Assembly: GCA_020724955.1 (NCBI GenBank)
Contig: DYFY01000003.1
Coordinates: 23,463-87,462 of the forward strand
Reading direction: 5' to 3'
Source of the DNA: Candidatus Parvarchaeum sp.
Lineage (GTDB): Archaea > Nanobdellota > Nanobdellia > Pacearchaeales > GW2011-AR1
Length of the DNA: 64,000 bases
This document shows, in pieces, positions 1 to 64,000 of the stretch. Made by a program: the position numbers and the translations under genes. The number at the start of each line of letters is the position of its first letter. The stretch's first letter is position 1. The notes below the pieces were generated by a model. It was not told the origin of the DNA. It did not search any database and was given only the letters and a program-made list of their open reading frames with translations.

Positions 1-621
1 GAATAGAATAATCTCATAGTTAGCTGATTTTGCTTTTCTAATGAATTCTTTTATTTTATCTCTTGACCATGCCTTAGATGGCCAGCGGGGAGAAGATCCC
101 ATATGAAGCCCTATTATTTTTTTTCCTAGAAGATTATTTTTTTTCACAAATTCATTTCCATATCTCAAATCATTTTCATCTAGATAAATTTTAGCCTGCT
201 GTTTCTTGAAAGGCAGATCGGCAAGTTCAAACATCATTTCTTGATATGTTTTTTTGTTCGTTTTTTTGAGCACATCATCATAAAGTGTGTTAAGATAATA
301 TTCTGCTCCTAGGTTAAATGAAGCGATATGTTGTCCTTCAGAATTAAATCCATACTTTTTTTCCGCCCGAATACTTTGCGCTAAATAAGTCGCCTCTTTT
401 TCGATGTCGAAATTATAGAGGATATCAAACTTTTTGTTTATTTCGCAAGGAATAGTCAGAATTTCATTAATAAAGGGGTTTTTTACCAACAGATCAGATA
501 TATTTTTTTTTGTTATCCAAGTAATTCTAGCCCTTGGGTATCTTTCTTTAATTGCTGGAAGTACTGAAAGAGTTCTTACTACATCTCCTTTCGCTCCAAG
601 TTTGATTATTAGAACTTCCAT
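1..621 (-). CDS. Glycosyltransferase family 9 (heptosyltransferase-like), 3' end cut by the window edge
   Basis: My own minus-strand translation from the ATG at 621 gives MEVLIIKLGAKGDVVRTLSVLPAIKERYPRARITWITKKNISDLL...GLHMGSSPRWPSKAWSRDKIKEF. The frame is open to position 1. This ORF is absent from the supplied track. The N-terminus looks like GT9 and the protein is paralogous to 11091..12284. Confidence 0.7.
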   Translation of the reverse strand, partial: MEVLIIKLGAKGDVVRTLSVLPAIKERYPRARITWITKKNISDLLVKNPFINEILTIPCEINKKFDILYNFDIEKEATYLAQSIRAEKKYGFNSEGQHIASFNLGAEYYLNTLYDDVLKKTNKKTYQEMMFELADLPFKKQQAKIYLDENDLRYGNEFVKKNNLLGKKIIGLHMGSSPRWPSKAWSRDKIKEFIRKAKSANYEIILF

Positions 622-676
622 GGATTTCAATAATAGAAGGGTTTTTTAAAGATAACTAAGAGGCATCACCTTGGAT

Positions 677-1165
677 TTATGTAGCTGGTAAAACTTTCAT
701 TTCTGCCCAGAATTTTCCTATCGTTGCGTTTCCGTATGGTGGAAGAATAAACTCTATTTTATTAGTCCCGTCAATTAAATTTTGAATGCAAGAGTTTTCA
801 AGCCTGTAAAGAATAAACCTATTTTTTTCTCCCGGAAAGTCTGTGCAATTAACATCATTCACTGCCAGAGTACAGCCTAATACTCCACATTTGAATAAAA
901 TATCGGCCTTTACAATCTTAGCACTCTTATAAATCAATTCTGATGGCAATTGTACAACATATGTCAAATCATTCCCTTCAGGGTTCCAGCTCGGGCTAGA
1001 AAAATATTCTTCTTTTTCTTGATTTAACTTTGCCCAGCCAGATATGTCGTCTTCTTCATCTGGGCTTTGACTGACTCCATTAGGGAAATAGAAGATGGTT
1101 ATCATAAAAATAAAAAATACAAAAACCAAGGGGATCATTAGAAATTTGATGCTTTTCTTGGCCAT
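677..1165 (-). CDS. Hypothetical N-terminally membrane-anchored protein
   Basis: 162-aa ORF with an N-terminal hydrophobic helix (FLMIPLVFVFFIFMITIFYF). I recognise no family. Confidence 0.5.
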   Translation of the reverse strand: MAKKSIKFLMIPLVFVFFIFMITIFYFPNGVSQSPDEEDDISGWAKLNQEKEEYFSSPSWNPEGNDLTYVVQLPSELIYKSAKIVKADILFKCGVLGCTLAVNDVNCTDFPGEKNRFILYRLENSCIQNLIDGTNKIEFILPPYGNATIGKFWAEMKVLPAT

Positions 1166-1235
1166 TTTTATTTGGGGAAGCCTTTGTTTATATAATTTGC
1201 GTAAGATTTAAAACTTCTTATTTGCCATTGAATTT

Positions 1236-1649
1236 ATGAATTTTAAAGTTTACATAGCTGGAAAAATTGGCTCGGAACATGAGCTTGAAATGCTGGAAAA
1301 AATAGATGAATTATGCAAGAAAATCGGGCTTGATACCTTCCTTCCGCATAGAGATGTAGGGATTGCCAAAGGGATAAAAGATGCCGAAAAAATCTTCCGG
1401 GGAGACATAAATGAGGGATTTAAAGATATAAACTTAGTGATTGCTTTGCTTGATGGGTTCCATATTGGAGCAGGCACTGCTTGGGAGCTTGGATATGCAT
1501 ACGCGAAGGGAATTCCTTCGATTGGACTTAAAACAGACGAACCTGTTGAAGATGGATTTGAGTATTTGAGCTCTATTCTCGTAGCATCAATGCCAATAGT
1601 AAGCTCTTTTGAAGAGTTAGAAAAAGAGATAAAAAAATATTTAATCTAA
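1236..1649 (+). CDS. Nucleoside 2-deoxyribosyltransferase-like protein
   Basis: 137 aa. The motifs VYIAGKI...LPHRD...GTAWELGYAYAKGIP resemble the Rossmann-like nucleoside deoxyribosyltransferase family. Confidence 0.6.
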   Translation: MNFKVYIAGKIGSEHELEMLEKIDELCKKIGLDTFLPHRDVGIAKGIKDAEKIFRGDINEGFKDINLVIALLDGFHIGAGTAWELGYAYAKGIPSIGLKTDEPVEDGFEYLSSILVASMPIVSSFEELEKEIKKYLI

Positions 1650-2543
1650 TGGTTTAGTAGATTTAATCTCTGTCTCACGCCATCCATCTTTATAATTTTC
1701 TTTTCTTCTTAACTCATGAAATGCTTTGAAGTAAAGGTACAGCCTTGCAATGTAGATCTGTTTTGTCCAAAATAGTTCTTTGGGATTTTTTGGGAACCAA
1801 AATAAGAAGGACCATCCTTCCCTAATTTCGTTAAAGAAGCTTTTTGTGCGAGGCATTTCAGGAGCGATTTTCTTGAGATTCTCATGGGCCTTAACGTTCC
1901 TAATTTTTTGATTTAACCAATCCTTTAAATTGGAGGGATTTTTTACATAAACCTCTGCATTTTCAGCGTAGCTGATTCTATAGCCTTTTTTCCAAAATAA
2001 GTAGGGAATTATGCTGTCTTCCGAGGTTTCCAATGGAAAATCAAAAATAACGTTTTTCCTGATAGCAAAAAGATATCCAGAGCATTCAAAAAACTTATTT
2101 TGAGCAGATAATTTTTTCCTTACTCTATCGATTCCGGCGAATAAAAAATGACTCCAGTAACCATACTTACTATCTCTTGAATCCAAACTAACTGGTTTGC
2201 CTGTTACACAACCTATTTTCTTGTCTTTAAATTTATTTAGAATTTCTCTAACTGCGTTATTTGACACGTAGACATCACCATCAGTAAAAATGAAAATATC
2301 GTTCTCAGTACCGGGCATCTCTTGGAGAAGAAAATTTAATGCATACGCTTTTCCTTCTCCAGGATCTAAGAAAAAATTAAATCTTTTATCTTTAATTTTT
2401 TTCTCCAGAAATTTTTTAACTTCTGGAAAAGGATCAACAACTGTCACTCTCATATCATCCCCAAGGTACTGATTTAAAAAAGTATTTACTGCACGTAAAG
2501 TAGAATTTGGTTCTTTATAGGAGGTTATTATAACATCTATCAT
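1641..2543 (-). CDS. Glycosyltransferase family 2
   Basis: 300 aa. IDVIITSYKEPNSTLRAVNTFLNQ and FTDGDVYV (a DxD-type motif) are typical of GT2. Confidence 0.75.
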   Translation of the reverse strand: MIDVIITSYKEPNSTLRAVNTFLNQYLGDDMRVTVVDPFPEVKKFLEKKIKDKRFNFFLDPGEGKAYALNFLLQEMPGTENDIFIFTDGDVYVSNNAVREILNKFKDKKIGCVTGKPVSLDSRDSKYGYWSHFLFAGIDRVRKKLSAQNKFFECSGYLFAIRKNVIFDFPLETSEDSIIPYLFWKKGYRISYAENAEVYVKNPSNLKDWLNQKIRNVKAHENLKKIAPEMPRTKSFFNEIREGWSFLFWFPKNPKELFWTKQIYIARLYLYFKAFHELRRKENYKDGWRETEIKSTKPLD

Positions 2544-2544
2544 T

Positions 2545-2751
2545 TTATCTTAAATCTATCGGATAGTCTGCAGGCCTTATAAGAATTATTTTTTCACCGG
2601 TTTTTCTTTTTGCAACAAATCTAACCTTCTTGGTGCCTTGTTTACTTATATCAGATACTTCTGTTTCCTCTATAAAAAGTTCTTCTCCGCCAATGATTAT
2701 TGTGCTTCCTTTTTTTATCTCTATCGCTTTTTTTTTCATATTAGAACTCAT
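2545..2751 (-). CDS. Stand-alone aIF5A N-domain-like small protein lacking the hypusine loop
   Basis: 68 aa. The sequence IKKGSTIIIGGEELFIEETEVSDISKQGTKKVRFVAK aligns by eye with the N-terminal SH3/KOW-like domain of the aIF5A at 19033..19425 (AKSGANIIIEGESYSVKSNDISKSGKHGASKCRIEA). The GKHG loop and the C-terminal OB domain are absent. Confidence 0.5.
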   Translation of the reverse strand: MSSNMKKKAIEIKKGSTIIIGGEELFIEETEVSDISKQGTKKVRFVAKRKTGEKIILIRPADYPIDLR

Positions 2752-2789
2752 AAAAACAGACTTATAAACCTTATTAAGTTTAAATTTTC

Positions 2790-3473
2790 ATGAAAAATGC
2801 AATAGTGTCCTGCTCCGGAGGAATAGACAGCGTCGTCACGGCCAACTATGTAAAAAAGAAACTGAACTACAAAAATCTAACTATCCTTTTTTTTAATTAT
2901 GGACAAAGAAATTTAACCAAAGAAAGATATTGTTCAAAAAAATGTTCTAGGGCGTTGAAAGCTAAATTTGTTGAAATTAATCTCCCAGAATTAAAAAATT
3001 TATCTGGTTCTTTGATTAACAATAACAAAAAATTCAAAGAAATAGGAAGAAATGAGTTGAAAGACGTTTCCAGTGAAATAAAAAAATGGTACGTTCCAAA
3101 CAGAAATGCTATCTTTTTGAGTTATGCACTGGGGTTGGCTGAATCTTTATTCATTACTAGTAAGAAAGCCCACGATATTTTTGTTGGATTTAAATATGAA
3201 GGTAAAGATGGATACCCTGATACGAGTAAAAAATTTATTCGTGCCTTCAATAATTTAAGTAATATTTCAACTAAAGGGCATTATAAAATTTTTGCTCCAT
3301 TAATTAACTTAGATAAAGAGAGTATAATCCTCTTAGGGAAAAAATTAGGAGTTGATTTTAAAAATACTTTCAGCTGTTACACTGGAAAAAGCAGACACTG
3401 TAAAAAATGTCTCGCCTGCGCTTTAAGAAAAGAAGGATTTTATTGGGCAAATTTGCAAGATCCAGCCCCATAG
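2790..3473 (+). CDS. queC: 7-cyano-7-deazaguanine synthase
   Basis: 227 aa. It has the PP-loop SCSGGIDS near the N-terminus and a C-terminal Zn-Cys cluster, CYTGKSRHCKKCLAC. Confidence 0.8.
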   Translation: MKNAIVSCSGGIDSVVTANYVKKKLNYKNLTILFFNYGQRNLTKERYCSKKCSRALKAKFVEINLPELKNLSGSLINNNKKFKEIGRNELKDVSSEIKKWYVPNRNAIFLSYALGLAESLFITSKKAHDIFVGFKYEGKDGYPDTSKKFIRAFNNLSNISTKGHYKIFAPLINLDKESIILLGKKLGVDFKNTFSCYTGKSRHCKKCLACALRKEGFYWANLQDPAP

Positions 3474-3484
3474 ATTAAAAAAAT

Positions 3485-4633
3485 TTAAGATTTAATTATA
3501 TTTTTGTAAAGCTCTTCAGTTTTTCTGGCTATGGAATCCCATTTATACTTTTGAGATTTTTTGATATTGTTCTTCCTTATTTTTACCCTTAACTTTTTAT
3601 TTTCCAAAAATTTTATTATTTTGTCTGCAAATTTCTCATTATCACCATAGGGGACTAGAAACCCATTTTCTGGTTCTTTCATTTCATAAGGAATGCCGTT
3701 AACAGGAGTTGCAATTATTGGTAACCCGGACGCCATCGCCTCAAAAAGTGTGAGGGGAAGTCCTTCTCTATAAGAAGGCATGACAAAAACGTCCGCAGAT
3801 TGATACATTTTAGCTATTTCTTGTCTGTCTCTTGTCGGTTCAAGATAAACAATTTTTTTTTCTCCAGAAATCATTTTTTTAACATCTTTTAAGATTCCCT
3901 CATCTGGACCGCGAATCACAAAAGTGGCTATATCAGGATACTTTTTCAAAACTGACTTTGAAATTTCAACGAATTTGTCAGCCCCCTTAGTAAAGCTAAT
4001 TCTTCCAAAGAACAGCACGATTGGCTTTTTTATTTTATGCTTCTTTTTAAAGTCATTATCTTTTATCCTTTTAAAAAAGAGATTATCCACTCCGTTTGGG
4101 AGATTAACTATTTTTTTGTCTTCTCCGCCGTATTTTTTGATGAATTTTTTTTCCCAAGGAGTTATTGCTATTATCTTGTCTGTTATTTTTAAAGCGATTC
4201 TTGAAAAAGTATTGTAGCTAACTAAAACCCCAATATTTCCAAGAGACGACCTTGGAGCATCACTCCAGGGACAATGGGTAGTGTGAACATGTTTAGCTCC
4301 TGACAGCTTGGCTGCCAAAGCGGAGAGAATAAAATGGATATGCCCAAAAACGTGACTGTGGATCACATCAAATTTTCCTTTTAGTAGCCCAGGAAAGACT
4401 CCCGGAAAAACTGTTGCGAAATTGGCTATTCTAGCTATGTGAAAACATCTATGGACATGAACTCCATCGGAAAACTCATATCTCTTCTCTATTCTTTTAT
4501 ATTTGTCCCAATCTGGAGCAAAAACATGTACTTCATGTCCTTTCTTAGCCTGTCTTCTAGCGAGTTCCTCTACAACCTGTCCAACACCGCTTACTGCCGG
4601 AGCATATTCCGAACAAACATGCGCTATTTTCAT
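3485..4633 (-). CDS. Glycosyltransferase family 4 (GT-B fold)
   Basis: 382 aa. The N-terminus is MKIAHVCSEYAPAVSGVGQVVEELARR and the C-terminal part (SYREGLPLTLFEAMASGLPIIAT) carries the EX7E-type motif. Confidence 0.8.
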   Translation of the reverse strand: MKIAHVCSEYAPAVSGVGQVVEELARRQAKKGHEVHVFAPDWDKYKRIEKRYEFSDGVHVHRCFHIARIANFATVFPGVFPGLLKGKFDVIHSHVFGHIHFILSALAAKLSGAKHVHTTHCPWSDAPRSSLGNIGVLVSYNTFSRIALKITDKIIAITPWEKKFIKKYGGEDKKIVNLPNGVDNLFFKRIKDNDFKKKHKIKKPIVLFFGRISFTKGADKFVEISKSVLKKYPDIATFVIRGPDEGILKDVKKMISGEKKIVYLEPTRDRQEIAKMYQSADVFVMPSYREGLPLTLFEAMASGLPIIATPVNGIPYEMKEPENGFLVPYGDNEKFADKIIKFLENKKLRVKIRKNNIKKSQKYKWDSIARKTEELYKNIIKS

Positions 4634-5047
4634 TTAATTTCCTGATAAGGATTGTTTATAAGTTTTGGCAGGAGCCCTCAAGAAGATAATAAAAGAGTAA
4701 ACTATTAATGCAGAAATTATTCCAATTGTGTTAAGGATTAAATCTCCGAAAGACATATTTCTTCCAGGAACAAAATACTGATGAATTTCATCAAAAACTG
4801 CATAAAGAAATGCTGTGAAAAAAACCGGAAGAAACATAGTTTTTCTGTTTCCTCTTATTAGAGAAACACTCAGAAAAAAACTTAAAGCAAAAAAAGCAGT
4901 CAGATGGTAAAGAATTGCCTTAAAACTGCTTCCATCTGAAAAACCTCCCGAGTCAAACTGTATAGATGATACGGAAAAGATCGCAATCATGATGGCAAAA
5001 GTTATTGAAAAACTAAATTTATAATTTCTTTCTAGCCAAAAAATCAT
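4634..5047 (-). CDS. VanZ-like membrane protein
   Basis: 137 aa with four hydrophobic segments and a VanZ-like DEIHQYFVPGR motif. Confidence 0.6.
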   Translation of the reverse strand: MIFWLERNYKFSFSITFAIMIAIFSVSSIQFDSGGFSDGSSFKAILYHLTAFFALSFFLSVSLIRGNRKTMFLPVFFTAFLYAVFDEIHQYFVPGRNMSFGDLILNTIGIISALIVYSFIIFLRAPAKTYKQSLSGN

Positions 5048-5751
5048 TTTTTTCTGTAAATAGAAGGAAGTTTTAAATTTAATTCAGGACTTTTCTTCTT
5101 CAAAGAGGTATTAATCTTTTTCATTTTTTCTCTAAGTTTATTTAGATCGTTATTTTCCAAAATGTATTCATTAAGAATTGATTTTTTGACGAGTTCAAAA
5201 TTATGCTCCATTGATTCCATCCAGATTTTCCCATATTCTCTTGAGATATGGCTTCCTGGGAGTAAGGTTCCTCTTCTGGAAGGGTGCTTGATGTTATATG
5301 CTTTTTCCCTCAAAGTTTTATTTCCCTCAAACAAAACAAGAAAGTCTGATTTTGGAATAAGTTTGAGCACGTTGTTTATCTCTTCTTTAGAAGCTTTTTT
5401 TTGGAGAATCATAAATAAACTCTGAAAAAAATACTCATCTGTATAGATATTTTGCTGAAAATTTTTGATATATTCTTCTTTTGCAAGAACGGAGGCCATG
5501 TAGGAATTTCTCAGCAGGAACGAGGATATTTTTGTACTAAGCGACATATTGATGTTTAAATGATTTGAGTTTAATTTTGTGAAGAAAAGGAGATTTCTGA
5601 TAGGATGGAAAAAAAAGCTTTTCAAAAGAAGCATAATTTTAGTTAAAAAAGTTATTTTTTCAAATTTTAAAACAGGATACCCCTCTTTAACAAGTTCTTT
5701 CTTTAAAACCGATTTTCCTGAATTAGAGAGCCCGAAAAATTCAATTATCAT
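5044..5751 (-). CDS. P-loop NTPase or sulfotransferase-like protein, function unknown
   Basis: 235 aa with a Walker A-like GLSNSGKS at residues 7-14. It lies inside the glycan cluster. Confidence 0.45.
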   Translation of the reverse strand: MIIEFFGLSNSGKSVLKKELVKEGYPVLKFEKITFLTKIMLLLKSFFFHPIRNLLFFTKLNSNHLNINMSLSTKISSFLLRNSYMASVLAKEEYIKNFQQNIYTDEYFFQSLFMILQKKASKEEINNVLKLIPKSDFLVLFEGNKTLREKAYNIKHPSRRGTLLPGSHISREYGKIWMESMEHNFELVKKSILNEYILENNDLNKLREKMKKINTSLKKKSPELNLKLPSIYRKK

Positions 5752-5836
5752 TTTAAAGCTGTTTTCATTTTTTCAAGAGACTTTATTTTTCTAATGCATA
5801 TTTTTTTCTCTTTCTTAGTCAATTGGTTGTTTTTTA

Positions 5837-6844
5837 ATGCATCTTTGTAAGTGCGAATCGTGTTCTCTACCTGCTCAAGAGTGTAATCTACCATATTTGG
5901 TAAAGAAAAGGGAGTTTTTTAAAGATATCTCCCTTGATAAATTTATAAGGGCTCCAATCATTTTAAAACACATGGAAAAAAACATAATCCCAGGTCTTTT
6001 AAGAGAAATGGAAAAAGAGAAAATAAATTTTGTCCTGGCAAGACCAGTAAAAAATTTAACCAAGGAATTAACTTTGCCAAAGCTTACAAATGAGTTAGGT
6101 TATTTTAAGAAAGTTGAATGCCCCAAACCCTTTTTTAATAGTCTTGAAATAAATGTTGATGATAAGAATCTTGAAAAAGTACTTAGATTAATAAAGGAAA
6201 AAGGCTTTTTGAAAGTCTTTTCCCTAGAAAACAGCTCAATCCATTATCTCTACAACAGGAAAGAAGGACTTCTTGAGATAAATATTAACTTGTCCAAGAA
6301 AATCACGAGAAAGAAAAAATTAAGAAAAATAGGAAAGAAAGGTTTCTTCATATGTTTTGTGGCTCCAGAGGGAGGAGGGAAGACTAGCTCCCTGAGCGGA
6401 GCCTATATGATTTTTGAAAACTTTCCAGTCAAAAAAGAATACCTCACATTTAGCTCATTCAAAGAATCCAGGCTTCATAGAATAGCAGATATAAAGAAAA
6501 AACTGCTGAGGATCTTATATAGCAGGATAAAGGGTAAACTTATTTTCACAGACAGGTATCTTTATCTTACGTTTAGGAATAGACCATTTCTTAGGAAGCT
6601 TTTGTGGAAGATTATCCCCGAACCAGATATTGTTTTTATCATGAAGGCTCCTTACAAAGTCCTAAAAAAAAGAAGAGGCCCTCTCTGCAAGCCTGAAAGA
6701 GAGGTAAGAGAGATTTACTCATTATTTGAGAGGGCACAAAATAAGATAAAAATAAATTCACAAAAAAAGCTTGAGAAAAATCTAGAGATAATTATCAATT
6801 CAATACTACGGCTTTACTCTAATGAACATGACAAGGCAAAATAG
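5837..6844 (+). CDS. Two-domain protein with a C-terminal thymidylate-kinase-like P-loop domain
   Basis: 335 aa with the P-loop FVAPEGGGKTS. It is a tandem paralog of 6822..7739 and shares TDRYLYLTFRNRPFLRKLLWKIIPEP. The true start may be internal (MEKNII...). Confidence 0.55.
   Translation: MHLCKCESCSLPAQECNLPYLVKKREFFKDISLDKFIRAPIILKHMEKNIIPGLLREMEKEKINFVLARPVKNLTKELTLPKLTNELGYFKKVECPKPFFNSLEINVDDKNLEKVLRLIKEKGFLKVFSLENSSIHYLYNRKEGLLEININLSKKITRKKKLRKIGKKGFFICFVAPEGGGKTSSLSGAYMIFENFPVKKEYLTFSSFKESRLHRIADIKKKLLRILYSRIKGKLIFTDRYLYLTFRNRPFLRKLLWKIIPEPDIVFIMKAPYKVLKKRRGPLCKPEREVREIYSLFERAQNKIKINSQKKLEKNLEIIINSILRLYSNEHDKAK
6546..6624. repeat. 79-nt segment identical to 7438..7516
   Basis: Exact nucleotide identity read directly from the sequence, at an offset of 892 nt. 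The flanking sequence of the two paralogous genes is diverged. Confidence 0.9.
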
Positions 6845-7739
6845 TTTGAAAAAAATTTTCCACGATTTTAAGAAGATTGATTACTGTATAAGAAGCAGAT
6901 ACAGACATCTCCCCAATACTCTTGATAATGGGGATGTCGATATTCTTGTTAATAGTAAAGATATCGGCACCACCAAGAAAATCTTAAAAGAAAATGGATT
7001 CTTTTTCTACCCTCACACGGAGCCGAATAAATTCTATTTTAAGTACGATAAAGAACTTGGATTAATTCTTTTAGACATTCTTCCAACCAGTAACGAGATT
7101 AAAAAAAAGAACTATAATGGAATATATGTACCGAAAGATGAAATCAAGATTCCAAATAAAAAAAGTTTGTTACAAAAAATTTATACAGGAATAAGAAGGA
7201 GGCTTTTTTTTATGCTTTCGGGTCCGCTGATCGTATTCGAGGGACCCGATGGAAGTGGGAAAACAACAAATGCTGAAGCTCTTTATGTGGCTTTGGAGAA
7301 ATTTCCAATGAAAAAACAATTCATCCACTTTGCAACCAAATTCAAGAACAAAAAACCTTCAACTCTCAAGAGATTTTTTAGCAGGATGATCGCATTACTC
7401 AGAGTGTATTTCAATATTTTTCTTGGAAGAATGACTATCACAGACAGGTATCTTTATCTTACGTTTAGGAATAGACCATTTCTTAGGAAGCTTTTGTGGA
7501 AGATTATCCCCGAACCTAATATGCTTTTTATAGCAAAAGCTCCTGTAGAAGTTATAAGAAAGAGAAAGAAAGGACAGAAAGATTTGCTTTCCAAGGAGAT
7601 TATAAAAGAGCTTTATTCTATATATTCAAATGGAAAGGCTAAGAACAAGATATTTTTAGATACTACAAAGTCAATACGAAATAACACTGAATTAATTGTT
7701 AATAAGACCTTGGAATCATTTCTTAATTATTTTCTATAA
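6822..7739 (+). CDS. Two-domain protein: nucleotidyltransferase-like N-domain plus thymidylate-kinase-like P-loop domain
   Basis: 305 aa. The N-terminus has DNGDVDILVNSKD (NTase-like) and the C-terminal half has the P-loop FEGPDGSGKTT. Confidence 0.55.
   Translation: MNMTRQNSLKKIFHDFKKIDYCIRSRYRHLPNTLDNGDVDILVNSKDIGTTKKILKENGFFFYPHTEPNKFYFKYDKELGLILLDILPTSNEIKKKNYNGIYVPKDEIKIPNKKSLLQKIYTGIRRRLFFMLSGPLIVFEGPDGSGKTTNAEALYVALEKFPMKKQFIHFATKFKNKKPSTLKRFFSRMIALLRVYFNIFLGRMTITDRYLYLTFRNRPFLRKLLWKIIPEPNMLFIAKAPVEVIRKRKKGQKDLLSKEIIKELYSIYSNGKAKNKIFLDTTKSIRNNTELIVNKTLESFLNYFL
7438..7516. repeat. 79-nt segment identical to 6546..6624
   Basis: See the partner repeat at 6546..6624. Confidence 0.9.
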
Positions 7740-8416
7740 GCCCAAAACTTAATAATGACAAGTATCATTGATACTATGAAAAAAACCCATAGGAAGATGA
7801 CTGTTTGGAACAACAATGCTAGAGCTATGACATGCTTTTGTATGTCTCCTGTGAAACCAACTACCCCCCTTACACCAAACCTAGATTTTAACTTACCTAT
7901 AAACCCGCTTTTTTGTATCTGCTTGCTCTTATTCTCTTTATCCTCAAAATACCAACCAGCATTAGCTGTGGAGAGATTAAGAAGACAGAATGAAAGCATC
8001 GTCAAAAGTCCCAAAAGCAAGTCTCCCATAAAATAACCTGCTGAGAAGATTACAAGAGGAAATATTATGACTCCAGCCATTGAGTCCATATATTTTCCGA
8101 ATTGATTCTGCTTGTCTGTTCTTTTCACCAATGTGGCTCTAAACCTTGCGAGTTCTCCATCGGCGCTGTCCATTATCAATGATAATTCCACAAAAACTGC
8201 AGCCCATATCCAGTACCCGTTATAGATTAGGGCAATAGTCAGAATATCAATAATAGGAGTCAGAAGAGCCACACATTCAGCGCATAAGGTGAAATGGGCA
8301 AAGAACCATGAAAAAAACTTCGATATCGGGCGATTTGTATAGGGTGCTAGAAAATCTCCATCATCCCTTGACTTTGAGAAGTTGAAATCCCTAAGAGGGG
8401 GAACATTGTATTTCAT
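7727..8416 (-). CDS. CDP-alcohol phosphatidyltransferase-like membrane protein
   Basis: 229 aa and multi-pass. It has DSADGELAR...GKYMD, matching the D-G-x2-A-R part of the CDP-OH_P_transf motif. The last Asp of the motif is not obvious. Confidence 0.6.
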   Translation of the reverse strand: MKYNVPPLRDFNFSKSRDDGDFLAPYTNRPISKFFSWFFAHFTLCAECVALLTPIIDILTIALIYNGYWIWAAVFVELSLIMDSADGELARFRATLVKRTDKQNQFGKYMDSMAGVIIFPLVIFSAGYFMGDLLLGLLTMLSFCLLNLSTANAGWYFEDKENKSKQIQKSGFIGKLKSRFGVRGVVGFTGDIQKHVIALALLFQTVIFLWVFFIVSMILVIIKFWAYRK

Positions 8417-8446
8417 TAATAAAAAAATTCTTTGGATTATTAAAAT

Positions 8447-9136
8447 CTATCTAAAAAAGAACAGGTCGCATCTTGCAGGGCTTTCATTTTCATAAACTAC
8501 ATTTTCCTGGAGAAATCCTGTGAATCCCGCCCTTTCCGAGATTTTCAAAATTTCAACGAAAGTGGCCTGTCCCTTGAAATTATCCTGAAAATTAATCTCT
8601 ACCTGTAAAATATCAATTTCTTTTAACTTTTTACCAAAACCCTCCAGAACCTTGTCTTCTGCTCCTTCAACATCTATTTTTAAATAACAAGGTCTGTCTA
8701 CATGGATACCTAAAGAATCAAATCTCTTCTGTGGGATTTTTATCTTTTCTATATCCTCTTTTCTGTAAACATTTTTTCGACCATAATTTAAGAACGAGCT
8801 TTTTCTGTCTGCCATTTTATTGAAGAAGAAATCAGATTCCTGATTTTTGTTCCATAGTCCAACTGGGAAAAAAGAGAGATTCATTGAACCGAGAGTTTTA
8901 GCGTACTTGGGCAGAGGCTCAAAAGCATAAACTTTAGCGTTAGGAAAAACATAAAAACAAGCCCTGGAAAAATCGCCTCTGTTCGCTCCGACGTCAATAA
9001 TCGTCTTGGCTTCGCTCTTAAGAAGTTTTTTTGCCGTCAAACAATGACTTGCATAAATCGGCTTAAGCCCCTTAAGTCTGGCCAATACAATTATTGGATT
9101 TTCTATAATCAGTTTTATTTTCCCAGACAGCGTCAT
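8447..9136 (-). CDS. FkbM-family SAM-dependent methyltransferase
   Basis: 229 aa with IIDVGANRGDFS, YAFEP and LKIDVEGAE motifs. Confidence 0.75.
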   Translation of the reverse strand: MTLSGKIKLIIENPIIVLARLKGLKPIYASHCLTAKKLLKSEAKTIIDVGANRGDFSRACFYVFPNAKVYAFEPLPKYAKTLGSMNLSFFPVGLWNKNQESDFFFNKMADRKSSFLNYGRKNVYRKEDIEKIKIPQKRFDSLGIHVDRPCYLKIDVEGAEDKVLEGFGKKLKEIDILQVEINFQDNFKGQATFVEILKISERAGFTGFLQENVVYENESPARCDLFFFR

Positions 9137-9188
9137 CCATATTCAAGAGGCTATAGTTTTATTAACTTATCTACACAAAAGGGAGTTA

Positions 9189-10109
9189 ATGGTTACAAGA
9201 GCAACTAAAAAAAGGCAAAAAGAATTGATAAGCATCATCATTCCAGCATATAATGTTGAAAAAAAAATCGGAAGATGTTTAAACTCTTTGTTAAATCAAA
9301 CATACAAAAAAACTGAGATAATTGTTGTAGATGATGGATCTAAAGATAAAACTGCATCTATAGTAGAAGAATTTGTGGAGAAAAATAAAAAAGTTTTTTT
9401 GCTGCGGCAGGAAAGGAAAGGACCGGGAGCAGCAAAAAATTTTGCTGCTTCAAAAGCAAAAGGAAAAATCTTGGTTTTTGTTGATTCAGATGAATATCCA
9501 AGAAAAGATTACATAGAAAAACTGACTAGGCCAATAAGGGATGGAAAAGCAAAAACTTCTATAGGGGCCTGGTATGTCGCCAATCCTGAAAGCCCATGGG
9601 CAAGGTGCAGATTTACTAACTCACATGCATTAAGACAACATGCATTAAAATCCGGAGTTTTTAGAGCAATCGAAAAAAATTTTTTTGACAAGTTAGGAGG
9701 GTTTGACATAACAAAAGGCTATTCTGATGACAGAATACCTAATAACGAAAAGAGAGCCAGAGTAAAAGCAATATTTGACCATGACGTTGATTCTTCATTA
9801 AAAGAGATATACCAAAAAAGGAAATGGATCGGCTCTTCTGTGATGAAGAATCCGAAGAGCCTTAAATTCAAGCTAAAGGTTCTGGCTGGACTGGTTGGAG
9901 TAGCTTTGCTTATTTTATTCTTAATTTATTCAATTACTGCTTTTTGGATTCTAATAATCATCCTGCTAACTCCTTTAATTTACAAAACACTTGCCAAAGT
10001 TTTATTCTATAGGGATTTGAGACTATTGTTTTATTACCCAATATATTCTGTTATATGTTGGTGGGCCATGTTGCTCGGCTTTCTTAAGCCTGTTTACAGA
10101 AATAAGTAG
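9189..10109 (+). CDS. Glycosyltransferase family 2 with a C-terminal membrane segment
   Basis: 306 aa with ISIIIPAYNVEKKIGRCLNSLLNQTY, VDDGSKD and VDSDE motifs. The C-terminus has TM helices. Confidence 0.8.
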   Translation: MVTRATKKRQKELISIIIPAYNVEKKIGRCLNSLLNQTYKKTEIIVVDDGSKDKTASIVEEFVEKNKKVFLLRQERKGPGAAKNFAASKAKGKILVFVDSDEYPRKDYIEKLTRPIRDGKAKTSIGAWYVANPESPWARCRFTNSHALRQHALKSGVFRAIEKNFFDKLGGFDITKGYSDDRIPNNEKRARVKAIFDHDVDSSLKEIYQKRKWIGSSVMKNPKSLKFKLKVLAGLVGVALLILFLIYSITAFWILIIILLTPLIYKTLAKVLFYRDLRLLFYYPIYSVICWWAMLLGFLKPVYRNK

Positions 10110-10142
10110 AACCTTTAAAAAGGGCTTTTTGTTTAAAAAAAT

Positions 10143-11120
10143 ATGAAAACTTATCTTGTGACAGGAGGAGCAGGATTTATAGGGAGCCATCTCTGCGAAG
10201 CTCTTCTTGAAAAAGGGAATAAAGTTTATTCTATAGATGATTTAAGCACGGGAAGAATTGAAAATGTTAATATTTTGAAGGAAAAATATCCTGATAGTTT
10301 TATTCATCATACATCTTCAATAGAGGATGCTGGGGAGCTGATTGCAGATATTCTAGAAAAGTGCGATGTTATTTATCATTTGGCTGCTGCTGTTGGTGTA
10401 AAGAATGTGGTTGATAATCCAATCCGTACATTAAAAACAAATCTAAGAGGAACAGAAATTGTTCTTGATGAAGCGGCAAAAAAAGATAAAAGGACCATAA
10501 TCGCGTCAACTTCAGAGGTTTATGGAAAGGCAGGAGAAAATGGTGCCTTAAAGGAAACAGACGATCTTCTTCTAGGGTCCTCGTATCACACAAGATGGGG
10601 TTATGCTGTATCAAAGCTTGCAGATGAGCATCTTGCTCTTGCTTACCACAAAGAAAAAAGCCTGCCCGTTACAGTTATAAGGTTCTTTAATACAATAGGG
10701 CCAAGGCAAATAGGAACTTATGGAATGGTTGTGCCAAGGTTTGTCGGGTGGGCATTAAGAAATGAGCCAATACAGGTTTATGGAGATGGAAAACAAACAA
10801 GATGCTTTTGTTTTGTTGGAGATACAATAAATGCTTTGACTGGCTTAGAGGATAGAAAAGAGGCAGTGGGAGAAATATTCAACATAGGAAATCCCAAAGA
10901 AATAAGCATGGATAGTCTGGCGAATATGATAAAGGAAAAACTAAAAAGCTCTTCTGAAATAGTTCATGTTCCTTACGATAAGGCATATAGCAAGGGGTTT
11001 GAGGACATGAAAAGAAGAGTGCCAGACATCAGCAAAATAAAAGAGTTGATTGGGTGGGAGCCAAAAACAAGTCTGGATGAAACAATAAATTTAATTTCCA
11101 GCTGGATGTCTTCTGATTAG
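10143..11120 (+). CDS. NAD-dependent sugar-nucleotide epimerase/dehydratase (extended SDR)
   Basis: 325 aa with TGGAGFIGSHL and a catalytic YAVSK (YxxxK). Confidence 0.8.
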   Translation: MKTYLVTGGAGFIGSHLCEALLEKGNKVYSIDDLSTGRIENVNILKEKYPDSFIHHTSSIEDAGELIADILEKCDVIYHLAAAVGVKNVVDNPIRTLKTNLRGTEIVLDEAAKKDKRTIIASTSEVYGKAGENGALKETDDLLLGSSYHTRWGYAVSKLADEHLALAYHKEKSLPVTVIRFFNTIGPRQIGTYGMVVPRFVGWALRNEPIQVYGDGKQTRCFCFVGDTINALTGLEDRKEAVGEIFNIGNPKEISMDSLANMIKEKLKSSSEIVHVPYDKAYSKGFEDMKRRVPDISKIKELIGWEPKTSLDETINLISSWMSSD

Positions 11121-12284
11121 TTCTTCTGCCGCTTTTATTACTTGACTAGATTTTATATTTTTCAGGCAATTAAAATTATCTTTGAGTGGAAGCTTCCTCA
11201 TGCTTTTATAGGCCGGTCCCCTGTCAACTAAGATTATATTTCTGTCAGAATTTAGTGGCCAAGCTCCTGCAATTTCAGGTATTGAAGGTCCCATTAACTC
11301 AACAATTTTTGCATTTATTGGATCTTGGTAGGCAAGATGAATTATGCTTGTGTCTGTTGCTATAAGAAGAACGCTTTTTTTCAATAAACATCCAACTTCT
11401 TTTATTGATAACCTTCCGCAAGCACTTATTATTTGCTCTTTATATTTTGAATGCTTTCTTATTTCATCGAAAAGAATTTGTTCATCTCTTGTTCCCGTAA
11501 TTATAATCTTGTAGCCCCTTTCTATAAAATAGTCTGCAACTTCCGCATACCTTTCTAGATTCCAGAGGTGAGGCGCCCGCTTTCCTTTTTTATAGAATTC
11601 AGCAACATATTTTCCCCCAGGATGTAATATTATGAATTCATCTAGCTTGTTTTTTTTGATGAAGGATTCTGCACCTTCACTCTCCTCTTTTGTAAACTCT
11701 AAAAAAGGCTTTTTCTCTCTAAATTTAAAACCAAGAGCTTCAAACATTCTGAATCTCATATCAACCATATGCTCTGAAATTCTGTTATGGATTTTCCTTG
11801 TATATCCTAAGATTTTCTGCCTTGTAAAAAAGCCTTTTAATGAAAGATTTGTAAATCCTATTCTATAAGGTATAAAATAAAAGTCATCAATCATAAATCT
11901 ACCAGGGTTGAGAAAAAGTAGTGCGTCAAAGGATTCTTTTTTCAGAGAATCAGGATTAAAACCTTCTTTGAATTTTATTACCTTAATATCTCTCAATCTT
12001 CCAAAATTTTTTAACGTAGACTCGTCACTCAAAAGCCATAATTTTGATCCGGGATTATCTTTCTTGAAAGCATTTAATACTCCCAAAGTTATAAAGTCCC
12101 CTCCAACATTCCCCTTTTCTTGATTAATCAACAGAACAAGGATTTTTTTTATCTTCTCAGTCTTTATTTTTTTTCCAGATTCTGAGTCAAAAAAAGACCA
12201 TAACAAATAATCAAAAAAAGATAATAGCCTTCTTAAAATGTTGTGGGTGAAAACAGCAAATCTCATCCCAATTTTCAGAGCCAT
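11091..12284 (-). CDS. Glycosyltransferase family 9 (heptosyltransferase-like)
   Basis: 397 aa with HPGGKY...W..ERYAEVADYFIERGYKIIITG and LLIATDTSIIHLA motifs. Confidence 0.7.
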   Translation of the reverse strand: MALKIGMRFAVFTHNILRRLLSFFDYLLWSFFDSESGKKIKTEKIKKILVLLINQEKGNVGGDFITLGVLNAFKKDNPGSKLWLLSDESTLKNFGRLRDIKVIKFKEGFNPDSLKKESFDALLFLNPGRFMIDDFYFIPYRIGFTNLSLKGFFTRQKILGYTRKIHNRISEHMVDMRFRMFEALGFKFREKKPFLEFTKEESEGAESFIKKNKLDEFIILHPGGKYVAEFYKKGKRAPHLWNLERYAEVADYFIERGYKIIITGTRDEQILFDEIRKHSKYKEQIISACGRLSIKEVGCLLKKSVLLIATDTSIIHLAYQDPINAKIVELMGPSIPEIAGAWPLNSDRNIILVDRGPAYKSMRKLPLKDNFNCLKNIKSSQVIKAAEELIRRHPAGN

Positions 12285-12286
12285 TC

Positions 12287-14074
12287 ATGGGCAAAAGGAG
12301 GAATATTTATAAAGCTTATCAAGATTTCTTTTTCATGTACATACTTGGAATAAATGCAGGACATACTGCGACAGCATGTTTGTTAAAGGACGGGGAAGTG
12401 ATAGGGTGCATAAGCGAAGAGAGGTTTTCTAGAATAAAGAATCACTCGGGCTTTCCGAGACAAGCAGTTAAATATCTTTTAGAATTAGAAAAAATAGGCT
12501 CGTGTGATTTAGACATGATAGTCATGGACAATAATTTTAAAAAAGATCCTTTTTTCGAGAAAAAATTTTTGCAAGCATATACAAAAAAATCCAGAAAAGA
12601 CAAAATCCTCTCCAAAGTAGGATATAAATTTCCTTATCTTTTTTCAAGATATCTTAAAATAAAGCGCCCATTTTTTATATCCAGAAAGAAAAAAAACGCA
12701 GACAAAATTAAAAAGAAAGTTTCTCATATCATGGGTGTTCCAGAGAGTAAAATAGAAATAGCTGACCATCATACCCTTCACGCTATGTCTTGCTGTTTTA
12801 ATCTGCCTCCAAATAAGAAAAATCTTATTTTTACTCTAGATGGTGAGGGAGACGGTTTGTGCGCCTCAGTAAATCTTTTTGATGGAAAAAAATTTGAGAC
12901 TATATCCAGAACAAATAAGTCTGCCTCATTGGGTTATCTTTATTCAATAGCAACGATTTTTTTAGGAATGAAACCGCTTCAGCACGAATTCAAGGTAATG
13001 GGATTGGCGCCTTATGCCAAATCTCACAACGTTGACAAAATCTATCCTTTATTTGAAAAACTAATATCGGTGAATAGCAACTTGGAATTTGTATCAAAAT
13101 TTAATATGCCTTTTGCAGATCATTTTTTTAGAGAAGAAATGGAGTTTGTAAGGTTTGATGTAATTGCAGGAGCAGTCCAGAAGCTGGTTGAAGAAAAAAC
13201 GGTTGAATGGGTCTTAAAATCCATTAGAAAAACAGGGATAAAAAATGTCTCTTTATCCGGAGGAGTTTTTATGAACGTCAAGGCAAATCAGAAAATTTCC
13301 AAGCTTAAAGAAGTGAAAGATTTTTTTGTGATGCCAAGTTGTGGGGACGAATCCAACGCAATCGGAGCTTGTTTCTACGGGTATTTAGCTCACTGTCAAA
13401 AAAATAATCTCAAATTTTCTGTAAAACCAATAAAACATCTTTACTTGGGCCCGAAATATGATGATATGTATATAGAGAGACTAATATCTGAGAACAATTT
13501 GTTTAAAAAATATGATATTTCTAGGCCAAAAGAAATTAATAAGGAAATTGCTAGGTTGTTAGCCAGCGGAGAAATAGTCGCTCGCTGTTCAGGAAGAAGC
13601 GAATGGGGAGCCAGAGCCCTAGGAAACAGATCTATTTTAGCTAATCCAAGAAACAGAGACACTGTGAGAATATTGAACGAAACTATAAAGGATAGGGATT
13701 TTTGGATGCCATTTACTCCAAGCATCCTAGATCGCTTTGAAAAAATCTACATAAAGAATCCAAAAAAAATCGACGCTTACTACATGATTGTAACTTTTGA
13801 CTCTACAGAGAAAGCCAAAGAAGATCTTCCTGCTGCAATGCATCCTTATGATTTTACCTTGCGACCTCAAATTGTAAGAAAAGAGCATAACAAAGATTAT
13901 TACCAAATTTTAACTTACTTTGAAAAATTTACAGGTTGTGGAGGTATTCTGAATACCTCTTTTAATCTTCACGGAGAGCCAAACGTTTTAACCCCAGAAG
14001 ACGCCCTACATACTGTTGAAAATTCAGATATCAAATATTTGGCTATGGAAAATTATCTCTTCAAAAAAAAGTAA
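12287..14074 (+). CDS. Carbamoyltransferase (NodU/CmcH family)
   Basis: 595 aa. ILGINAGHTATACLLKDGEVIGCISEERFSRIKNHSGFP is a typical family N-terminus. The C-terminal part has NTSFNLHGEP. Confidence 0.85.
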   Translation: MGKRRNIYKAYQDFFFMYILGINAGHTATACLLKDGEVIGCISEERFSRIKNHSGFPRQAVKYLLELEKIGSCDLDMIVMDNNFKKDPFFEKKFLQAYTKKSRKDKILSKVGYKFPYLFSRYLKIKRPFFISRKKKNADKIKKKVSHIMGVPESKIEIADHHTLHAMSCCFNLPPNKKNLIFTLDGEGDGLCASVNLFDGKKFETISRTNKSASLGYLYSIATIFLGMKPLQHEFKVMGLAPYAKSHNVDKIYPLFEKLISVNSNLEFVSKFNMPFADHFFREEMEFVRFDVIAGAVQKLVEEKTVEWVLKSIRKTGIKNVSLSGGVFMNVKANQKISKLKEVKDFFVMPSCGDESNAIGACFYGYLAHCQKNNLKFSVKPIKHLYLGPKYDDMYIERLISENNLFKKYDISRPKEINKEIARLLASGEIVARCSGRSEWGARALGNRSILANPRNRDTVRILNETIKDRDFWMPFTPSILDRFEKIYIKNPKKIDAYYMIVTFDSTEKAKEDLPAAMHPYDFTLRPQIVRKEHNKDYYQILTYFEKFTGCGGILNTSFNLHGEPNVLTPEDALHTVENSDIKYLAMENYLFKKK

Positions 14075-14839
14075 TTATTCATCCAGCTTGGCATAAATTG
14101 TTCCAAATATTTTACCTCTCTTTATCCAAACATTGAAATTGTTGTCTTTTAAAAATCTAGCTATCTCCTCACCATTCCTTAGAGCATAATTATGATATTC
14201 CATAGATATCTTCTTTATTTTTTTCATTTCGTTTTTTGACAAAGAAAATAAAATATCATATTCAGCGCCCTCACAATCCATTTTGAGAAAGTCAACTCTT
14301 GGAAGAGTCTTTATTATTTTTTTGAAATTCATTTTGTCGACTATTCTAGTTTCATAATTGTCTGCTAATTTTATGAAAGAGTTCTGGCCTCTATTTCTCT
14401 CCTTTGAGACGTAGAGATTAACATTTCCTTCAGAATTGGAAACTGCCCTGTTGAACGCAAAAACGTTTTTTTTTCTATTGAGACTCAAATTTTTCTTCAT
14501 CAATTGAAAATTCTCTTTCACTGGCTCAAAAGCGTAAATTTTGCCATTTTTCGCACAGTGAGCTGCAAAAATAGTGAAGATTCCTATATGGGCTCCAACA
14601 TCAATAACGATATCATTTTCTTTTATCTCAAATCCGTAGGGAGTGTAAGTTTTATGAAGCCAAATTTCATTTATTATAAATCTATCAGTAGTGCCTCCTC
14701 TTACTTGATATCTTAAACCATTATAGAGCTTGTAAGTAATAACTTTTCCATTTTTAAAACCCAGAAAATCTAATATATAGATAGGATAATTTTTCACCGT
14801 TTTAATCAATTTGAACAAAGTCTTTATTTTTTTTGTCAT
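14075..14839 (-). CDS. FkbM-family methyltransferase
   Basis: 254 aa with VIDVGAHIGIFT, YAFEP and LKMDCEGAE motifs. Confidence 0.75.
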   Translation of the reverse strand: MTKKIKTLFKLIKTVKNYPIYILDFLGFKNGKVITYKLYNGLRYQVRGGTTDRFIINEIWLHKTYTPYGFEIKENDIVIDVGAHIGIFTIFAAHCAKNGKIYAFEPVKENFQLMKKNLSLNRKKNVFAFNRAVSNSEGNVNLYVSKERNRGQNSFIKLADNYETRIVDKMNFKKIIKTLPRVDFLKMDCEGAEYDILFSLSKNEMKKIKKISMEYHNYALRNGEEIARFLKDNNFNVWIKRGKIFGTIYAKLDE

Positions 14840-14893
14840 GCTCTATCTGTTAAAATAAATGTTATAAATCTTTTGTCAGTACATTATATAGCG

Positions 14894-16435
14894 CTAATTA
14901 ACCTTTCCTTTAAATTTAAGGACTTTCCTTTTAAAAGAATTCAATATTAACTTGTCATTTTCATCTAAACACTTTGTGATTAATATCCCTGCTAAATAAA
15001 GAGAAAAATAGAGTAACAAAAGAATTATTGTTGTCGCATACCCTCCTTGTAAAAATTCTTTTATAAGAAAAAGAGCTGCACCTGAGAGAACAGAAATTGC
15101 AGCTATTTTTAACATTTGGGTTTTCACTGGAAATATGCCTAATTCTTTTTTCGCTTGAAAAGCAAAAATTAATCCCAAGGCCATCAAGGATAACATTGTT
15201 GAAAAGGCAGCCCCATTTATCCCATATTTTGGAACAAGAGCGATGTTAAGTAGCAAATTAAAAAAAGTTATAACTCCTATATCCACCAAAATTAATTTTG
15301 TTTTTCCTTTCATTGATAAAAGTTCTTTTGAAATCTCAAAAAGCGAGGTAAACATAGCTCCAACAGCCAAAAATCTTAAAGCTTCCTTTGCAACCAAATA
15401 TTCATTGCCGAAAAAAAGACTAATAAAGCTTCCAGGAAATAACATTATTAGTACAAAAAAAGGAAAACTCAGCATGAACACCCACTTTCCGACTTGTTTG
15501 CTTAATTGGCTCACAACAAAGTAGTTTTTCTTCGAGTACTCTTTGGTGACCAATGGAAAAAATAAATGTCTGAACAAATCTATAGAAATTGTCAAAGCCA
15601 ATGCTATTGGAATCGCAGCATTATAAAATCCGACATCCTTTACCGTTTTAAACAGTCCTATGATAAATGTATCCGTCCAATGTAGAAGAGTTATGGCGAA
15701 GCCAAAAAAAATTAAGGGCCAAGAATAAGAAAACATTTCTCCGAGGCCAGACTCTTTGCTTTTTCTCTCATCTTGGCTAGTAAATACAAAGGGAACTTTG
15801 AGTTTTAAATAAAGCAAAGACGCTAAAAATGTAATAATTGCTCCACCGAGATAAGAAAGAGAAATCGCTATTTGGCTTAACCCATAAAGAGCTAGGAAAA
15901 CCACTAAGATTAATTTAGTTCCACTATCTAAGATTTTTGAGATTAACGAATGGCTGTTAACCAGTTCAAAAGCCCGCATAACTGCCAGCATAGAACTGGA
16001 TAAAACAACAAATGGAATAACCAGGCTAAAAATTTTTAAAAAAATCACCAGGTCGGAATTATTGAAGATGTTTCCAGCTATGAATTCGCTAAGGAAGAAA
16101 AGAAGAATAGATGCAACCAAGCTAAAAAACGCTAGTAAATAAAAAGACTTTCTAAAAATCATGGAGATTTTATCATATTGTTTTTTGCCTCTAAAAAATG
16201 AAACAAATCTCGTCAGGCCATTCGGCAAGCCCATTCCAGCAACAATTGTGAACCATCCTATAATCATGAGAGAGAGAGAAAGTAGCCCATAGGCTTCAGG
16301 GCCATAAAATCTGGCTGTAACTATTCTATACATATAGGTAAAAGCTTTTGAAAGAATAACTGCTATAAAAATTACAAATGAGCTCTTAGCCAATAGCTTG
16401 AGGGACAAATCAAATTCTTCCTTTTCAGTTTTCAT
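14894..16435 (-). CDS. Polysaccharide flippase (MOP/Wzx-type)
   Basis: 513 aa with about 12-14 hydrophobic helices. It lies at the edge of the glycan cluster. Confidence 0.7.
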   Translation of the reverse strand: MKTEKEEFDLSLKLLAKSSFVIFIAVILSKAFTYMYRIVTARFYGPEAYGLLSLSLMIIGWFTIVAGMGLPNGLTRFVSFFRGKKQYDKISMIFRKSFYLLAFFSLVASILLFFLSEFIAGNIFNNSDLVIFLKIFSLVIPFVVLSSSMLAVMRAFELVNSHSLISKILDSGTKLILVVFLALYGLSQIAISLSYLGGAIITFLASLLYLKLKVPFVFTSQDERKSKESGLGEMFSYSWPLIFFGFAITLLHWTDTFIIGLFKTVKDVGFYNAAIPIALALTISIDLFRHLFFPLVTKEYSKKNYFVVSQLSKQVGKWVFMLSFPFFVLIMLFPGSFISLFFGNEYLVAKEALRFLAVGAMFTSLFEISKELLSMKGKTKLILVDIGVITFFNLLLNIALVPKYGINGAAFSTMLSLMALGLIFAFQAKKELGIFPVKTQMLKIAAISVLSGAALFLIKEFLQGGYATTIILLLLYFSLYLAGILITKCLDENDKLILNSFKRKVLKFKGKVN

Positions 16436-16501
16436 TAGTCTACTGAAAAATTAAACTAAATAAACCTTGTCAATGAAGCTCATTTTTTTCTGAGTTTAAA
16501 T

Positions 16502-16951
16502 CTATTCTTTTTCAAACAAAGCCAGGTATTCTTTCACTCTGCCGACTGTCTGCGGAATCAAGAAATTTTCAATTTTATTTGCAAAAATTTCAGAAAGAGG
16601 CTCAAATTCTGAAAGTCTGTAAAGATTATTTTTCTTGTCGACAAGCATCAAGTCCCTTAGTCTTTTTAATTGCCTCCTGATGTTGCTCTCTGCCAAGCCT
16701 TTTTCCTCAAGCGAGTGCTGTTTTCTTATTTCCTTAATCCTCTCAATTATCTCAAAAGAGCTTATCTCTTTTCTTTCTTTTCTTGCATTTTCAAGCGCCA
16801 AAAGTATGTCCACAATTACGTCTCTTGAATCTCCCGGCTGTAATAATCCAAGAGAAAGGCAAATTTTTCTCACAAGCTCTCTTTTTGATGCGCTGTAAGG
16901 TCTTTCATACCTGCGCAATATTATTTCGTTTAACGGAATGTCTCTTGCCAT
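16502..16951 (-). CDS. Hypothetical protein, possible winged-helix DNA-binding protein
   Basis: 149 aa, basic and helical. I recognise no clear motif. Confidence 0.35.
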   Translation of the reverse strand: MARDIPLNEIILRRYERPYSASKRELVRKICLSLGLLQPGDSRDVIVDILLALENARKERKEISSFEIIERIKEIRKQHSLEEKGLAESNIRRQLKRLRDLMLVDKKNNLYRLSEFEPLSEIFANKIENFLIPQTVGRVKEYLALFEKE

Positions 16952-17002
16952 GGTTCTTTTTAGTATAACAATAATTATAAATCTACTTGTTAAAACTCTC
17001 AG

Positions 17003-17356
17003 ATGGAACTAGTGGCTTTTCTTGGAGAAGACTCTGAAAATTGGGGGCAGATTACAGGTTTGATAAACCGGGGAAACTGGGACAAAATAATACTTGTTAA
17101 AAACACCCAGACCAAGTCTTTTCCAATTAACGAAAAAACAGAATTGATAACCGTAGAAAGTTCAAAGAAGCTTCTTGAGCTGAAAAAAGAGCTGATGCAA
17201 AAATTAAAAGGCAAGTTTTCAGAATTCGAAGCGTGTGTTTCAATAGCTTCAGGCACAGGAAAAGAGCACATGGCTTTGCTTTCTGCCCTTCTCTCGCTTC
17301 CAGTCGGAATAAGGCTCGTTGCTTTTACAAAAAACGGAGTTGAATTTGTTAATTAA
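17003..17356 (+). CDS. Hypothetical protein
   Basis: 117-aa ORF with good coding appearance. It is divergent from 16502..16951. Confidence 0.4.
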   Translation: MELVAFLGEDSENWGQITGLINRGNWDKIILVKNTQTKSFPINEKTELITVESSKKLLELKKELMQKLKGKFSEFEACVSIASGTGKEHMALLSALLSLPVGIRLVAFTKNGVEFVN

Positions 17357-17412
17357 ATGCCTCAAAAATTTGTTCTTTCAGCAAAAATTGCTTTTCTGCA
17401 AGATTAGGCCAG

Positions 17413-18843
17413 TCAAAAGAAAATAAAAACCCACTTAACCATCATAGCCAGCAATAAGAAGACTATAAACCAGGTTGCAAATGCAAATGCTTTTTTCCCT
17501 AATTTTTCGCTTCCTGTAATCCCCCAAATTGTGAGGTAGAAAAATCTTCCGCCGTCAAGAATGGAAAGAGGAAGCATATTGAAAAGAGCCACTAAAATAT
17601 TTATTACAGTTATCCACCACAACAGATAGTAAATAAACCAAGCGATGTCTCCATCCCAGTTAGGCTCGTAGTGTATAAATGGATTTTTCACTTTTTCAAC
17701 CTGGGACATAAAAAATCCGGTTATTGCTCCCCTATTTGATTCTACGAATCCTATCCCAAGATAAGCATTTCCGTCTCTGTTTCCCAAATTGATTTTATAT
17801 GTTTTTACAGCCCCATCATCAGAAGCAGTTACAATAACTTCATCTCCCGGAGAATACTTTCTGAGCTCCTCTCTCAAAGATTCAGGATTTTCGATTTTAA
17901 CCCCATTGATTTCTCTAATTGCCCCTTTTATTCCAGCTCTAACCGCCGGAGCATCATCGTAAACAATAATGCTTTGTATATCTTTTTCAAGAGCATTAAT
18001 CAGGCTTTTCGACTGCACCAAAAAAGTTTTTTCCCCAATGCTGACATTGACTATTTCGCTTTCCAAATACCCCGGGACATACGGATCGTCTAAATATATT
18101 AACGACTTAGGGTCTTCAATTGGAATTCCAGAAACTTCTGTTATTTCAAAAGGATTTATCGCAGTCGTCGCATAAGAATTGAATTGCACTCCGGCCGGGC
18201 TAAAGCTTAGAGCAAAAAATCCAAGAAGTATTGCTCCGAAAATTACAGCCATAATGACATTAGCAAATGTCCCTGCGGCAAGAATTGCTAGCTGGGGAAA
18301 TTTTTTGGCTTTTTGCATTTGCTTTTCGTCAGGCTCTACAAATGCCCCAAGTATTGGCCCAAGAAATGCAAATCCTGTTGTTTTGACTTTTATTTTATTT
18401 AGTCTGGCAAATATTCCGTGGGCAAATTCATGGCTGACAGCAACGATAATCAGTGCGACTAGGAAATAAGTAAAATAAAGAGGAGGGAAAAAAGATTCTA
18501 GCTTAAATATGGCTGGAAAATAAGGAATCAGCGGAGCTATCGGCGGCGCTTTAATTAACTGCGCAATTATCGGAGAAGTGATGTATATGTAAGCAGTTCT
18601 TATGAGGAGCCAAACCATACTTATCAAAAGAATATATCCGGAAGCAACAACCACAATCTGCATGGGCTTCAATATTCGTGAAAATTTTGAAACCGTCCAG
18701 TCCATCAGTCTTATTCCAAGCTTAGTCCTGTACAGATACAATATTCCCTGCCGCTTAAGGTTCTCCCTCTTCCTGTAAAGAAAAGTTATCACTGCAAGTG
18801 TAAAAATCACTAGAAATGCGATGTCATACATAATGAAACTCAT
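17413..18843 (-). CDS. Site-2 protease (M50 metalloprotease) with a PDZ domain
   Basis: 476 aa. It has HEFAHG (HExxH) in a TM helix and a distal NMLPLSILDGG motif, with a soluble PDZ-like insert between them. Confidence 0.85.
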   Translation of the reverse strand: MSFIMYDIAFLVIFTLAVITFLYRKRENLKRQGILYLYRTKLGIRLMDWTVSKFSRILKPMQIVVVASGYILLISMVWLLIRTAYIYITSPIIAQLIKAPPIAPLIPYFPAIFKLESFFPPLYFTYFLVALIIVAVSHEFAHGIFARLNKIKVKTTGFAFLGPILGAFVEPDEKQMQKAKKFPQLAILAAGTFANVIMAVIFGAILLGFFALSFSPAGVQFNSYATTAINPFEITEVSGIPIEDPKSLIYLDDPYVPGYLESEIVNVSIGEKTFLVQSKSLINALEKDIQSIIVYDDAPAVRAGIKGAIREINGVKIENPESLREELRKYSPGDEVIVTASDDGAVKTYKINLGNRDGNAYLGIGFVESNRGAITGFFMSQVEKVKNPFIHYEPNWDGDIAWFIYYLLWWITVINILVALFNMLPLSILDGGRFFYLTIWGITGSEKLGKKAFAFATWFIVFLLLAMMVKWVFIFF

Positions 18844-18851
18844 TTATTCAC

Positions 18852-19022
18852 CTATTTTTTCTTGGACTTTGCGGCCCTGAAGCTCTTCTTGCCGCATCTT
18901 CTGCATCTGACAGTTTTTTCTATGACTCTTATAGAGTCTGTTCTCATTTTTTGCCCGCAACTTTTGCAGATAAAAATATTCTTAAAAAGCCTGTTCTTCG
19001 CCGCCGGTATTGATGTCGCCAT
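18852..19022 (-). CDS. rpl40e: Ribosomal protein L40e
   Basis: Hand-translated 56-aa ORF below the track cutoff: MATSIPAAKNRLFKNIFICKSCGQKMRTDSIRVIEKTVRCRRCGKKSFRAAKSKKK. It has the C-x2-C...C-x2-C zinc ribbon and basic tail typical of archaeal L40e. Confidence 0.75.
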   Translation of the reverse strand: MATSIPAAKNRLFKNIFICKSCGQKMRTDSIRVIEKTVRCRRCGKKSFRAAKSKKK

Positions 19023-19032
19023 TTTAATTTAT

Positions 19033-19425
19033 TTAAAGAACCCTCTTTATTCCTTTCTGCCCTTCAACATCCCAGTACTCAACCTGTTTTTCCGCTTCTA
19101 TTTCCCCCTCCAGCTCCTCAGGAAGAGGAAGATCCATTGTTTCAAAGCTTTCCAGATCCATTACACTGACGTTTTTTCCTGAAACGCTCAACACCTGCGC
19201 TTTTCTTTTATCTATGTTTGGAACTTCAAATCTCTCATGACCCGGAACAGCAAGGACTTTTTTCTTCCCTGAAAATATTCCGATAGCTTCGATTCTGCAT
19301 TTGCTTGCCCCGTGCTTTCCAGACTTGCTGATATCATTGCTTTTTACGCTATAAGACTCACCCTCAATAATGATGTTAGCCCCGCTTTTTGCCTGTGTAG
19401 CATCAATTAGTTTCAAAACCATCAA
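19033..19425 (-). CDS. eif5a: Translation initiation factor 5A
   Basis: 130 aa with the hypusine-loop motif SKSGKHGASK and a C-terminal OB domain. Confidence 0.9.
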   Translation of the reverse strand: MMVLKLIDATQAKSGANIIIEGESYSVKSNDISKSGKHGASKCRIEAIGIFSGKKKVLAVPGHERFEVPNIDKRKAQVLSVSGKNVSVMDLESFETMDLPLPEELEGEIEAEKQVEYWDVEGQKGIKRVL

Positions 19426-19472
19426 TACCTTTCACAAGAAACGTTTATAAAACTTATTATTTCATCATACAG

Positions 19473-20135
19473 ATGGCTGATTTGGTTCAAAAGAAAGATT
19501 TTGTGGAAATAAAATATACAGGTAAAGAGGGCTCAAGAGTTTTTGATTCAAATATTGAGGAAGACTTAAAGCAAATATCAGAAAATGAAAAGCCAAAGAA
19601 GACAATTGTCGCCGTCGGCGAAAAAATGCTTGTTTATGGGCTTGATAAAGCCTTGGAAGGGAAGGAAATTGGGAAAGAATACGAAATAAAGCTGGCTCCG
19701 GAAGAAGCTTTCGGAATAAGAGACAGAAATTTGGTAAAGACTATTCCATTAAGAGTTTTCACAGAGCAGAAAATAAACCCATTTCCAGGCCAGACTCTTG
19801 TTCTTGACAATGCAGTTGCAAAAGTTATTGCGATTTCAGGAGCAAGAGTCCTGACAGATTTTAACCACCCGCTTTCCGGGAAGGAGATATATTACAGGTT
19901 TAAAATAATCAGGAAAGTTGAAGACGACAAAGAGAAGGCGGAATCTTTTTTTGGTTTTTTCTTCGGTGTTGTTCCAAATTTTGAAATCAATGGAAAAGTA
20001 GTGGTTTCTAGTCCCGGAGAAATCAAGGGACTTGTAGAAATTTTTGCAGAAAAATTCAAGGAGCTGATAGGAAAAGAACTTGAATTCAGAGAAACATCCG
20101 GCGCAGAAGAATCAGAAAAGAAAACAGCACAATAA
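19473..20135 (+). CDS. FKBP-type peptidyl-prolyl cis-trans isomerase (SlyD-like or archaeal long form)
   Basis: 220 aa with DFVEIKYTGKEG..VFDSN and NHPLSGKEIYYRFKI motifs. Confidence 0.8.
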   Translation: MADLVQKKDFVEIKYTGKEGSRVFDSNIEEDLKQISENEKPKKTIVAVGEKMLVYGLDKALEGKEIGKEYEIKLAPEEAFGIRDRNLVKTIPLRVFTEQKINPFPGQTLVLDNAVAKVIAISGARVLTDFNHPLSGKEIYYRFKIIRKVEDDKEKAESFFGFFFGVVPNFEINGKVVVSSPGEIKGLVEIFAEKFKELIGKELEFRETSGAEESEKKTAQ

Positions 20136-20167
20136 TCCTTATAAACAATATACTGTTTCTTCCGAAT

Positions 20168-21262
20168 ATGGATGATATCAGTATAGAAAAGAGGTCAGAC
20201 ACTTCTGTTCAGTCTATTGATCAAGAGCTTGAGTCGCTTCTTAAAAAGCAAAGTGCAAGAATAAAAGTAGTTGGGTGCGGGGGCGGAGGAGGAAATTCTG
20301 TTTCAAGAATGAAAGAAATAGGCGTTAAAGGTTGCGAAGTTGTTGCCTTGAATACAGACGCACAAGACCTCTTATATTGCAGTGCAGACCATAAAATTCT
20401 CATAGGCCGTGAACTCACTCACGGGCTTGGTGCCGGAAGTAATCCCAAAATCGGAGAGGAAGCTGCGAGAGAATCAGAGCAGGAAATTAAGAAAAAACTC
20501 TCTAATTCAGACATGGTGTTTATCACATGCGGTCTTGGCGGAGGCACTGGCACCGGAGCAGCTCCTGTTGTCGCAGAGATAGCCAAAAAACAGGGGGCGC
20601 TGACAATTGGAATAGTCACTCTTCCTTTTACAGTTGAAGGGCAGAAAAGGATAGAAAATGCACAATACGGGCTTGAAAGAATGCAGGCAATTACAGACAC
20701 TCTGATTGTGGTTCCAAACGACAAACTACTCGAGTTAGCTCCAGAACTTCCATTGCATACCGCTTTCAAGGTCGCTGATGAAATTCTCACGAACTCAGTA
20801 AAAGGCATCGCCGAGCTGATAACAACTTCAGGGCTTGTAAATTTGGACTTCGCCGATGTAAAAGCAGTAATGTCAAACGGAGGAGTTTCTCTCATAGGAA
20901 TAGGGGAGTCGGATTCTTCTTCAAAGTCAAGAGCCTTGGAGGCTGTTGATAGAGCGATAAACAATCCCCTTCTGGATGTTAATATCTCTAAAGCCAAGGG
21001 AGCGCTTGTAAATATAATCGGAGGTCCTGATATGTCTCTGGAGGAATACAAATTGGTTATGCAGGAGCTGGGAAAAAGAGTTGCTCCGGATGCAAAAATA
21101 ATTTCCGGAGCTCAAATTTCTGCGGACATGGAGAAATCAATAAAAGTGATGCTGATAGTTACAGGAGTTCAGAGCTCCCAAATTCTTGGCTCAAGCATAA
21201 ACGAGTTTTCCGGAGACAATCAGCTTGAATCAGAGCTCGGAATAAGGTTCGTGGATAATTAG
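20168..21262 (+). CDS. ftsZ: Cell division GTPase FtsZ
   Basis: 364 aa with GCGGGGGNSVSRM, the tubulin signature GLGGGTGTGAAPVVAEIAK, and NLDFADV. Confidence 0.95.
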   Translation: MDDISIEKRSDTSVQSIDQELESLLKKQSARIKVVGCGGGGGNSVSRMKEIGVKGCEVVALNTDAQDLLYCSADHKILIGRELTHGLGAGSNPKIGEEAARESEQEIKKKLSNSDMVFITCGLGGGTGTGAAPVVAEIAKKQGALTIGIVTLPFTVEGQKRIENAQYGLERMQAITDTLIVVPNDKLLELAPELPLHTAFKVADEILTNSVKGIAELITTSGLVNLDFADVKAVMSNGGVSLIGIGESDSSSKSRALEAVDRAINNPLLDVNISKAKGALVNIIGGPDMSLEEYKLVMQELGKRVAPDAKIISGAQISADMEKSIKVMLIVTGVQSSQILGSSINEFSGDNQLESELGIRFVDN

Positions 21263-21292
21263 TTTTTTAAACCCTTGATTTCTTCTATTTAA

Positions 21293-21463
21293 ATGCAGAG
21301 AAAAATCAAGTCGTTTTTTTTTCAAAGCCTGAGAGTATGGCGCGTTTTGAAAAGACCGACTAAAAAAGAATATTTCACAATCAGTAAAGTGTCTGCAATT
21401 GGAATTCTTGTTCTCGGGCTTATAGGCTTCATCTTTTCAATTTTGATAAAGTCATTCGTCTGA
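21293..21463 (+). CDS. secE: Protein translocase subunit SecE (Sec61 gamma)
   Basis: Hand-translated 56-aa ORF: MQRKIKSFFFQSLRVWRVLKRPTKKEYFTISKVSAIGILVLGLIGFIFSILIKSFV. It has one C-terminal TM helix and sits in the conserved position immediately upstream of spt5 and rpl11. Confidence 0.7.
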   Translation: MQRKIKSFFFQSLRVWRVLKRPTKKEYFTISKVSAIGILVLGLIGFIFSILIKSFV

Positions 21464-21592
21464 TTTTGCTTTTAATCTTTCTGTCGCCGCATTTTTTAAA
21501 AAGAGAAATCAGGAGGAAAGTTTATAAACCTCCCAAATACTTTTATACCACTACTTCTTGATTCATTAAGACTCGCGAGGTAGTGGAGCCGA

Positions 21593-22084
21593 ATGATTTT
21601 CATCATAAAAGTCACGACAAACAAGGAAGAGAGAGCAGTTGAGATGATTACCCAGAGGGCTGTAAGAAAACAGCTGCCTGTTTTTTCAGTAATCAGGCCA
21701 CATGGGCTGAGAGGATACATAATCCTTGAGGCTGAGGACAGGGAATCTGCAGAAGAAGCTATTTTTAATCAGCAGTATGTGAAGGGGATTCTTGGAAAAG
21801 AAGTTCCGTATGAGGAGATTAAAAATATGCTGGAGCCGGAAGTTGAGGACTTTAATATTGAAGTTGGAGATATTGTTGAAATGATTGCAGATCTTTTCAA
21901 GAAAGAAAAGGGTAAAGTAATGAGAGTTGATAAGCAAAAAGGGGAAGTTGTTGTTTCCCTTTTGGGAGCAGCCGTTCCTATCCCTGTAACGGTAAAAATG
22001 GATAACGTAAAGGTTATAAGGCGCGAGAAGGAGAAAGGTTCTGAGTCAGAAGACTCAGAGGAAAGCGAAAATGCCGATTATTAA
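21593..22084 (+). CDS. spt5: Transcription elongation factor Spt5 (NusG)
   Basis: 163 aa with an NGN domain (IFIIKVTTNKEERAVEMI...GYIILEAED), a KOW motif (GDIVEMI....KGKVMRVD) and an acidic C-terminal tail. Confidence 0.85.
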   Translation: MIFIIKVTTNKEERAVEMITQRAVRKQLPVFSVIRPHGLRGYIILEAEDRESAEEAIFNQQYVKGILGKEVPYEEIKNMLEPEVEDFNIEVGDIVEMIADLFKKEKGKVMRVDKQKGEVVVSLLGAAVPIPVTVKMDNVKVIRREKEKGSESEDSEESENADY

Positions 22085-22748
22085 ACTAATAGTTGACGGA
22101 GGGAGCATGAAGCCTGGTCCAGCAGTAGCCCAACAGCTTGGCCCAATGGGAATAAATCTGGGCAAGGTAATAGAAGAAGTTAATGAAGCCACATCCGGTT
22201 TCAAGGGAATGAAAGTTCCAGTGCAATTAGACGTTGATTCAAAGACAAAAAAGTTTACCATCTCTGTTTCGTCTCCTCCGGTAGCTGAATTGATAAAGAA
22301 AGAAATTGGAGTTGAAAAAGCTTCAGGGCTTTCCGGCAGGAACATGGTTGGAAACATAGCTATTGAACAGGCAATTGGCATAGCAAAAACAAAAATGCCA
22401 AACATGCTTGCCAAAGATTTGAAATCAGCCGTTAAGCTGGTAATCGGAAGCTGTGTTTCTCTTGGAGTTCTTGTAGAGAGCAAAAGCGCTAAAGAAGTCC
22501 AGTCTGAAATAGACTTGGGAGTATATGACAAAGAAATTCAGGCGGAGAAAACAGAGCTTTCCCCTGAGAAACAGAAACAGCTTGCCAGCTATTTTGCAGA
22601 AGTTAAATCCAGACAAGAAGCAGCCGCAAAAGCCGCCGAGGCAGCCAAAGCTGCTGAAGAAGCTGCAAAAACAGAAACCGCAACCGCTCCGGCGGCCGCA
22701 ACAGCAGAGAAAAAAGAGCCGGCCAAAGCAGAAGCCAAAAAGAAATAA
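22071..22748 (+). CDS. rpl11: Ribosomal protein L11 with a roughly 65-aa Ala/Lys/Glu-rich C-terminal extension
   Basis: 225 aa. MPIIKLIVDGGSMKPGPAVAQQLGPMGINLGKV matches the L11 N-domain. The body is followed by ...EAAAKAAEAAKAAEEAAKTETATAPAAATAEKKEPAKAEAKKK. Confidence 0.85.
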   Translation: MPIIKLIVDGGSMKPGPAVAQQLGPMGINLGKVIEEVNEATSGFKGMKVPVQLDVDSKTKKFTISVSSPPVAELIKKEIGVEKASGLSGRNMVGNIAIEQAIGIAKTKMPNMLAKDLKSAVKLVIGSCVSLGVLVESKSAKEVQSEIDLGVYDKEIQAEKTELSPEKQKQLASYFAEVKSRQEAAAKAAEAAKAAEEAAKTETATAPAAATAEKKEPAKAEAKKK

Positions 22749-22831
22749 CTTCTAATCTAAACTTCGTATGATATTGCCGATTTTATTCAAATGTAAAGTT
22801 AAACCCTTTAACTGCACTTCTTTAAGCTTAT

Positions 22832-22905
22832 AGCAGACGGCATGCAAAATTCCTCAATTTGTCGTCCGTTATTTAAGAAAAGACATAAGTCTCTCACTAT
22901 AAATT
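22832..22905 (+). repeat. Intergenic repeat family, copy A
   Basis: GCAGACGGCATGCAAAATTCCTCAATTTGTCGTCCGTTATTTAAGAAAAGACATAAGTCTCTCACTATAAAT aligns with the copies at 29372 and 55105. It lies downstream of rpl11. Confidence 0.7.
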
Positions 22906-22996
22906 ATCTCTAAAATCTGCCATTGATTGCTACTAAACGAGCATATCTGCTCATTAGACGTAATTCTCATGGAAATATTATTAATGAAATTTATGT

Positions 22997-23063
22997 ACAA
23001 TTTGGAAGTTGACTTAACATCAAAGAACAATTTGGAAGTTGACTTAACATCAAAGAACAATTT
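22997..23063. repeat. 30-nt tandem direct repeat, about 2.2 copies
   Basis: The unit CAATTTGGAAGTTGACTTAACATCAAAGAA is repeated exactly at 22998-23027 and 23028-23057, with a partial third copy. It ends 30 nt upstream of tRNA-Pro. Confidence 0.9.
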
Positions 23064-23092
23064 AAAAAGGAAGGGAATGAATTAATATAACA

Positions 23093-23166
23093 GGGGTCGT
23101 AGTATAGCTTGGTTAGTATTCCAGGTTTGGGACCTGGCGACGGGGGTTCAAATCCTCCCGACCCCA
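23093..23166 (+). tRNA. tRNA-Pro (anticodon TGG)
   Basis: I folded the cloverleaf manually. The acceptor stem is GGGGTCG/CGACCCC. The anticodon stem is CCAGG/CCTGG with loop TTTGGGA, which has G37. The T arm is GGGGG-TTCAAAT-CCTCC. The gene is 74 nt and CCA is not encoded. Confidence 0.85.
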
Positions 23167-23276
23167 TCCGGATTTTCCTGGATAAATTTAGCAGAATACA
23201 GATGTGGTATTATTGCCTTACAAGTTGGCTTGGCAAAGCAGAATAATTTAAAAACCTCAGATTCAAGATAATTCAA

Positions 23277-23504
23277 ATGGCGACAAAAACAAAGAAGATT
23301 AAAGCGTCAGGGCGTTTTAAGTCAGGTTACGGAACTAATGTAAGAGGAAGACTAAATAAAGTTGAGGCTCTTCAAAGAAAAAAGCAGATTTGTCCTTATT
23401 GCTCAAAGCCCGGTGTTGAAAGGCAATCGGCAGGAATATGGAACTGCAGAAAATGCGGAAAAAAGTTTGCTTCTCACTCCTATTACCTGGAAAAACAGGC
23501 ATAA
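23277..23504 (+). CDS. rpl37ae: Ribosomal protein L37ae (eL43)
   Basis: 75 aa with GRFKSGYGTNVRGRLNKVE and the zinc ribbon CPYC...CRKCG. Confidence 0.9.
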   Translation: MATKTKKIKASGRFKSGYGTNVRGRLNKVEALQRKKQICPYCSKPGVERQSAGIWNCRKCGKKFASHSYYLEKQA

Positions 23505-23768
23505 GTTAAAGTAAACGTCTGGAATTCCAAACAAAAAATTAGGTTTTCTTCACAACCAGTTTATTTTATGAACATCAAAGATAGAGTAATAGGCTTTAGA
23601 GAATTGAAAGCTTTGTGGTTTGCTCCTATCTCAATGACTGCTATCATCATACAACATAACTCCATAGAGACTCATACAACGATTAATGAAATACCTTGTG
23701 AAACTGCTGGAGTTAAATTAGGAATAGGAAAGAATAGGTGGTTAGATTTAATTAAATTATCAGCAGTT

Positions 23769-24503
23769 TCATAATTTCGCTGCTTTCCCTTGTTTCCAAT
23801 ATACATTAAAGATTATTTTCATAGCTTCAGAAAACTCTTTGTTCTTAATGATTACCCCCACCAGTTCCCCATCCACTGTATACATGGCAACTTTATTGCC
23901 ATAAATAAAAATCATACATGGAAAATCTTTTAGAGACTCAGAAAATCTCATTTCTGTAATTTTTTTATAAGACGATTTATGAAATGTGTCTTCATCATAA
24001 GGATCAATAACTATTTTTGCAGGAATTTTTTTAGTTATCCTTAATACCCTAAAATGTTCTGGTAAATGTTTTAAAATTTCAACTGATTTTGAATAAGAAC
24101 CAAAATAGTAAGTTTGTTGTTTCTCTTTGAATATATCTGCTAAAATTGTAGAAATTCCTTTAAATCCTTCATAAATTTCAACACCTGATGATTCTTTTAT
24201 TTCTTTTTTAAGACCTTCAAGTTCTGGAAGTACAGAAAGAATTATTTCCTTTTTTTGATTTAAAGTATCTACTAATTTCTCAGGATTGACAGCTTCAAAA
24301 TAAGTTATATGGCCCTTAACTATCTTTGATATTAACCCCTTCGTGTAAAGATAGTTTAAAGTATTGTAGACGGTAGTTCTTGGTAAATCAACTCTCTTAG
24401 CTAATTCTTGTAAATTTACGCTTCCCAAAGGCAAGAGAGTAAGATACACTTCACTTTCTTTTTCTGTTAAACCAAACTCTCTTAATGCTTGTTCTTTATT
24501 CAT
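23769..24503 (-). CDS. TrmB-family transcriptional regulator
   Basis: 244 aa. Its N-terminal wHTH (FGLTEKESEVYLTLLPLGSVNLQELAKRVDLPRTTVYNTLNYLYTKGLI) is typical of TrmB. Confidence 0.8.
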   Translation of the reverse strand: MNKEQALREFGLTEKESEVYLTLLPLGSVNLQELAKRVDLPRTTVYNTLNYLYTKGLISKIVKGHITYFEAVNPEKLVDTLNQKKEIILSVLPELEGLKKEIKESSGVEIYEGFKGISTILADIFKEKQQTYYFGSYSKSVEILKHLPEHFRVLRITKKIPAKIVIDPYDEDTFHKSSYKKITEMRFSESLKDFPCMIFIYGNKVAMYTVDGELVGVIIKNKEFSEAMKIIFNVYWKQGKAAKL

Positions 24504-24607
24504 ACTAATAAAACTAATAAAGTTGATATATAAATTTTTCTATTGTTGTCCATTTTGGTGGACTATTATTAATCTAGATATTTTCTCAATACATTTTAGG
24601 AGAAAAA

Positions 24608-25108
24608 ATGAGCTTAGAAAATAAGTTAGAACAAAAGATTGAAAGAGAAGAAAAGCCTGAACAGCTTTCACTTAGAGATAGAATAAAGTATGGAGCTGTA
24701 AACTGGGCTATAGATACAAGTGCTAAGGCTGGAGCTTACGCCCCTTTAATGGGAGCAATGGAAGCATATAATGGACTTGATATTGAGCAAATTTTGCAGT
24801 CTAGAGCTACTGCCGCTTTAGTTGATGTAGGCTTGGCTAGAATTTACACCAAAACTGCTGACTATTTAGGAAATAAATTTGATGTAGATATAAAAGATGG
24901 AAGTCCAAAAGCTTGGGGATTGGATGCTTTAGCGATGATAGGAACTCATGCTCCAGTTTATGCGGGAATACTAGCGGCAGCAGGAGCAGATGCCAAACAA
25001 ATAGGGTACGCTTCATTAATGGGTGCCGTTATTGGTCTTTCAACTTCAAAACCATTTAGAAAATTTGTTCTTGCACCTTGGAGAAAATTTTGGGGTTATA
25101 AAAAATAA
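24608..25108 (+). CDS. AlaE-like (L-alanine exporter family) membrane protein
   Basis: 166 aa. APVYAGILAAAGADAKQIGYASLMGAVIG resembles E. coli AlaE (SPVYVAILLVVGADWHQI...), recalled from memory. An AGGAG SD lies upstream. Confidence 0.45.
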   Translation: MSLENKLEQKIEREEKPEQLSLRDRIKYGAVNWAIDTSAKAGAYAPLMGAMEAYNGLDIEQILQSRATAALVDVGLARIYTKTADYLGNKFDVDIKDGSPKAWGLDALAMIGTHAPVYAGILAAAGADAKQIGYASLMGAVIGLSTSKPFRKFVLAPWRKFWGYKK

Positions 25109-25186
25109 ATCCAAAAAGGAAAGTGACTCTAACTTAACAGCCCACACATAAGTTAAATTTAAAAACCTCATGCTGATATAGTTATC

Positions 25187-25324
25187 ATGGCCCAATATAA
25201 ATGTTTTAAGTGTGAGAAGACGACTCAGCACAAACAGCTGGAAAAAAGGTTTGTCTGCCAGGCGTGTAACTCCAAGATATTTTACAAGCCAAGAAAGCAC
25301 ATAGTAAAAGTCAAGGCGGTTTAA
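25187..25324 (+). CDS. rpoP: DNA-directed RNA polymerase subunit P (Rpo12)
   Basis: Hand-translated 45-aa ORF: MAQYKCFKCEKTTQHKQLEKRFVCQACNSKIFYKPRKHIVKVKAV. It has the C-x2-C...C-x2-C ribbon and a family-typical ...KVKAV end. Its stop abuts the prefoldin start codon. Confidence 0.75.
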   Translation: MAQYKCFKCEKTTQHKQLEKRFVCQACNSKIFYKPRKHIVKVKAV

Positions 25325-25648
25325 ATGGGCGAAGACTCCGAACTTAAGGAATTGCACGTTCTTGAACACAATCTTCAGAATCTTTTAATGCAGAAGCAGG
25401 CGATTTCTATGGAGCTGAATGAAGTTGCGAACGCACTTTCAGAAGTTGAATCCTCTCAAGACGAAATATACAAAATTACAGGGCAGATAATGCTGAAGTC
25501 TGACAAAGAGTCTGTCCTGAAAGAATTAAAAGAAAAAAAACACATTCTTGAACTTAGAAATCAGTCTGTTGAAAAACAAGAGGCGATTTTCAAAGCAAAG
25601 GCTGATGAAATTAAAAAAAGTTTTCAGAAGCGCCAAAAAGCCGGCTGA
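25325..25648 (+). CDS. pfdB: Prefoldin beta subunit
   Basis: 107 aa with a coiled-coil / beta-hairpin / coiled-coil layout and a family-like LQNLLMQKQAISMELNEVANALSEV. Confidence 0.8.
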   Translation: MGEDSELKELHVLEHNLQNLLMQKQAISMELNEVANALSEVESSQDEIYKITGQIMLKSDKESVLKELKEKKHILELRNQSVEKQEAIFKAKADEIKKSFQKRQKAG

Positions 25649-25702
25649 GCTCCTGATATTATAACACGCCACGACAATATTTAAATAGTATTTCAAGTAA
25701 AA

Positions 25703-26089
25703 ATGCCCATGGGATTTAGCCTAAGAGATGTGTTCAAAAAAGAGTCTTCCGATGATGATTATGTCGAAATAGACCTTGAGCATGGAAAAGAGAGCAAGGA
25801 GAAAATAAGGGTGCGCCCGTTTACCCTAAGAAAATTTGATGATGTAAATGAAATCCTTAATTCTCTCAGAGAAGGGTACACGATAGCTGTTATAGACATC
25901 AAGCCTCTAAAATCTAAAGATATAATAGAATTAAAGCGCGCAATATCAAAGATAAAAAAGACGACCGAGGCTTTGGAAGGCTCAATAGCAGGCTTCGGAG
26001 AACACACGATTCTGGCAACTCCTTCTTTCGCAGAAGTTTATAAGGCTCCTGTAAAGCCGGAAAAGAAAGACCCAGTCAGCTTTTACTAA
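25703..26089 (+). CDS. sepF: Cell division protein SepF
   Basis: 128 aa with IRVRPFTLRKFDDVNEILNSLREGYTIAVIDIKPL...AISKIKKTTEALEGSIAGFGEHTILATP, typical of the SepF/DUF552 core. Confidence 0.75.
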   Translation: MPMGFSLRDVFKKESSDDDYVEIDLEHGKESKEKIRVRPFTLRKFDDVNEILNSLREGYTIAVIDIKPLKSKDIIELKRAISKIKKTTEALEGSIAGFGEHTILATPSFAEVYKAPVKPEKKDPVSFY

Positions 26090-26091
26090 AA

Positions 26092-27066
26092 ATGCCGTTT
26101 TCTCTCCCCCCCAATCTTCTAAGATATTTTGATTCAAGAATTTGGCTTTCAGATTCTGGAATAAGAAAAGCAATGCAACAAGGATTGCTTTCAGGAATCG
26201 AAGAGTCTGATATTCAGCCGATGACTGTCGACCTTAACTCTTCAGAAGATGTGTTGATATATGGAAAAGTATGGTGTCAAGCTCAGACTAAATCCCTTTG
26301 TTTCGGAAAATTTGACCCATTTTTTGAGGCTAGAAGCACATTGAGAAAGCATGGCTTGAGAGTTTCTTGTCCCTCTCCTTATTCTACATCCAGAGATTTT
26401 ATGCTGATTAATCCATCCATGCAGAAATTTCAAATTCCTGAGGGAGGAAGGCTTGCGCAGACATACATAGGAGGCCTTCGTAGCAGTTGTGCTTCCGATT
26501 TTTCACACGGAGTTGTTCTTAGAAAGGATGAGGAAATAAGAAGGATTTTGAAAGAAGGGTATCTTGAAATAAAAGGTTTAGAAGGTCAACCGATAATAGA
26601 AGACGGATTTATAAAACTGAAGCCTTCTGGATTATGTTCAATTTCGACAAACCCAACAGAAGTCATTAATATCTTCCAAAAAAGAGATTCTGTTTTTTTT
26701 AAAAAACAAACATTTTCTCCCGAAAACGGCTCCATTCACATAGCTCCTTATATGCCTGCAAATATAACTTACAGAGGAAGATTAAAACTATCTCCTAATG
26801 TGGGAATACAAGCTTTTTATCAGGATGAAGACAAAACTCTTCAGCTGAATGGAGTGATAGATCCAGGATATCATGGAGAAATAGCCGCACAGCCATTTGT
26901 GACTGAAGAAACCCGCATTGACCTGCAACATCCTTCTTTATTGCTTAGAATAATTTTTTTCAAAGATCCAGTACAAACTCCATATGGGCCAGAAAGAAAT
27001 TCCACATACCAAGGAATGCTTTGGAGTCCTTCTTCTCCCGATAAAGTTGAAGCTAATTCTGGCTGA
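26092..27066 (+). CDS. dCTP deaminase/dUTPase-superfamily protein, long form
   Basis: 324 aa. The N-terminus has LSDSGIRKAMQQG...IQPMTVDLN, then ARSTLRKHGLRV. The C-terminal part has VIDPGYHGEIAAQ and a distal Y.G motif. Confidence 0.5.
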   Translation: MPFSLPPNLLRYFDSRIWLSDSGIRKAMQQGLLSGIEESDIQPMTVDLNSSEDVLIYGKVWCQAQTKSLCFGKFDPFFEARSTLRKHGLRVSCPSPYSTSRDFMLINPSMQKFQIPEGGRLAQTYIGGLRSSCASDFSHGVVLRKDEEIRRILKEGYLEIKGLEGQPIIEDGFIKLKPSGLCSISTNPTEVINIFQKRDSVFFKKQTFSPENGSIHIAPYMPANITYRGRLKLSPNVGIQAFYQDEDKTLQLNGVIDPGYHGEIAAQPFVTEETRIDLQHPSLLLRIIFFKDPVQTPYGPERNSTYQGMLWSPSSPDKVEANSG

Positions 27067-27457
27067 TTGAGAACAGGCTTTTTATAGCTACGACGATAGT
27101 TGCAGGCACTAACATAACAAGCAGCGCCCCCAAAGTAGAAGACACAATGTTTCCTATCGCGATGTTCAGAAACTCAATCCCTTTAATTCCTGAAGCTCCT
27201 GCAAAACTGACTATCACTAAAGAAACAGCTGCAAGCAAAAATTTATTTACATCTCCAGGAGAAACATTTACAAACCCAACAACAAGTCCGAGAATAACCA
27301 GAACAGCCAGAATAACAGCGCTAAGCTGGCCAAGGCTTGCGCTGAGCACACCAACCGCAAGAGCAAGAACAACGCCTATCAAAAAAGCCCACGCGCCAAA
27401 CAAATTATCTTTGGATCTTATCGCCATATTTCTGTATACAATAAATAGGACTCTCAA
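27053..27457 (-). CDS. Small multi-pass membrane protein
   Basis: 134-aa ORF with four hydrophobic helices. The likely true start is MAIRSKDNLFGAW at 27427. Confidence 0.5.
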   Translation of the reverse strand: MRVLFIVYRNMAIRSKDNLFGAWAFLIGVVLALAVGVLSASLGQLSAVILAVLVILGLVVGFVNVSPGDVNKFLLAAVSLVIVSFAGASGIKGIEFLNIAIGNIVSSTLGALLVMLVPATIVVAIKSLFSISQN

Positions 27458-27568
27458 TTTATATAAACCTTGTTGTCAACCCAACTTCCACGTTAAATCA
27501 GCAGTCAGTTGCCGTCGAGAACCGAAAACTTTATATAGGGGCTTGTAATCAGAAAGTTACAACACAAA

Positions 27569-29248
27569 ATGGCAAGTAAAAAATTGTTCGGAATTTTCGC
27601 AGGAATTTTCATTGCTTTGATGCTGGCAGGACTCGGGAGTGCTAAGGTAACTTTTGAAGATGTCATTGGAGCAGCGCAAACTGCAGAACCTGGAGAACAA
27701 ATAGCTATTTCCTTCAATGTGACTGCCTCAGGACATATAGGGCAGTTCAATAACGCCACTCTGATACTTCCAAATCTATTCGGTTCAGGAATAGGCATCT
27801 GGACAGGCGACACAGGAACATTTACGTTATTGCCTGAAAGCAAGGTTTTCAGAAGTTTAACTTTGACAATTCCTACAAACCAAGCTCCTGGAACATATAA
27901 CGGATTTGTTAACTTTACAGGGAATTATAATTTAACAACTTCTCCTCCAAACATAGAAGCACTTCCAGTCTCGATAATTATTAAGGAAGAACCTCAAACC
28001 CCTCTGAATTTCTGCAGAAGCGGTGTGACTGCCTCAGGCACAAATAATCTGTCTATCGATAGAATAAGTGTTGATAATTTGGGAGAGGGAAGCGATGAAG
28101 AGTGGAGGCTTCTGGACAATGTAGATATAGAAGTAAGAGTGGACAATATAGGAGATGATGATTTAGATGATGTAATAGTAGAGATGGGATTGTTTGATGG
28201 CTCTGGAAACAACGTAGTTAACGATTTGGATTTCGAAGATAGCGATGAAGAGAAGCAGGACTTGGGAAGAATAAGAGATGGAGATGATGCAACAGCCAAC
28301 TTTAAGTTTAAAATTCCAGCCGATTTTGAGGATAGATCTTATACATTGATTTTCAAGGCTTATCAGGATGGAGATGAAGACGAAATCTGTGTAGAAGAAG
28401 AGCATGACGAAAAGATAAGCGTAGAAAGAGAAACCGATGAAGACAAGTCTGTTATTGTGGACGAGATATCTATGCTTTTCGAAGTAGTTTGTGGTGAAGT
28501 AGTGAGTGGAAGTGCAACTGTTTTCAACATTGGAGAAGATGATTATAACGATCAGATATTAATTAGAATTTTTAATACAGAGCTAGGTATAGATGAAAAA
28601 ATAACTTTAAGAGGAGATTTAGATGTGGGAGATGATAAGGATTTTGACTTTAGTTTCGCGCTACCAGCAACAGCAGAAAGCAAGACCTACCCTATCAACT
28701 TTGAGACTAGGTATGACTGGGATGAAGATACAGAAGCGTATGATTTGGTTTCAGATGACCCTTCTCAGTTTTTAATGAGAGTGATAGGATGCTCAACTCC
28801 AACAGGCTCTGGGCCATTGCCTGACGTTGTCGTTACAGCAAACCAGCAGTCAGAAGCTAAAGCCGGAGAAGAATTCACAGTAAAAGTTGATCTCGCCAAT
28901 CTTGGAACACAATCTAAAAACTTAATCCTGAGCGTTTCAGGATTTGAATCTTGGGCTGAATTCGGGACACTATCCAATAGAATATTCAGCGTGGACTCGG
29001 CAAGTTCCGCCAGCTCGACAATAACTTTCAAGGTAAAACCTGGAGTTACAGGAAGGCAAATTTTCACTCTTGAAATAGCAGAAGGCACAACAACAAAGCT
29101 TCAGGAGATAGAAGTTACAGTTCTTGAAGAGTCAGGAGGATTCAACTTTGACTTCGGAAACAGCGGACTGCTTTGGGTAATCGGAGCAGTAAATTTGATT
29201 CTGATAATTCTTATAATAATTGTGGCAGTCAGGCTTTCAAGAAGATAG
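27569..29248 (+). CDS. Acidic cell-surface protein with CARDB-like beta-sandwich domains and a C-terminal TM anchor
   Basis: 559 aa. It has an N-terminal signal (LFGIFAGIFIALMLAGLGSA), repeated ...V.N.G..D.. modules and a very Asp/Glu-rich sequence. The C-terminus has a TM helix followed by RLSRR. Confidence 0.6.
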   Translation: MASKKLFGIFAGIFIALMLAGLGSAKVTFEDVIGAAQTAEPGEQIAISFNVTASGHIGQFNNATLILPNLFGSGIGIWTGDTGTFTLLPESKVFRSLTLTIPTNQAPGTYNGFVNFTGNYNLTTSPPNIEALPVSIIIKEEPQTPLNFCRSGVTASGTNNLSIDRISVDNLGEGSDEEWRLLDNVDIEVRVDNIGDDDLDDVIVEMGLFDGSGNNVVNDLDFEDSDEEKQDLGRIRDGDDATANFKFKIPADFEDRSYTLIFKAYQDGDEDEICVEEEHDEKISVERETDEDKSVIVDEISMLFEVVCGEVVSGSATVFNIGEDDYNDQILIRIFNTELGIDEKITLRGDLDVGDDKDFDFSFALPATAESKTYPINFETRYDWDEDTEAYDLVSDDPSQFLMRVIGCSTPTGSGPLPDVVVTANQQSEAKAGEEFTVKVDLANLGTQSKNLILSVSGFESWAEFGTLSNRIFSVDSASSASSTITFKVKPGVTGRQIFTLEIAEGTTTKLQEIEVTVLEESGGFNFDFGNSGLLWVIGAVNLILIILIIIVAVRLSRR

Positions 29249-29371
29249 TTAATTAGTGAACTCGCAAGAAATCTATCGTTTAGCCTGCAGCTGAATTACA
29301 GTAACTTTCTTTATTTTTTGAAAGTAAAAGTGTTGAAAGTAAAATCAGTCGGCCTGCTTTTGTTTAACTAT

Positions 29372-29445
29372 ATCAGACGACATGCAAAATCCCCAATTTG
29401 TCGTCTGCTATTTAGGGAAAGACTTATGCCTTTCACTAAACATAT
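29372..29445 (+). repeat. Intergenic repeat family, copy B
   Basis: ATCAGACGACATGCAAAATCCCCAATTTGTCGTCTGCTATTTAGGGAAAGACTTATGCCTTTCACTAAACAT. It contains a perfect 8-bp stem, CAGACGAC (29374-29381) with GTCGTCTG (29400-29407). Confidence 0.7.
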
Positions 29446-29573
29446 AAAAATCTGAAACTTATAGAAGAGGCAACTATAATATAGATATTTGCCAATTCCA
29501 AGTTTTTTGATTGAAATTTTTAGCACATTACTGCCATGGCAACGCTTTAATAGTTTACAGATTTGCTTTCAAA

Positions 29574-30218
29574 ATGACTTTTGAAATCCTTGCGGAATTT
29601 ACTAACGCGCTTCTGGAAATAGCCTCTGCTTTAGGTTATTTTGGAGTTTTTTTCTTGATGGTTATTGAAAGCTCATTTATACCCTTTCCAAGCGAGGTAG
29701 TGCTTATTCCAGCAGGAGCCTTAGTAGCTAGGGGAGAAATGTCCTTCAGTCTTGTTCTTTTTTTCTCTATACTTGGAAGCATAATAGGAGCTTTGCTGAA
29801 CTATTTTCTAGCAATGTTCTTGGGAAGAAACCTTATAGATAAACTTATTAAAAAATACGGAAAAGTATTTCTTATTGATAGCTCTAAGCTTAAAAAAGTA
29901 GACTCTTTTTTTGTCAGACACGGAGAGATAACCACTTTCACAGGAAGACTTATTCCTGTAGTAAGGCAGTTAATATCCCTTCCAGCCGGTTTCGCAAAAA
30001 TGGACTTGCCTAAATTCATAGCATTTACAGCCATAGGTGCAGGAATATGGAGTGCAATCTTAATTTATCTAGGCTACGCATTAGGAAGTAATTTAACTCT
30101 GATCAAAGGCAATTTATCAAGTTTGACGTTCATTGTTTTTATTTTGGTCCTTTTAATTCTAATCATTTATCTTTTGAAAGGCTCTAGGAATTTGCTTTCG
30201 CGTCAAGTATCATCTTGA
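29574..30218 (+). CDS. DedA-family (SNARE-associated) membrane protein
   Basis: IESSFIPFPSEVVLIPAG and GRLIPVVRQLISLPAG motifs. I placed the start at the internal ATG at 29574; the track ORF begins at 29511. Confidence 0.75.
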   Translation: MTFEILAEFTNALLEIASALGYFGVFFLMVIESSFIPFPSEVVLIPAGALVARGEMSFSLVLFFSILGSIIGALLNYFLAMFLGRNLIDKLIKKYGKVFLIDSSKLKKVDSFFVRHGEITTFTGRLIPVVRQLISLPAGFAKMDLPKFIAFTAIGAGIWSAILIYLGYALGSNLTLIKGNLSSLTFIVFILVLLILIIYLLKGSRNLLSRQVSS

Positions 30219-30849
30219 TCTGAAGTTTCTCGACGGCATCTTGTATTCTGCAGTCATCTCCAACAAGAATGGTGTAGCACTTATCTTCCAGTATTATCTT
30301 AGTTTGAGTTTCATTAGACTTCATTATTTGGAACACATTAACATTACTGGCTTTTTTGTTTTCACAAGTCACATAATTATGTCCATGAATTAGAGACTCA
30401 ACATAATCCATATTTCCAGATCTGACTTCAATATTGTTCGTAGATAAAAATTGGGACAAAGTTCCGATAGCCAAAAGACTGTCCTCACATTGTTTTAAGT
30501 GTGCTGTTTTGATTGTTATATAAGCTATCGGAGAATAAAGAAATGATTTGAATTTTATTGTGTTGTTTCCCTCTAGGGCAATGTTATTCTCTTTAGGATT
30601 TTTTCTTAAAAATAAATCATATTGAACTATTTGTTTATCTTTGTTGGGAAAATTATATGAGTATTTATAGAATTCAAGCTTTCCTATTCTTTCTTTAGTG
30701 AAGGTCAGTCCTTCATATTCAACTTGTCCAATTTTTTTAAAAATAGCACTAGAAACAAAGAAGACAATAACTAAAAAAACAAAAAAACCAACTATATATA
30801 ATATCTCTTTTTCGATTTTTCTGTCTTTTTTTTGCTTTTTTTCAGCCAT
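30184..30849 (-). CDS. N-terminally anchored Cys-containing protein, paralog of 30890..31432
   Basis: 221 aa with one N-terminal TM helix. Its C-terminal part KSNETQTKIILEDKCYTILVGDDCRIQDA resembles KSNYQRVYQEKNCIFIYGNSESVDA in the neighbouring gene. Confidence 0.5.
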   Translation of the reverse strand: MAEKKQKKDRKIEKEILYIVGFFVFLVIVFFVSSAIFKKIGQVEYEGLTFTKERIGKLEFYKYSYNFPNKDKQIVQYDLFLRKNPKENNIALEGNNTIKFKSFLYSPIAYITIKTAHLKQCEDSLLAIGTLSQFLSTNNIEVRSGNMDYVESLIHGHNYVTCENKKASNVNVFQIMKSNETQTKIILEDKCYTILVGDDCRIQDAVEKLQIKMILDAKANS

Positions 30850-30889
30850 AAACTATCATATCCCCTTTTGTTTTAAATCTTTCTGCCGC

Positions 30890-31432
30890 CTAATACAACC
30901 TAAGGAGCCTATAAAAAAAAGCATCAACCGATTCAGAATTTCCGTAGATAAATATGCAATTTTTTTCCTGATAAACTCTTTGATAATTAGATTTTTCAAA
31001 GATAATTAAGTTGTCCTCACAGGTTTTTTCCGGAAGATTTTTTTCACATTTTCCGTAGCAAGCGTCTTGTATTCTTGTTACTACCTGGTTGAAATTAGCT
31101 CTTATGTAAAAAGCTATATCTTCCTCTTTACTATCCAGAAACAGCTCAGACTCATAATAATCCTCAAGACTCTTGTTCGTGCTGACTTCAATGTTTTTTA
31201 CTTTTTCATAACTATTTAAAAAATTGAATTCCAACCCATTTAATTCATATCTAAAATAGTCATTTTTGTTCTCATAATTTTCTTTTTCTTGGTTTCCTGC
31301 AAAAAGATCTGAATTGATAAGAGAATAGCCGAGTGTGCTAAAAAACATAAGGAAGATTAGTAGCCCTCCAACAAGCCATTTCTTTCTGACTTCAGCTTTT
31401 TCAAGCTTTTCTTTAGAAGTTATTTTTTTCAT
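30890..31432 (-). CDS. N-terminally anchored Cys-containing protein, downstream of the S-layer gene
   Basis: 180 aa with one N-terminal TM helix and four Cys in the C-terminal half. Confidence 0.5.
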   Translation of the reverse strand: MKKITSKEKLEKAEVRKKWLVGGLLIFLMFFSTLGYSLINSDLFAGNQEKENYENKNDYFRYELNGLEFNFLNSYEKVKNIEVSTNKSLEDYYESELFLDSKEEDIAFYIRANFNQVVTRIQDACYGKCEKNLPEKTCEDNLIIFEKSNYQRVYQEKNCIFIYGNSESVDAFFYRLLRLY

Positions 31433-31468
31433 AAGAAAGATAGTAAAAACCAGTTTAAAAAATTAACC

Positions 31469-31498
31469 AAAAAAAGAAAAAAAAGAAAAAAAACAAAA
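31469..31498 (-). terminator. Oligo-T tract, candidate archaeal intrinsic terminator after the S-layer gene
   Basis: The minus strand reads CTTTTGTTTTTTTTCTTTTTTTTCTTTTTTTGG, starting a few nt after the stop codon at 31503. Confidence 0.5.
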
Positions 31499-31502
31499 GT
31501 GT

Positions 31503-34019
31503 TTAGACTAACTGAGCACTAGTGGCTGAGGTTCCAACATATTTCTTGCCCACAGTAGTGTCCACAGGCTGAGTTCTCAGATAAGTAGCCGCATTGGTGG
31601 TATCAACAGCATTATAGCCTGCTACTAATGTAGCAACCTTAGTGCTAGAACCAGGAGCGTTAAATGTCTGAATCAAAAATTCTCCAGACCCAACTCCAGT
31701 TGCAGCTTCCCAATCAGATTCACACAAAGGCACATCAGAGCCTAATAAACTAGCAGCCATAGTGTTAATACAAGCACCTCCAACAACAATAAAGTTCACT
31801 CCTGAAACAGAAGAAACTTCACTATCTTTGATAGGAATTATGCTTGTTTTGCTAGTGGTTGCAGCTTTACTAGACGCAAGATACACCATTGCATATGTCT
31901 GAGACTCTCCAGTAGGATAATACACCTCTGCCCAGTCCTGATCAGGATCTGTATAGTGCACTACTTTAGGAGCCACGTCATCATACACATAAGCCTCGTA
32001 TGTATTGGTATTTGCGATTTCTTTCCCATGCACACCGCCTGTTCCTGAAAATGTACCTGTTGTGTTTACTTGGTCAACATACAATTCAGTAGCAGTAGCA
32101 GAAGAAAGCCTTTCCGTAATTCTAACCTCAAATGCACTTCCTGAAGCGATGTTGTCGTCCTTGTCCTCGCCATCCATAGTCAGATGCCAAGTTGTGTTGG
32201 AGTGACCACCAGGAACGGTATCCGTAACATTGTTTTTTAGAGACAAGTTAATCGCTCCAATTGCTGTCTCACTTTGCTGAGGATATAAACCATGTAATTC
32301 ATAGTTATCTTGTTCAGTTACGCCGACAGCGTGTCCAGTATAGTTAGCCACATTATAAGGCAGATAAACCCTCAGGCCTCCAACCGAATAGATTGTGTTG
32401 AAGTTGGTGTTAGTTCCGGCAGTTATGTTGACGTATTCATCAGTAGCGTTCACAAAGATAGTTTCAATTGTAAATGAAACATCTCCGATAGTGATTTGGT
32501 CATTTGCTACCTTATCTGTAGCCTCAAACTGGCCAGTTACAACATTGTAAACATCAGTTTCATTTCTGTTGTTTCCAGTATCTTCCCTAGGTCGAAGCTC
32601 CAAAAGATAGGATTCACCACTATCGCTGTCATTATATGTTGCAACGAAATACTGATGGTAATCCAAATTGTTTTTCTTCTCCCAGAAGGTCAATCTTCCA
32701 ATAGGGGAACTAGCAAATCTTTTGTCAGTTGCTTCACCGAGTCCGATTATACCATCTGTCGCGTTGGAAAATACCAAATTTATTGAGGCAGTACCGTCTT
32801 TGACAGGAACCCTCAACTCTACACTGTCATCTCCATCATTTTGAATAACTATCTTATCTTCTTCTCCCCTCACAAACTCAGTCATACTAAACTTCAATCC
32901 ACCTAATCCAGGCAGAGAAATTTCTGATTCGGGAGTGACGAATAATTCTTCATCAGCCTTCCATTCAATAGCTATCTTATCGATTTTGGCAGCTCCTCCA
33001 GAAGGTGTTCCTTTGTAGAGATATGCTCTAACGTCAGAGACAGTGTCGTCATTCAACTGTATTTCGGCCTTGTGTTCAAGTTCCAATTTTCCTCTACCTA
33101 AACTGAACTCAACAGTTCCAAGTTCTCCTGAAACTTCAAGCTTTCTTACGTCAGTTATCCCAACATAAGTTCCATCAGATAGCTTTTCAGTTTGTCCTTC
33201 AGATAAGTCATCTGTTATTTCTCCGTTAACCGAAAGCGCAGCACTATCAGAATCGATATAATCGATTTTGACATCATAGCTGACACCGTCAACAATAAGA
33301 TTTACAGTTTCACCTTCTCTTACTAAACCCTTTCCTGCAGCGTCAAGCAGAGTGATTTTACCTGTCTCTCCTTGAACAGTTCCATTTTTCCAGTCAGAAA
33401 TGTAAAATTCCTTCCCAAACATTGGCAAGAAACTACCTTCCAAGTCGTCTAAATCTCCGCCAACCACATCAGACTCTGCATCATCAAGAAAGTCAATAGT
33501 GTAGTTCAGAAGAAACTGTCCATTAGATATGTTTATTCCTATAACTGGAGTGCTTTCGCTAAGCCCAACCAAAGATTCGTAGTCAGAGTCTCTAAAATGA
33601 GCCAGTTCAGGACTTCCCAAAGTTACCTTTTGTTCAAAGTCAAAGGTATCAGAATCGTCTGCAGTATAGACTCCATCAGCAAGCAATTCCAAGTCTTCAT
33701 CGTCAACTGTAGTTCCAAAAGGTCCATTCAAGGCATCCCCAAGATTCAAGTTGTCACTGGATTTAGCAAGCAATACGCTATCCCCTTCTATTGTTCCTGT
33801 TCCAGTAGTTGTCACAAAGCTTTGCAGGCTTGTTCCAATAGATGTCGCAGCAACCAAGTCAGTTTGGGCAGCATTAGCTCCATGAACCACAGCTACATCT
33901 GCCTTACCTTCTGTCACGAAAGGAGCAGGGTAATTAGCAGCAGCAGCCAAGGCCACGGTAGAGCCTAGCATCAGCGTTGATGCAGCAGCAGAAGCAATTT
34001 TTCTGAAATTAAATTTCAT
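31503..34019 (-). CDS. S-layer (major surface) protein
   Basis: 838 aa. It has a signal peptide (MKFNFRKIASAAASTLMLGSTVALAAAA) and an N-terminal part (YPAPFVTEGKADVAVVHGANAAQTDLVAATSIG). The C-terminal part (NFIVVGGACINTMAASLL...VATLVAGYNAVDTTNAATYL) resembles methanogen-type S_layer_N/S_layer_C architecture. There are many N-x-S/T sequons. The gene also has a strong SD, a long leader and a T-tract terminator. Confidence 0.7.
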   Translation of the reverse strand: MKFNFRKIASAAASTLMLGSTVALAAAANYPAPFVTEGKADVAVVHGANAAQTDLVAATSIGTSLQSFVTTTGTGTIEGDSVLLAKSSDNLNLGDALNGPFGTTVDDEDLELLADGVYTADDSDTFDFEQKVTLGSPELAHFRDSDYESLVGLSESTPVIGINISNGQFLLNYTIDFLDDAESDVVGGDLDDLEGSFLPMFGKEFYISDWKNGTVQGETGKITLLDAAGKGLVREGETVNLIVDGVSYDVKIDYIDSDSAALSVNGEITDDLSEGQTEKLSDGTYVGITDVRKLEVSGELGTVEFSLGRGKLELEHKAEIQLNDDTVSDVRAYLYKGTPSGGAAKIDKIAIEWKADEELFVTPESEISLPGLGGLKFSMTEFVRGEEDKIVIQNDGDDSVELRVPVKDGTASINLVFSNATDGIIGLGEATDKRFASSPIGRLTFWEKKNNLDYHQYFVATYNDSDSGESYLLELRPREDTGNNRNETDVYNVVTGQFEATDKVANDQITIGDVSFTIETIFVNATDEYVNITAGTNTNFNTIYSVGGLRVYLPYNVANYTGHAVGVTEQDNYELHGLYPQQSETAIGAINLSLKNNVTDTVPGGHSNTTWHLTMDGEDKDDNIASGSAFEVRITERLSSATATELYVDQVNTTGTFSGTGGVHGKEIANTNTYEAYVYDDVAPKVVHYTDPDQDWAEVYYPTGESQTYAMVYLASSKAATTSKTSIIPIKDSEVSSVSGVNFIVVGGACINTMAASLLGSDVPLCESDWEAATGVGSGEFLIQTFNAPGSSTKVATLVAGYNAVDTTNAATYLRTQPVDTTVGKKYVGTSATSAQLV

Positions 34020-34190
34020 CTTTTTTATTAACCCCCTTTCAGCTCTTGTACCTTAGCCGCTCTTTCGAGCTCCCCTCAGGGAGGCCTTAAAGCCCGCTAC
34101 GTCAATAGCATGAAAAGCTACTGACAGGACACACTTTCATGTATCCGTCGGTACTCCGCTTTGGAGTATTACCTCTAATCATAATTCCTT
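34020..34190 (-). promoter_or_regulatory. Structured, GC-enriched 5' leader of the S-layer mRNA with an SD and an upstream TATA-like box
   Basis: The minus strand has AAGGGGGTTAATAAAAAAGATG (an SD about 12 nt before the ATG). Local hairpins lie at 34059-34070, 34070-34083, 34101-34125 and 34152-34168. A TTTAAA box lies near 34190. Confidence 0.4.
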
Positions 34191-34421
34191 TAAAAAGCTT
34201 TGCCTATTTTTTTTATCTTATAGGTGTAGTTACTCGGAAAGTCTTTAATTGATTTATAAATCTTTTGCTATCACTCTATTATTAAACACATATCAAAAGG
34301 TCCGCCTTTGACACTTACATTAATTTATATGTTTTTATTTAACATATATAAGATATAGAAACATATAAATACTTAATATATTATTGAGATATAGTAAATA
34401 AAATACCACCTATCTTCCAAA

Positions 34422-34781
34422 ATGGCGCAGAGAACAAAAACAAAGCAGATAACAATCGTCGATGAAAAGGGCACTTTCGGAGTTTTTCTTAAAATGCTTC
34501 AGGGTCCAAAGAGTGATTACGACTTCCAGAGCCTTTCTGCACTTAGAAGTCTGCTTTCAAACGAGAAAGCAAGGCTTATCCACACAATAAAAACAAAAAA
34601 TCCAAAATCTGTTTATTCTCTGGCCAAAATTCTTCAGAGGGATTTTAAATCAGTAAGCGAAGACATCAAGCTTTTGGAGAAATTCGGGTTTATAGACCTT
34701 ATAGCTGAAAAAACAGGAAAAAGAAACAGGCTCAAGCCAGTAGTTGTTTTGGACTCTCTTGTTATTGAGCTTAAAATTTAA
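34422..34781 (+). CDS. Predicted wHTH transcriptional regulator (COG4190-like)
   Basis: 119 aa. LSALRSLLSNEKARLIHTIKTKNPKSVYSLAKILQRDFKSVSEDIKLLEKFGFIDL...GKRNRLKPVV matches my recollection of the COG4190/HVO_A0114-type layout. Confidence 0.6.
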   Translation: MAQRTKTKQITIVDEKGTFGVFLKMLQGPKSDYDFQSLSALRSLLSNEKARLIHTIKTKNPKSVYSLAKILQRDFKSVSEDIKLLEKFGFIDLIAEKTGKRNRLKPVVVLDSLVIELKI

Positions 34782-35275
34782 CCGCAGAACTCGAGCCGTG
34801 TTATTATGCTTCCCGAATCTGATGGTATTGGATACTCAGCTCCTGAAACAGCTCCCAAGCATATCCCTGAGCTTAAAGAAATCACTTCATCGGAATTTTC
34901 ACCCAGCTCATATTTTGCCTCAAATTTATATCCTTTTACAGGCCTGTCTTCCCCAAAGGCAATGCTTTTTCCAAGCATTTCTTTTAGGCTCTGATTCAGG
35001 GCTTCACAAATTATTCTGCCGTCAACGCATTTGCTTGCCGAATTTTCATTGCACTCTCTTATAAGCTCGGATATCCTTCCGTAAGCAGGAATATAACCAA
35101 CAGCGCAGTCTGTTGTAAACTCAAGCATGCTTTCTAGCAGACTTCTGGCCTGAAAGCTGTCTCCAACAGCTTCATCAGAGCTTCTGAGGGCAAACCCTAG
35201 AAAAACCAAAGCAACAACACTCATAATTATGATTATTATTATAAAACCCACTATTTCTTCCTGTCCTTTTTTCAT
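34778..35275 (-). CDS. Class-III signal peptide (type IV pilin-like) protein P4
   Basis: I placed the start at MKKGQ|EEIVGFIIIIIIMSVVALVFLGF. This ATG overlaps the upstream stop codon as ATGA at 35272-35275. The mature part contains 6 Cys. The track ORF extends to 35317. Confidence 0.55.
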   Translation of the reverse strand: MKKGQEEIVGFIIIIIIMSVVALVFLGFALRSSDEAVGDSFQARSLLESMLEFTTDCAVGYIPAYGRISELIRECNENSASKCVDGRIICEALNQSLKEMLGKSIAFGEDRPVKGYKFEAKYELGENSDEVISLSSGICLGAVSGAEYPIPSDSGSIITRLEFCG

Positions 35276-35784
35276 TGTAATCCCTCTCCAGCTATAAGGA
35301 TTTTTCCAAGCTCGCATTTATAATATTTTTCAGAACTTTCATATCTGCACAAGGAGACAAACGAACTTTTTGCATTAAATATGTCCTCTTTTTCAACAAT
35401 AGTTATCTTCCCGCACTCGGGATAGTTTGTTTTAGTGCATTCCCCTTCTCCCTCCGGATAAATTTTTTCAATTCTCAAAAGAGACAGCTCCCAAAAATCT
35501 TTGTATCCTTGTCTTTCTTTTAGGAGAAAAGCCTTGTCAAGATCTATACAGCTTCTGCATTCGTCTATTTCCCACGAAAATTCAGGGGTTGTTGCTATCT
35601 CCCTGGCAGCCTGAAGAGCCCTCTCGTCTCTGAGGTTTTCAGCAGTATTCTTTAAGGACGAAGTCTGGAGGCTTAAGAGAAGTATTCCTGCCAGAGCAAA
35701 AAATAATACAATCGCAATCAGCACAAAAGCCATCTGCTGGACTTTCATCTGCCCTCTAGAAGAATTTACAGCTAAGTCTTTCAT
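35272..35784 (-). CDS. Class-III signal peptide (type IV pilin-like) protein P3
   Basis: 170 aa. The N-terminus is MKDLAVNSSRGQ|MKVQQMAFVLIAIVLFFALAGILLL and the globular part is Cys-rich. Confidence 0.55.
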   Translation of the reverse strand: MKDLAVNSSRGQMKVQQMAFVLIAIVLFFALAGILLLSLQTSSLKNTAENLRDERALQAAREIATTPEFSWEIDECRSCIDLDKAFLLKERQGYKDFWELSLLRIEKIYPEGEGECTKTNYPECGKITIVEKEDIFNAKSSFVSLCRYESSEKYYKCELGKILIAGEGLQ

Positions 35785-36682
35785 TTGTCCTCCTTAAATC
35801 TTCGGATTTTAAAGCTATTTGTTCAATCTCTCCTGAATTTTCAAGTTGAATTTCAGCTGCATAAATTCTTAACTCCTCTGCAAACTCTGCCCCGCAAGAA
35901 CCTCCGAATATTTCTGATTTGGCTGCGTACAGCTGAGCCAGCTCTCCGGCTCTTTTCATTAGTCTCTGAACTTGACATTCATATATCTCAGGCTCTGCAA
36001 AAATAGCCCCATAAAGCAGGGCATCCCCATAGTAGCTTACGGTTTTTCCCTTTAGGTTGTGAGTTACTCTCTCCGAGCTGGTATCCACGTTTATGTCGCA
36101 CCCGGAATCAAAGACATTTCCCGAGAAACATACTTTAATGCTTTCTCTGTTGCATTCGCTCATCTGTGAGGCAACAACCACTCTTTCCGCACGGCTTTCT
36201 TCCACGCTCTGCGGCGGATTGACAAAACAATATTCTTCTGTATAAGCATAAATCAGGCTTCCCACTTCGAATGGCATTTCAAAAGATTTTACAAATAAAT
36301 GCAATCTCTCGCCCTGCTCAACAGAATCCGAGAATAAATATTTGTCATAAGATATTTTTTCAATTTCCGGCTCTCTAAATCCCCCAGAGATGCCTGCCGA
36401 ATTAGCGCTTATTCTTTGTTCTCCGAAATTTCCTTCCGTCCTGCATGAATTAAAAATCCTGGTTTCTGTCGGAAAAGAAACATTCAGCGAGCTCTCATCT
36501 TCAATTCCTGCTCCCATTGGGTCAAGCAAAATGGCTATTTCGCTGGTGAGTTCGGCTTCAGCCCTTCTTTCTCCGCTGTTTATCACTCCAACAACAGCAT
36601 AGATTGATATAAACAAAATTGCTGCGCCCGCAATCATTGCAAAAAGCCACGCGAAACTAAACTCAATCGCTCTTTTGTTCAT
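35756..36682 (-). CDS. Class-III signal peptide (type IV pilin-like) protein P2
   Basis: 308 aa. The N-terminus is MNKRA|IEFSFAWLFAMIAGAAILFISIYAV and the protein has multiple Cys. Confidence 0.55.
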   Translation of the reverse strand: MNKRAIEFSFAWLFAMIAGAAILFISIYAVVGVINSGERRAEAELTSEIAILLDPMGAGIEDESSLNVSFPTETRIFNSCRTEGNFGEQRISANSAGISGGFREPEIEKISYDKYLFSDSVEQGERLHLFVKSFEMPFEVGSLIYAYTEEYCFVNPPQSVEESRAERVVVASQMSECNRESIKVCFSGNVFDSGCDINVDTSSERVTHNLKGKTVSYYGDALLYGAIFAEPEIYECQVQRLMKRAGELAQLYAAKSEIFGGSCGAEFAEELRIYAAEIQLENSGEIEQIALKSEDLRRTNERLSCKFF

Positions 36683-36683
36683 C

Positions 36684-37160
36684 TTATTCCAATACCCTCA
36701 CTAAGCCGTCGGTGCTTTCTTTTTCTATTTTTATTTCTATTCTCCCGCTTGCTGTTTCAAAACATTTGACTCCAGAAAAATCAAATCCAACATGCTCTAT
36801 TTTCCTGTTCCCGAGCTCAGCGCACGATTTTCTATACGGGTAAAAGAAAATATTTGAGTCAAGTTCGCCGTATGTTCTTAAATCAGAGTATTCAGGAATA
36901 TTGCTCGGCGCAGATATGTCCCCAAAACAAACTTTTTCCACGCCGGAAGGCACAGAAAGCCTAAGAGTATTTTTTGTTATTTCAGAATTCCATGCTCTGT
37001 CTATCGCCTCTTGAAGGTCGTTGTAAAAAATCCCTGCTTCTGCACATTTTCTGACATCCAGAAATTTTCCGATGGCGTAAAAGCCTGTAAAAATGATAGC
37101 CCCTATAAGAATTACGGAAAATATAAACCCAAATGAAATCTCAAACCCTCTTTTGTTCAT
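36684..37160 (-). CDS. Class-III signal peptide (type IV pilin-like) protein P1
   Basis: 158 aa. The N-terminus is MNKRG|FEISFGFIFSVILIGAIIFTGFYAI. Its stop lies 1 nt from the P2 start. Confidence 0.55.
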   Translation of the reverse strand: MNKRGFEISFGFIFSVILIGAIIFTGFYAIGKFLDVRKCAEAGIFYNDLQEAIDRAWNSEITKNTLRLSVPSGVEKVCFGDISAPSNIPEYSDLRTYGELDSNIFFYPYRKSCAELGNRKIEHVGFDFSGVKCFETASGRIEIKIEKESTDGLVRVLE

Positions 37161-37421
37161 AATCTAAAAAGCAAAATTCAATAATTAAATGTTTCTAAAT
37201 TGTTGAGTTTGGGCAGAGTGGGAAGGTTAGGTCAGATTCATAAAATAGCGGTCAAAAGAGCTGAAAATTTTCTTGCGAAGCAAAAATCCGAATAGTTATT
37301 TGGAAGCCTTAAATGGTATGACATAGCCAAATTTTATTAGAGAGATATATTATATTTTTTCTAGACTTGAAGAGATATACATAATCCAAAATTTTTTATA
37401 GGAAAGAATAGATTTATAATT

Positions 37422-39452
37422 ATGCAATTTAAATATCCAAAAACAAAAAAAATAGAAAAGATTGATAATTACCATGGAACAAAAGTTTCTGATTCCTATC
37501 AATGGCTGGAAAATTATTCTAATAAAGATGTTAAGGAATGGATAAAAAAACAAGAGAAACTGGCACATTCCTTCATAGATAAGCTTTCCCAGAAAAAGAA
37601 AATTCAAAAGAGATTAAATGAATTATGGAGATATGACGAAAGAACTATTCCTTGGGAAGTATTAAAAGGGAAAAGAATTTTTTTTCATGAGAGAAAAAAA
37701 GATGATGAAAAATGGGTTTATTTCACTCAGGAAAATCAAAGTTCAGAGAAAGTAGAATTGATTAACCCAAATAAATGGGGAGAAAAAGATTCTTTAAGTT
37801 TTGTGGTTCCTTCTGTAGATGGAAAATATGTGGCATTTGGAAAAGACAAGGGAGGCGATGAAAATCCCAAGATTAAAATAATGCACGTCGAGTCAAAAAA
37901 AATATTGAATGATTCAGTAACCGGATGGAAACAAGGCAGGGTTTCTTGGTTACACGACAATTCTGGGTTTTATTATTCCAGAAAGCCATTAAAAGGTGAT
38001 GTCAAAGAAGGGGAAGAATATTACTGGGACGAAGTTTATTTTCATAAACTTGGAACTTCTTCATCTGAAGATAAAAGAATATTTTTTTGTAAGGAAAAGA
38101 AAGAATATTATCATACCGCGAGTGTTACGGAAGACGGAAAATATGTTATTTTCTATAGAAGTACTTTTGGTAAATGCGAAGTTTATTTTAAGAAAATCAA
38201 TTCAGATAAAATTATCCCTATAGCCGAAGGATTTGATGCAGATTATCAAATAAACATAGTGAAAGATAAAATAATAATAAAAACTAATTTAGAAGCATCA
38301 AAAGGAAAGATTTTTGTTAGCGATATAGATAAACCGGAAAAAAACAATTGGCAAGAGTTAATCCCGGAATCGGAAGATAGCCTTCAGGATGTAAGCGCAA
38401 TTTCAGGCAATCTTTATATAGAATATCTTCACAAGGCTCATTCAAAGATCAAGATTTATTCTTTAGAAGGAAGATACCTTAAAGATGTGAAGCTTCCAGA
38501 TATTGGCAGTGCGGAAGTTTATGGTTATTTTTCAAAAAAGAACGTCTGGATCAGATTTTCTTCGTTTTTGTTTCCCTTTACAACTTACAAATACGATTTT
38601 GGTAAAAACGAGCTAAGTTTATTCTTTAAGCCACCAATAAATCTTAAAGTAGACAATTTTAGTACAAGGCAAGTAGAATATAAGTCCAAAGACGGAACTA
38701 AAGTAACAATGTTTCTTTTGAGCAGAAAAAATGTCAAAAAAGACGGAGAAAATCCAGCATTGTTAACTGGTTATGGAGGTTTTAACATTTCTATGACCCC
38801 ATATTTTTCTGCAACCTATGTTTCTTGGCTTGAAGCAGGAGGTATAGTCGCAATACCAAATTTAAGGGGGGGCGGAGAATATGGGAAAGAATGGCATGAA
38901 GCAGGAAAACTTGAAAAAAAGCAAAATGTTTTTGATGATTTTATCTCAGCTGCGAAATTTCTAATAAAAGAGAAATATACTAATCCTAAGAAGTTGGCAA
39001 TTTATGGAGTGAGTAATGGTGGTTTGTTAGTTGGAGCAGTTGCTATGCAAAGACCAGAACTCTTCAGAGCCGTTGTTTGCAGCGTTCCTTTATTAGACAT
39101 GTTGAGATATCATAGGTTAAGCATAGCAAATACTTGGGCTGTAGAATACGGAAGTTCAGAAAATCCGGGACAATTTGAATATATCTATAAGTATTCGCCT
39201 TATCATAATGTCAGAAAAAATGTAAAATATCCTGCAATGTTGATAACTACAAGTGAAAATGATGCAAGAGTAGACCCAATGCATGCTCTAAAGATGGTAG
39301 CTAAACTCCAAGAATTCAATCCAAATGGAGAACCAATTTTTCTTTTAGTAAGAAAAAATTCCGGACATGCCGGCGGAACGACTATCTCTAAAATAATAGA
39401 GCAAGTATCCGAAGAAATAGCTTTTCTAATGGAAAAAGTAGACACAAATTAG
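37422..39452 (+). CDS. Prolyl oligopeptidase (S9A serine peptidase)
   Basis: 676 aa. It has the N-terminus YPKTKKIEKIDNYHGTKVSDSYQWLEN, the catalytic GVSNGGLL (GxSxGG), and distal D and H regions (ENDARV, SGHAGG). Confidence 0.9.
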   Translation: MQFKYPKTKKIEKIDNYHGTKVSDSYQWLENYSNKDVKEWIKKQEKLAHSFIDKLSQKKKIQKRLNELWRYDERTIPWEVLKGKRIFFHERKKDDEKWVYFTQENQSSEKVELINPNKWGEKDSLSFVVPSVDGKYVAFGKDKGGDENPKIKIMHVESKKILNDSVTGWKQGRVSWLHDNSGFYYSRKPLKGDVKEGEEYYWDEVYFHKLGTSSSEDKRIFFCKEKKEYYHTASVTEDGKYVIFYRSTFGKCEVYFKKINSDKIIPIAEGFDADYQINIVKDKIIIKTNLEASKGKIFVSDIDKPEKNNWQELIPESEDSLQDVSAISGNLYIEYLHKAHSKIKIYSLEGRYLKDVKLPDIGSAEVYGYFSKKNVWIRFSSFLFPFTTYKYDFGKNELSLFFKPPINLKVDNFSTRQVEYKSKDGTKVTMFLLSRKNVKKDGENPALLTGYGGFNISMTPYFSATYVSWLEAGGIVAIPNLRGGGEYGKEWHEAGKLEKKQNVFDDFISAAKFLIKEKYTNPKKLAIYGVSNGGLLVGAVAMQRPELFRAVVCSVPLLDMLRYHRLSIANTWAVEYGSSENPGQFEYIYKYSPYHNVRKNVKYPAMLITTSENDARVDPMHALKMVAKLQEFNPNGEPIFLLVRKNSGHAGGTTISKIIEQVSEEIAFLMEKVDTN

Positions 39453-39731
39453 ATCTTCAATTCTTAGAAAAATTTGCGTGAGTGGTAAAAACCATTTCAA
39501 CTTTTGTTAGAAAAAGTGCGAAGCATTTTTTGAGTTTTGTTCTGTCAGTTAAGAAATTTTTTTGTATTTAATGATACATTCTCCATTTTAGGGACGGATA
39601 GTCATGGTTTTAAGGTTCTTGAGATTTTTTGCAAGAAAATTCAGGGATACTCGCTGTTAAACGAGATTGAGTTAAGCGGAAGGATACAACCCTGTCTGCA
39701 AGGATTTACGGCTTTTTCTTTAGCTATCTGC

Positions 39732-42071
39732 CTAAACAAAATTGCTTGCTCCTGCAACAAGACTGCATTGGTTTGTTCCGGGCTGATTTCCGAAATCATC
39801 AACGCATTTTATATGATATGTTTTTCCAGGCTGCCACTGGGCAAAATGCACTGTTTTTTTATCAACGTCCAGTATCTTCATCATTATTCCCGTGTTTGCC
39901 TCAAAATTGCAGTCGTTTAAAGAATAAGAACACTCAGCTTTCTCGCTTGTGATTATTTTTAAAGAGTCAACCCCTTCTTTATAAGCCCTTGTTATCAAAG
40001 GAGCTGTGTTGTCAGTTTCAACACTAAAGCTGACATTGGCAAAATCAGCATTTCCGCCAAGATCGACACACCTGAAATGATAATTGTAATTCCCGGAAGC
40101 GAGCTGTAAACTTTGTCTGTGTTTGAAGCTGTTTGTTTCAAACATTGCAATAAAGCTGTTTTCATCTCCCGTAGGACTAAAGTAACAGATGGCTTTTCCC
40201 TCTTCAGCTCCGTTGCTGGTTTCCAACTCAAGATCAACCTTCACAATTTCAGTGCTGTCAAAAATTTTCTCTCCTTCTTCTGGTTTGATGTCTATTATAT
40301 TAATCTCCTGGCTTCCCAACAGGCTGAATTCGTAGCTCTCTGTATTGACATTCCTGTCTTCCTCAGCTTTGCCGGGCTGGTCTTTGCATCTGAAATAAAA
40401 TTTGTTTTCCTGCCTGTCTTTTATTCCTGTTAAACTGGTTTTGCATTCATAAAGCTGTCTTGCATTCTGCTCATAAACCTCTGTAGAGCAGTTCATGGAA
40501 TTCTCCATGCTTTCATAAGCCTTGTCGTCTATGCTCCATTTGCATTCTGCAGGCTCATTAACAAAAGCAGTTATATCAATATTCTGGCTTCCAAATGCAA
40601 CAGGGCTTCCCCGCACTATTGATGTGTCTTCAATAATTGGAGGAGTTGTGTCTGGCGAAGGATCAACGCAGAAGCTAAACACAAACGCGTCCTCGTTTAC
40701 ATTTCCGTTGGCATCTCTGCACCTTACAAAAAAATCATATTTTCCGTCAGCGCCAATAATCAAATCCCCCTCTGCAGCTTCTGCCAAGGCATTAGGAGAA
40801 GGCAGTCTTAATGCCTGGGTGTGATTCTGCCTGAATAAGTTATTTTCTCCGAAGAAGAACCTCATGTCGTCAAATCTCATCTGGCTGTCTGTATCTATCT
40901 TGCATTGCGAAGGTTCATTTGTGGTCAGCCCAAATTCCAAAGCTGTAAACGCGGCAATGCATCCATTGGAGCTGTCTGTTCTAATTATTTTGGTTCCCAA
41001 AGCTGGTGGTCTTGTATCATGGCTTGTATATGTGTGCTTATCTGTCAAAGCGTCCTGCCAAGGAGTTATCGTCGGACTTGTGACATCACTTCTGCTTACC
41101 CAGACGCATTTTTCCTCGTCAGTGCCTGGATTCACGAGCTCGCATGCCTGCCCCAAACTCTTGCATCTGTATTCAGAGCAGGGCAATCCCCCGGAATTGC
41201 ACTGCTCGCAGTTGCTTCCCCCAAGAGGAGCCTCCCAAGGAAGGCATTGAAACTCAGCTATTTTCTGACTTTCCTCTTTGTACAACAAAACAAAAGTAAC
41301 AGCTGCCACTCCAATTCCTATTGCAGGAGCATAATTCAAAAAGAAACTACCTTTATCTAACAAGCCAAAACCACTTGGACCTAAAGAAGCTAAGCCCTTA
41401 TAAGACATTATTCCCGCAAAAGCTGCAATGCTTAACGCGTTAGTTGTTTCTTGCTCAACACCAGCAATTCCTCCTATCAATTGAATTGCTCCGACAACAG
41501 CCAAACTCCAAGCCAATCCTTCAAATAAATGAGCATACCCCCCTGTAATCTCAAGCCCTAAAAAGTCAATTTTCTTTCTGGAGGTTAAGGAAACCCCCTT
41601 ATCTGCCAAACCGCTTTTAAAAACATCAACCTGTTCATTAGGAACCGTATCTATTATTGTATCTCCCTCACCAAGCAGTCGCAAGTCTCCGTTAGAAGCT
41701 ACAGAAGTATCTTTAATATCTAAGAGATTTATTTTCTTTCCGCTAGGCGAAGTAAAAAAACTATCTTTGGAAATTGCAGAAGTTCCTGTAAGCCTTGCTC
41801 TTGATACACTGTCTACTTCTATTAAAGCAGCAGTTCCTTTACTTCCTGGTTTTGGCTGAATTCCTTCAAAATTCCATCCCATATATTGTTGTTGAGCACT
41901 TGTTCCTGGAGCGGGAGGACCAAGAATTTGAGAATTGGGAACTGGCTGCTCTTGCCCGCTAACAGCATTTGCCTCTCCGAGAATGAATCCAAATGCGGCA
42001 ATTGAAACCAGCATCAAAAATATCTCACCTAAACTAATGTTAACAATAAAGCTACTTCCTCTTTTCTGCAT
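39732..42071 (-). CDS. Large surface protein, the C-half homolog of the 1386-aa giant
   Basis: 779 aa. The order is a pilin-like N-terminus, a Gly/Ala-rich hydrophobic block, a Cys knot and four Ig-like modules. The N-terminus is MQKRG|SSFIVNISLGEIFLMLVSIAAFGFIL. The hydrophobic block is ...GLAWSLAVVGAIQLIGGIAGV...APAIGIGVAAVTFVLLY. It is followed by FQCLPWEAPLGGSNCEQCNSGGLPCSEYRCKSLGQACE. The four modules are about 110 aa each with the signature NEPxxCK...F[FY][FV]RC.D..GN. Confidence 0.6.
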   Translation of the reverse strand: MQKRGSSFIVNISLGEIFLMLVSIAAFGFILGEANAVSGQEQPVPNSQILGPPAPGTSAQQQYMGWNFEGIQPKPGSKGTAALIEVDSVSRARLTGTSAISKDSFFTSPSGKKINLLDIKDTSVASNGDLRLLGEGDTIIDTVPNEQVDVFKSGLADKGVSLTSRKKIDFLGLEITGGYAHLFEGLAWSLAVVGAIQLIGGIAGVEQETTNALSIAAFAGIMSYKGLASLGPSGFGLLDKGSFFLNYAPAIGIGVAAVTFVLLYKEESQKIAEFQCLPWEAPLGGSNCEQCNSGGLPCSEYRCKSLGQACELVNPGTDEEKCVWVSRSDVTSPTITPWQDALTDKHTYTSHDTRPPALGTKIIRTDSSNGCIAAFTALEFGLTTNEPSQCKIDTDSQMRFDDMRFFFGENNLFRQNHTQALRLPSPNALAEAAEGDLIIGADGKYDFFVRCRDANGNVNEDAFVFSFCVDPSPDTTPPIIEDTSIVRGSPVAFGSQNIDITAFVNEPAECKWSIDDKAYESMENSMNCSTEVYEQNARQLYECKTSLTGIKDRQENKFYFRCKDQPGKAEEDRNVNTESYEFSLLGSQEINIIDIKPEEGEKIFDSTEIVKVDLELETSNGAEEGKAICYFSPTGDENSFIAMFETNSFKHRQSLQLASGNYNYHFRCVDLGGNADFANVSFSVETDNTAPLITRAYKEGVDSLKIITSEKAECSYSLNDCNFEANTGIMMKILDVDKKTVHFAQWQPGKTYHIKCVDDFGNQPGTNQCSLVAGASNFV

Positions 42072-42115
42072 GCATTTAATAGAAAAGCGTTATTTATAAA
42101 GAATTCTCTTAAGAA

Positions 42116-42805
42116 TTACCTCTTTCTTTTCACGCCGCTGAAATCCCAATAGCCAATTTCAAATTTTATTCTTCCCCAAGCCTCATCGTCCACAAAAAGT
42201 CGCATCTCATATTTTCCGTTAGCAGAGTCTGTAGTCATCCCTCCAATTCTGTGAAGCTTTTTGTCATCAATTTCAAAGTTAAATTCACCTTTATCAGCAA
42301 ATTCCCCATTATACCAGCGTTCCAATAAGATGCCTACAGATTTTTTCCCTTCTGGCAACTCAGTAAAAAAATGTATATTATCGCCATGTCCAAAAGGTCC
42401 GCCAATTTTTTTATACTCATCAGGATAACTTATCCTACCATCTTCATTCAAATCTTCTGTTCCTGCGCAGGCAAACATCAATCTATGAGGAACTGGCGCA
42501 GAATCCACATTTCTAGTATTTCCAGATTCATAATTGTAAACATTAACATTTTGCTTGTTTTCGCTCTTTCCTGCTAAGGAATTAGCATAGCTTGTTGTTG
42601 CTCTTCCAGCAGCAATTGCTTCTGGCTTTCCTTGAGCTATTCCATATTGTTCCGCTCCTATCCCAGCCATAGTTGTAACAAATTGCGTGGCATCATCATT
42701 TTTGAACCTTATGCTTTCACATCCCGTTCCTCCAGCTAAAACTCCAGCAAGCCCAAGTGCCCCAATAGAATTTTTTATTCTTCTGTTCATTTTATCTATC
42801 TTCAT
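42116..42805 (-). CDS. Putative lipoprotein with an EF-hand-like calcium-binding loop
   Basis: 229 aa. It has a signal with a lipobox-like LAGGTGC and a loop DLNEDGRISYPD that fits the D-x-N-x-D-G-x-I-x3-[DE] pattern. Confidence 0.5.
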   Translation of the reverse strand: MKIDKMNRRIKNSIGALGLAGVLAGGTGCESIRFKNDDATQFVTTMAGIGAEQYGIAQGKPEAIAAGRATTSYANSLAGKSENKQNVNVYNYESGNTRNVDSAPVPHRLMFACAGTEDLNEDGRISYPDEYKKIGGPFGHGDNIHFFTELPEGKKSVGILLERWYNGEFADKGEFNFEIDDKKLHRIGGMTTDSANGKYEMRLFVDDEAWGRIKFEIGYWDFSGVKRKR

Positions 42806-42911
42806 CTTTAACTAATCTTCCAACATATTCGTCGATTCCTGCGCCAGTTACAGCTAAAAGAATTCTTTTCAGTCCATTCCTCACATCACCTCTGCCGCGA
42901 TGTTCAGACAT
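42792..42911 (-). CDS. Possible 39-aa small ORF with a strong SD
   Basis: The minus strand has GAGGAGATAGAATG, followed by MSEHRGRGDVRNGLKRILLAVTGAGIDEYVGRLVKDEDR. It overlaps the start of 42116..42805 by 14 nt. Confidence 0.2.
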   Translation of the reverse strand: MSEHRGRGDVRNGLKRILLAVTGAGIDEYVGRLVKDEDR

Positions 42912-43050
42912 TCTATCTCCTCAAGCAAAACAGAATATTTAAATCTTTCGATTTGTTGTAACTATAAAGAAATTACTACTTTAGCTTCTCACACTCACTT
43001 TCCAACCCTTGTGTTTCCTCATAACATGTGTTTGTTGGAAGCACGCCTCT

Positions 43051-44583
43051 TCAACTTCTCACAACTTCATATCCTTCTTTGTAACCTTTCTGATTCACCC
43101 AATTCAGCTTCGGCCCGCAGTCCCCTAAAGCCGAGCAGACATCAGCTCTTTGCTTTTCCCATTCTTCTGTCAAACATTCGCAGTTTTCAACACACTCTTC
43201 TCCTCCAAAAAGCCCTTTTTCGAATTTTACAACGCACTGCACATTTGCCTGGCTGCATAAGGCCAATGCTTCCTCGCTGTTCCAAAACTCCAGCCCAGGA
43301 GGGTTTTTAGGAAGGCAGCTCCCATCAGCGCTATCATTAAGCCCTATAGTAACCCCTTCTTTCCAAAAACAATCCCTTCTGTCAGTATTTTCGCAGTCAT
43401 CCTGATTTGCCTGAGCCAAACAATCCTGCCATCTATTAACTCTGCATGCTGCCTGAGAAAACTCTCTCCCTGAGAATTCTATTGAATCTTCAAGACATTC
43501 CTCATTTCTGAAATCAGCGCAGGACTCTGTGATTATTTCTCCATTAACGCAAATCTGCCTGAAAAATCTGCTTCCTACTTTGTTGACTCCGTCTTTTGTT
43601 GTTTTGCCATCCCCGACGCACCAGCTCTCTCCGTGCAGCCTGTCTTTACCTTCAGAGTCTTTGCAGTTCAAATCAGCGCATATATAATCTCCGTAAATTG
43701 CATTCCCCCCTGATTTGTCTTCGGCCCTGCAGAAACTTCCAAGAAGATAATTGCAGTTCCCGCAGCTTCTGCTGTTTCCGTTTCCGCTGTTCGGACTGCA
43801 GCTCTCAGCTTTGTTTTTTACATTGGTCCAATAATCCTGGTCTTCTCTTTTGGACGAATCGTAAATGTTGGCGGGATTTCCGCAGGTGTCCACGTAATAA
43901 ACCTCATCTTTTCCAGGAAGGCATGTTGTTTTGTCTGAAGGTCCGCAGTTTGTGCCAAGCTCATCCGCCGAGCATAATTTATCTTCGAAGAAGATTCCTG
44001 TAATAGTTCCGTTATTGATTCCTGAATCACATTCAGCCCTGGTTGTAAATTTGCATGTCCTCTCAAACTCAAAATCATAAACGCATGCTCCCTTGTCCTG
44101 ATTAGAAACGCTCTGAACACACGCAAGCTCATTGCTTATTGATTTGTCATAATTTGTCTCAAGCCCTAATGAAGCAGAAAGTTTTTTGCATCTCACTAAA
44201 GTCACAAAAGCAGCCTGGTCGCCGAGCTTGCAGCATCCAAGCTCGCACTGCGGAGGATTTTCTTCGTTCCATATTCCTCCATTTTGGTTGCAGGTTATCT
44301 GTGGAGTGTTGTCAAGGCATGTTCCCTCTGTACTGCTGTAACAAACACCTGGCTTGCAGAAGCTTGTAGACTCGCACGAGGTAGGAACGTTTCTTGCCCC
44401 TTCTGCGCACTCGCTTGGCAGAACATCCTGGCAAAAGGCCCCGGAATTAGTTCTCTCACAGCACACTGTGTTAGTAGCCTGAGCCTGCACAGAAAACACA
44501 TGAATAAAAAACAAAAACACAGCTCCTATAATTAGGGCTGTCGCTGGTTTCCTGCCAATCAATTTTATTGTTTTTGGTTTCAT
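43051..44583 (-). CDS. Secreted cysteine-rich protein, the N-half homolog of the 1386-aa giant
   Basis: 510 aa with a Sec-type signal (ALIIGAVFLFFIHVFSVQAQA). It has roughly 60 Cys by eye. It is collinear with residues about 70-745 of the giant, for example GKDEVYYVDTCGNPANIYD with GKDGVYWIDSCGNRENIYE, and SCGNCNYLLGSFC with SCGNCNRFAGSVC. Its ATG overlaps the upstream stop as ATGA. Confidence 0.6.
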   Translation of the reverse strand: MKPKTIKLIGRKPATALIIGAVFLFFIHVFSVQAQATNTVCCERTNSGAFCQDVLPSECAEGARNVPTSCESTSFCKPGVCYSSTEGTCLDNTPQITCNQNGGIWNEENPPQCELGCCKLGDQAAFVTLVRCKKLSASLGLETNYDKSISNELACVQSVSNQDKGACVYDFEFERTCKFTTRAECDSGINNGTITGIFFEDKLCSADELGTNCGPSDKTTCLPGKDEVYYVDTCGNPANIYDSSKREDQDYWTNVKNKAESCSPNSGNGNSRSCGNCNYLLGSFCRAEDKSGGNAIYGDYICADLNCKDSEGKDRLHGESWCVGDGKTTKDGVNKVGSRFFRQICVNGEIITESCADFRNEECLEDSIEFSGREFSQAACRVNRWQDCLAQANQDDCENTDRRDCFWKEGVTIGLNDSADGSCLPKNPPGLEFWNSEEALALCSQANVQCVVKFEKGLFGGEECVENCECLTEEWEKQRADVCSALGDCGPKLNWVNQKGYKEGYEVVRS

Positions 44584-45386
44584 GCGCTCTCTCCCAATCC
44601 ATACCCTGCAGGCCAGACAAGGCTTCTGACTGCAAAGTTGAACTCATCACCAGAAACAACATTTTTCAGCTTATATACTTTATAGTCTTCCTTCCTTATT
44701 TTCTCTATTTTCAAATCAGGGTAATATTGCATGTAAAGCAAAGTTTCAGAATCTCCTAAACTTGATTCAAACTGGATTATGCTCGTCGCTATGCTAAGCA
44801 GATTGTAAATCTCGCTGTCAATCGCAATGGAAAACCTGTTAAATTTCTGGCTTCCTTCCTTAGTTATTGTTACAGGAGATAAAAAGTCAACTATTATTTT
44901 TCCAGGGAGCAAGTCAACGTTAATCTCTCCCGCATCCGCCTGCACGCTGTAACCTCTTTCTTCATAATACTCTTTAAGCTCGCTGACACAGCTCTTAGCT
45001 CTTGGTTCAACTCTGCTTTTTATCTCTTTTTTGACATGGTCTACCAGCAGAGGCTGTTGAACAACACAAGGTTTGTAATTTTCCGAAGTGTAACAAAGGT
45101 ATTGTATCTTTTGGTTTTCATAACTGACAAAACTATCCGGCTCTATATATCCCCCTTGGATTGAAATTGCCTGCACGCTGTCTCTGACTTCAGGCTCTAT
45201 ACAATCTCTCAGAAATCCGGAAGGGCTTGCCTCTGTCCTCTGTCCGATATCCAGATTAAAATTTTGAGCTAGAAAAAAAATTCCGATTATAGCAAGAATC
45301 AAAACAGCAACTATGACAAAAACAGCTATTTGCCCCTTTTTTTCCATGAGGAAAAAAGCACAATTTTGTTTATAATCTTTCCGCAT
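44580..45386 (-). CDS. Class-III signal peptide (pilin-like) protein, module B (paralog of 49546..50367)
   Basis: 268-aa ORF containing ...MEKKGQ|IAVFVIVAVLILAIIGIFFLA. An alternative start is at 45348. The ATG at 45386 overlaps the stop of the giant gene as TAATG. Confidence 0.55.
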   Translation of the reverse strand: MRKDYKQNCAFFLMEKKGQIAVFVIVAVLILAIIGIFFLAQNFNLDIGQRTEASPSGFLRDCIEPEVRDSVQAISIQGGYIEPDSFVSYENQKIQYLCYTSENYKPCVVQQPLLVDHVKKEIKSRVEPRAKSCVSELKEYYEERGYSVQADAGEINVDLLPGKIIVDFLSPVTITKEGSQKFNRFSIAIDSEIYNLLSIATSIIQFESSLGDSETLLYMQYYPDLKIEKIRKEDYKVYKLKNVVSGDEFNFAVRSLVWPAGYGLGESA

Positions 45387-48300
45387 TAATAAACCCCTCC
45401 CCCAACCTGCAAACAGCTCCCGCGGTTTCCAAAATTATCTTCACATCTGATTGTGTAAATCAAATCTTTTTTGAAGCTTTGCAGGGCGTGCTTCAATTCT
45501 GTTCCCCCGATTTCCGTGGCATTGTCAAAAGTTTCTCCAATAAGATTGGTGCAGCTTTCTTCTGTAACATATTTGCAAACAGCGTTCTCGTCCGTGATAA
45601 CATTCAACACGCCATTTGTATCATAAACTCTTGTTATTAAAGGCCCGTCGTTGTCAAAATCCAGCGTGAATTCTGCTTTCCCCTCTGCGACATTTCCAGC
45701 AACATCCTCGCATCTTATTGGAATTGAATAATTGCCTTCAATAAAAACATTAAATTCAGGTTGTTTGTGTAAACTCTCTCCTGTCTCAAGAAATGCAGAG
45801 AAGCTGTTGCCATAGCCAAACGAGCAGATAGCTTTTCCATTTTCAGCACCTCCTGAAGTTTTAACTTCTAAAGTTATTCGTGTTGGACCTTCAGCTAATA
45901 TTTTTCCTGAAGGTTTAATTTCTGTAATTGTCAAAGCACTCTGGCTCTTCTTTAAATTATAAATCACGCTCTGGCTGTTTGCATTTCTCTCCTTGTTGTC
46001 TGGATTGCTTATTTCAAGCCATGGCTGGTCTTTGCATCTAAAGTAATAATTATTTTCATCCCCTAAAATAGTTAAATTTGCTTCACATGGAAATCCAAAC
46101 AAAGTTTGGTCTCCAATTTCGTTTTTGCAGAAAGCTTCATTACTCATTAACTCATAAGTTTCATCTTTTATGCTCCATTTGCACTCGGCAGGTTCGTTGG
46201 TATAGAAACTTATTTTTTTATCAGTAGCATCCAGCCTCACAAAACTTCCGCTTTCCGGGCTGAATTCTGAAATTATAGGAGGGGTTTTATCATCTTCAGG
46301 AGAAAGGCAGAAATTTATAACATATTGAGGAACATTGGCATTTCCATTTTTATCTTGGCATCTTACATACAAGTTAAAATCTGCCCTCTCGTTTTGATTT
46401 ATTCCAGCAGAAGACAAACTTGCCAGGCTTGGGAGAGCAAAGCTCATTGAATGATTTGTTTTGTATAGATTGCTTCCTCCGAAAAAGCCGGACATTTCCT
46501 CAAAGCTGTTGGTATTCACCACATCTGTTTTGCACTGTGCAGCTTCATCAGTTTTAATTCCAATCTGAACCTGTGTATAAACAGGAAGGCATCCGTCGGA
46601 GGTGTTTCCTCTTGCTTTAAATCCAGAGTCAGATATCTCAATATATTCAACATTATCAGATTTAACCTCAGCATTTTCGCTTATTTTCGGGGGAACAGAG
46701 TCGCTCGGAGAAATATTGACGCAAGCTTCTTCTTCAGTGCCTTCGTTGATGAACTCACATGTCTGCCCGAGGCTTTCACATTTGTATTTGTTGCATGGCA
46801 ATCCGTCTTCAGTATTTCCGCACAATTTGCAGTTCTTCCCGCCGGCAGGGGCCTGCCAAGGCATACATCTAAACTCTACTCTTTTTTCTTCACCCTGTCC
46901 AAGGTAATAAGCCAATCCCGTAGTAATCCCCGCGACAAGTCCGACAGGTCCCAGAAAGCTGAAGCTCAAGGCCAAGCCGGTTCCGGATAATGCAAGAATC
47001 CCTCCTGTAATGCCACTGGCAGCCCCGACAAACAAAGCCTGATTTCCTTTGAGCCCCGCCGCTTTCGCAACAAGCAAGCCGATTCCAGCACCAGCAGCAG
47101 CAGAGACCAGTGCATTTCCTACAACCATTGCGTTTGCAGAAAGGCTGTCTGCTCCAAGAAAATAAGGTATATTGGCAATTCCTGCACCTGCACCTTCTAC
47201 TCCTGCGAGATAAGCCAAAGCATAATCCAAAGCATAAACTCCTGCTCCTGCCAATCCCACAAGCTCAGCAAGCTTTTCATCGGCGTTGGGGTCTTGAGGA
47301 TTTATGTTGTAAATTGCATATATCTCCTCTTTTGTCAAAGGCTGAGCGCTTTGTCCTGGGACTGCTTTCACCAATTCTTTAAGGGATGAAACATACCTCT
47401 CTCCAAGCGGTGGAGAATCTTCTATAAAAACTCCGTCATCTGTAAACTCTCCCGCCACATTAATATGCGCCCCACAATCTCCGAGACTTATACAAGCGTT
47501 GTTCATAGTTTCGCCAAAAATAGCTTCCCTGCATTTAGTATTTGTACTGCTTTCAAAAAGTCCGCCTCTGTAGGTATCGCAGTTAACGCTCAAAATACTG
47601 CACAACTTTTCTGATATTTCACTATCTGCCTCAAAATGAGCAGGGTTTTTTGGAACGCATATTGAAAACTTAAAATCGTCATCTATGTCAACATTTTTTA
47701 AATAACAATCGGTGTTGGCTTCGCACTCTTCTTTGAGCCTTTCAGGATTTTCCTGATGCTCATTAGCGGCGAGACATGCCTGCCAGTTGTTTGCCCTGCA
47801 CTCTGCTCTGGAGTTTCCTATTTGAGTTGTTTGCTGAAAACAAACTTCTTTTCTTCCAGGGGCGCATGGCTCAAGTATGACTTCTCCCTCACGACATACT
47901 TCTTTATAATGGCTGCTTCCCGGAATGTCAACGCTCCTTGCTGAATTCCCTGATAAGTCTATTATTTTTTTGTTCAGTTTATTTTGATTGCATATCTCTC
48001 CTGTAGATGCTTTAAACCCAAAAGAATATATTCCTGACTGGAAATTGTCAGGAATTCTAAATCTGTATTGAATTCCGGCGTTTCTGTTTTTTCTAATAAG
48101 CTCTATTTTTTCCAATGGTCCAGATGCAACGCTATTTTCTCGTGAAGGAAAGTAGTTTTGAAATTCAAGAGAATCGGCAACATTATTTCCTTGAGAGTCC
48201 AGCACGATAAGCTCAACAGAGATGTCTCTTAAAACAACATCATCAAGGCTCGCAAAAAATACATCGGCAGTGGCATAAACAAAATCTCCCGGCTTCAAAT

Positions 48301-49546
48301 CACCACTATCTAAAAAAATGGCTCGAACATTTATAGAATTTCTCCACTCTAAGTTTCCTATACTGGTTTCTCCAAAGCCACTTGGAGTTTCTCCGCATAA
48401 ATTGACATCAGGAGGTTCAATAAAATTTTGTTCAGGGCTTATCTCTCCATCAACCCCAATTTGTCCCTCTGTCACGCACCAGCTTTCCCCATTTTGTCTT
48501 GCATTTCCCCACCTGTCTGTACAGCCAAGATTTCTGCAGACAAAGTTTCCGTCAATAGGTTTGGTTGTTTTAGAGCTTGCAGGGCTGCAAACGCTTCCAG
48601 CAAATCTGTTGCAGTTCCCGCAGCTGGCAGCGCTTCCTAATGGGTCTCCTTGAGCCCCGAGCTCGCAAACATTTTCATCATTCAAATCCATGACCTTTCC
48701 ATTATTCCAGCTTCTGTCTTTTGCAGCCTGGCTTCCCGATTCGTAAATGTTTTCTCTGTTTCCGCACGAATCAATCCAATAAACTCCGTCTTTTCCTTCA
48801 ACACAGCTGGTTGTTTTTTGTCTTTCACACTCTGTATTTAAATCAGGATTCGAGCATAAATATCCGGAATAAAATTGCCCTTGTCTGTTTGCACACTCCT
48901 TTTTTGTTGTAAACTTGCATTTATTCTTTTCCCTTTCTGGATTGGCGGAAACACACGCTCCCTCGAAATCAGGGTCAATCATCGCGATACACTGAATTTC
49001 ATTGTTAACATCAGCATGGAAATTAAAGGTATTGCCTTCTGAAATTATTGCGCATTGCTGCTCGGTTGCAAGCTGTGCATTGCTTCCGAACAAACAGCAT
49101 CCCTGTCTGCATTCAGGGATTTCATTTATTCCATTTTCATTCCATTCAGCTCCGCCCTCTTCGCAAAAAAACTTTGGGCTGTTCGGAGTGCAAGTTCCAG
49201 AAATTTTATCTATACAAGTCCCTGTTTTGCACTGGCTTACAGCTACAGAAGAAACCGGGATACACGCTTCAGAACATTTAGAATCGCATTCACTACTCAA
49301 GTATTCCTGGCATTTTTTGCCTTGAATATCAACAAGGCATGTAGAAATAGAGATTTGAGTTTGCGCGCTGACTATTCCTTTAGAAAGCCATCCTAAAACA
49401 AGCTCTCTGATTTTAACAATCAGCCTGCTTTCTTCGGCATCTCCGCTGACAGCCATATAACTTGATTCGTGAAATATATACGCAAATGCAAAAATAGCGC
49501 ACACAATAATCATTATCTCAGATATGGCTGCCACTTCTTTTTTCAT
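45386..49546 (-). CDS. Giant (about 1386 aa) cysteine-rich membrane/surface protein equivalent to the 510-aa and 779-aa proteins fused
   Basis: I placed the start at MKKEVAAISEIMIIVCAIFAFAYIF (ATG at 49546, overlapping the upstream stop as TAATG); the track ORF starts at 49570. The domain order is an N-terminal TM helix, then a Cys-rich region with a CARDB-like insert. A Gly/Ala-rich hydrophobic block follows, then FRCMPWQAPAGGKNCKLCGNTEDGLPCNKYKCESLGQTCE and Ig-like modules. Confidence 0.65.
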   Translation of the reverse strand: MKKEVAAISEIMIIVCAIFAFAYIFHESSYMAVSGDAEESRLIVKIRELVLGWLSKGIVSAQTQISISTCLVDIQGKKCQEYLSSECDSKCSEACIPVSSVAVSQCKTGTCIDKISGTCTPNSPKFFCEEGGAEWNENGINEIPECRQGCCLFGSNAQLATEQQCAIISEGNTFNFHADVNNEIQCIAMIDPDFEGACVSANPEREKNKCKFTTKKECANRQGQFYSGYLCSNPDLNTECERQKTTSCVEGKDGVYWIDSCGNRENIYESGSQAAKDRSWNNGKVMDLNDENVCELGAQGDPLGSAASCGNCNRFAGSVCSPASSKTTKPIDGNFVCRNLGCTDRWGNARQNGESWCVTEGQIGVDGEISPEQNFIEPPDVNLCGETPSGFGETSIGNLEWRNSINVRAIFLDSGDLKPGDFVYATADVFFASLDDVVLRDISVELIVLDSQGNNVADSLEFQNYFPSRENSVASGPLEKIELIRKNRNAGIQYRFRIPDNFQSGIYSFGFKASTGEICNQNKLNKKIIDLSGNSARSVDIPGSSHYKEVCREGEVILEPCAPGRKEVCFQQTTQIGNSRAECRANNWQACLAANEHQENPERLKEECEANTDCYLKNVDIDDDFKFSICVPKNPAHFEADSEISEKLCSILSVNCDTYRGGLFESSTNTKCREAIFGETMNNACISLGDCGAHINVAGEFTDDGVFIEDSPPLGERYVSSLKELVKAVPGQSAQPLTKEEIYAIYNINPQDPNADEKLAELVGLAGAGVYALDYALAYLAGVEGAGAGIANIPYFLGADSLSANAMVVGNALVSAAAGAGIGLLVAKAAGLKGNQALFVGAASGITGGILALSGTGLALSFSFLGPVGLVAGITTGLAYYLGQGEEKRVEFRCMPWQAPAGGKNCKLCGNTEDGLPCNKYKCESLGQTCEFINEGTEEEACVNISPSDSVPPKISENAEVKSDNVEYIEISDSGFKARGNTSDGCLPVYTQVQIGIKTDEAAQCKTDVVNTNSFEEMSGFFGGSNLYKTNHSMSFALPSLASLSSAGINQNERADFNLYVRCQDKNGNANVPQYVINFCLSPEDDKTPPIISEFSPESGSFVRLDATDKKISFYTNEPAECKWSIKDETYELMSNEAFCKNEIGDQTLFGFPCEANLTILGDENNYYFRCKDQPWLEISNPDNKERNANSQSVIYNLKKSQSALTITEIKPSGKILAEGPTRITLEVKTSGGAENGKAICSFGYGNSFSAFLETGESLHKQPEFNVFIEGNYSIPIRCEDVAGNVAEGKAEFTLDFDNDGPLITRVYDTNGVLNVITDENAVCKYVTEESCTNLIGETFDNATEIGGTELKHALQSFKKDLIYTIRCEDNFGNRGSCLQVGGGVY

Positions 49547-50367
49547 TAAAATCCTGCGGGAATGGCGCACCCCCTTATAGCTATATGCATTTTCTTTCCT
49601 GTATTTTTATGCTCTATAGTATAAATCTCTGTCGAATCAGACATGACATTTTTGCGGACATCAAAATCCCTATAAAGCAGGCTGTATCCTTCAGCAGAAA
49701 AATGGCAGAATTGCGCTTCCTGCCTGACAATTTCAGAAGCAACATAACCAAGCTCGCCCAGCGGAGTCGGTAAAGTTGTCTTTATTTCCTCAAAAACCTG
49801 GCTGCTTCCAGAGCCAGAGACAACTATGTTTCCTGTCATTAAGATTTCGGCAGTCTCAGGATTCAGCATGACCTTTACACTTTCTATTTCTCCGGAAACA
49901 GCAAAATTTCTTCTTTCTGCTTCCTCTCTAAAAGAATTGAGGCATTCAGCAGCACCGGAGCTGATTTCTCTCTCAATTTCTCTCTCAATTTCACTCAAAA
50001 GAGCCGGATGCTGGTTTATGCAAGGTTTGTAATAATTTATGTTCTCGCACAAATATGTAGCTTTAATGTCATTAAAAGTCTTATAGTTTTGAGGATTGAC
50101 AAATCCTCCCTGCTCAATTGCGCTGTCTATCTTCTTTCTGGCTTCCTGCCTTATGCATTGGTCCAGGTAAGTTTCAGGATTGAACTCAGCACTTCCGGAA
50201 ATACCAGGAGAAATTCTAAAAGCAAAAAACAAAGAGACAACAGCTATAATAATAATAGCAACAATGATGAAGATAGCCACCTGCCCTCTTTTTTGCAAAT
50301 CAAATTCATTTCTTATGTTTACCAAATTTAACCTCACAGAAAAATTTAATTGCTTCCTCAACAACAT
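49546..50367 (-). CDS. Class-III signal peptide (pilin-like) protein, module A
   Basis: 273-aa ORF containing ...DLQKRGQ|VAIFIIVAIIIIAVVSLFFAF. The ATG at 50367 would overlap the RHH gene by 62 nt. A TTG at 50298 would give (M)QKRGQ..., parallel to MEKKGQ in its paralog, and is an equally plausible start. Confidence 0.5.
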   Translation of the reverse strand: MLLRKQLNFSVRLNLVNIRNEFDLQKRGQVAIFIIVAIIIIAVVSLFFAFRISPGISGSAEFNPETYLDQCIRQEARKKIDSAIEQGGFVNPQNYKTFNDIKATYLCENINYYKPCINQHPALLSEIEREIEREISSGAAECLNSFREEAERRNFAVSGEIESVKVMLNPETAEILMTGNIVVSGSGSSQVFEEIKTTLPTPLGELGYVASEIVRQEAQFCHFSAEGYSLLYRDFDVRKNVMSDSTEIYTIEHKNTGKKMHIAIRGCAIPAGF

Positions 50368-50470
50368 GAGAAATATTTCTATATGGGCCTTCTTTTATGA
50401 CTCCCTCAATTTTTCTTTTTGTTTCAGGATCAACTGTAGCCGATATTCTGGTCTTGTTCTCTTTCCTCAT
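50306..50470 (-). CDS. Ribbon-helix-helix (CopG/Arc/MetJ-type) DNA-binding protein
   Basis: Hand-translated 54-aa ORF below the track cutoff: MRKENKTRISATVDPETKRKIEGVIKEGPYRNISHVVEEAIKFFCEVKFGKHKK. It shows the beta-strand, helix, helix pattern of RHH proteins. It is the first gene of the minus-strand array. Confidence 0.6.
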   Translation of the reverse strand: MRKENKTRISATVDPETKRKIEGVIKEGPYRNISHVVEEAIKFFCEVKFGKHKK

Positions 50471-50473
50471 GGT

Positions 50474-50525
50474 TAAGTAATACTTTATCCTATTTTTTGT
50501 TATAAAATATATTAGATATTACTTA
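50474..50525. promoter_or_regulatory. 9-bp perfect inverted repeat bracketing the presumed promoter of the RHH-led array
   Basis: TAAGTAATA (50474-50482) and TATTACTTA (50517-50525) are separated by a 34-nt spacer containing TATA-like AT tracts. The first arm begins 4 nt upstream of the RHH ATG. Confidence 0.35.
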
Positions 50526-50565
50526 GATTTTAGTGTATTTAAAGGCTTCTAAGAATCTGGGAAAG

Positions 50566-51297
50566 TTAGTCTTCCTGCTCGACTCTCGGAGCGAGCACAA
50601 AAGAAAGCATGACTTTTCCGGTTGGAAAGTTAAGTCTCATCGGATGATTATCGGAGAAATTGATTTCAGCTCTGTTTGACAGCTTAGCTCCCTTTATGAA
50701 TTTGCTGAGATATTCCAAAGAAAATCTGGCAGAACTGCTGTCGGAGTATATTTCTGCCTCGTCGCTGGAAAACTCTATTCTGGAAGAATGAAGCCCCTTT
50801 GCTTCAATAATGAATTTATTCGGCTGTGCGATAAAACTGCAAGCATCTGAAACAACAAGGCAGTCTTCAATGGCGTCCACAAAAGCCTGCGAATCCATTT
50901 TTATAACACTCTTAAATTCCCATTCAGGCATTGTCTTGTCCTCTCCTTCAATATCAATCAATGCGAGTGTAAAGTCTCTTTTTATTTTGCTTCTTATTCC
51001 TATTCTAAGGAGGTTTTCATCTTCTTTTTCTATAACCAAGCTTCCTCCTATCCCGCTTCTCCTGAGAATATTCTTTAAGTCACCGAGATTAACCCCAAGT
51101 ACTTCTTCCTTTTCCACCTGAAATTCAGAAAAAAGCTCTGGAGGAATATTAAAATAAACCATCGCGACAGTCGCCGGATCCACTGCCGTAAGGCTCATGC
51201 CATCTTTATTTACTCTTATTTTGACTTCTGTAACCAATTCAGAGATTACTCCAACAAGATTAGCAAAAAATCTCGGGTCTTCCAGCTTTAATAACAT
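50566..51297 (-). CDS. pcn: DNA polymerase sliding clamp PCNA
   Basis: 243 aa. It has a typical archaeal PCNA N-terminus (LEDPRFFANLVGVISELVTEVKIRVNKDGMSLTAVDPATVAMV), length and an acidic C-terminus. Confidence 0.9.
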   Translation of the reverse strand: MLLKLEDPRFFANLVGVISELVTEVKIRVNKDGMSLTAVDPATVAMVYFNIPPELFSEFQVEKEEVLGVNLGDLKNILRRSGIGGSLVIEKEDENLLRIGIRSKIKRDFTLALIDIEGEDKTMPEWEFKSVIKMDSQAFVDAIEDCLVVSDACSFIAQPNKFIIEAKGLHSSRIEFSSDEAEIYSDSSSARFSLEYLSKFIKGAKLSNRAEINFSDNHPMRLNFPTGKVMLSFVLAPRVEQED

Positions 51298-51665
51298 AGA
51301 TTACACCATCCGCCCTGACTTTTAAGGATTGTTGTAGTGGAAAGATAGAAAAAGCCTATTCCTCCCCAATCGTAGGAACTGCGTCTCCACAAATTAAGGT
51401 CGCTGAGCCCACAGCGTAACAATCAACATGCAGTGTACAACGTGCTTCAGAAGTAATTATTTCTGTACTCCAAAAACAATTATCTATAATAATCTCACCT
51501 TGCTTTGGAGGAGCTCCGGCAGCCAAAGGATCAACAATTTCGCAGAACTCTAAGACTATTTGTCCATCGCATCTCCCCGAGAAAAAAACATAGTTAAAGA
51601 AGTTTATTCTGTATGTTTTTCCTCGCTACAATAAACAATATAAAACAGCTTCTTTTCTGACTTTA

Positions 51666-53246
51666 ATGTCTGAGAATCCAGAAACTCCGAAGGTTAAGAG
51701 CATAGCCAGACTTTATTATTCAAATCCTGCCGTGAAAGAGGCTATTTTTGAATTCGCTAAAAAAAGGGAAGTTGTTCCGAGGTATTATGAGGGGTTTGGA
51801 AAAAGGCCGGATACTCTGCAATACCCTGATGACATTCAAGGTTTGGTTAACAAAGGAGCAACCTCTTTCCACGCGTCAGAAGAAATCTGGACAGACCCTC
51901 TTGAAATAAATTCCGAAATGTCGCAGGAAGAGCTTTCCTCGCTAAGAGATTCATGGGACTTGCTCATAGACATAGACTCTCCCTATTTGGATTATTCAAA
52001 AATAGCTGCAAGGCTTATAATCAGCGAGCTTGAAAATTATGGAATCAAATCCTACGGCCTGAAGTTCTCCGGTTCAAAAGGGTTTCACATAATTGTGCCA
52101 GCGAAGGCCTTCCCAGAAAATTTTAACGGAGTAAAAACAAAGTTAATGTTCCCCGAATGGCCGAGAGCCATATCCGAATATTTAATGAATAAGATAAAGC
52201 CTTTTTATAACAAAGAAGTCGGAGCGCTCGGAATAAACTTTCAGGCTCTGAAAGAGAGGACAAACCTCTCCAAAGAAGACGTGGTTGAAATGTTATGTCC
52301 TAACTGCAATTCATCTGCCAAAAAAACCAACCTTGTTTTTCTTGAATGTAATCGTTGTGGCAACAAGCAGATAAAACCGAATTATAAAATCACAAAACGC
52401 GCTTTAAAGTGCATCGAAATCACTTGCCCAGGAGCTTACGAGATTAAGGAAGAAAAAGAGCTTTTTTCATGTGAAAACTGCAGTTATTCAAGTTTGAACA
52501 AGCTTGACTTCAAAACAAAGCATATGGTAGTTCACACTCCCGAAGCGAAAAAGCTAAAATTTTCTGAGGAATTCAAAGAAGAGGTTTCAGCTTCAAAGCT
52601 CGGCTCTCTGGATTTGGTTTTGGTTTCTTCCAGGCACTTATTCAGAATGCCCTACTCTCTTCATGAGAAGACCTCGCTGGCAAGCATAGTCTTGGACAAG
52701 TCAGAGCTTCAGGCTTTTTCTCCAAAAGATGCAGGCCCCTTGAAAGTTAAAATAAAAGATTTTTACAAAACTCCAAATCATGCAGAGGCTCTCTCTCTTT
52801 TGTCAGAAGCGTTAAAATGGAAATCTCTTCAGGAAGCCGGACACGAGAAAGAGTCATACAAAAAATACGAGGGCTTCCAGGAAACAGATTTTTCAAACAT
52901 AACTGAAGAGATGTTTCCAAAGCCGATAAAAAAACTTCTTAAAGGCCTGACAGACGGCAGAAAACGCGGGCTTTTTGTGCTCATCACGTTTCTGCGCTCT
53001 TCAGGGTTTTCAGCAGATTACATAAATAAATCTGTGCGCGATTGGAATAAGAAAAATTCTCCTCCGCTCAAAGAAGGATATATTAAATCACAGATAGAAT
53101 GGCATTTGAAACAGAAGAAAAAAATTCTTCCTCCAAACTATTCAAATCAGAGTTTTTACAGAGACTTAAAGCTTTTAGATTCAGAGCCGAAATTTAAAAA
53201 TCCTTTGGCAGAGCTTTCAAGCATTGCAAAAAGGCAGAAAGACTAA
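51666..53246 (+). CDS. priS: Archaeo-eukaryotic DNA primase: PriS catalytic domain fused to a PriL-CTD-like module
   Basis: 526 aa. It has AEP motifs DLLIDIDS, FSGSKGFHIIVP and LFRMPYSLHEKT, plus a Zn ribbon (CPNCNS...CNRCGN). The C-terminal segment MFPKPIKKLLKGLTDGRKRGLFVLITFLRSSGFSADYI...ILPPNY resembles the PriL C-terminal domain but has no Cys. Confidence 0.8.
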   Translation: MSENPETPKVKSIARLYYSNPAVKEAIFEFAKKREVVPRYYEGFGKRPDTLQYPDDIQGLVNKGATSFHASEEIWTDPLEINSEMSQEELSSLRDSWDLLIDIDSPYLDYSKIAARLIISELENYGIKSYGLKFSGSKGFHIIVPAKAFPENFNGVKTKLMFPEWPRAISEYLMNKIKPFYNKEVGALGINFQALKERTNLSKEDVVEMLCPNCNSSAKKTNLVFLECNRCGNKQIKPNYKITKRALKCIEITCPGAYEIKEEKELFSCENCSYSSLNKLDFKTKHMVVHTPEAKKLKFSEEFKEEVSASKLGSLDLVLVSSRHLFRMPYSLHEKTSLASIVLDKSELQAFSPKDAGPLKVKIKDFYKTPNHAEALSLLSEALKWKSLQEAGHEKESYKKYEGFQETDFSNITEEMFPKPIKKLLKGLTDGRKRGLFVLITFLRSSGFSADYINKSVRDWNKKNSPPLKEGYIKSQIEWHLKQKKKILPPNYSNQSFYRDLKLLDSEPKFKNPLAELSSIAKRQKD

Positions 53247-53281
53247 GCAAGCTTTTTAAACATCTTCTCCTTACTAAAAAT

Positions 53282-55099
53282 ATGAAAAAAACAGGTGTTT
53301 TATTTTTGGCCTTGCTTATTTTAGCAGCCCCTGTTTTTGCGCAATCCAATGAATCAGAAGCAGCCAAGATAGACAAAGCGTATCAATGTCTTGAATCAGG
53401 CTTTGAAGAAAAGACAAACGCCAACATAGCTTTGGAAGAAGCTGTCTTTGGAATTCTCGCTTTAGGCTCAAATCAGAAGCTTGAAAGTGTGTTAAGCGAC
53501 AGGAAAACAGAAAACTGCTGGCCGAAACCATCATGCAACTTAAAGAACACTGCCCAGGGGCTTCTTGCGTATGATTTTTTAGGAAAGGACACGGCTTCCA
53601 TTGAAGAATATCTATTAAAGAGAAACGGAACTTCAACAGACTTGGATTGGTTTCTTCTTATAGACATAACAAACCATGTTCCATCTGCCTGCACAATAAC
53701 TTATGACGGGAGCAAGAAAAACATAAACATTAAAGAGGACATGACTCTGGAGGGAAATCCCGGAAGCTGTCTTTCAATCACTCAATCGGGATTTTGGCTT
53801 CAGATTAGCAAAACCTGTCTTGGGAAAGAATATGTGATATCGTGTGACAAAGACTTCATCACAACATTGCTTTATCAAAAGCCTAATTCAGGGACTATTT
53901 TTGTTTCATCAACAACCCATTCAGCTCCGTCTTCAGGAACAACCTCTGAAAAAGTTAATTCCTTGTGCTTTAAATCAGGAAACAACTGCGACTACGAAGG
54001 AAGTCTGTGGTCTGCAATGGCTCTTAAAAAGCTTGGACATGACACAAACGCTTTTGTACCTTACCTTGCTGCAACAGCAGAAGACAACGCAAAATATTTT
54101 CCGTCAAGTTTTCTCTTTATCTTGACAGGTTCAGACTTGTATTTTGACAGCCTTGTGGATTCCCAAGTCTCCTCGCAATTTTGGCAGGCGGTTGGAACTC
54201 CCTATAATAAGTTTTATGATACTGCTCTCGGAATCCTGGCTTTGCAGGGGAAGTCTGCTGCAGAGTCTCAGAATGCCAAGGACTATTTGTTGCAGGTGCA
54301 GACTCCTCAGGGATGTTGGAACAACAACAATTTAAGAGACACAGCTTTTATACTTTATTCAGCTTGGCCAGAGGCAGTCCCTTTTTCGGGAACAAGTTCA
54401 AACTTTTCAGGAACAAACTCAAAACCCTCATGCACCCTAAATAGCGGATATTGCGGTTCAAGTTTTGCATGTCTCGAAAACGACGGGCTTGTTCTCAGCC
54501 AGTATTCGTGTCCTGCATTTGGAGACGTCTGCTGTTCAGTGTCAGTAGGGGAGCAGCCATGTTCTGAAAAGGGAGGAATAATCTGCACAAGCTCCCAATC
54601 TTGTTCAGGCACAACAGTTTTGTCTTCTGACTCGGGAGTTTGCTGTATCGGAGTTTGCCAGGCTTTGACAGCTTCTCAAAATGCGTGCGAGTTAAACGGA
54701 GGCTCATGTTACTCATCTTGTAACTCACTTGAGGACCAGACTTCAGACTCATGCGACAGCCCATCTCAGGTTTGTTGTGTTCCAAAATCTGATTCAAAAT
54801 CAGACTCAGGAAGTTCGATATGGTTGTGGATTGTTCTGCTTGTAATTTTGATTGCCTTGGTGGTGCTCGGGATTGTATTCAGGCACAAGTTGAGTCTTTT
54901 CTTCTTTAAATTCAGAAACCGCGGAAAGGGCGGCCCAGCAGCCTCAGGACCTAAATTTACTCCTCCAACATCTCCTCGTTATTACCCCAGGCCTTCTGTG
55001 AGAGCCCCATCTCAGCACGGCAGAGCTCCAAGAACCCAGTCAAGAGTTGATAAAGAAATGGAAGAAACTCTCAAAAAATTGAGAGAAATAAGTTCATAG
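53282..55099 (+). CDS. Surface-anchored alpha/alpha-toroid (prenyltransferase/terpene-cyclase-like repeat) protein
   Basis: 605 aa with a signal peptide and repeated helical-hairpin motifs (FGILALG, AQGLLAY, LWSAMALKKLG, ALGILALQG, QTPQGCWNNN..RDTAFILYS). Three Cys-rich stalk modules of the C..GG.C...CC..C type follow, then a TM helix (IWLWIVLLVILIALVVLGIVF) and a Pro/Arg-rich cytoplasmic tail. Confidence 0.55.
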   Translation: MKKTGVLFLALLILAAPVFAQSNESEAAKIDKAYQCLESGFEEKTNANIALEEAVFGILALGSNQKLESVLSDRKTENCWPKPSCNLKNTAQGLLAYDFLGKDTASIEEYLLKRNGTSTDLDWFLLIDITNHVPSACTITYDGSKKNINIKEDMTLEGNPGSCLSITQSGFWLQISKTCLGKEYVISCDKDFITTLLYQKPNSGTIFVSSTTHSAPSSGTTSEKVNSLCFKSGNNCDYEGSLWSAMALKKLGHDTNAFVPYLAATAEDNAKYFPSSFLFILTGSDLYFDSLVDSQVSSQFWQAVGTPYNKFYDTALGILALQGKSAAESQNAKDYLLQVQTPQGCWNNNNLRDTAFILYSAWPEAVPFSGTSSNFSGTNSKPSCTLNSGYCGSSFACLENDGLVLSQYSCPAFGDVCCSVSVGEQPCSEKGGIICTSSQSCSGTTVLSSDSGVCCIGVCQALTASQNACELNGGSCYSSCNSLEDQTSDSCDSPSQVCCVPKSDSKSDSGSSIWLWIVLLVILIALVVLGIVFRHKLSLFFFKFRNRGKGGPAASGPKFTPPTSPRYYPRPSVRAPSQHGRAPRTQSRVDKEMEETLKKLREISS

Positions 55100-55104
55100 T
55101 CTCA

Positions 55105-55175
55105 TAGCAAACAAAATCTGAAATTCCTAAATTTGTCGCTCACCATTTAGGGAAAACTTATGCCCTTACTATAAA
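55105..55175 (+). repeat. Intergenic repeat family, copy C (most diverged)
   Basis: ATAGCAAACAAAATCTGAAATTCCTAAATTTGTCGCTCACCATTTAGGGAAAACTTATGCCCTTACTATAAAC aligns with copies A and B. Confidence 0.6.
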
Positions 55176-55219
55176 CAGGATTTAGCAATCTTTATATAAT
55201 TATTTCTGCTGTTTTCAAC

Positions 55220-56455
55220 ATGAAAAAAATTCCTGTGATTATTTTGATGATTCTGCTCGCTCCTTTGGCAAGTTCTCTCTCGATAGATATCAAACCAGTT
55301 TACCAGCCAGGAGAGACCTTAATAGCAGAACTTTCAGGAAATATCTTGGAGCCGATAGAATTTGAAGACGTAGTTTTCAAAACAGGCTCTCTCGGAAATG
55401 TAAATGTTCCTCTGGAATACGACGTGAAAAAACTCGGAGATTCCTATTTTATTTACGCGGTTCTTCCTTCATCTGTTCAGGAAAATCCAAAAAATTATTC
55501 AATAAACGTTCTGGATGTTTTAACAACGCTCAACGGCGTTCAGCAGAAACTGGATATTCAGCAGAATTTCACCATATCAGGAGAGCTGATTCCATACTCA
55601 ATCAAGCCAGGATTTGTATCTGCTTCTTCGGATTTCGATATAACTTTGATTTCAAACAAAGATTCAAATATAGATATAGAGACCTCTCTTCCCGAGTTTC
55701 CTGTTTTGACGCTGAAGCCGGGAGATAATCTTTTTAGAATAAAAATACAATCTCTGGCAGAAGGAATGAATTCCGTCTCTTTCGGCCAGTATACAATTCC
55801 TGTTTATATAAATAAAATTTCAGCCCCTCCAGACCCCTCGGTTTTGGAGATAAACAAATTTAAAATTTTTCCATCAAGAATAGACAGCATAATTGTTTTT
55901 GGGCACGCCCCGGTTTATCCAATAAGAATAACCAACCCTGGAAATTCAACCATCTCCAATATTGAGCTTATATACAACGAAAATCTTTTTTCTATAACCG
56001 GATTTTCGGGAAATCTGTCGTCAGAGCAGTCTGTAGAGCTTAATATATCTTTGAAGGACAGAGAGGTTTCAAAAAACATATCTGAAGTTTTGATTGTCCG
56101 CTCTCAAGATTTTGAACAGGAAATACCTATAGAAATATTTTTCACATCAGAAGCAGAAAAAGCCACAACTCCTTACCTCACTGATTTTTCAGAATCCAGT
56201 CTTGGAAAGCTTTGCAAGGAGCTGAATGGAAAATTTTGCTCCGCATCGCAGACATGCTCAAAAGATACAATAAACACAATAGACGGAAATAATTGTTGTA
56301 CAGGAGTTTGCGAGTCGCCGGAAGAAACCGATTATTCGTGGATAGGTTGGCTTATAGGAGCTGTAGTGCTTATAGTTTTAGTGATAATCGCAGGGCGTTA
56401 CGTCAAATCAAGGAAATCAATAAACCCTCTGGATAAAAAACTAGGCAAGGCCTAG
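55220..56455 (+). CDS. Surface protein with CARDB-like domains, a Cys-rich stalk module and a C-terminal TM anchor
   Basis: 411 aa with a signal peptide and IRITNPGNSTISNIELIYN. The stalk module is CKELNGKFCSASQTCSKDTINTIDGNNCCTGVCE, followed by a TM helix. Confidence 0.55.
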   Translation: MKKIPVIILMILLAPLASSLSIDIKPVYQPGETLIAELSGNILEPIEFEDVVFKTGSLGNVNVPLEYDVKKLGDSYFIYAVLPSSVQENPKNYSINVLDVLTTLNGVQQKLDIQQNFTISGELIPYSIKPGFVSASSDFDITLISNKDSNIDIETSLPEFPVLTLKPGDNLFRIKIQSLAEGMNSVSFGQYTIPVYINKISAPPDPSVLEINKFKIFPSRIDSIIVFGHAPVYPIRITNPGNSTISNIELIYNENLFSITGFSGNLSSEQSVELNISLKDREVSKNISEVLIVRSQDFEQEIPIEIFFTSEAEKATTPYLTDFSESSLGKLCKELNGKFCSASQTCSKDTINTIDGNNCCTGVCESPEETDYSWIGWLIGAVVLIVLVIIAGRYVKSRKSINPLDKKLGKA

Positions 56456-56964
56456 GGCTTCTTTTTCTGGGTTTTTTTATTTTTTTCCAGGCTTGCAGAA
56501 ACACTATTTTTCTGCTCTTCTGCTATTTCATTCATCAACGACTTAATATCAACCCCTTTTTCCTCCAGCTTCTTAAATACAATTTCTCTTTCAGTGAGCA
56601 CCTTTTTGGCTATTGAATCATACCCATGAAGCCTCCCTGCAAGAATATTCATCAGGTCATTAAGGTCCTCGTTTCTTAATTTGATATTCCTCGGGGAAAC
56701 TATCTCTATGTTGGATGGAAAGTAAGCGAAGATTATTCCAAACAAAGCTCCCAGTGAATCTATTTCGGTTTCAACTTCAGCAAAAGTGGTGAACAGGTCT
56801 TTTGTTTTTTCAACTTTCTTAGGTTTGTGCGCCAGGTGGCTTGTCACTTTCACGCTTTTTTCAGAGTCCAACCTCTGAACTATGGATTTCAGGCTCTCTT
56901 CCACATACTCCTTTGGGCGGCCAAGAATTTCAAAAATAAACCTGGCATTTATCTCTTCTCCCAT
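56452..56964 (-). CDS. Hypothetical protein
   Basis: 170-aa ORF with a Lys-rich C-terminus. I recognise no motif. Confidence 0.4.
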   Translation of the reverse strand: MGEEINARFIFEILGRPKEYVEESLKSIVQRLDSEKSVKVTSHLAHKPKKVEKTKDLFTTFAEVETEIDSLGALFGIIFAYFPSNIEIVSPRNIKLRNEDLNDLMNILAGRLHGYDSIAKKVLTEREIVFKKLEEKGVDIKSLMNEIAEEQKNSVSASLEKNKKTQKKKP

Positions 56965-57000
56965 AACTCTGCTTGGAAAACAAGGGTTTTAAAGATTTGG

Positions 57001-57423
57001 TTAACCTTCGTGTGGGTATAATATATTTTCTTCAGGTATGTCTCCATAATTAACAAGGTCAGCTATAGGTTCATCCGAATCTAAAGGATTTCTATGGTCA
57101 GTTATACCAACAGGAAGACAATAATCGCCTCCCAGCCCATAAACAAGTTCTCCAGTTAATTGCACTTCTGGTAATTGAGAAATGGGAATTTGTCTTCCAG
57201 TTTTTTTTGGTTTAGTCTCCTCTAAAACGATATTAACCAACGTTCTATGAGCAGTAGGGTCCACTATAGCCACATTCCACAACGAGGCTCTGGTTCTTTT
57301 TCTCGGTGCCATGTAAGGAGCAATTTCCCAATAACTAAATCCGCTTCCAATAGGTTGTGTCGGAGCAACAGGAGAGTATTCCAGTTCTAAACCTCTCATT
57401 TCTCTCGGATTTATCGGCTTCAT
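57001..57423 (-). CDS. Hypothetical protein
   Basis: 140-aa ORF. I recognise no motif. Confidence 0.4.
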   Translation of the reverse strand: MKPINPREMRGLELEYSPVAPTQPIGSGFSYWEIAPYMAPRKRTRASLWNVAIVDPTAHRTLVNIVLEETKPKKTGRQIPISQLPEVQLTGELVYGLGGDYCLPVGITDHRNPLDSDEPIADLVNYGDIPEENILYPHEG

Positions 57424-57479
57424 CTGCCAATAAAATAAATCTTTGTTTTTAAACTTTATTGTCGTGTAATTGTTCCGTT

Positions 57480-58157
57480 TTATAATTTCTTCAAAGCGAG
57501 AAGAATAATAATCAAAACAGCCACACCGGCAAAACTATACAGGACTCCGAGCCTGACTTTTTCCTGCTTAGTCATAAAGTCCTCTTTTTCGTTTTCTCCC
57601 TCGTCATATTCTAAGACTATTTTGTCTTTTTCAGGAGCCTTGTTTAAGTTGTCTTGAACCTGCTCAATTTGGTTTTCTCCCTCGGCCTGATTTTTCGGTT
57701 CATTGCTTCTCACCTGCATACTTTGATTATTTTGCGTTTGCTGATTATTGTTTTGTGCGGAGTTCCCTGGGTTGTCTTCGACGATTATGTTGTTGCAGAC
57801 TTCCCCTGCAGGGGCTTTGGAAGAGGATTTGCGTAGTTTAACGCACACTTTAGTTTCCAGGGCTTTATGCGCTATAAGCTTAAACGTTTTCTGCCCCGGA
57901 AAAACCCCCTTTAAATAAAAATAAGGATTTTCCCAACTCCCCTCGCTGAATATCTCAGAATATTCCCTGTTATCGTCGTGGACAAAAGCTTTTACATCAT
58001 AAGTTTCTTTATCATCAAGATTGATGGTTATTTCAAACTCCTCATCAACTTTGATTTTTTCAGGAGAATTAAAAGAAAACTCAATAGCGCTCGTGTTTGC
58101 CGAGAATAACAGGCTAATAGCCATAGCTGTTAAAATAAACAAGCTTTTCTTCGTCAT
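57480..58157 (-). CDS. Secreted, C-terminally anchored protein with a Gln/Asn-rich linker
   Basis: I placed the start at MTKKSLFILTAMAISLLFSANTSA (a signal peptide). The longer track ORF (to 58301) would overlap the nuclease gene by 188 nt. The protein has a QNNNQQTQNNQ linker and a C-terminal TM helix. Confidence 0.45.
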   Translation of the reverse strand: MTKKSLFILTAMAISLLFSANTSAIEFSFNSPEKIKVDEEFEITINLDDKETYDVKAFVHDDNREYSEIFSEGSWENPYFYLKGVFPGQKTFKLIAHKALETKVCVKLRKSSSKAPAGEVCNNIIVEDNPGNSAQNNNQQTQNNQSMQVRSNEPKNQAEGENQIEQVQDNLNKAPEKDKIVLEYDEGENEKEDFMTKQEKVRLGVLYSFAGVAVLIIILLALKKL

Positions 58158-58842
58158 CCCTGATGAAGATGCTGTCTTTGTCATCATTCCAGACATTTCC
58201 TCTGCCCCAGAAAACTTCATCATTGCTGTCCTGCCCACTACCAGAATTAAGCCTGACCTTTTCATAGTGTTTTTTGAAAACATATTTTCTGGTGCTTTCA
58301 TCTTTTATGCTCCACTTTGTAATGTCTGCTCCGCACAAATTCTCTATAATTACATACTCCTCTTTTTTATTGATTTCTACACCCAAGCACCCATAATATT
58401 CTGATTTTTCCCACAATCCAAGCCCTTTATCCCTGGCTTCACTTTCAGCTTTCTTAAAATTTTTTATCTCTTCTTCCTGAACCAAAAAAGCGCGAGCGAG
58501 CCCAAGCTCAACAAGCTCTAAATTAACGTATGAGGGAGAGAACATCCTCCCAAGAATTCTTCCATATCTGTCTGTTCCTGATACTTCAAGTTCTATAGTT
58601 TTATTCTCAAAATTTTTCAGGAATCCAACAGCCTCATCAGACATAAATTCTCCGCTTTCAGGAGTATCTACGTTAAGCATTCTTATCTTTCTCCCATCAT
58701 CAAGCTCAATAGTGTCTCCGTCTATGACTCTTGCAACCACAACACTCTCTCTTTTAATATCAAACTCATAAAAGAAAAGATAATTGCCGGCAATTATTCC
58801 TGTAATGAGAAGAGCAACAATTATTGCATATCTTTTTTCCAT
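58114..58842 (-). CDS. Membrane-anchored thermonuclease (SNase) fused to a lamin-tail (LTD) domain
   Basis: 242 aa with an N-terminal TM helix. SNase motifs are VIDGDTIELDDGRKIRMLNVDTPE, YGRILG and GLW. The C-terminal part (EYVIIENLCGADITKWSIKDES...VWNDDKDSIFIRD) is LTD-like. Confidence 0.75.
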   Translation of the reverse strand: MEKRYAIIVALLITGIIAGNYLFFYEFDIKRESVVVARVIDGDTIELDDGRKIRMLNVDTPESGEFMSDEAVGFLKNFENKTIELEVSGTDRYGRILGRMFSPSYVNLELVELGLARAFLVQEEEIKNFKKAESEARDKGLGLWEKSEYYGCLGVEINKKEEYVIIENLCGADITKWSIKDESTRKYVFKKHYEKVRLNSGSGQDSNDEVFWGRGNVWNDDKDSIFIRDDEEKLVYFNSYGY

Positions 58843-59297
58843 TTCAGCATGTCTCCTTCTTCCAATCCTAATTCTCGCGCTTTCCCAGCATTAATCTCAA
58901 GCACGTATTTCGCTTCCTTGTCTGGCTTAAAAATCTCGCACTCTCTATCGGAAAAACAGGGAGTTGCATTTTCTTTGATGGATACAATCTGCAATTCTTC
59001 GTCAAGCCAGATGATGTCAAGAGGGATAAAAGTGTCCTTCATCCAGAATGTATGCTTTCCCGGGCTGTCGAAAACAAAAAACATTCCGGAATCTTCAGCT
59101 AGGCTTTCCCGAAACATAAGCCCAAGCGCTCTTTTCTCTTCCGTATCAACAACCTCAAGACTAAAGCAATTAACTCCAGAACAAATTTCCTCTTTGCGAT
59201 TCCCTCCTTTCTCAAAGATAATTATTCCAATTAACAATAAGGCAATTACAACCAAACTAAATGTCTGCAATTTCTTTTTCATTTTCCAAGCATTCAT
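58821..59297 (-). CDS. DUF192-family protein
   Basis: 158 aa with an N-terminal TM helix. The motifs GLMFRESL...GMFFVF....HTFWMKDTFIPLDIIWLD...YVLEINAG are typical of DUF192. Confidence 0.7.
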   Translation of the reverse strand: MNAWKMKKKLQTFSLVVIALLLIGIIIFEKGGNRKEEICSGVNCFSLEVVDTEEKRALGLMFRESLAEDSGMFFVFDSPGKHTFWMKDTFIPLDIIWLDEELQIVSIKENATPCFSDRECEIFKPDKEAKYVLEINAGKARELGLEEGDMLKWKKDMQ

Positions 59298-59736
59298 AAA
59301 ATTTTTTCAGGTTAGAGTGCGTAAGAACAATAGTTGAGGTGTTTATGTTGGGGTGAAATCCGGTTTTTTCCGCATTCCACACATCCTCAGTTAAAATAAG
59401 CTTAACTTCAGGATTGTTTATCGCTCCGAATATACTGACGCTTCCGGGAATAAGAGCGATTTTTTCCCTTAGCTCTTCGGCGGTTCCAAAATGCAGTTTT
59501 CTAACTCTCAAATAAGCTCTTAGTTTTTTAGTGTCGAGCATTTTATCAGCTTTCATGCCAACAAGATAAAATTTTTTATTGTTGTCTCTTAGAAAAAGAG
59601 TTTTGCAGTGCAGTCCGGGAATTTCTTTTTTCAGTTTTCTGGAGTCAGAAACCCTAAAAACAGGCTTATGTCTGAACTCTTCATATTCGACGCCGATTTT
59701 TTCCAGATATTTTTTTAACTTCGAGTCCATTTTCAT
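59257..59736 (-). CDS. YbaK/ProX-type aminoacyl-tRNA editing (deacylase) domain protein
   Basis: 159 aa with HCKTLFLRD...FYLVGMKADKMLDTKKL...GSVSIFG motifs. Confidence 0.7.
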   Translation of the reverse strand: MKMDSKLKKYLEKIGVEYEEFRHKPVFRVSDSRKLKKEIPGLHCKTLFLRDNNKKFYLVGMKADKMLDTKKLRAYLRVRKLHFGTAEELREKIALIPGSVSIFGAINNPEVKLILTEDVWNAEKTGFHPNINTSTIVLTHSNLKKFYECLENEKEIADI

Positions 59737-59799
59737 ACAACTTTCAGGAGATATAAAAACCTTTATAATATTTTGATCCTCCTTTCTTATAGGAGAAAA

Positions 59800-60033
59800 A
59801 TGCCTGTAACAGTTTACTCAACCAAAACATGCCCTTGGTGCAAAAAAACAAAGGAATTTCTTAGAGAGCATAAAGTCAAATTTAAGAGCATTGATGTAGG
59901 TTCAAACGAAAAAGCAGCCCGGACAATGATAAAAAAATCAGGGCAGACAGGAGTTCCAGTCACAGACGTAAACGGCACAATTATAGTAGGTTTTGATGAG
60001 GCAAAGCTGAAAAAAGCTCTCAGAGGTTTATAA
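59800..60033 (+). CDS. Glutaredoxin-like protein
   Basis: MPVTVYSTKTCPWCKKTKEFL has a CPWC active site, and AGGAG lies 5 nt upstream of the ATG at 59800. The track ORF starts at 59773. Confidence 0.8.
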   Translation: MPVTVYSTKTCPWCKKTKEFLREHKVKFKSIDVGSNEKAARTMIKKSGQTGVPVTDVNGTIIVGFDEAKLKKALRGL

Positions 60034-60263
60034 TTTTTTAATGTGTTAAACTTCTGGGAGGGACTGCCCTGATTAATGTAACGAAAAAAAGAGATTAAAA
60101 ATATGCAAAAAAGAGTAAAATGGAATAAGGAGTTGATAATCTTCTTTATCGTCAGTGATTTTAATTGATTCAAGCTTTTTAATTGCCCTGAACGCCGAGA
60201 AGCCAGACTCATGGCCAGGCTGTCAAAACACAATAACCAACAATTTATAAACTAAATTATTTT

Positions 60264-61232
60264 TTGATTAAAATGCTTAAAAAGAATTACGATTTTATAA
60301 TCATCGGAGCAGGCGGAACTGGATTGGCTGCTGCGATGTATGCCGCACGTTTGGGTCTGAAAACTCTTTGTCTTGGAGCGTCTCATGGTTCAGAGATCCC
60401 GATAGGAGGGGTTATAACAACAACAAATATAGTTGAAAACTACCCCGGATTCAAAAAAATTTCAGGTCCTGAAATAGCCGATAAAATAAAAGAGCATGCC
60501 GAGTCTTACGACTTAGTTACAATCAAAGAAGAAAAGGCAACTGAAATATCAAAGCATAAGAATTATTTCAGCGTTAAAACCTCTGCCGAAACTTACCACG
60601 GGAAGACAATACTTTTTGCGACAGGCACAAAATGGAGAAAACTTCCGGAAGAAATAAAAGGCTCAAGAGAATTTGAACACAAAGGAATAAATTATTGCGC
60701 TTTGTGCGACGGGCCTCTTTACAAAAATAAAATAGTCGCTGTCATCGGAGGCTCGGATTCAGCAGCAAAAGACGCACTTTTGCTGGCAGAGCATGCAAAA
60801 AAAGTTTACATAATATACCGCGGAGAAAAAATTAGGCCGGAACCCATCAACGCCGAAAGAGTGAAAAAAAACAGCAAAATAGAAGTAATAACCAATACTA
60901 ACTTGAAGGAAATTCGTGGAAAAGAATTTGTTGAGGCTGTTGTTCTTGATAAGCCATACAAGGGCTCAACCGAGCTGAATCTTGACGGAGTTTTTGTCGC
61001 AATAGGGCATATCGTCCTGACAGAGCTGGCAAAAAAGCTTGGAGTCAAAACAAACAAAAAAGAGGAAATCGTAATAGACCATAAAGATTCTTCAACAAAT
61101 ATTCCTGGAGTTTTCGCAGCAGGAGACTGCGCAGACAAGCCATTTAAGCAGTTGATTACAGGAGTTGCAGAAGGTTGCACAGCAGCGTATTCTGCTTATA
61201 CTTTCATCACAGAAAACGGAATAGAAGGCTGA
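60264..61232 (+). CDS. trxB: Thioredoxin-disulfide reductase
   Basis: 322 aa with FAD-binding DFIIIGAGGTGLAAAMYAAR, the redox CALCDG, and the second Rossmann motif VIGGSDSAAKDA. Confidence 0.85.
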   Translation: MIKMLKKNYDFIIIGAGGTGLAAAMYAARLGLKTLCLGASHGSEIPIGGVITTTNIVENYPGFKKISGPEIADKIKEHAESYDLVTIKEEKATEISKHKNYFSVKTSAETYHGKTILFATGTKWRKLPEEIKGSREFEHKGINYCALCDGPLYKNKIVAVIGGSDSAAKDALLLAEHAKKVYIIYRGEKIRPEPINAERVKKNSKIEVITNTNLKEIRGKEFVEAVVLDKPYKGSTELNLDGVFVAIGHIVLTELAKKLGVKTNKKEEIVIDHKDSSTNIPGVFAAGDCADKPFKQLITGVAEGCTAAYSAYTFITENGIEG

Positions 61233-61239
61233 AATTCAT

Positions 61240-61587
61240 TTAGTTTCCGGTAATCTCGCTACAATAATCTTCTCCTTCTTTAACTTTCTTCTTTTTGCAT
61301 ATTTTACCATCAGGACAGAAATATCTATTCCAAAATTCTCCGTTGCAGTAACATACAGAGCTGGCATCTTTTTCAGGGCACACTACCCATCCCTCCCATG
61401 CTTTAGGGCATCTATATTTAGGGTCATTTTTAGACGGGCAGTCACGATAAATTTCCGAATTTAATATGGTTTCTTTTAGGGCTTCTTCAGGCGTTACGGG
61501 ACTAAATCTAATCTCTGTCAGCAGAAAAATTCCTGCTAACAAAACAAGAACAAAAACTGCAACAAGCACTTTATCTTCCTTGCCCAT
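61240..61587 (-). CDS. Small N-terminally anchored Cys-rich protein
   Basis: I placed the start at MGKEDKVLVAVFVLVLLAGIFLL; the track ORF starts at 61674. The ectodomain has about 9 Cys by eye. Confidence 0.45.
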   Translation of the reverse strand: MGKEDKVLVAVFVLVLLAGIFLLTEIRFSPVTPEEALKETILNSEIYRDCPSKNDPKYRCPKAWEGWVVCPEKDASSVCYCNGEFWNRYFCPDGKICKKKKVKEGEDYCSEITGN

Positions 61588-64000
61588 AATACGGATTCGG
61601 CGGTTGCCTTGGAAACACAGGGTTATTCCTCGGAGGAGGCATAGGAGGCCTTCCGTAAAACCTGTTCGCCCCAATTCCAGAGTTTCTTTTTCTGAGCTTC
61701 AGGAACACAATCACACCGACTATAGCAATTGCAAGTACAAGTATTCCTATTATCCAATATATCGCTGTTTTGCTTATTGAGGTCTGCGTATTTCCAGGAA
61801 GATTGCCTGTATTGCCTGTATTTGTGTTAGTTGTTGTAGTTGTTACAGTGCATTGTTTTATCTCTCCGGCATTTGTAGGTTTCTTATCTTCTGTTCCACA
61901 ACTGTTTAGGTCAATGCAGTCATAAGTCTGCTGTCCTCCGGAGCACTGAGTCCAGATGCAGTCCCAGACTTCTGTGCAACTACCGCTTCCTCCGCCATTG
62001 CCCCCACCTGTGCCTGTTCCGTTGCTTCCTGAAGAGCCAGGGTTGTCATCTTCAAACAGCATTTCTATTTCATTAGGAGTGAGTGCTTTTGTGTAAATCC
62101 TAAGCTCATCCATCGTTCCTTTGAATGGGAACTGCAAATCAGGCTCAAATCTTGCCCCAATATACAAGTCCTCGTTTGTTGACAAATCCTCACATGAGTT
62201 ATCAATGCTTTGCCCTTCTGATTCTCCATCAACATAAACCTTGAGGCTCTTTGTAGCTAGGTCTCTCACTGCAACAACATGGTGCCAGTTTCCGTCATCA
62301 ACTCTAGTGTCTGAAGAAACTTCCTGCACAGTGCCGCACTTGAAGAAGAAATTAAACGTTCCCGGCTCGCTTAATGAGTGATTGTTATTAACCCATATTC
62401 CATAATCCTTAAAAGGCTGTCCTGTCCCGGCAGCATCATTTTTCTCCAAAATTATCTGCAATGCCTCATCACTTCCAGAGGTTTTTATCCATGTACTTAT
62501 TGTAAATGAGGTCCCAGACAAATCAAGCTTATGGGAGTCATAAACCCTGATAAAATCATTTTTCCCGTCAAACTCAAGCGCATTTCCTGAGACTCCGTCA
62601 ACTTCTTTAAGGTTTCCTTCTACCAGCCCGACATGCGCATGTGAGGATTCATCTTTAAACTGGGAATCATCGCTGAATTTGTAATACAGGACAAAAGTTT
62701 CATCATCGTACTTTTTCTGAATTTCACTTGCAGACAAAACTTTTTTGCTTATAACTAAGTCATCTATACTTCCGTTAAGGAAATACTTCGGCCCCTGGAC
62801 GCTTCTGCCTCCGCCGATAGTGAGCAGATAAGAGTTCCAATAAGGCCTGTTGCTTCCAAAGTTTTCGCTTTTTGCAAGCCTGCCGTCCAGATATATCTCC
62901 GCATTGCCGTTGTTAAAGTTGATTGTAAAGAAGTTCCATGCGTCTTCTCTGATTGATTGCGGAGACGCCAATCTCTTTGTCTTTGCGACGCTGTTTTCAG
63001 GATTTATCTCAAAAACAAGTTTGTTGTTGGAATCAACAAAAACGCTGTAAGAGTATTCACTTTCCCCCTCTCTTCCTTTGGATAATATCATCTGCTTGTT
63101 GTTTGTACGGGTTAGTTCATTCAGCTTAAACCATCCGCTGATGCTAAACTCATCCCTTAAGTTCAGCAAGTTTCCAGCATCAACAATATTATCTCCGTTA
63201 AAGTTTAATGCATTGTCATTAATTCCATCGACAAGCTTCACAGCTTTTTTTTCAGGGATTCCGTTATAATGGTTATCTGAAAAGTCTGTGAATTTGTTAT
63301 CAACAAGAGAGTCAAACCTGTATTCAAGCTGTTTTTCATTTCTCACAAGATTATGCCAGCTTTCTATTTCCCAAGCAGCCAAAACCCGTTTGTCTATTCT
63401 GACATTGTCAATTTGTCCTTTAAACAAACTGCCAGGTGCATTAACGTTCTTATTGAACCCTGCTCCTACTCTTACCGGCTGTGCAGTGTTAGCCACAGAC
63501 CCGGAAGCGCTAACTTCTTTGTCCAGTTTTCCGTCAATATACAGCTTTAATTTGCTCCCGCCGTATGTGGCTGTTAGCTGAGTCCACTTATTCGGAGTTA
63601 TTTTGTTTGTGGAAGCCACGGATTTAGCCGTTCCTGTCGGCTGATCAAAGAAGCTGAATCCTGCATGGCCGTCGGGTTTTATATCAAGATTATAGCTGAA
63701 TTCGTCGGGAAACGCAGACTTTCCGACTATTCTGTAATATTGATTCGCTCCTGTCGGCAAAGCAGAAGGCTTTATCCAGGCGCTAACGCTAAAAGTATTG
63801 GTTAAATCAATGTCAGCTCCTGAACTTACATAATCATCAGTTCCGTCTAAGTTTAGAGCCTTTCCCTCTATCCCGTCAACCAGATTCGCCCCAACAACAC
63901 TCCCATCTCTTTTCTTGATGGAAGAATCAGGGGTTTTTCCATTGGCTATTGACTCAAATTCGTAAAAAAGTTCTGTGTTGCCTTCAGAAGGAGACAGCAA
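61571..64000 (-). CDS. Multi-LamG (concanavalin-A-like lectin) surface protein, 5' end cut by the window edge
   Basis: More than 809 aa. It has at least four repeats of the Laminin_G_3-type pattern (ALNLDGTDDYVSSG...FSVSAWIKP; ALNFNGDN...FSISGWFKL; ALEFDGKNDFIRV...FTISTWIKT; MDELRIY). A Gly/Ser linker follows, then a Cys-rich module, a Thr/Asn linker, a TM helix and a Pro-rich tail (RPPMPPPRNNPVFPRQPPNPYYGQGR). Confidence 0.7.
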   Translation of the reverse strand: MLSPSEGNTELFYEFESIANGKTPDSSIKKRDGSVVGANLVDGIEGKALNLDGTDDYVSSGADIDLTNTFSVSAWIKPSALPTGANQYYRIVGKSAFPDEFSYNLDIKPDGHAGFSFFDQPTGTAKSVASTNKITPNKWTQLTATYGGSKLKLYIDGKLDKEVSASGSVANTAQPVRVGAGFNKNVNAPGSLFKGQIDNVRIDKRVLAAWEIESWHNLVRNEKQLEYRFDSLVDNKFTDFSDNHYNGIPEKKAVKLVDGINDNALNFNGDNIVDAGNLLNLRDEFSISGWFKLNELTRTNNKQMILSKGREGESEYSYSVFVDSNNKLVFEINPENSVAKTKRLASPQSIREDAWNFFTINFNNGNAEIYLDGRLAKSENFGSNRPYWNSYLLTIGGGRSVQGPKYFLNGSIDDLVISKKVLSASEIQKKYDDETFVLYYKFSDDSQFKDESSHAHVGLVEGNLKEVDGVSGNALEFDGKNDFIRVYDSHKLDLSGTSFTISTWIKTSGSDEALQIILEKNDAAGTGQPFKDYGIWVNNNHSLSEPGTFNFFFKCGTVQEVSSDTRVDDGNWHHVVAVRDLATKSLKVYVDGESEGQSIDNSCEDLSTNEDLYIGARFEPDLQFPFKGTMDELRIYTKALTPNEIEMLFEDDNPGSSGSNGTGTGGGNGGGSGSCTEVWDCIWTQCSGGQQTYDCIDLNSCGTEDKKPTNAGEIKQCTVTTTTTNTNTGNTGNLPGNTQTSISKTAIYWIIGILVLAIAIVGVIVFLKLRKRNSGIGANRFYGRPPMPPPRNNPVFPRQPPNPYYGQGR

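Follow-up and report, generated by a model that had tools for sequence, protein, structure and literature searches.

Introduction

How is a Gly/Ala-rich, hydrophobic block accommodated in the middle of a large surface protein whose two flanks are both rich in Cys? The question is raised by a protein of 1394 residues, in the following called the giant, encoded in the window, a 64,000-nucleotide stretch of DNA from Candidatus Parvarchaeum sp. (contig DYFY01000003.1). Pacearchaeota and Woesearchaeota-type DPANN archaea occur in abundance, have not been cultured and are presumed to be attached to other cells. With an S-layer gene as neighbour and pilin-like genes at its flanks, the family of the giant is a prime candidate for a contact or envelope apparatus. 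Of all parts of the protein the block is the one that must be in contact with lipid, and whether it serves as an anchor, enters a foreign membrane or spans a second bilayer decides what kind of machine is present.

The initial annotation took both flanks to be extracytoplasmic on account of their Cys richness and left two options for the block, an even number of membrane crossings or a latent insertion element. Our analysis sharpens this problem to three antiparallel helices, two exported, disulfide-bonded flanks and a charge bias in the wrong direction. New are the three-helix core, the paired Cys changes and the odd Cys counts of head and stalk, and one specific covalent link between the latter two is predicted.

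Results and Discussion

The block and its family

Translation and composition confirmed a hydrophobic block in front of the motif FRCMPWQAP. Nucleotides 46890–47275 correspond to residues 766–894 of the giant and contain 41.9 % Gly and Ala, 6.2 % Asp, Glu, Lys and Arg, and no Cys, compared to 14.2 %, 23.9 % and 65 Cys in the rest of the protein. FRCMPWQAP follows directly, C902 being the first Cys of the knot. The composition and the hydropathy peaks (KD19, 1.5–1.9) are compatible with membrane helices. An equivalent block was found in the 779-residue paralog at the place proposed for it (Table 1).

Block and C-terminal module (C-module) form the conserved unit of 2411 clusters, with matches starting where the block starts. 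Named members belong to Pacearchaeota/Nanoarchaeota. The family is confined to certain lineages and conserved there, mostly as a tandem of two or three copies. Homologues lacking the block had been named as evidence against the proposal; every homologue examined carries it. Split forms, including the 779-residue paralog, make up about 90 % of the sampled family. Scans of both proteins, their neighbours and the isolated blocks against Pfam and NCBIfam gave nothing above cut-off, PDB sequence searches with whole-family and block-only profiles no significant match, and a Foldseek search with the block model nothing below E=1.7. Nearly all of its non-significant structural neighbours are integral membrane proteins. 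A search of the DPANN literature returned no description of the family. In this large and so far undescribed family of DPANN surface proteins, the block is the conserved helical module of hydrophobic character.

Table 1. Features of the giant, its paralog and the split-off head (positions in the window; all on the minus strand).
Feature	Position	Strand	Residues	Basis or remark
779-aa paralog ORF	39732..42071	(−)		
Paralog C-module, 21 Cys	39732..41246	(−)	276–779	
Paralog three-helix block	41280..41537	(−)	179–264	AF2, pLDDT 81–87
510-aa secreted Cys-rich protein, split-off head of module B, 43 Cys	43051..44583	(−)		own signal peptide
Giant ORF, 1394 aa	45386..49570	(−)		
Giant C-module: 7-Cys knot (C902–C950) and four Ig/FN3-like beta-sandwiches, 21 Cys, to stop codon	45386..46867	(−)		
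H4, last core helix (Hc of paralog)	46898..46963	(−)	870–891	AF2, pLDDT 67–80
H3, central helix (Hb)	46988..47044	(−)	843–861	AF2, pLDDT 77–83
H2, first core helix (Ha)	47060..47137	(−)	812–837	AF2, pLDDT 76–83
YFLG, family 'LFG' motif, caps N-terminal end of core bundle	47159..47170	(−)	801–804	alignment
H1, weak extra helix, fused forms only	47207..47284	(−)	763–788	AF2
Cys-rich head (N-domain), 43 Cys	47474..49339	(−)	78–699	BLASTP
TM0, N-terminal signal/anchor helix, AISEIMIIVCAIFAFAYIF	49472..49528	(−)	15–33	dG −0.46

A conserved core of three helices

By covariation and AlphaFold2 (AF2), the conserved core is shown to consist of three antiparallel hydrophobic helices of about 20–25 residues each (H2, H3 and H4 in the giant; Ha 179–202, Hb 207–229 and Hc 245–264 in the AF2 model of the paralog). 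The modelling suggested by the initial annotation yields a helical block. In the covariation analysis a control β-hairpin was recovered. Ha–Hb and Hb–Hc pair over their full length in antiparallel registers (i+j about 404–415 and 472–478, respectively), and the central helix covaries with both neighbours; each half of the alignment by itself, and MI-APC as well, reproduced the registers. Ha–Hc coupling, which might reflect contacts between subunits, was not found among the top covarying pairs.

Columns 185/189, 200/204, 212/216/220 and 252/256 (P0002 numbering) are occupied by Gly, Ala or Ser in 84–100 % and lie on the helix–helix contact faces according to the covarying pairs A216–A256, A219–T259 and S189–F218/M222. 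On H3/Hb the columns 212, 216 and 220 contain small residues in 84, 97 and 99 %, with G220 conserved in 98 %. Conserved small residues at i, i+4 and i+8 on a packing face, as in a transmembrane glycine zipper, are therefore present. In the giant alone, 30 small-xxx-small pairs (i/i+4) compare with 27.7±2.8 in shuffled sequences (p=0.26). The repeats noticed in the initial annotation thus hold as a family-wide feature of the packing faces, whereas in the giant by itself they do not exceed what its composition gives; the glycine-zipper character is real at the family level only.

The core helices are hydrophobic on all faces, variable positions remain hydrophobic and an amphipathic pattern is absent. 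The sole polar positions are the helix ends and Q197, coupled with S214/N211; the packing includes one buried Gln–Ser/Asn contact. One end of the bundle is a Gly-rich, uncharged cap; the opposite end has an acidic loop together with a basic cluster, the latter running directly into the Cys knot. The YFLG motif of the giant aligns with FLG 170–172 of P0002, with G172 conserved in 89 %, and the residues 176–178 in front of Ha covary with the Hb–Hc linker.

On a simplified Hessa scale, which is approximate and not a calibrated predictor, all four helices of the giant are only marginally hydrophobic, with insertion energies (dG) of at least +2.7. H4 is unusually weak in the giant (+2.7 to +4.1 versus a median of −0.9 in fused homologues), and QGEEKR is found in this region where homologues usually carry a KTKKK cluster. 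Most fused homologues have in H4 a classic transmembrane helix, its dG reaching −7.7; for Hc, a median of +1.4 was obtained across the family. H1 is predicted as a helix with a pLDDT of about 46 in its hydrophobic half, has a dG of +4.9 (KD 1.46; +0.1 to +5.6 in fused homologues), is poorly conserved, and its segment is absent from split forms. At least four hydrophobic windows occur in 20 of the 26 fused forms.

The most hydrophobic segment of the giant is TM0. Q/E16, I17 and F25-A26-F27-A28-F29 are conserved family-wide, and the V-S-A that follows resembles a signal-peptidase I site more than a class III cleavage motif. With respect to a class III signal peptide, K/R at positions 3–4 is common, the columns with the following Gly are occupied in only about 57 % of the sequences (Gly in 38 % there), and about six residues lie between this Gly and the hydrophobic stretch. 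Covariation between TM0 and the block was at noise level and inconsistent.

Exported, disulfide-bonded flanks

The head of the giant is homologous to the separate secreted protein of 510 residues (BLASTP, 35 % identity, E 2e−47 and 7e−18). The C-module shares 36 % identity with P0002 (E 3e−99), and in the paralog it is modelled by AF2 with a pLDDT of 94–98. Foldseek relates this module to tandem Ig/FN3 ectodomains (E 5e−13 to 1e−8, low TM-scores). The window proteins match Big_13 (PF19077) and DUF4625 (PF15418) weakly, with 15.5–22.6 bits at a cut-off of 27, and many homologues have precomputed PF19077/PF15418 matches. With a length of 501 residues (5th–95th percentile 489–517), the C-module always stops after the fourth beta-sandwich and has no hydrophobic tail.

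The Cys inventory of the C-module is 21 in 245 of the 276 members, and the counts shift by two. The pairs (371,468), (528,543) and (721,769) are lost jointly and replaced by K/E, K/T, L/G and similar residues, and the pairs (490,622), (634,664) and others are gained jointly. Because cysteines are gained and lost in pairs, we conclude that both flanks are exported and disulfide-bonded. Metal sites were rejected as an explanation of the pairs, the replacements (K/E, K/T, L/G, N/L, R/S) being neither His nor Asp. Exported ORFs of this genome contain 2.3 % Cys with even counts in 77–84 %, cytoplasmic ORFs 0.9 % and 39–42 %; without an even-Cys bias among the latter, cytoplasmic disulfides in this organism were likewise discarded. 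The extracytoplasmic position of both flanks, originally proposed from Cys richness, is now supported by paired Cys changes and by parity across the genome. N-glycosylation sequons did not serve as a marker of sidedness: their ratio is 0.83 in the C-module, and other exported Cys-rich proteins are depleted likewise.

In fused homologues the head almost always has an odd number of Cys (39–47). The odd numbers in the head (43) and in the stalk (21) of the giant suggest one disulfide that joins them; a single head–stalk disulfide is probably formed.

Topology of the block

With both flanks exported, the giant is compatible with a junction in the membrane that makes an even number of passes. In our favoured reading, to which we assign a probability of roughly 40 %, the block is a helical junction and anchor embedded in lipid, and passes the membrane four times in the giant. 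It would be seated in the membrane and act as anchor and mechanical joint between the Cys-rich head and the stalk of knot and four Ig-like domains; the weak H1 would add the fourth pass, giving two hairpins and placing both lobes outside. This reading is supported by AF2, which gives both window proteins three confident helices whose length suits a membrane passage.

Several observations are at odds with it. In split forms, N-region and C-module are both exported around three helices, which three passes cannot achieve; the topological parity is broken in the split paralogs. Only fused forms, the giant among them, could reach an even number of crossings, through the weak and poorly conserved H1. 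The choice between an even crossing number and a latent element rested on freely countable helices, and this premise fails with an odd core of three. Further, fused forms carry about 4.4 Lys and Arg at the C-module end versus about 0.5 at the other end. By the positive-inside rule the C-module end would be cytoplasmic, opposite to the four-pass model. The rare Cys within the block form close pairs at the end that this model makes cytoplasmic.

A missing fourth helix was sought in split forms between signal helix and Ha: the best windows have a median dG of +10.5, and in 237 of 240 sequences none falls below +3. Nor was one found in 36 members with Cys-rich N-regions. Homologues starting at Ha or Hc would be natural topology experiments; both candidates were rejected, P0194 as a contig-edge artefact, because the LFG motif is readable in frame upstream of the called start, and P0128, which probably starts at a conserved internal Met. 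A non-helical crossing by the LFG/GG motif in front of Ha was discarded, its couplings being confined to one bundle end and its flanks often charged. The shortest N-regions (about 35–45 residues) are too long for a forced hairpin geometry.

The locus contains six pilin-like genes and adjoins an S-layer gene. Each giant is translationally coupled to a pilin-like gene with a KRGQ/KKGQ motif, and four small pilin-like genes come next. An assembly ATPase was not found within the locus; two are encoded elsewhere in the genome.

Alternative readings

Parity is satisfied in fused and split forms alike if everything that follows the signal helix is translocated, with the helices lying just under the stop-transfer threshold. 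In such an exported, non-spanning module, which we consider rather unlikely as an explanation, the three-helix unit would be sheltered outside by the translationally coupled pilin-like proteins of 273/268 residues or by the head, and might later insert into another membrane in the manner of glycine-zipper effectors, T3SS translocators or viral fusion peptides. The marginal block helices of both window proteins (dG +2.7 to +4.9, compared to −0.5 and +0.6 for the signal helices) are in accordance with this, as is the charge distribution, in that the end which would need to cross a bilayer is Gly-rich and without charge, the charges being next to the stalk. Precedents exist in secreted effectors that enter the membranes of target cells and carry glycine-zipper segments, namely Tde1 of the T6SS (PMC10240207) and TelE of the T7SS (PMC10434224), and in the Gly-packed helical hairpin of a viral fusion peptide (PMC8634857, PMC5855800). 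In some homologues R-GLFG precedes the first helix. However, H4 reaches a dG of −3 to −7.7 in many fused homologues, and the translocon would integrate such a helix. Amphipathic helices for shielding are absent, and an up-down-up unit of three helices cannot span from outside unless one large flank crosses as well. A basic residue is found 3–7 positions upstream of G172 in only 39 % of 220 members, with no single position above 17 %; a conserved cleavage site of the class I type is thus not evident. The pore formation and the targeting of another cell's membrane brought up in the initial annotation found no positive support, and no toxin, translocator or zipper family was matched.

Improbable, too, is that the three helices span a bilayer bordered on either side by extracytoplasmic space, be it an archaeal outer-type membrane or a membrane of the host. 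Signal peptide, N-region, membrane domain and Ig repeats would then parallel intimin and invasin, with helices in place of the β-barrel. Such an arrangement accommodates the odd helix count, the capped hydrophobic rod of transmembrane length and the disulfide-bonded flanks together. A LysM-like module occurs in the N-region of one homologue, as intimin has in the periplasm, and the six pilin-like genes recall trans-envelope pseudopili. Against it stand the absence of evidence for a second membrane in these archaea, the adjoining S-layer gene and the lack of a known route for placing helices in a distal membrane. In fused forms the 700-residue head and the stalk would lie on opposite sides, contrary to the proposed disulfide, unless H1 spans too. 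That the rod truly crosses a host-cell or outer-type membrane and the protein is a helical, intimin-like DPANN adhesin or junction, with a head–stalk disulfide that is maybe redox-switchable, appears similarly doubtful.

Still somewhat less probable is an ordinary four-pass protein composed of signal helix and three core helices, with the knot and the Ig-like C-module in the cytoplasm. Parity then holds for split forms, the Lys/Arg bias has the expected direction, and the Cys pairs within the block fall at the end made external. Hc followed by YKKEKQK resembles the basic-tailed stop-transfer anchors of other exported proteins in the window. But the Cys of the C-module change in pairs and are never swapped for metal ligands, Cys content and parity differ between exported and cytoplasmic ORFs of this genome, the fold matches extracellular Ig/FN3 strings, and fused forms would need a non-spanning H1.

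A soluble element that plays no part in a membrane, be it a buried core of hydrophobic residues or a flexible, low-complexity Gly/Ala linker, would agree with the composition-like zipper spacing of the giant and with the low complexity and low AF2 confidence of H1 and the linkers, but is hardly credible in view of helix lengths, registers and covarying contacts that are fixed across more than 2000 clusters, of uniformly hydrophobic, non-amphipathic helix faces and of the strongly hydrophobic H4 in homologues.

Comparison with known systems

Transmembrane glycine zippers are known, for example, from the N-terminus of VacA and TM3 of MscS, and SlyB-type proteins are 2TM hairpins. As in these, Gly, Ala and Ser at i, i+4 and i+8 form the helix–helix interface of the block. 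In contrast to the known families, it comprises three helices, where those have a 2TM hairpin or single helices that form homo-oligomers, and large, disulfide-rich ectodomains lie on both sides of it. The profiles Gly-zipper_Omp (PF13488), Gly-zipper_YMGG (PF13441), Gly-zipper_OmpA (PF13436) and Rick_17kDa_Anti/SlyB (PF05433) gave no match to the whole proteins at E≤1 and none at E≤10 when the block was taken alone, be it from the giant, from the paralog or from a typical fused homologue.

With the effectors Tde1 and TelE and the T3SS translocators AopB, YopB and IpaB, the giant shares Gly-rich hydrophobic helices in an exported protein. It differs in that neither a secretion-system context nor a chaperone is evident, and in many homologues a helix is too hydrophobic for free export. 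A relationship in sequence or fold was not found; AopB itself appeared with E 0.28 in the profile search (3wxx_B) and E 1.8 in Foldseek, and was absent when the block-only profile was used.

Class I viral fusion proteins consist of receptor-binding and fusion subunits with a Gly/Ala-rich fusion peptide, and in gammaretroviruses SU and TM are linked by a disulfide. Similar to these, a Cys-rich head precedes a Gly/Ala-rich hydrophobic segment in the giant, head and second module each have one unpaired Cys, a CxxC is present in the knot, and fused and split versions are equivalent. Unlike them, the family has no C-terminal membrane anchor (C-module of 501±5 residues) and no heptad-repeat coiled coils, the second module being a beta-sandwich stalk.

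The inverse autotransporters intimin and invasin are built from a signal peptide, a periplasmic LysM, a membrane domain and tandem Big domains. The domain order, the extracytoplasmic flanks of the membrane domain and, putatively, the tandem bacterial-Ig-like domains (weak Big_13/DUF4625 matches, Foldseek) are shared with the giant. Their 12-stranded β-barrel has no counterpart, as AF2 predicts only helices in the block; the membrane domain is helical and the organism an archaeon without demonstrated outer membrane.

From PilY1-type adhesins the giant is set apart by its internal hydrophobic helical block, and a consistent [KR]G cleavage motif is not apparent at its own N-terminal helix. In its gene context it resembles the modules of type IV minor pilins and adhesins, as represented by PilY1 with PilVWX/FimU and by archaeal class III signal-peptide proteins.

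Results and Discussion

Translation and composition analysis agree with the initial annotation on a Gly/Ala-rich, Cys-free block before FRCMPWQAP in the giant 1394-aa protein, with an equivalent in its 779-aa paralog (see table). Of the giant's block, 41.9% is Gly+Ala and 6.2% charged, and it lacks Cys; outside of it the values are 14.2%, 23.9% and 65 Cys. FRCMPWQAP follows directly. The glycine-zipper-like spacing described in the annotation is significant only at family level: in the giant's own sequence, 30 small-xxx-small pairs compare with 27.7 after shuffling (p=0.26), a frequency explained by composition.

Positions of the block, the N-terminal helices and the gene modules
Feature	Window positions	Strand	Residues or gene content
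Block of giant	46890-47275 (ORF 45386..49570)	(-)	residues 766-894
Block of 779-aa paralog	41280-41537 (ORF 39732..42071)	(-)	residues 179-264
N-terminal helix of giant	49472-49528		
N-terminal helix of 779-aa protein	41973-42053		
Module A			273-aa pilin-like gene, then fused giant
Module B			268-aa pilin-like gene, 510-aa secreted Cys-rich protein, 229-aa lipoprotein-like protein, 779-aa protein

In alignments of the fused forms, built like the giant in one chain, the block opens with a weak Gly-rich helix H1, from which a variable G/A/S linker free of charged residues leads to the conserved LFG...GG motif ahead of H2. A short acidic loop separates H2 from H3 and a Gly-rich linker H3 from H4; after H4 come a basic cluster (KTKKK or YKKEKQK) and VxFxCxPW, the start of the Cys knot. 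H1 is absent from the split forms, such as the 779-aa paralog, for which the 510-aa protein is the split-off head. AlphaFold2 (138 sequences) predicted helices at 179-202, 207-229 and 245-264 of the 779-aa paralog (pLDDT 81-87), a disordered N-region (39-170) and a C-module with pLDDT 94-98. For residues 735-1000 of the giant, H2 (812-837), H3 (843-861) and H4 (870-891) were obtained with pLDDT 67-83 and the hydrophobic half of H1 with about 46. The giant of this genome is atypical of fused forms: H4 (46898-46963) is weakly hydrophobic and QGEEKR (46868-46897) replaces the usual KTKKK.

Packing of the core helices Ha, Hb and Hc (H2-H4 of the giant) was investigated by mean-field DCA of 270 sequences, numbered as in the 779-aa paralog. 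As a control, the β-hairpin of the knot was recovered first (313-323, 311-325, 309-324). Full-length antiparallel registers were found for Ha-Hb (E184-K225, S189-M222/F218, V193-S214, I196-A217, G201-T210) and Hb-Hc (L227-I251, S223-V255, A219-T259, A216-A256, A212-L263), both seen again with MI-APC and in each random alignment half; no Ha-Hc pairs occurred among the top couplings. The conserved small columns 185/189, 200/204, 212/216/220 and 252/256 fall on the helix contact faces. Q197 couples with S214/N211, and all other core positions are hydrophobic, the variable ones included. Since the motif preceding Ha covaries with the Hb-Hc linker, two Gly-rich segments cap one end of the bundle (end A). 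Acidic loop, basic cluster and C-module are all located at the opposite end, end B.

A phmmer search of 1.84 billion representatives with the 779-aa protein gave 2411 clusters at E<=1e-3, 1273 of them at E<=1e-30, with matches starting at residue ~175-180, the beginning of the block. All named hits are "hypothetical proteins" of Pacearchaeota or Nanoarchaeota, and the block has no match in Pfam, NCBIfam or PDB. The family occurs in 40 of 201 sampled genomes of the phylum, mostly as 2-3 tandem copies, and its carriers cluster in a few taxonomic families (4/4, 7/8, 7/8 and 4/4 genomes).

Several observations locate the C-module outside the cell. Of 276 members, 245 have 21 Cys in this module, 19 have 23 and 6 have 19. 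Pairs are lost jointly at (371,468), (528,543) and (721,769), with K/E, K/T, L/G, N/L or R/S and never metal ligands as replacements, and gained jointly at (490,622), (634,664), (669,675) and (354,359). The fold resembles strings of extracellular Ig/FN3 domains. As a genome-wide control, ORFs whose only hydrophobic segment is an N-terminal signal or anchor contain 2.3% Cys and 77-84% even counts, those without hydrophobic segment 0.9% and 39-42%. It follows that the C-module is exported and carries disulfide bonds. Extracellular disulfide bonding appears pervasive in this DPANN archaeon, whose exported proteins are Cys-rich with mostly even counts.

The N side begins after a signal-like helix with basic N-tail and conserved V-S-A. 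Fused heads contain 39-47 Cys, and the 510-aa split-off paralog of the head starts with a signal peptide of its own. In 36 split forms, knottin-like or LysM-like modules of the N-region hold 2-30 Cys, mostly in even counts. This side is thus likewise exported, and the N-region forms an exported display region that differs between lineages. The split form P0054, for instance, has a LysM-like module (VTKGENLWGIAKTN...YPGQKITV) between signal helix and block, and other homologues small Cx5Cx5Cx4C knottin-like modules. The signal-like helix is unusually conserved family-wide (Q/E at 16, I17, F-A-F-A-F 25-29, then V-S-A), far above expectation for a cleaved signal peptide; covariation between it and the block was not detected.

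Head and stalk (C-module) both have odd Cys counts: 43 in the giant's head (ORF 45386-49570) as in the 510-aa protein, and 21 in the giant's stalk as in the 779-aa protein (510-aa and 779-aa ORFs within 39732-44583). Odd counts are rare in exported proteins of this organism. With the sole exception of the divergent P0028, fused homologues with Cys-rich head combine odd head and odd stalk to an even sum. In the knot, 7 Cys are invariant, and these include a CxxC. Judged from these parities, the simplest reading would be one disulfide between head and stalk.

Three antiparallel helices place ends A and B on opposite faces of any slab crossed, yet both flanks are outside. H1 could serve as fourth pass in fused forms, of which 20/26 have at least 4 hydrophobic windows (H1 dG +0.1 to +5.6 on a simplified Hessa scale). 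This solution is unavailable to the homologous split forms: on the same scale, 237 of 240 have no further window below dG +3 (best-window median +10.5), and the 36 members with Cys-rich N-regions likewise lack a further hydrophobic segment. By the positive-inside rule, K+R of about 4.4 at end B versus about 0.5 at end A would place end B inside and end A outside. The rare Cys inside the block, located as close pairs at end A, give the same orientation. The C-module would thus be cytoplasmic by membrane rules, in conflict with the disulfide evidence.

We tentatively favor, at a probability of about 0.4, a lipid-embedded helical bundle that would act as the protein's anchor and as joint between head and stalk, four passes being most economical for the giant. 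The latent insertion element proposed in the initial annotation is a serious but less probable alternative. It would solve the parity and agrees with the block being marginally hydrophobic in both window proteins; that H4 is very hydrophobic in many homologues weakens it. An intimin-like rod spanning a second bilayer, for which only the odd helix count and the exported flanks speak, is improbable, a cytoplasmic C-module, contradicted by the disulfide evidence, quite improbable, and a soluble core very unlikely.

A PCNA and a primase gene flanking the locus, a GC content of 32-43% and a genome of 735 kb mark the window as archaeal. The locus is a tandem duplication of modules A and B. Residues 66-704 of the giant share 35% identity with the 510-aa protein and residues 804-1383 share 36% with the 779-aa protein. 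The two modules are followed by four small pilin-like genes and an S-layer gene, and another Pacearchaeota assembly shows both modules in identical gene order. The stop codon of the giant and the start codon of the 268-aa pilin-like gene share one base (45384-45388), and the 273-aa pilin-like gene runs 25 nt into the giant's start (49546-49570), an arrangement suggestive of coupled translation within module A and onward to module B. This start is ambiguous: the frame begins with GTG at 49570 (MRHSRRILMKK), giving a twin-arginine-like SRRILMK whose RR motif is not conserved among homologues, and the 1386-aa database copy begins with MKKEV at an ATG 24 nt downstream. Elsewhere, the genome encodes two ATPases of the T2SSE type and a homologue of STT3/AglB.

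Among known systems, the T3SS translocator AopB (PDB 3wxx_B) gave a weak, non-significant match (E 0.28 with the family profile, E 1.8 in Foldseek of the block model), which was gone with a block-only profile and probably reflects shared composition. A conserved cleavage site at the LFG motif is unsupported, with a basic residue nearby in only 39% of members. This motif, at 47159-47170 in the giant, precedes the first core helix and in some homologues (P0030, P0037, P0038, P0040) takes the form (R/K)-x0-2-(G)LFG, e.g. ERGLFGIF, similar to the N-terminal end of the influenza HA2 fusion peptide.
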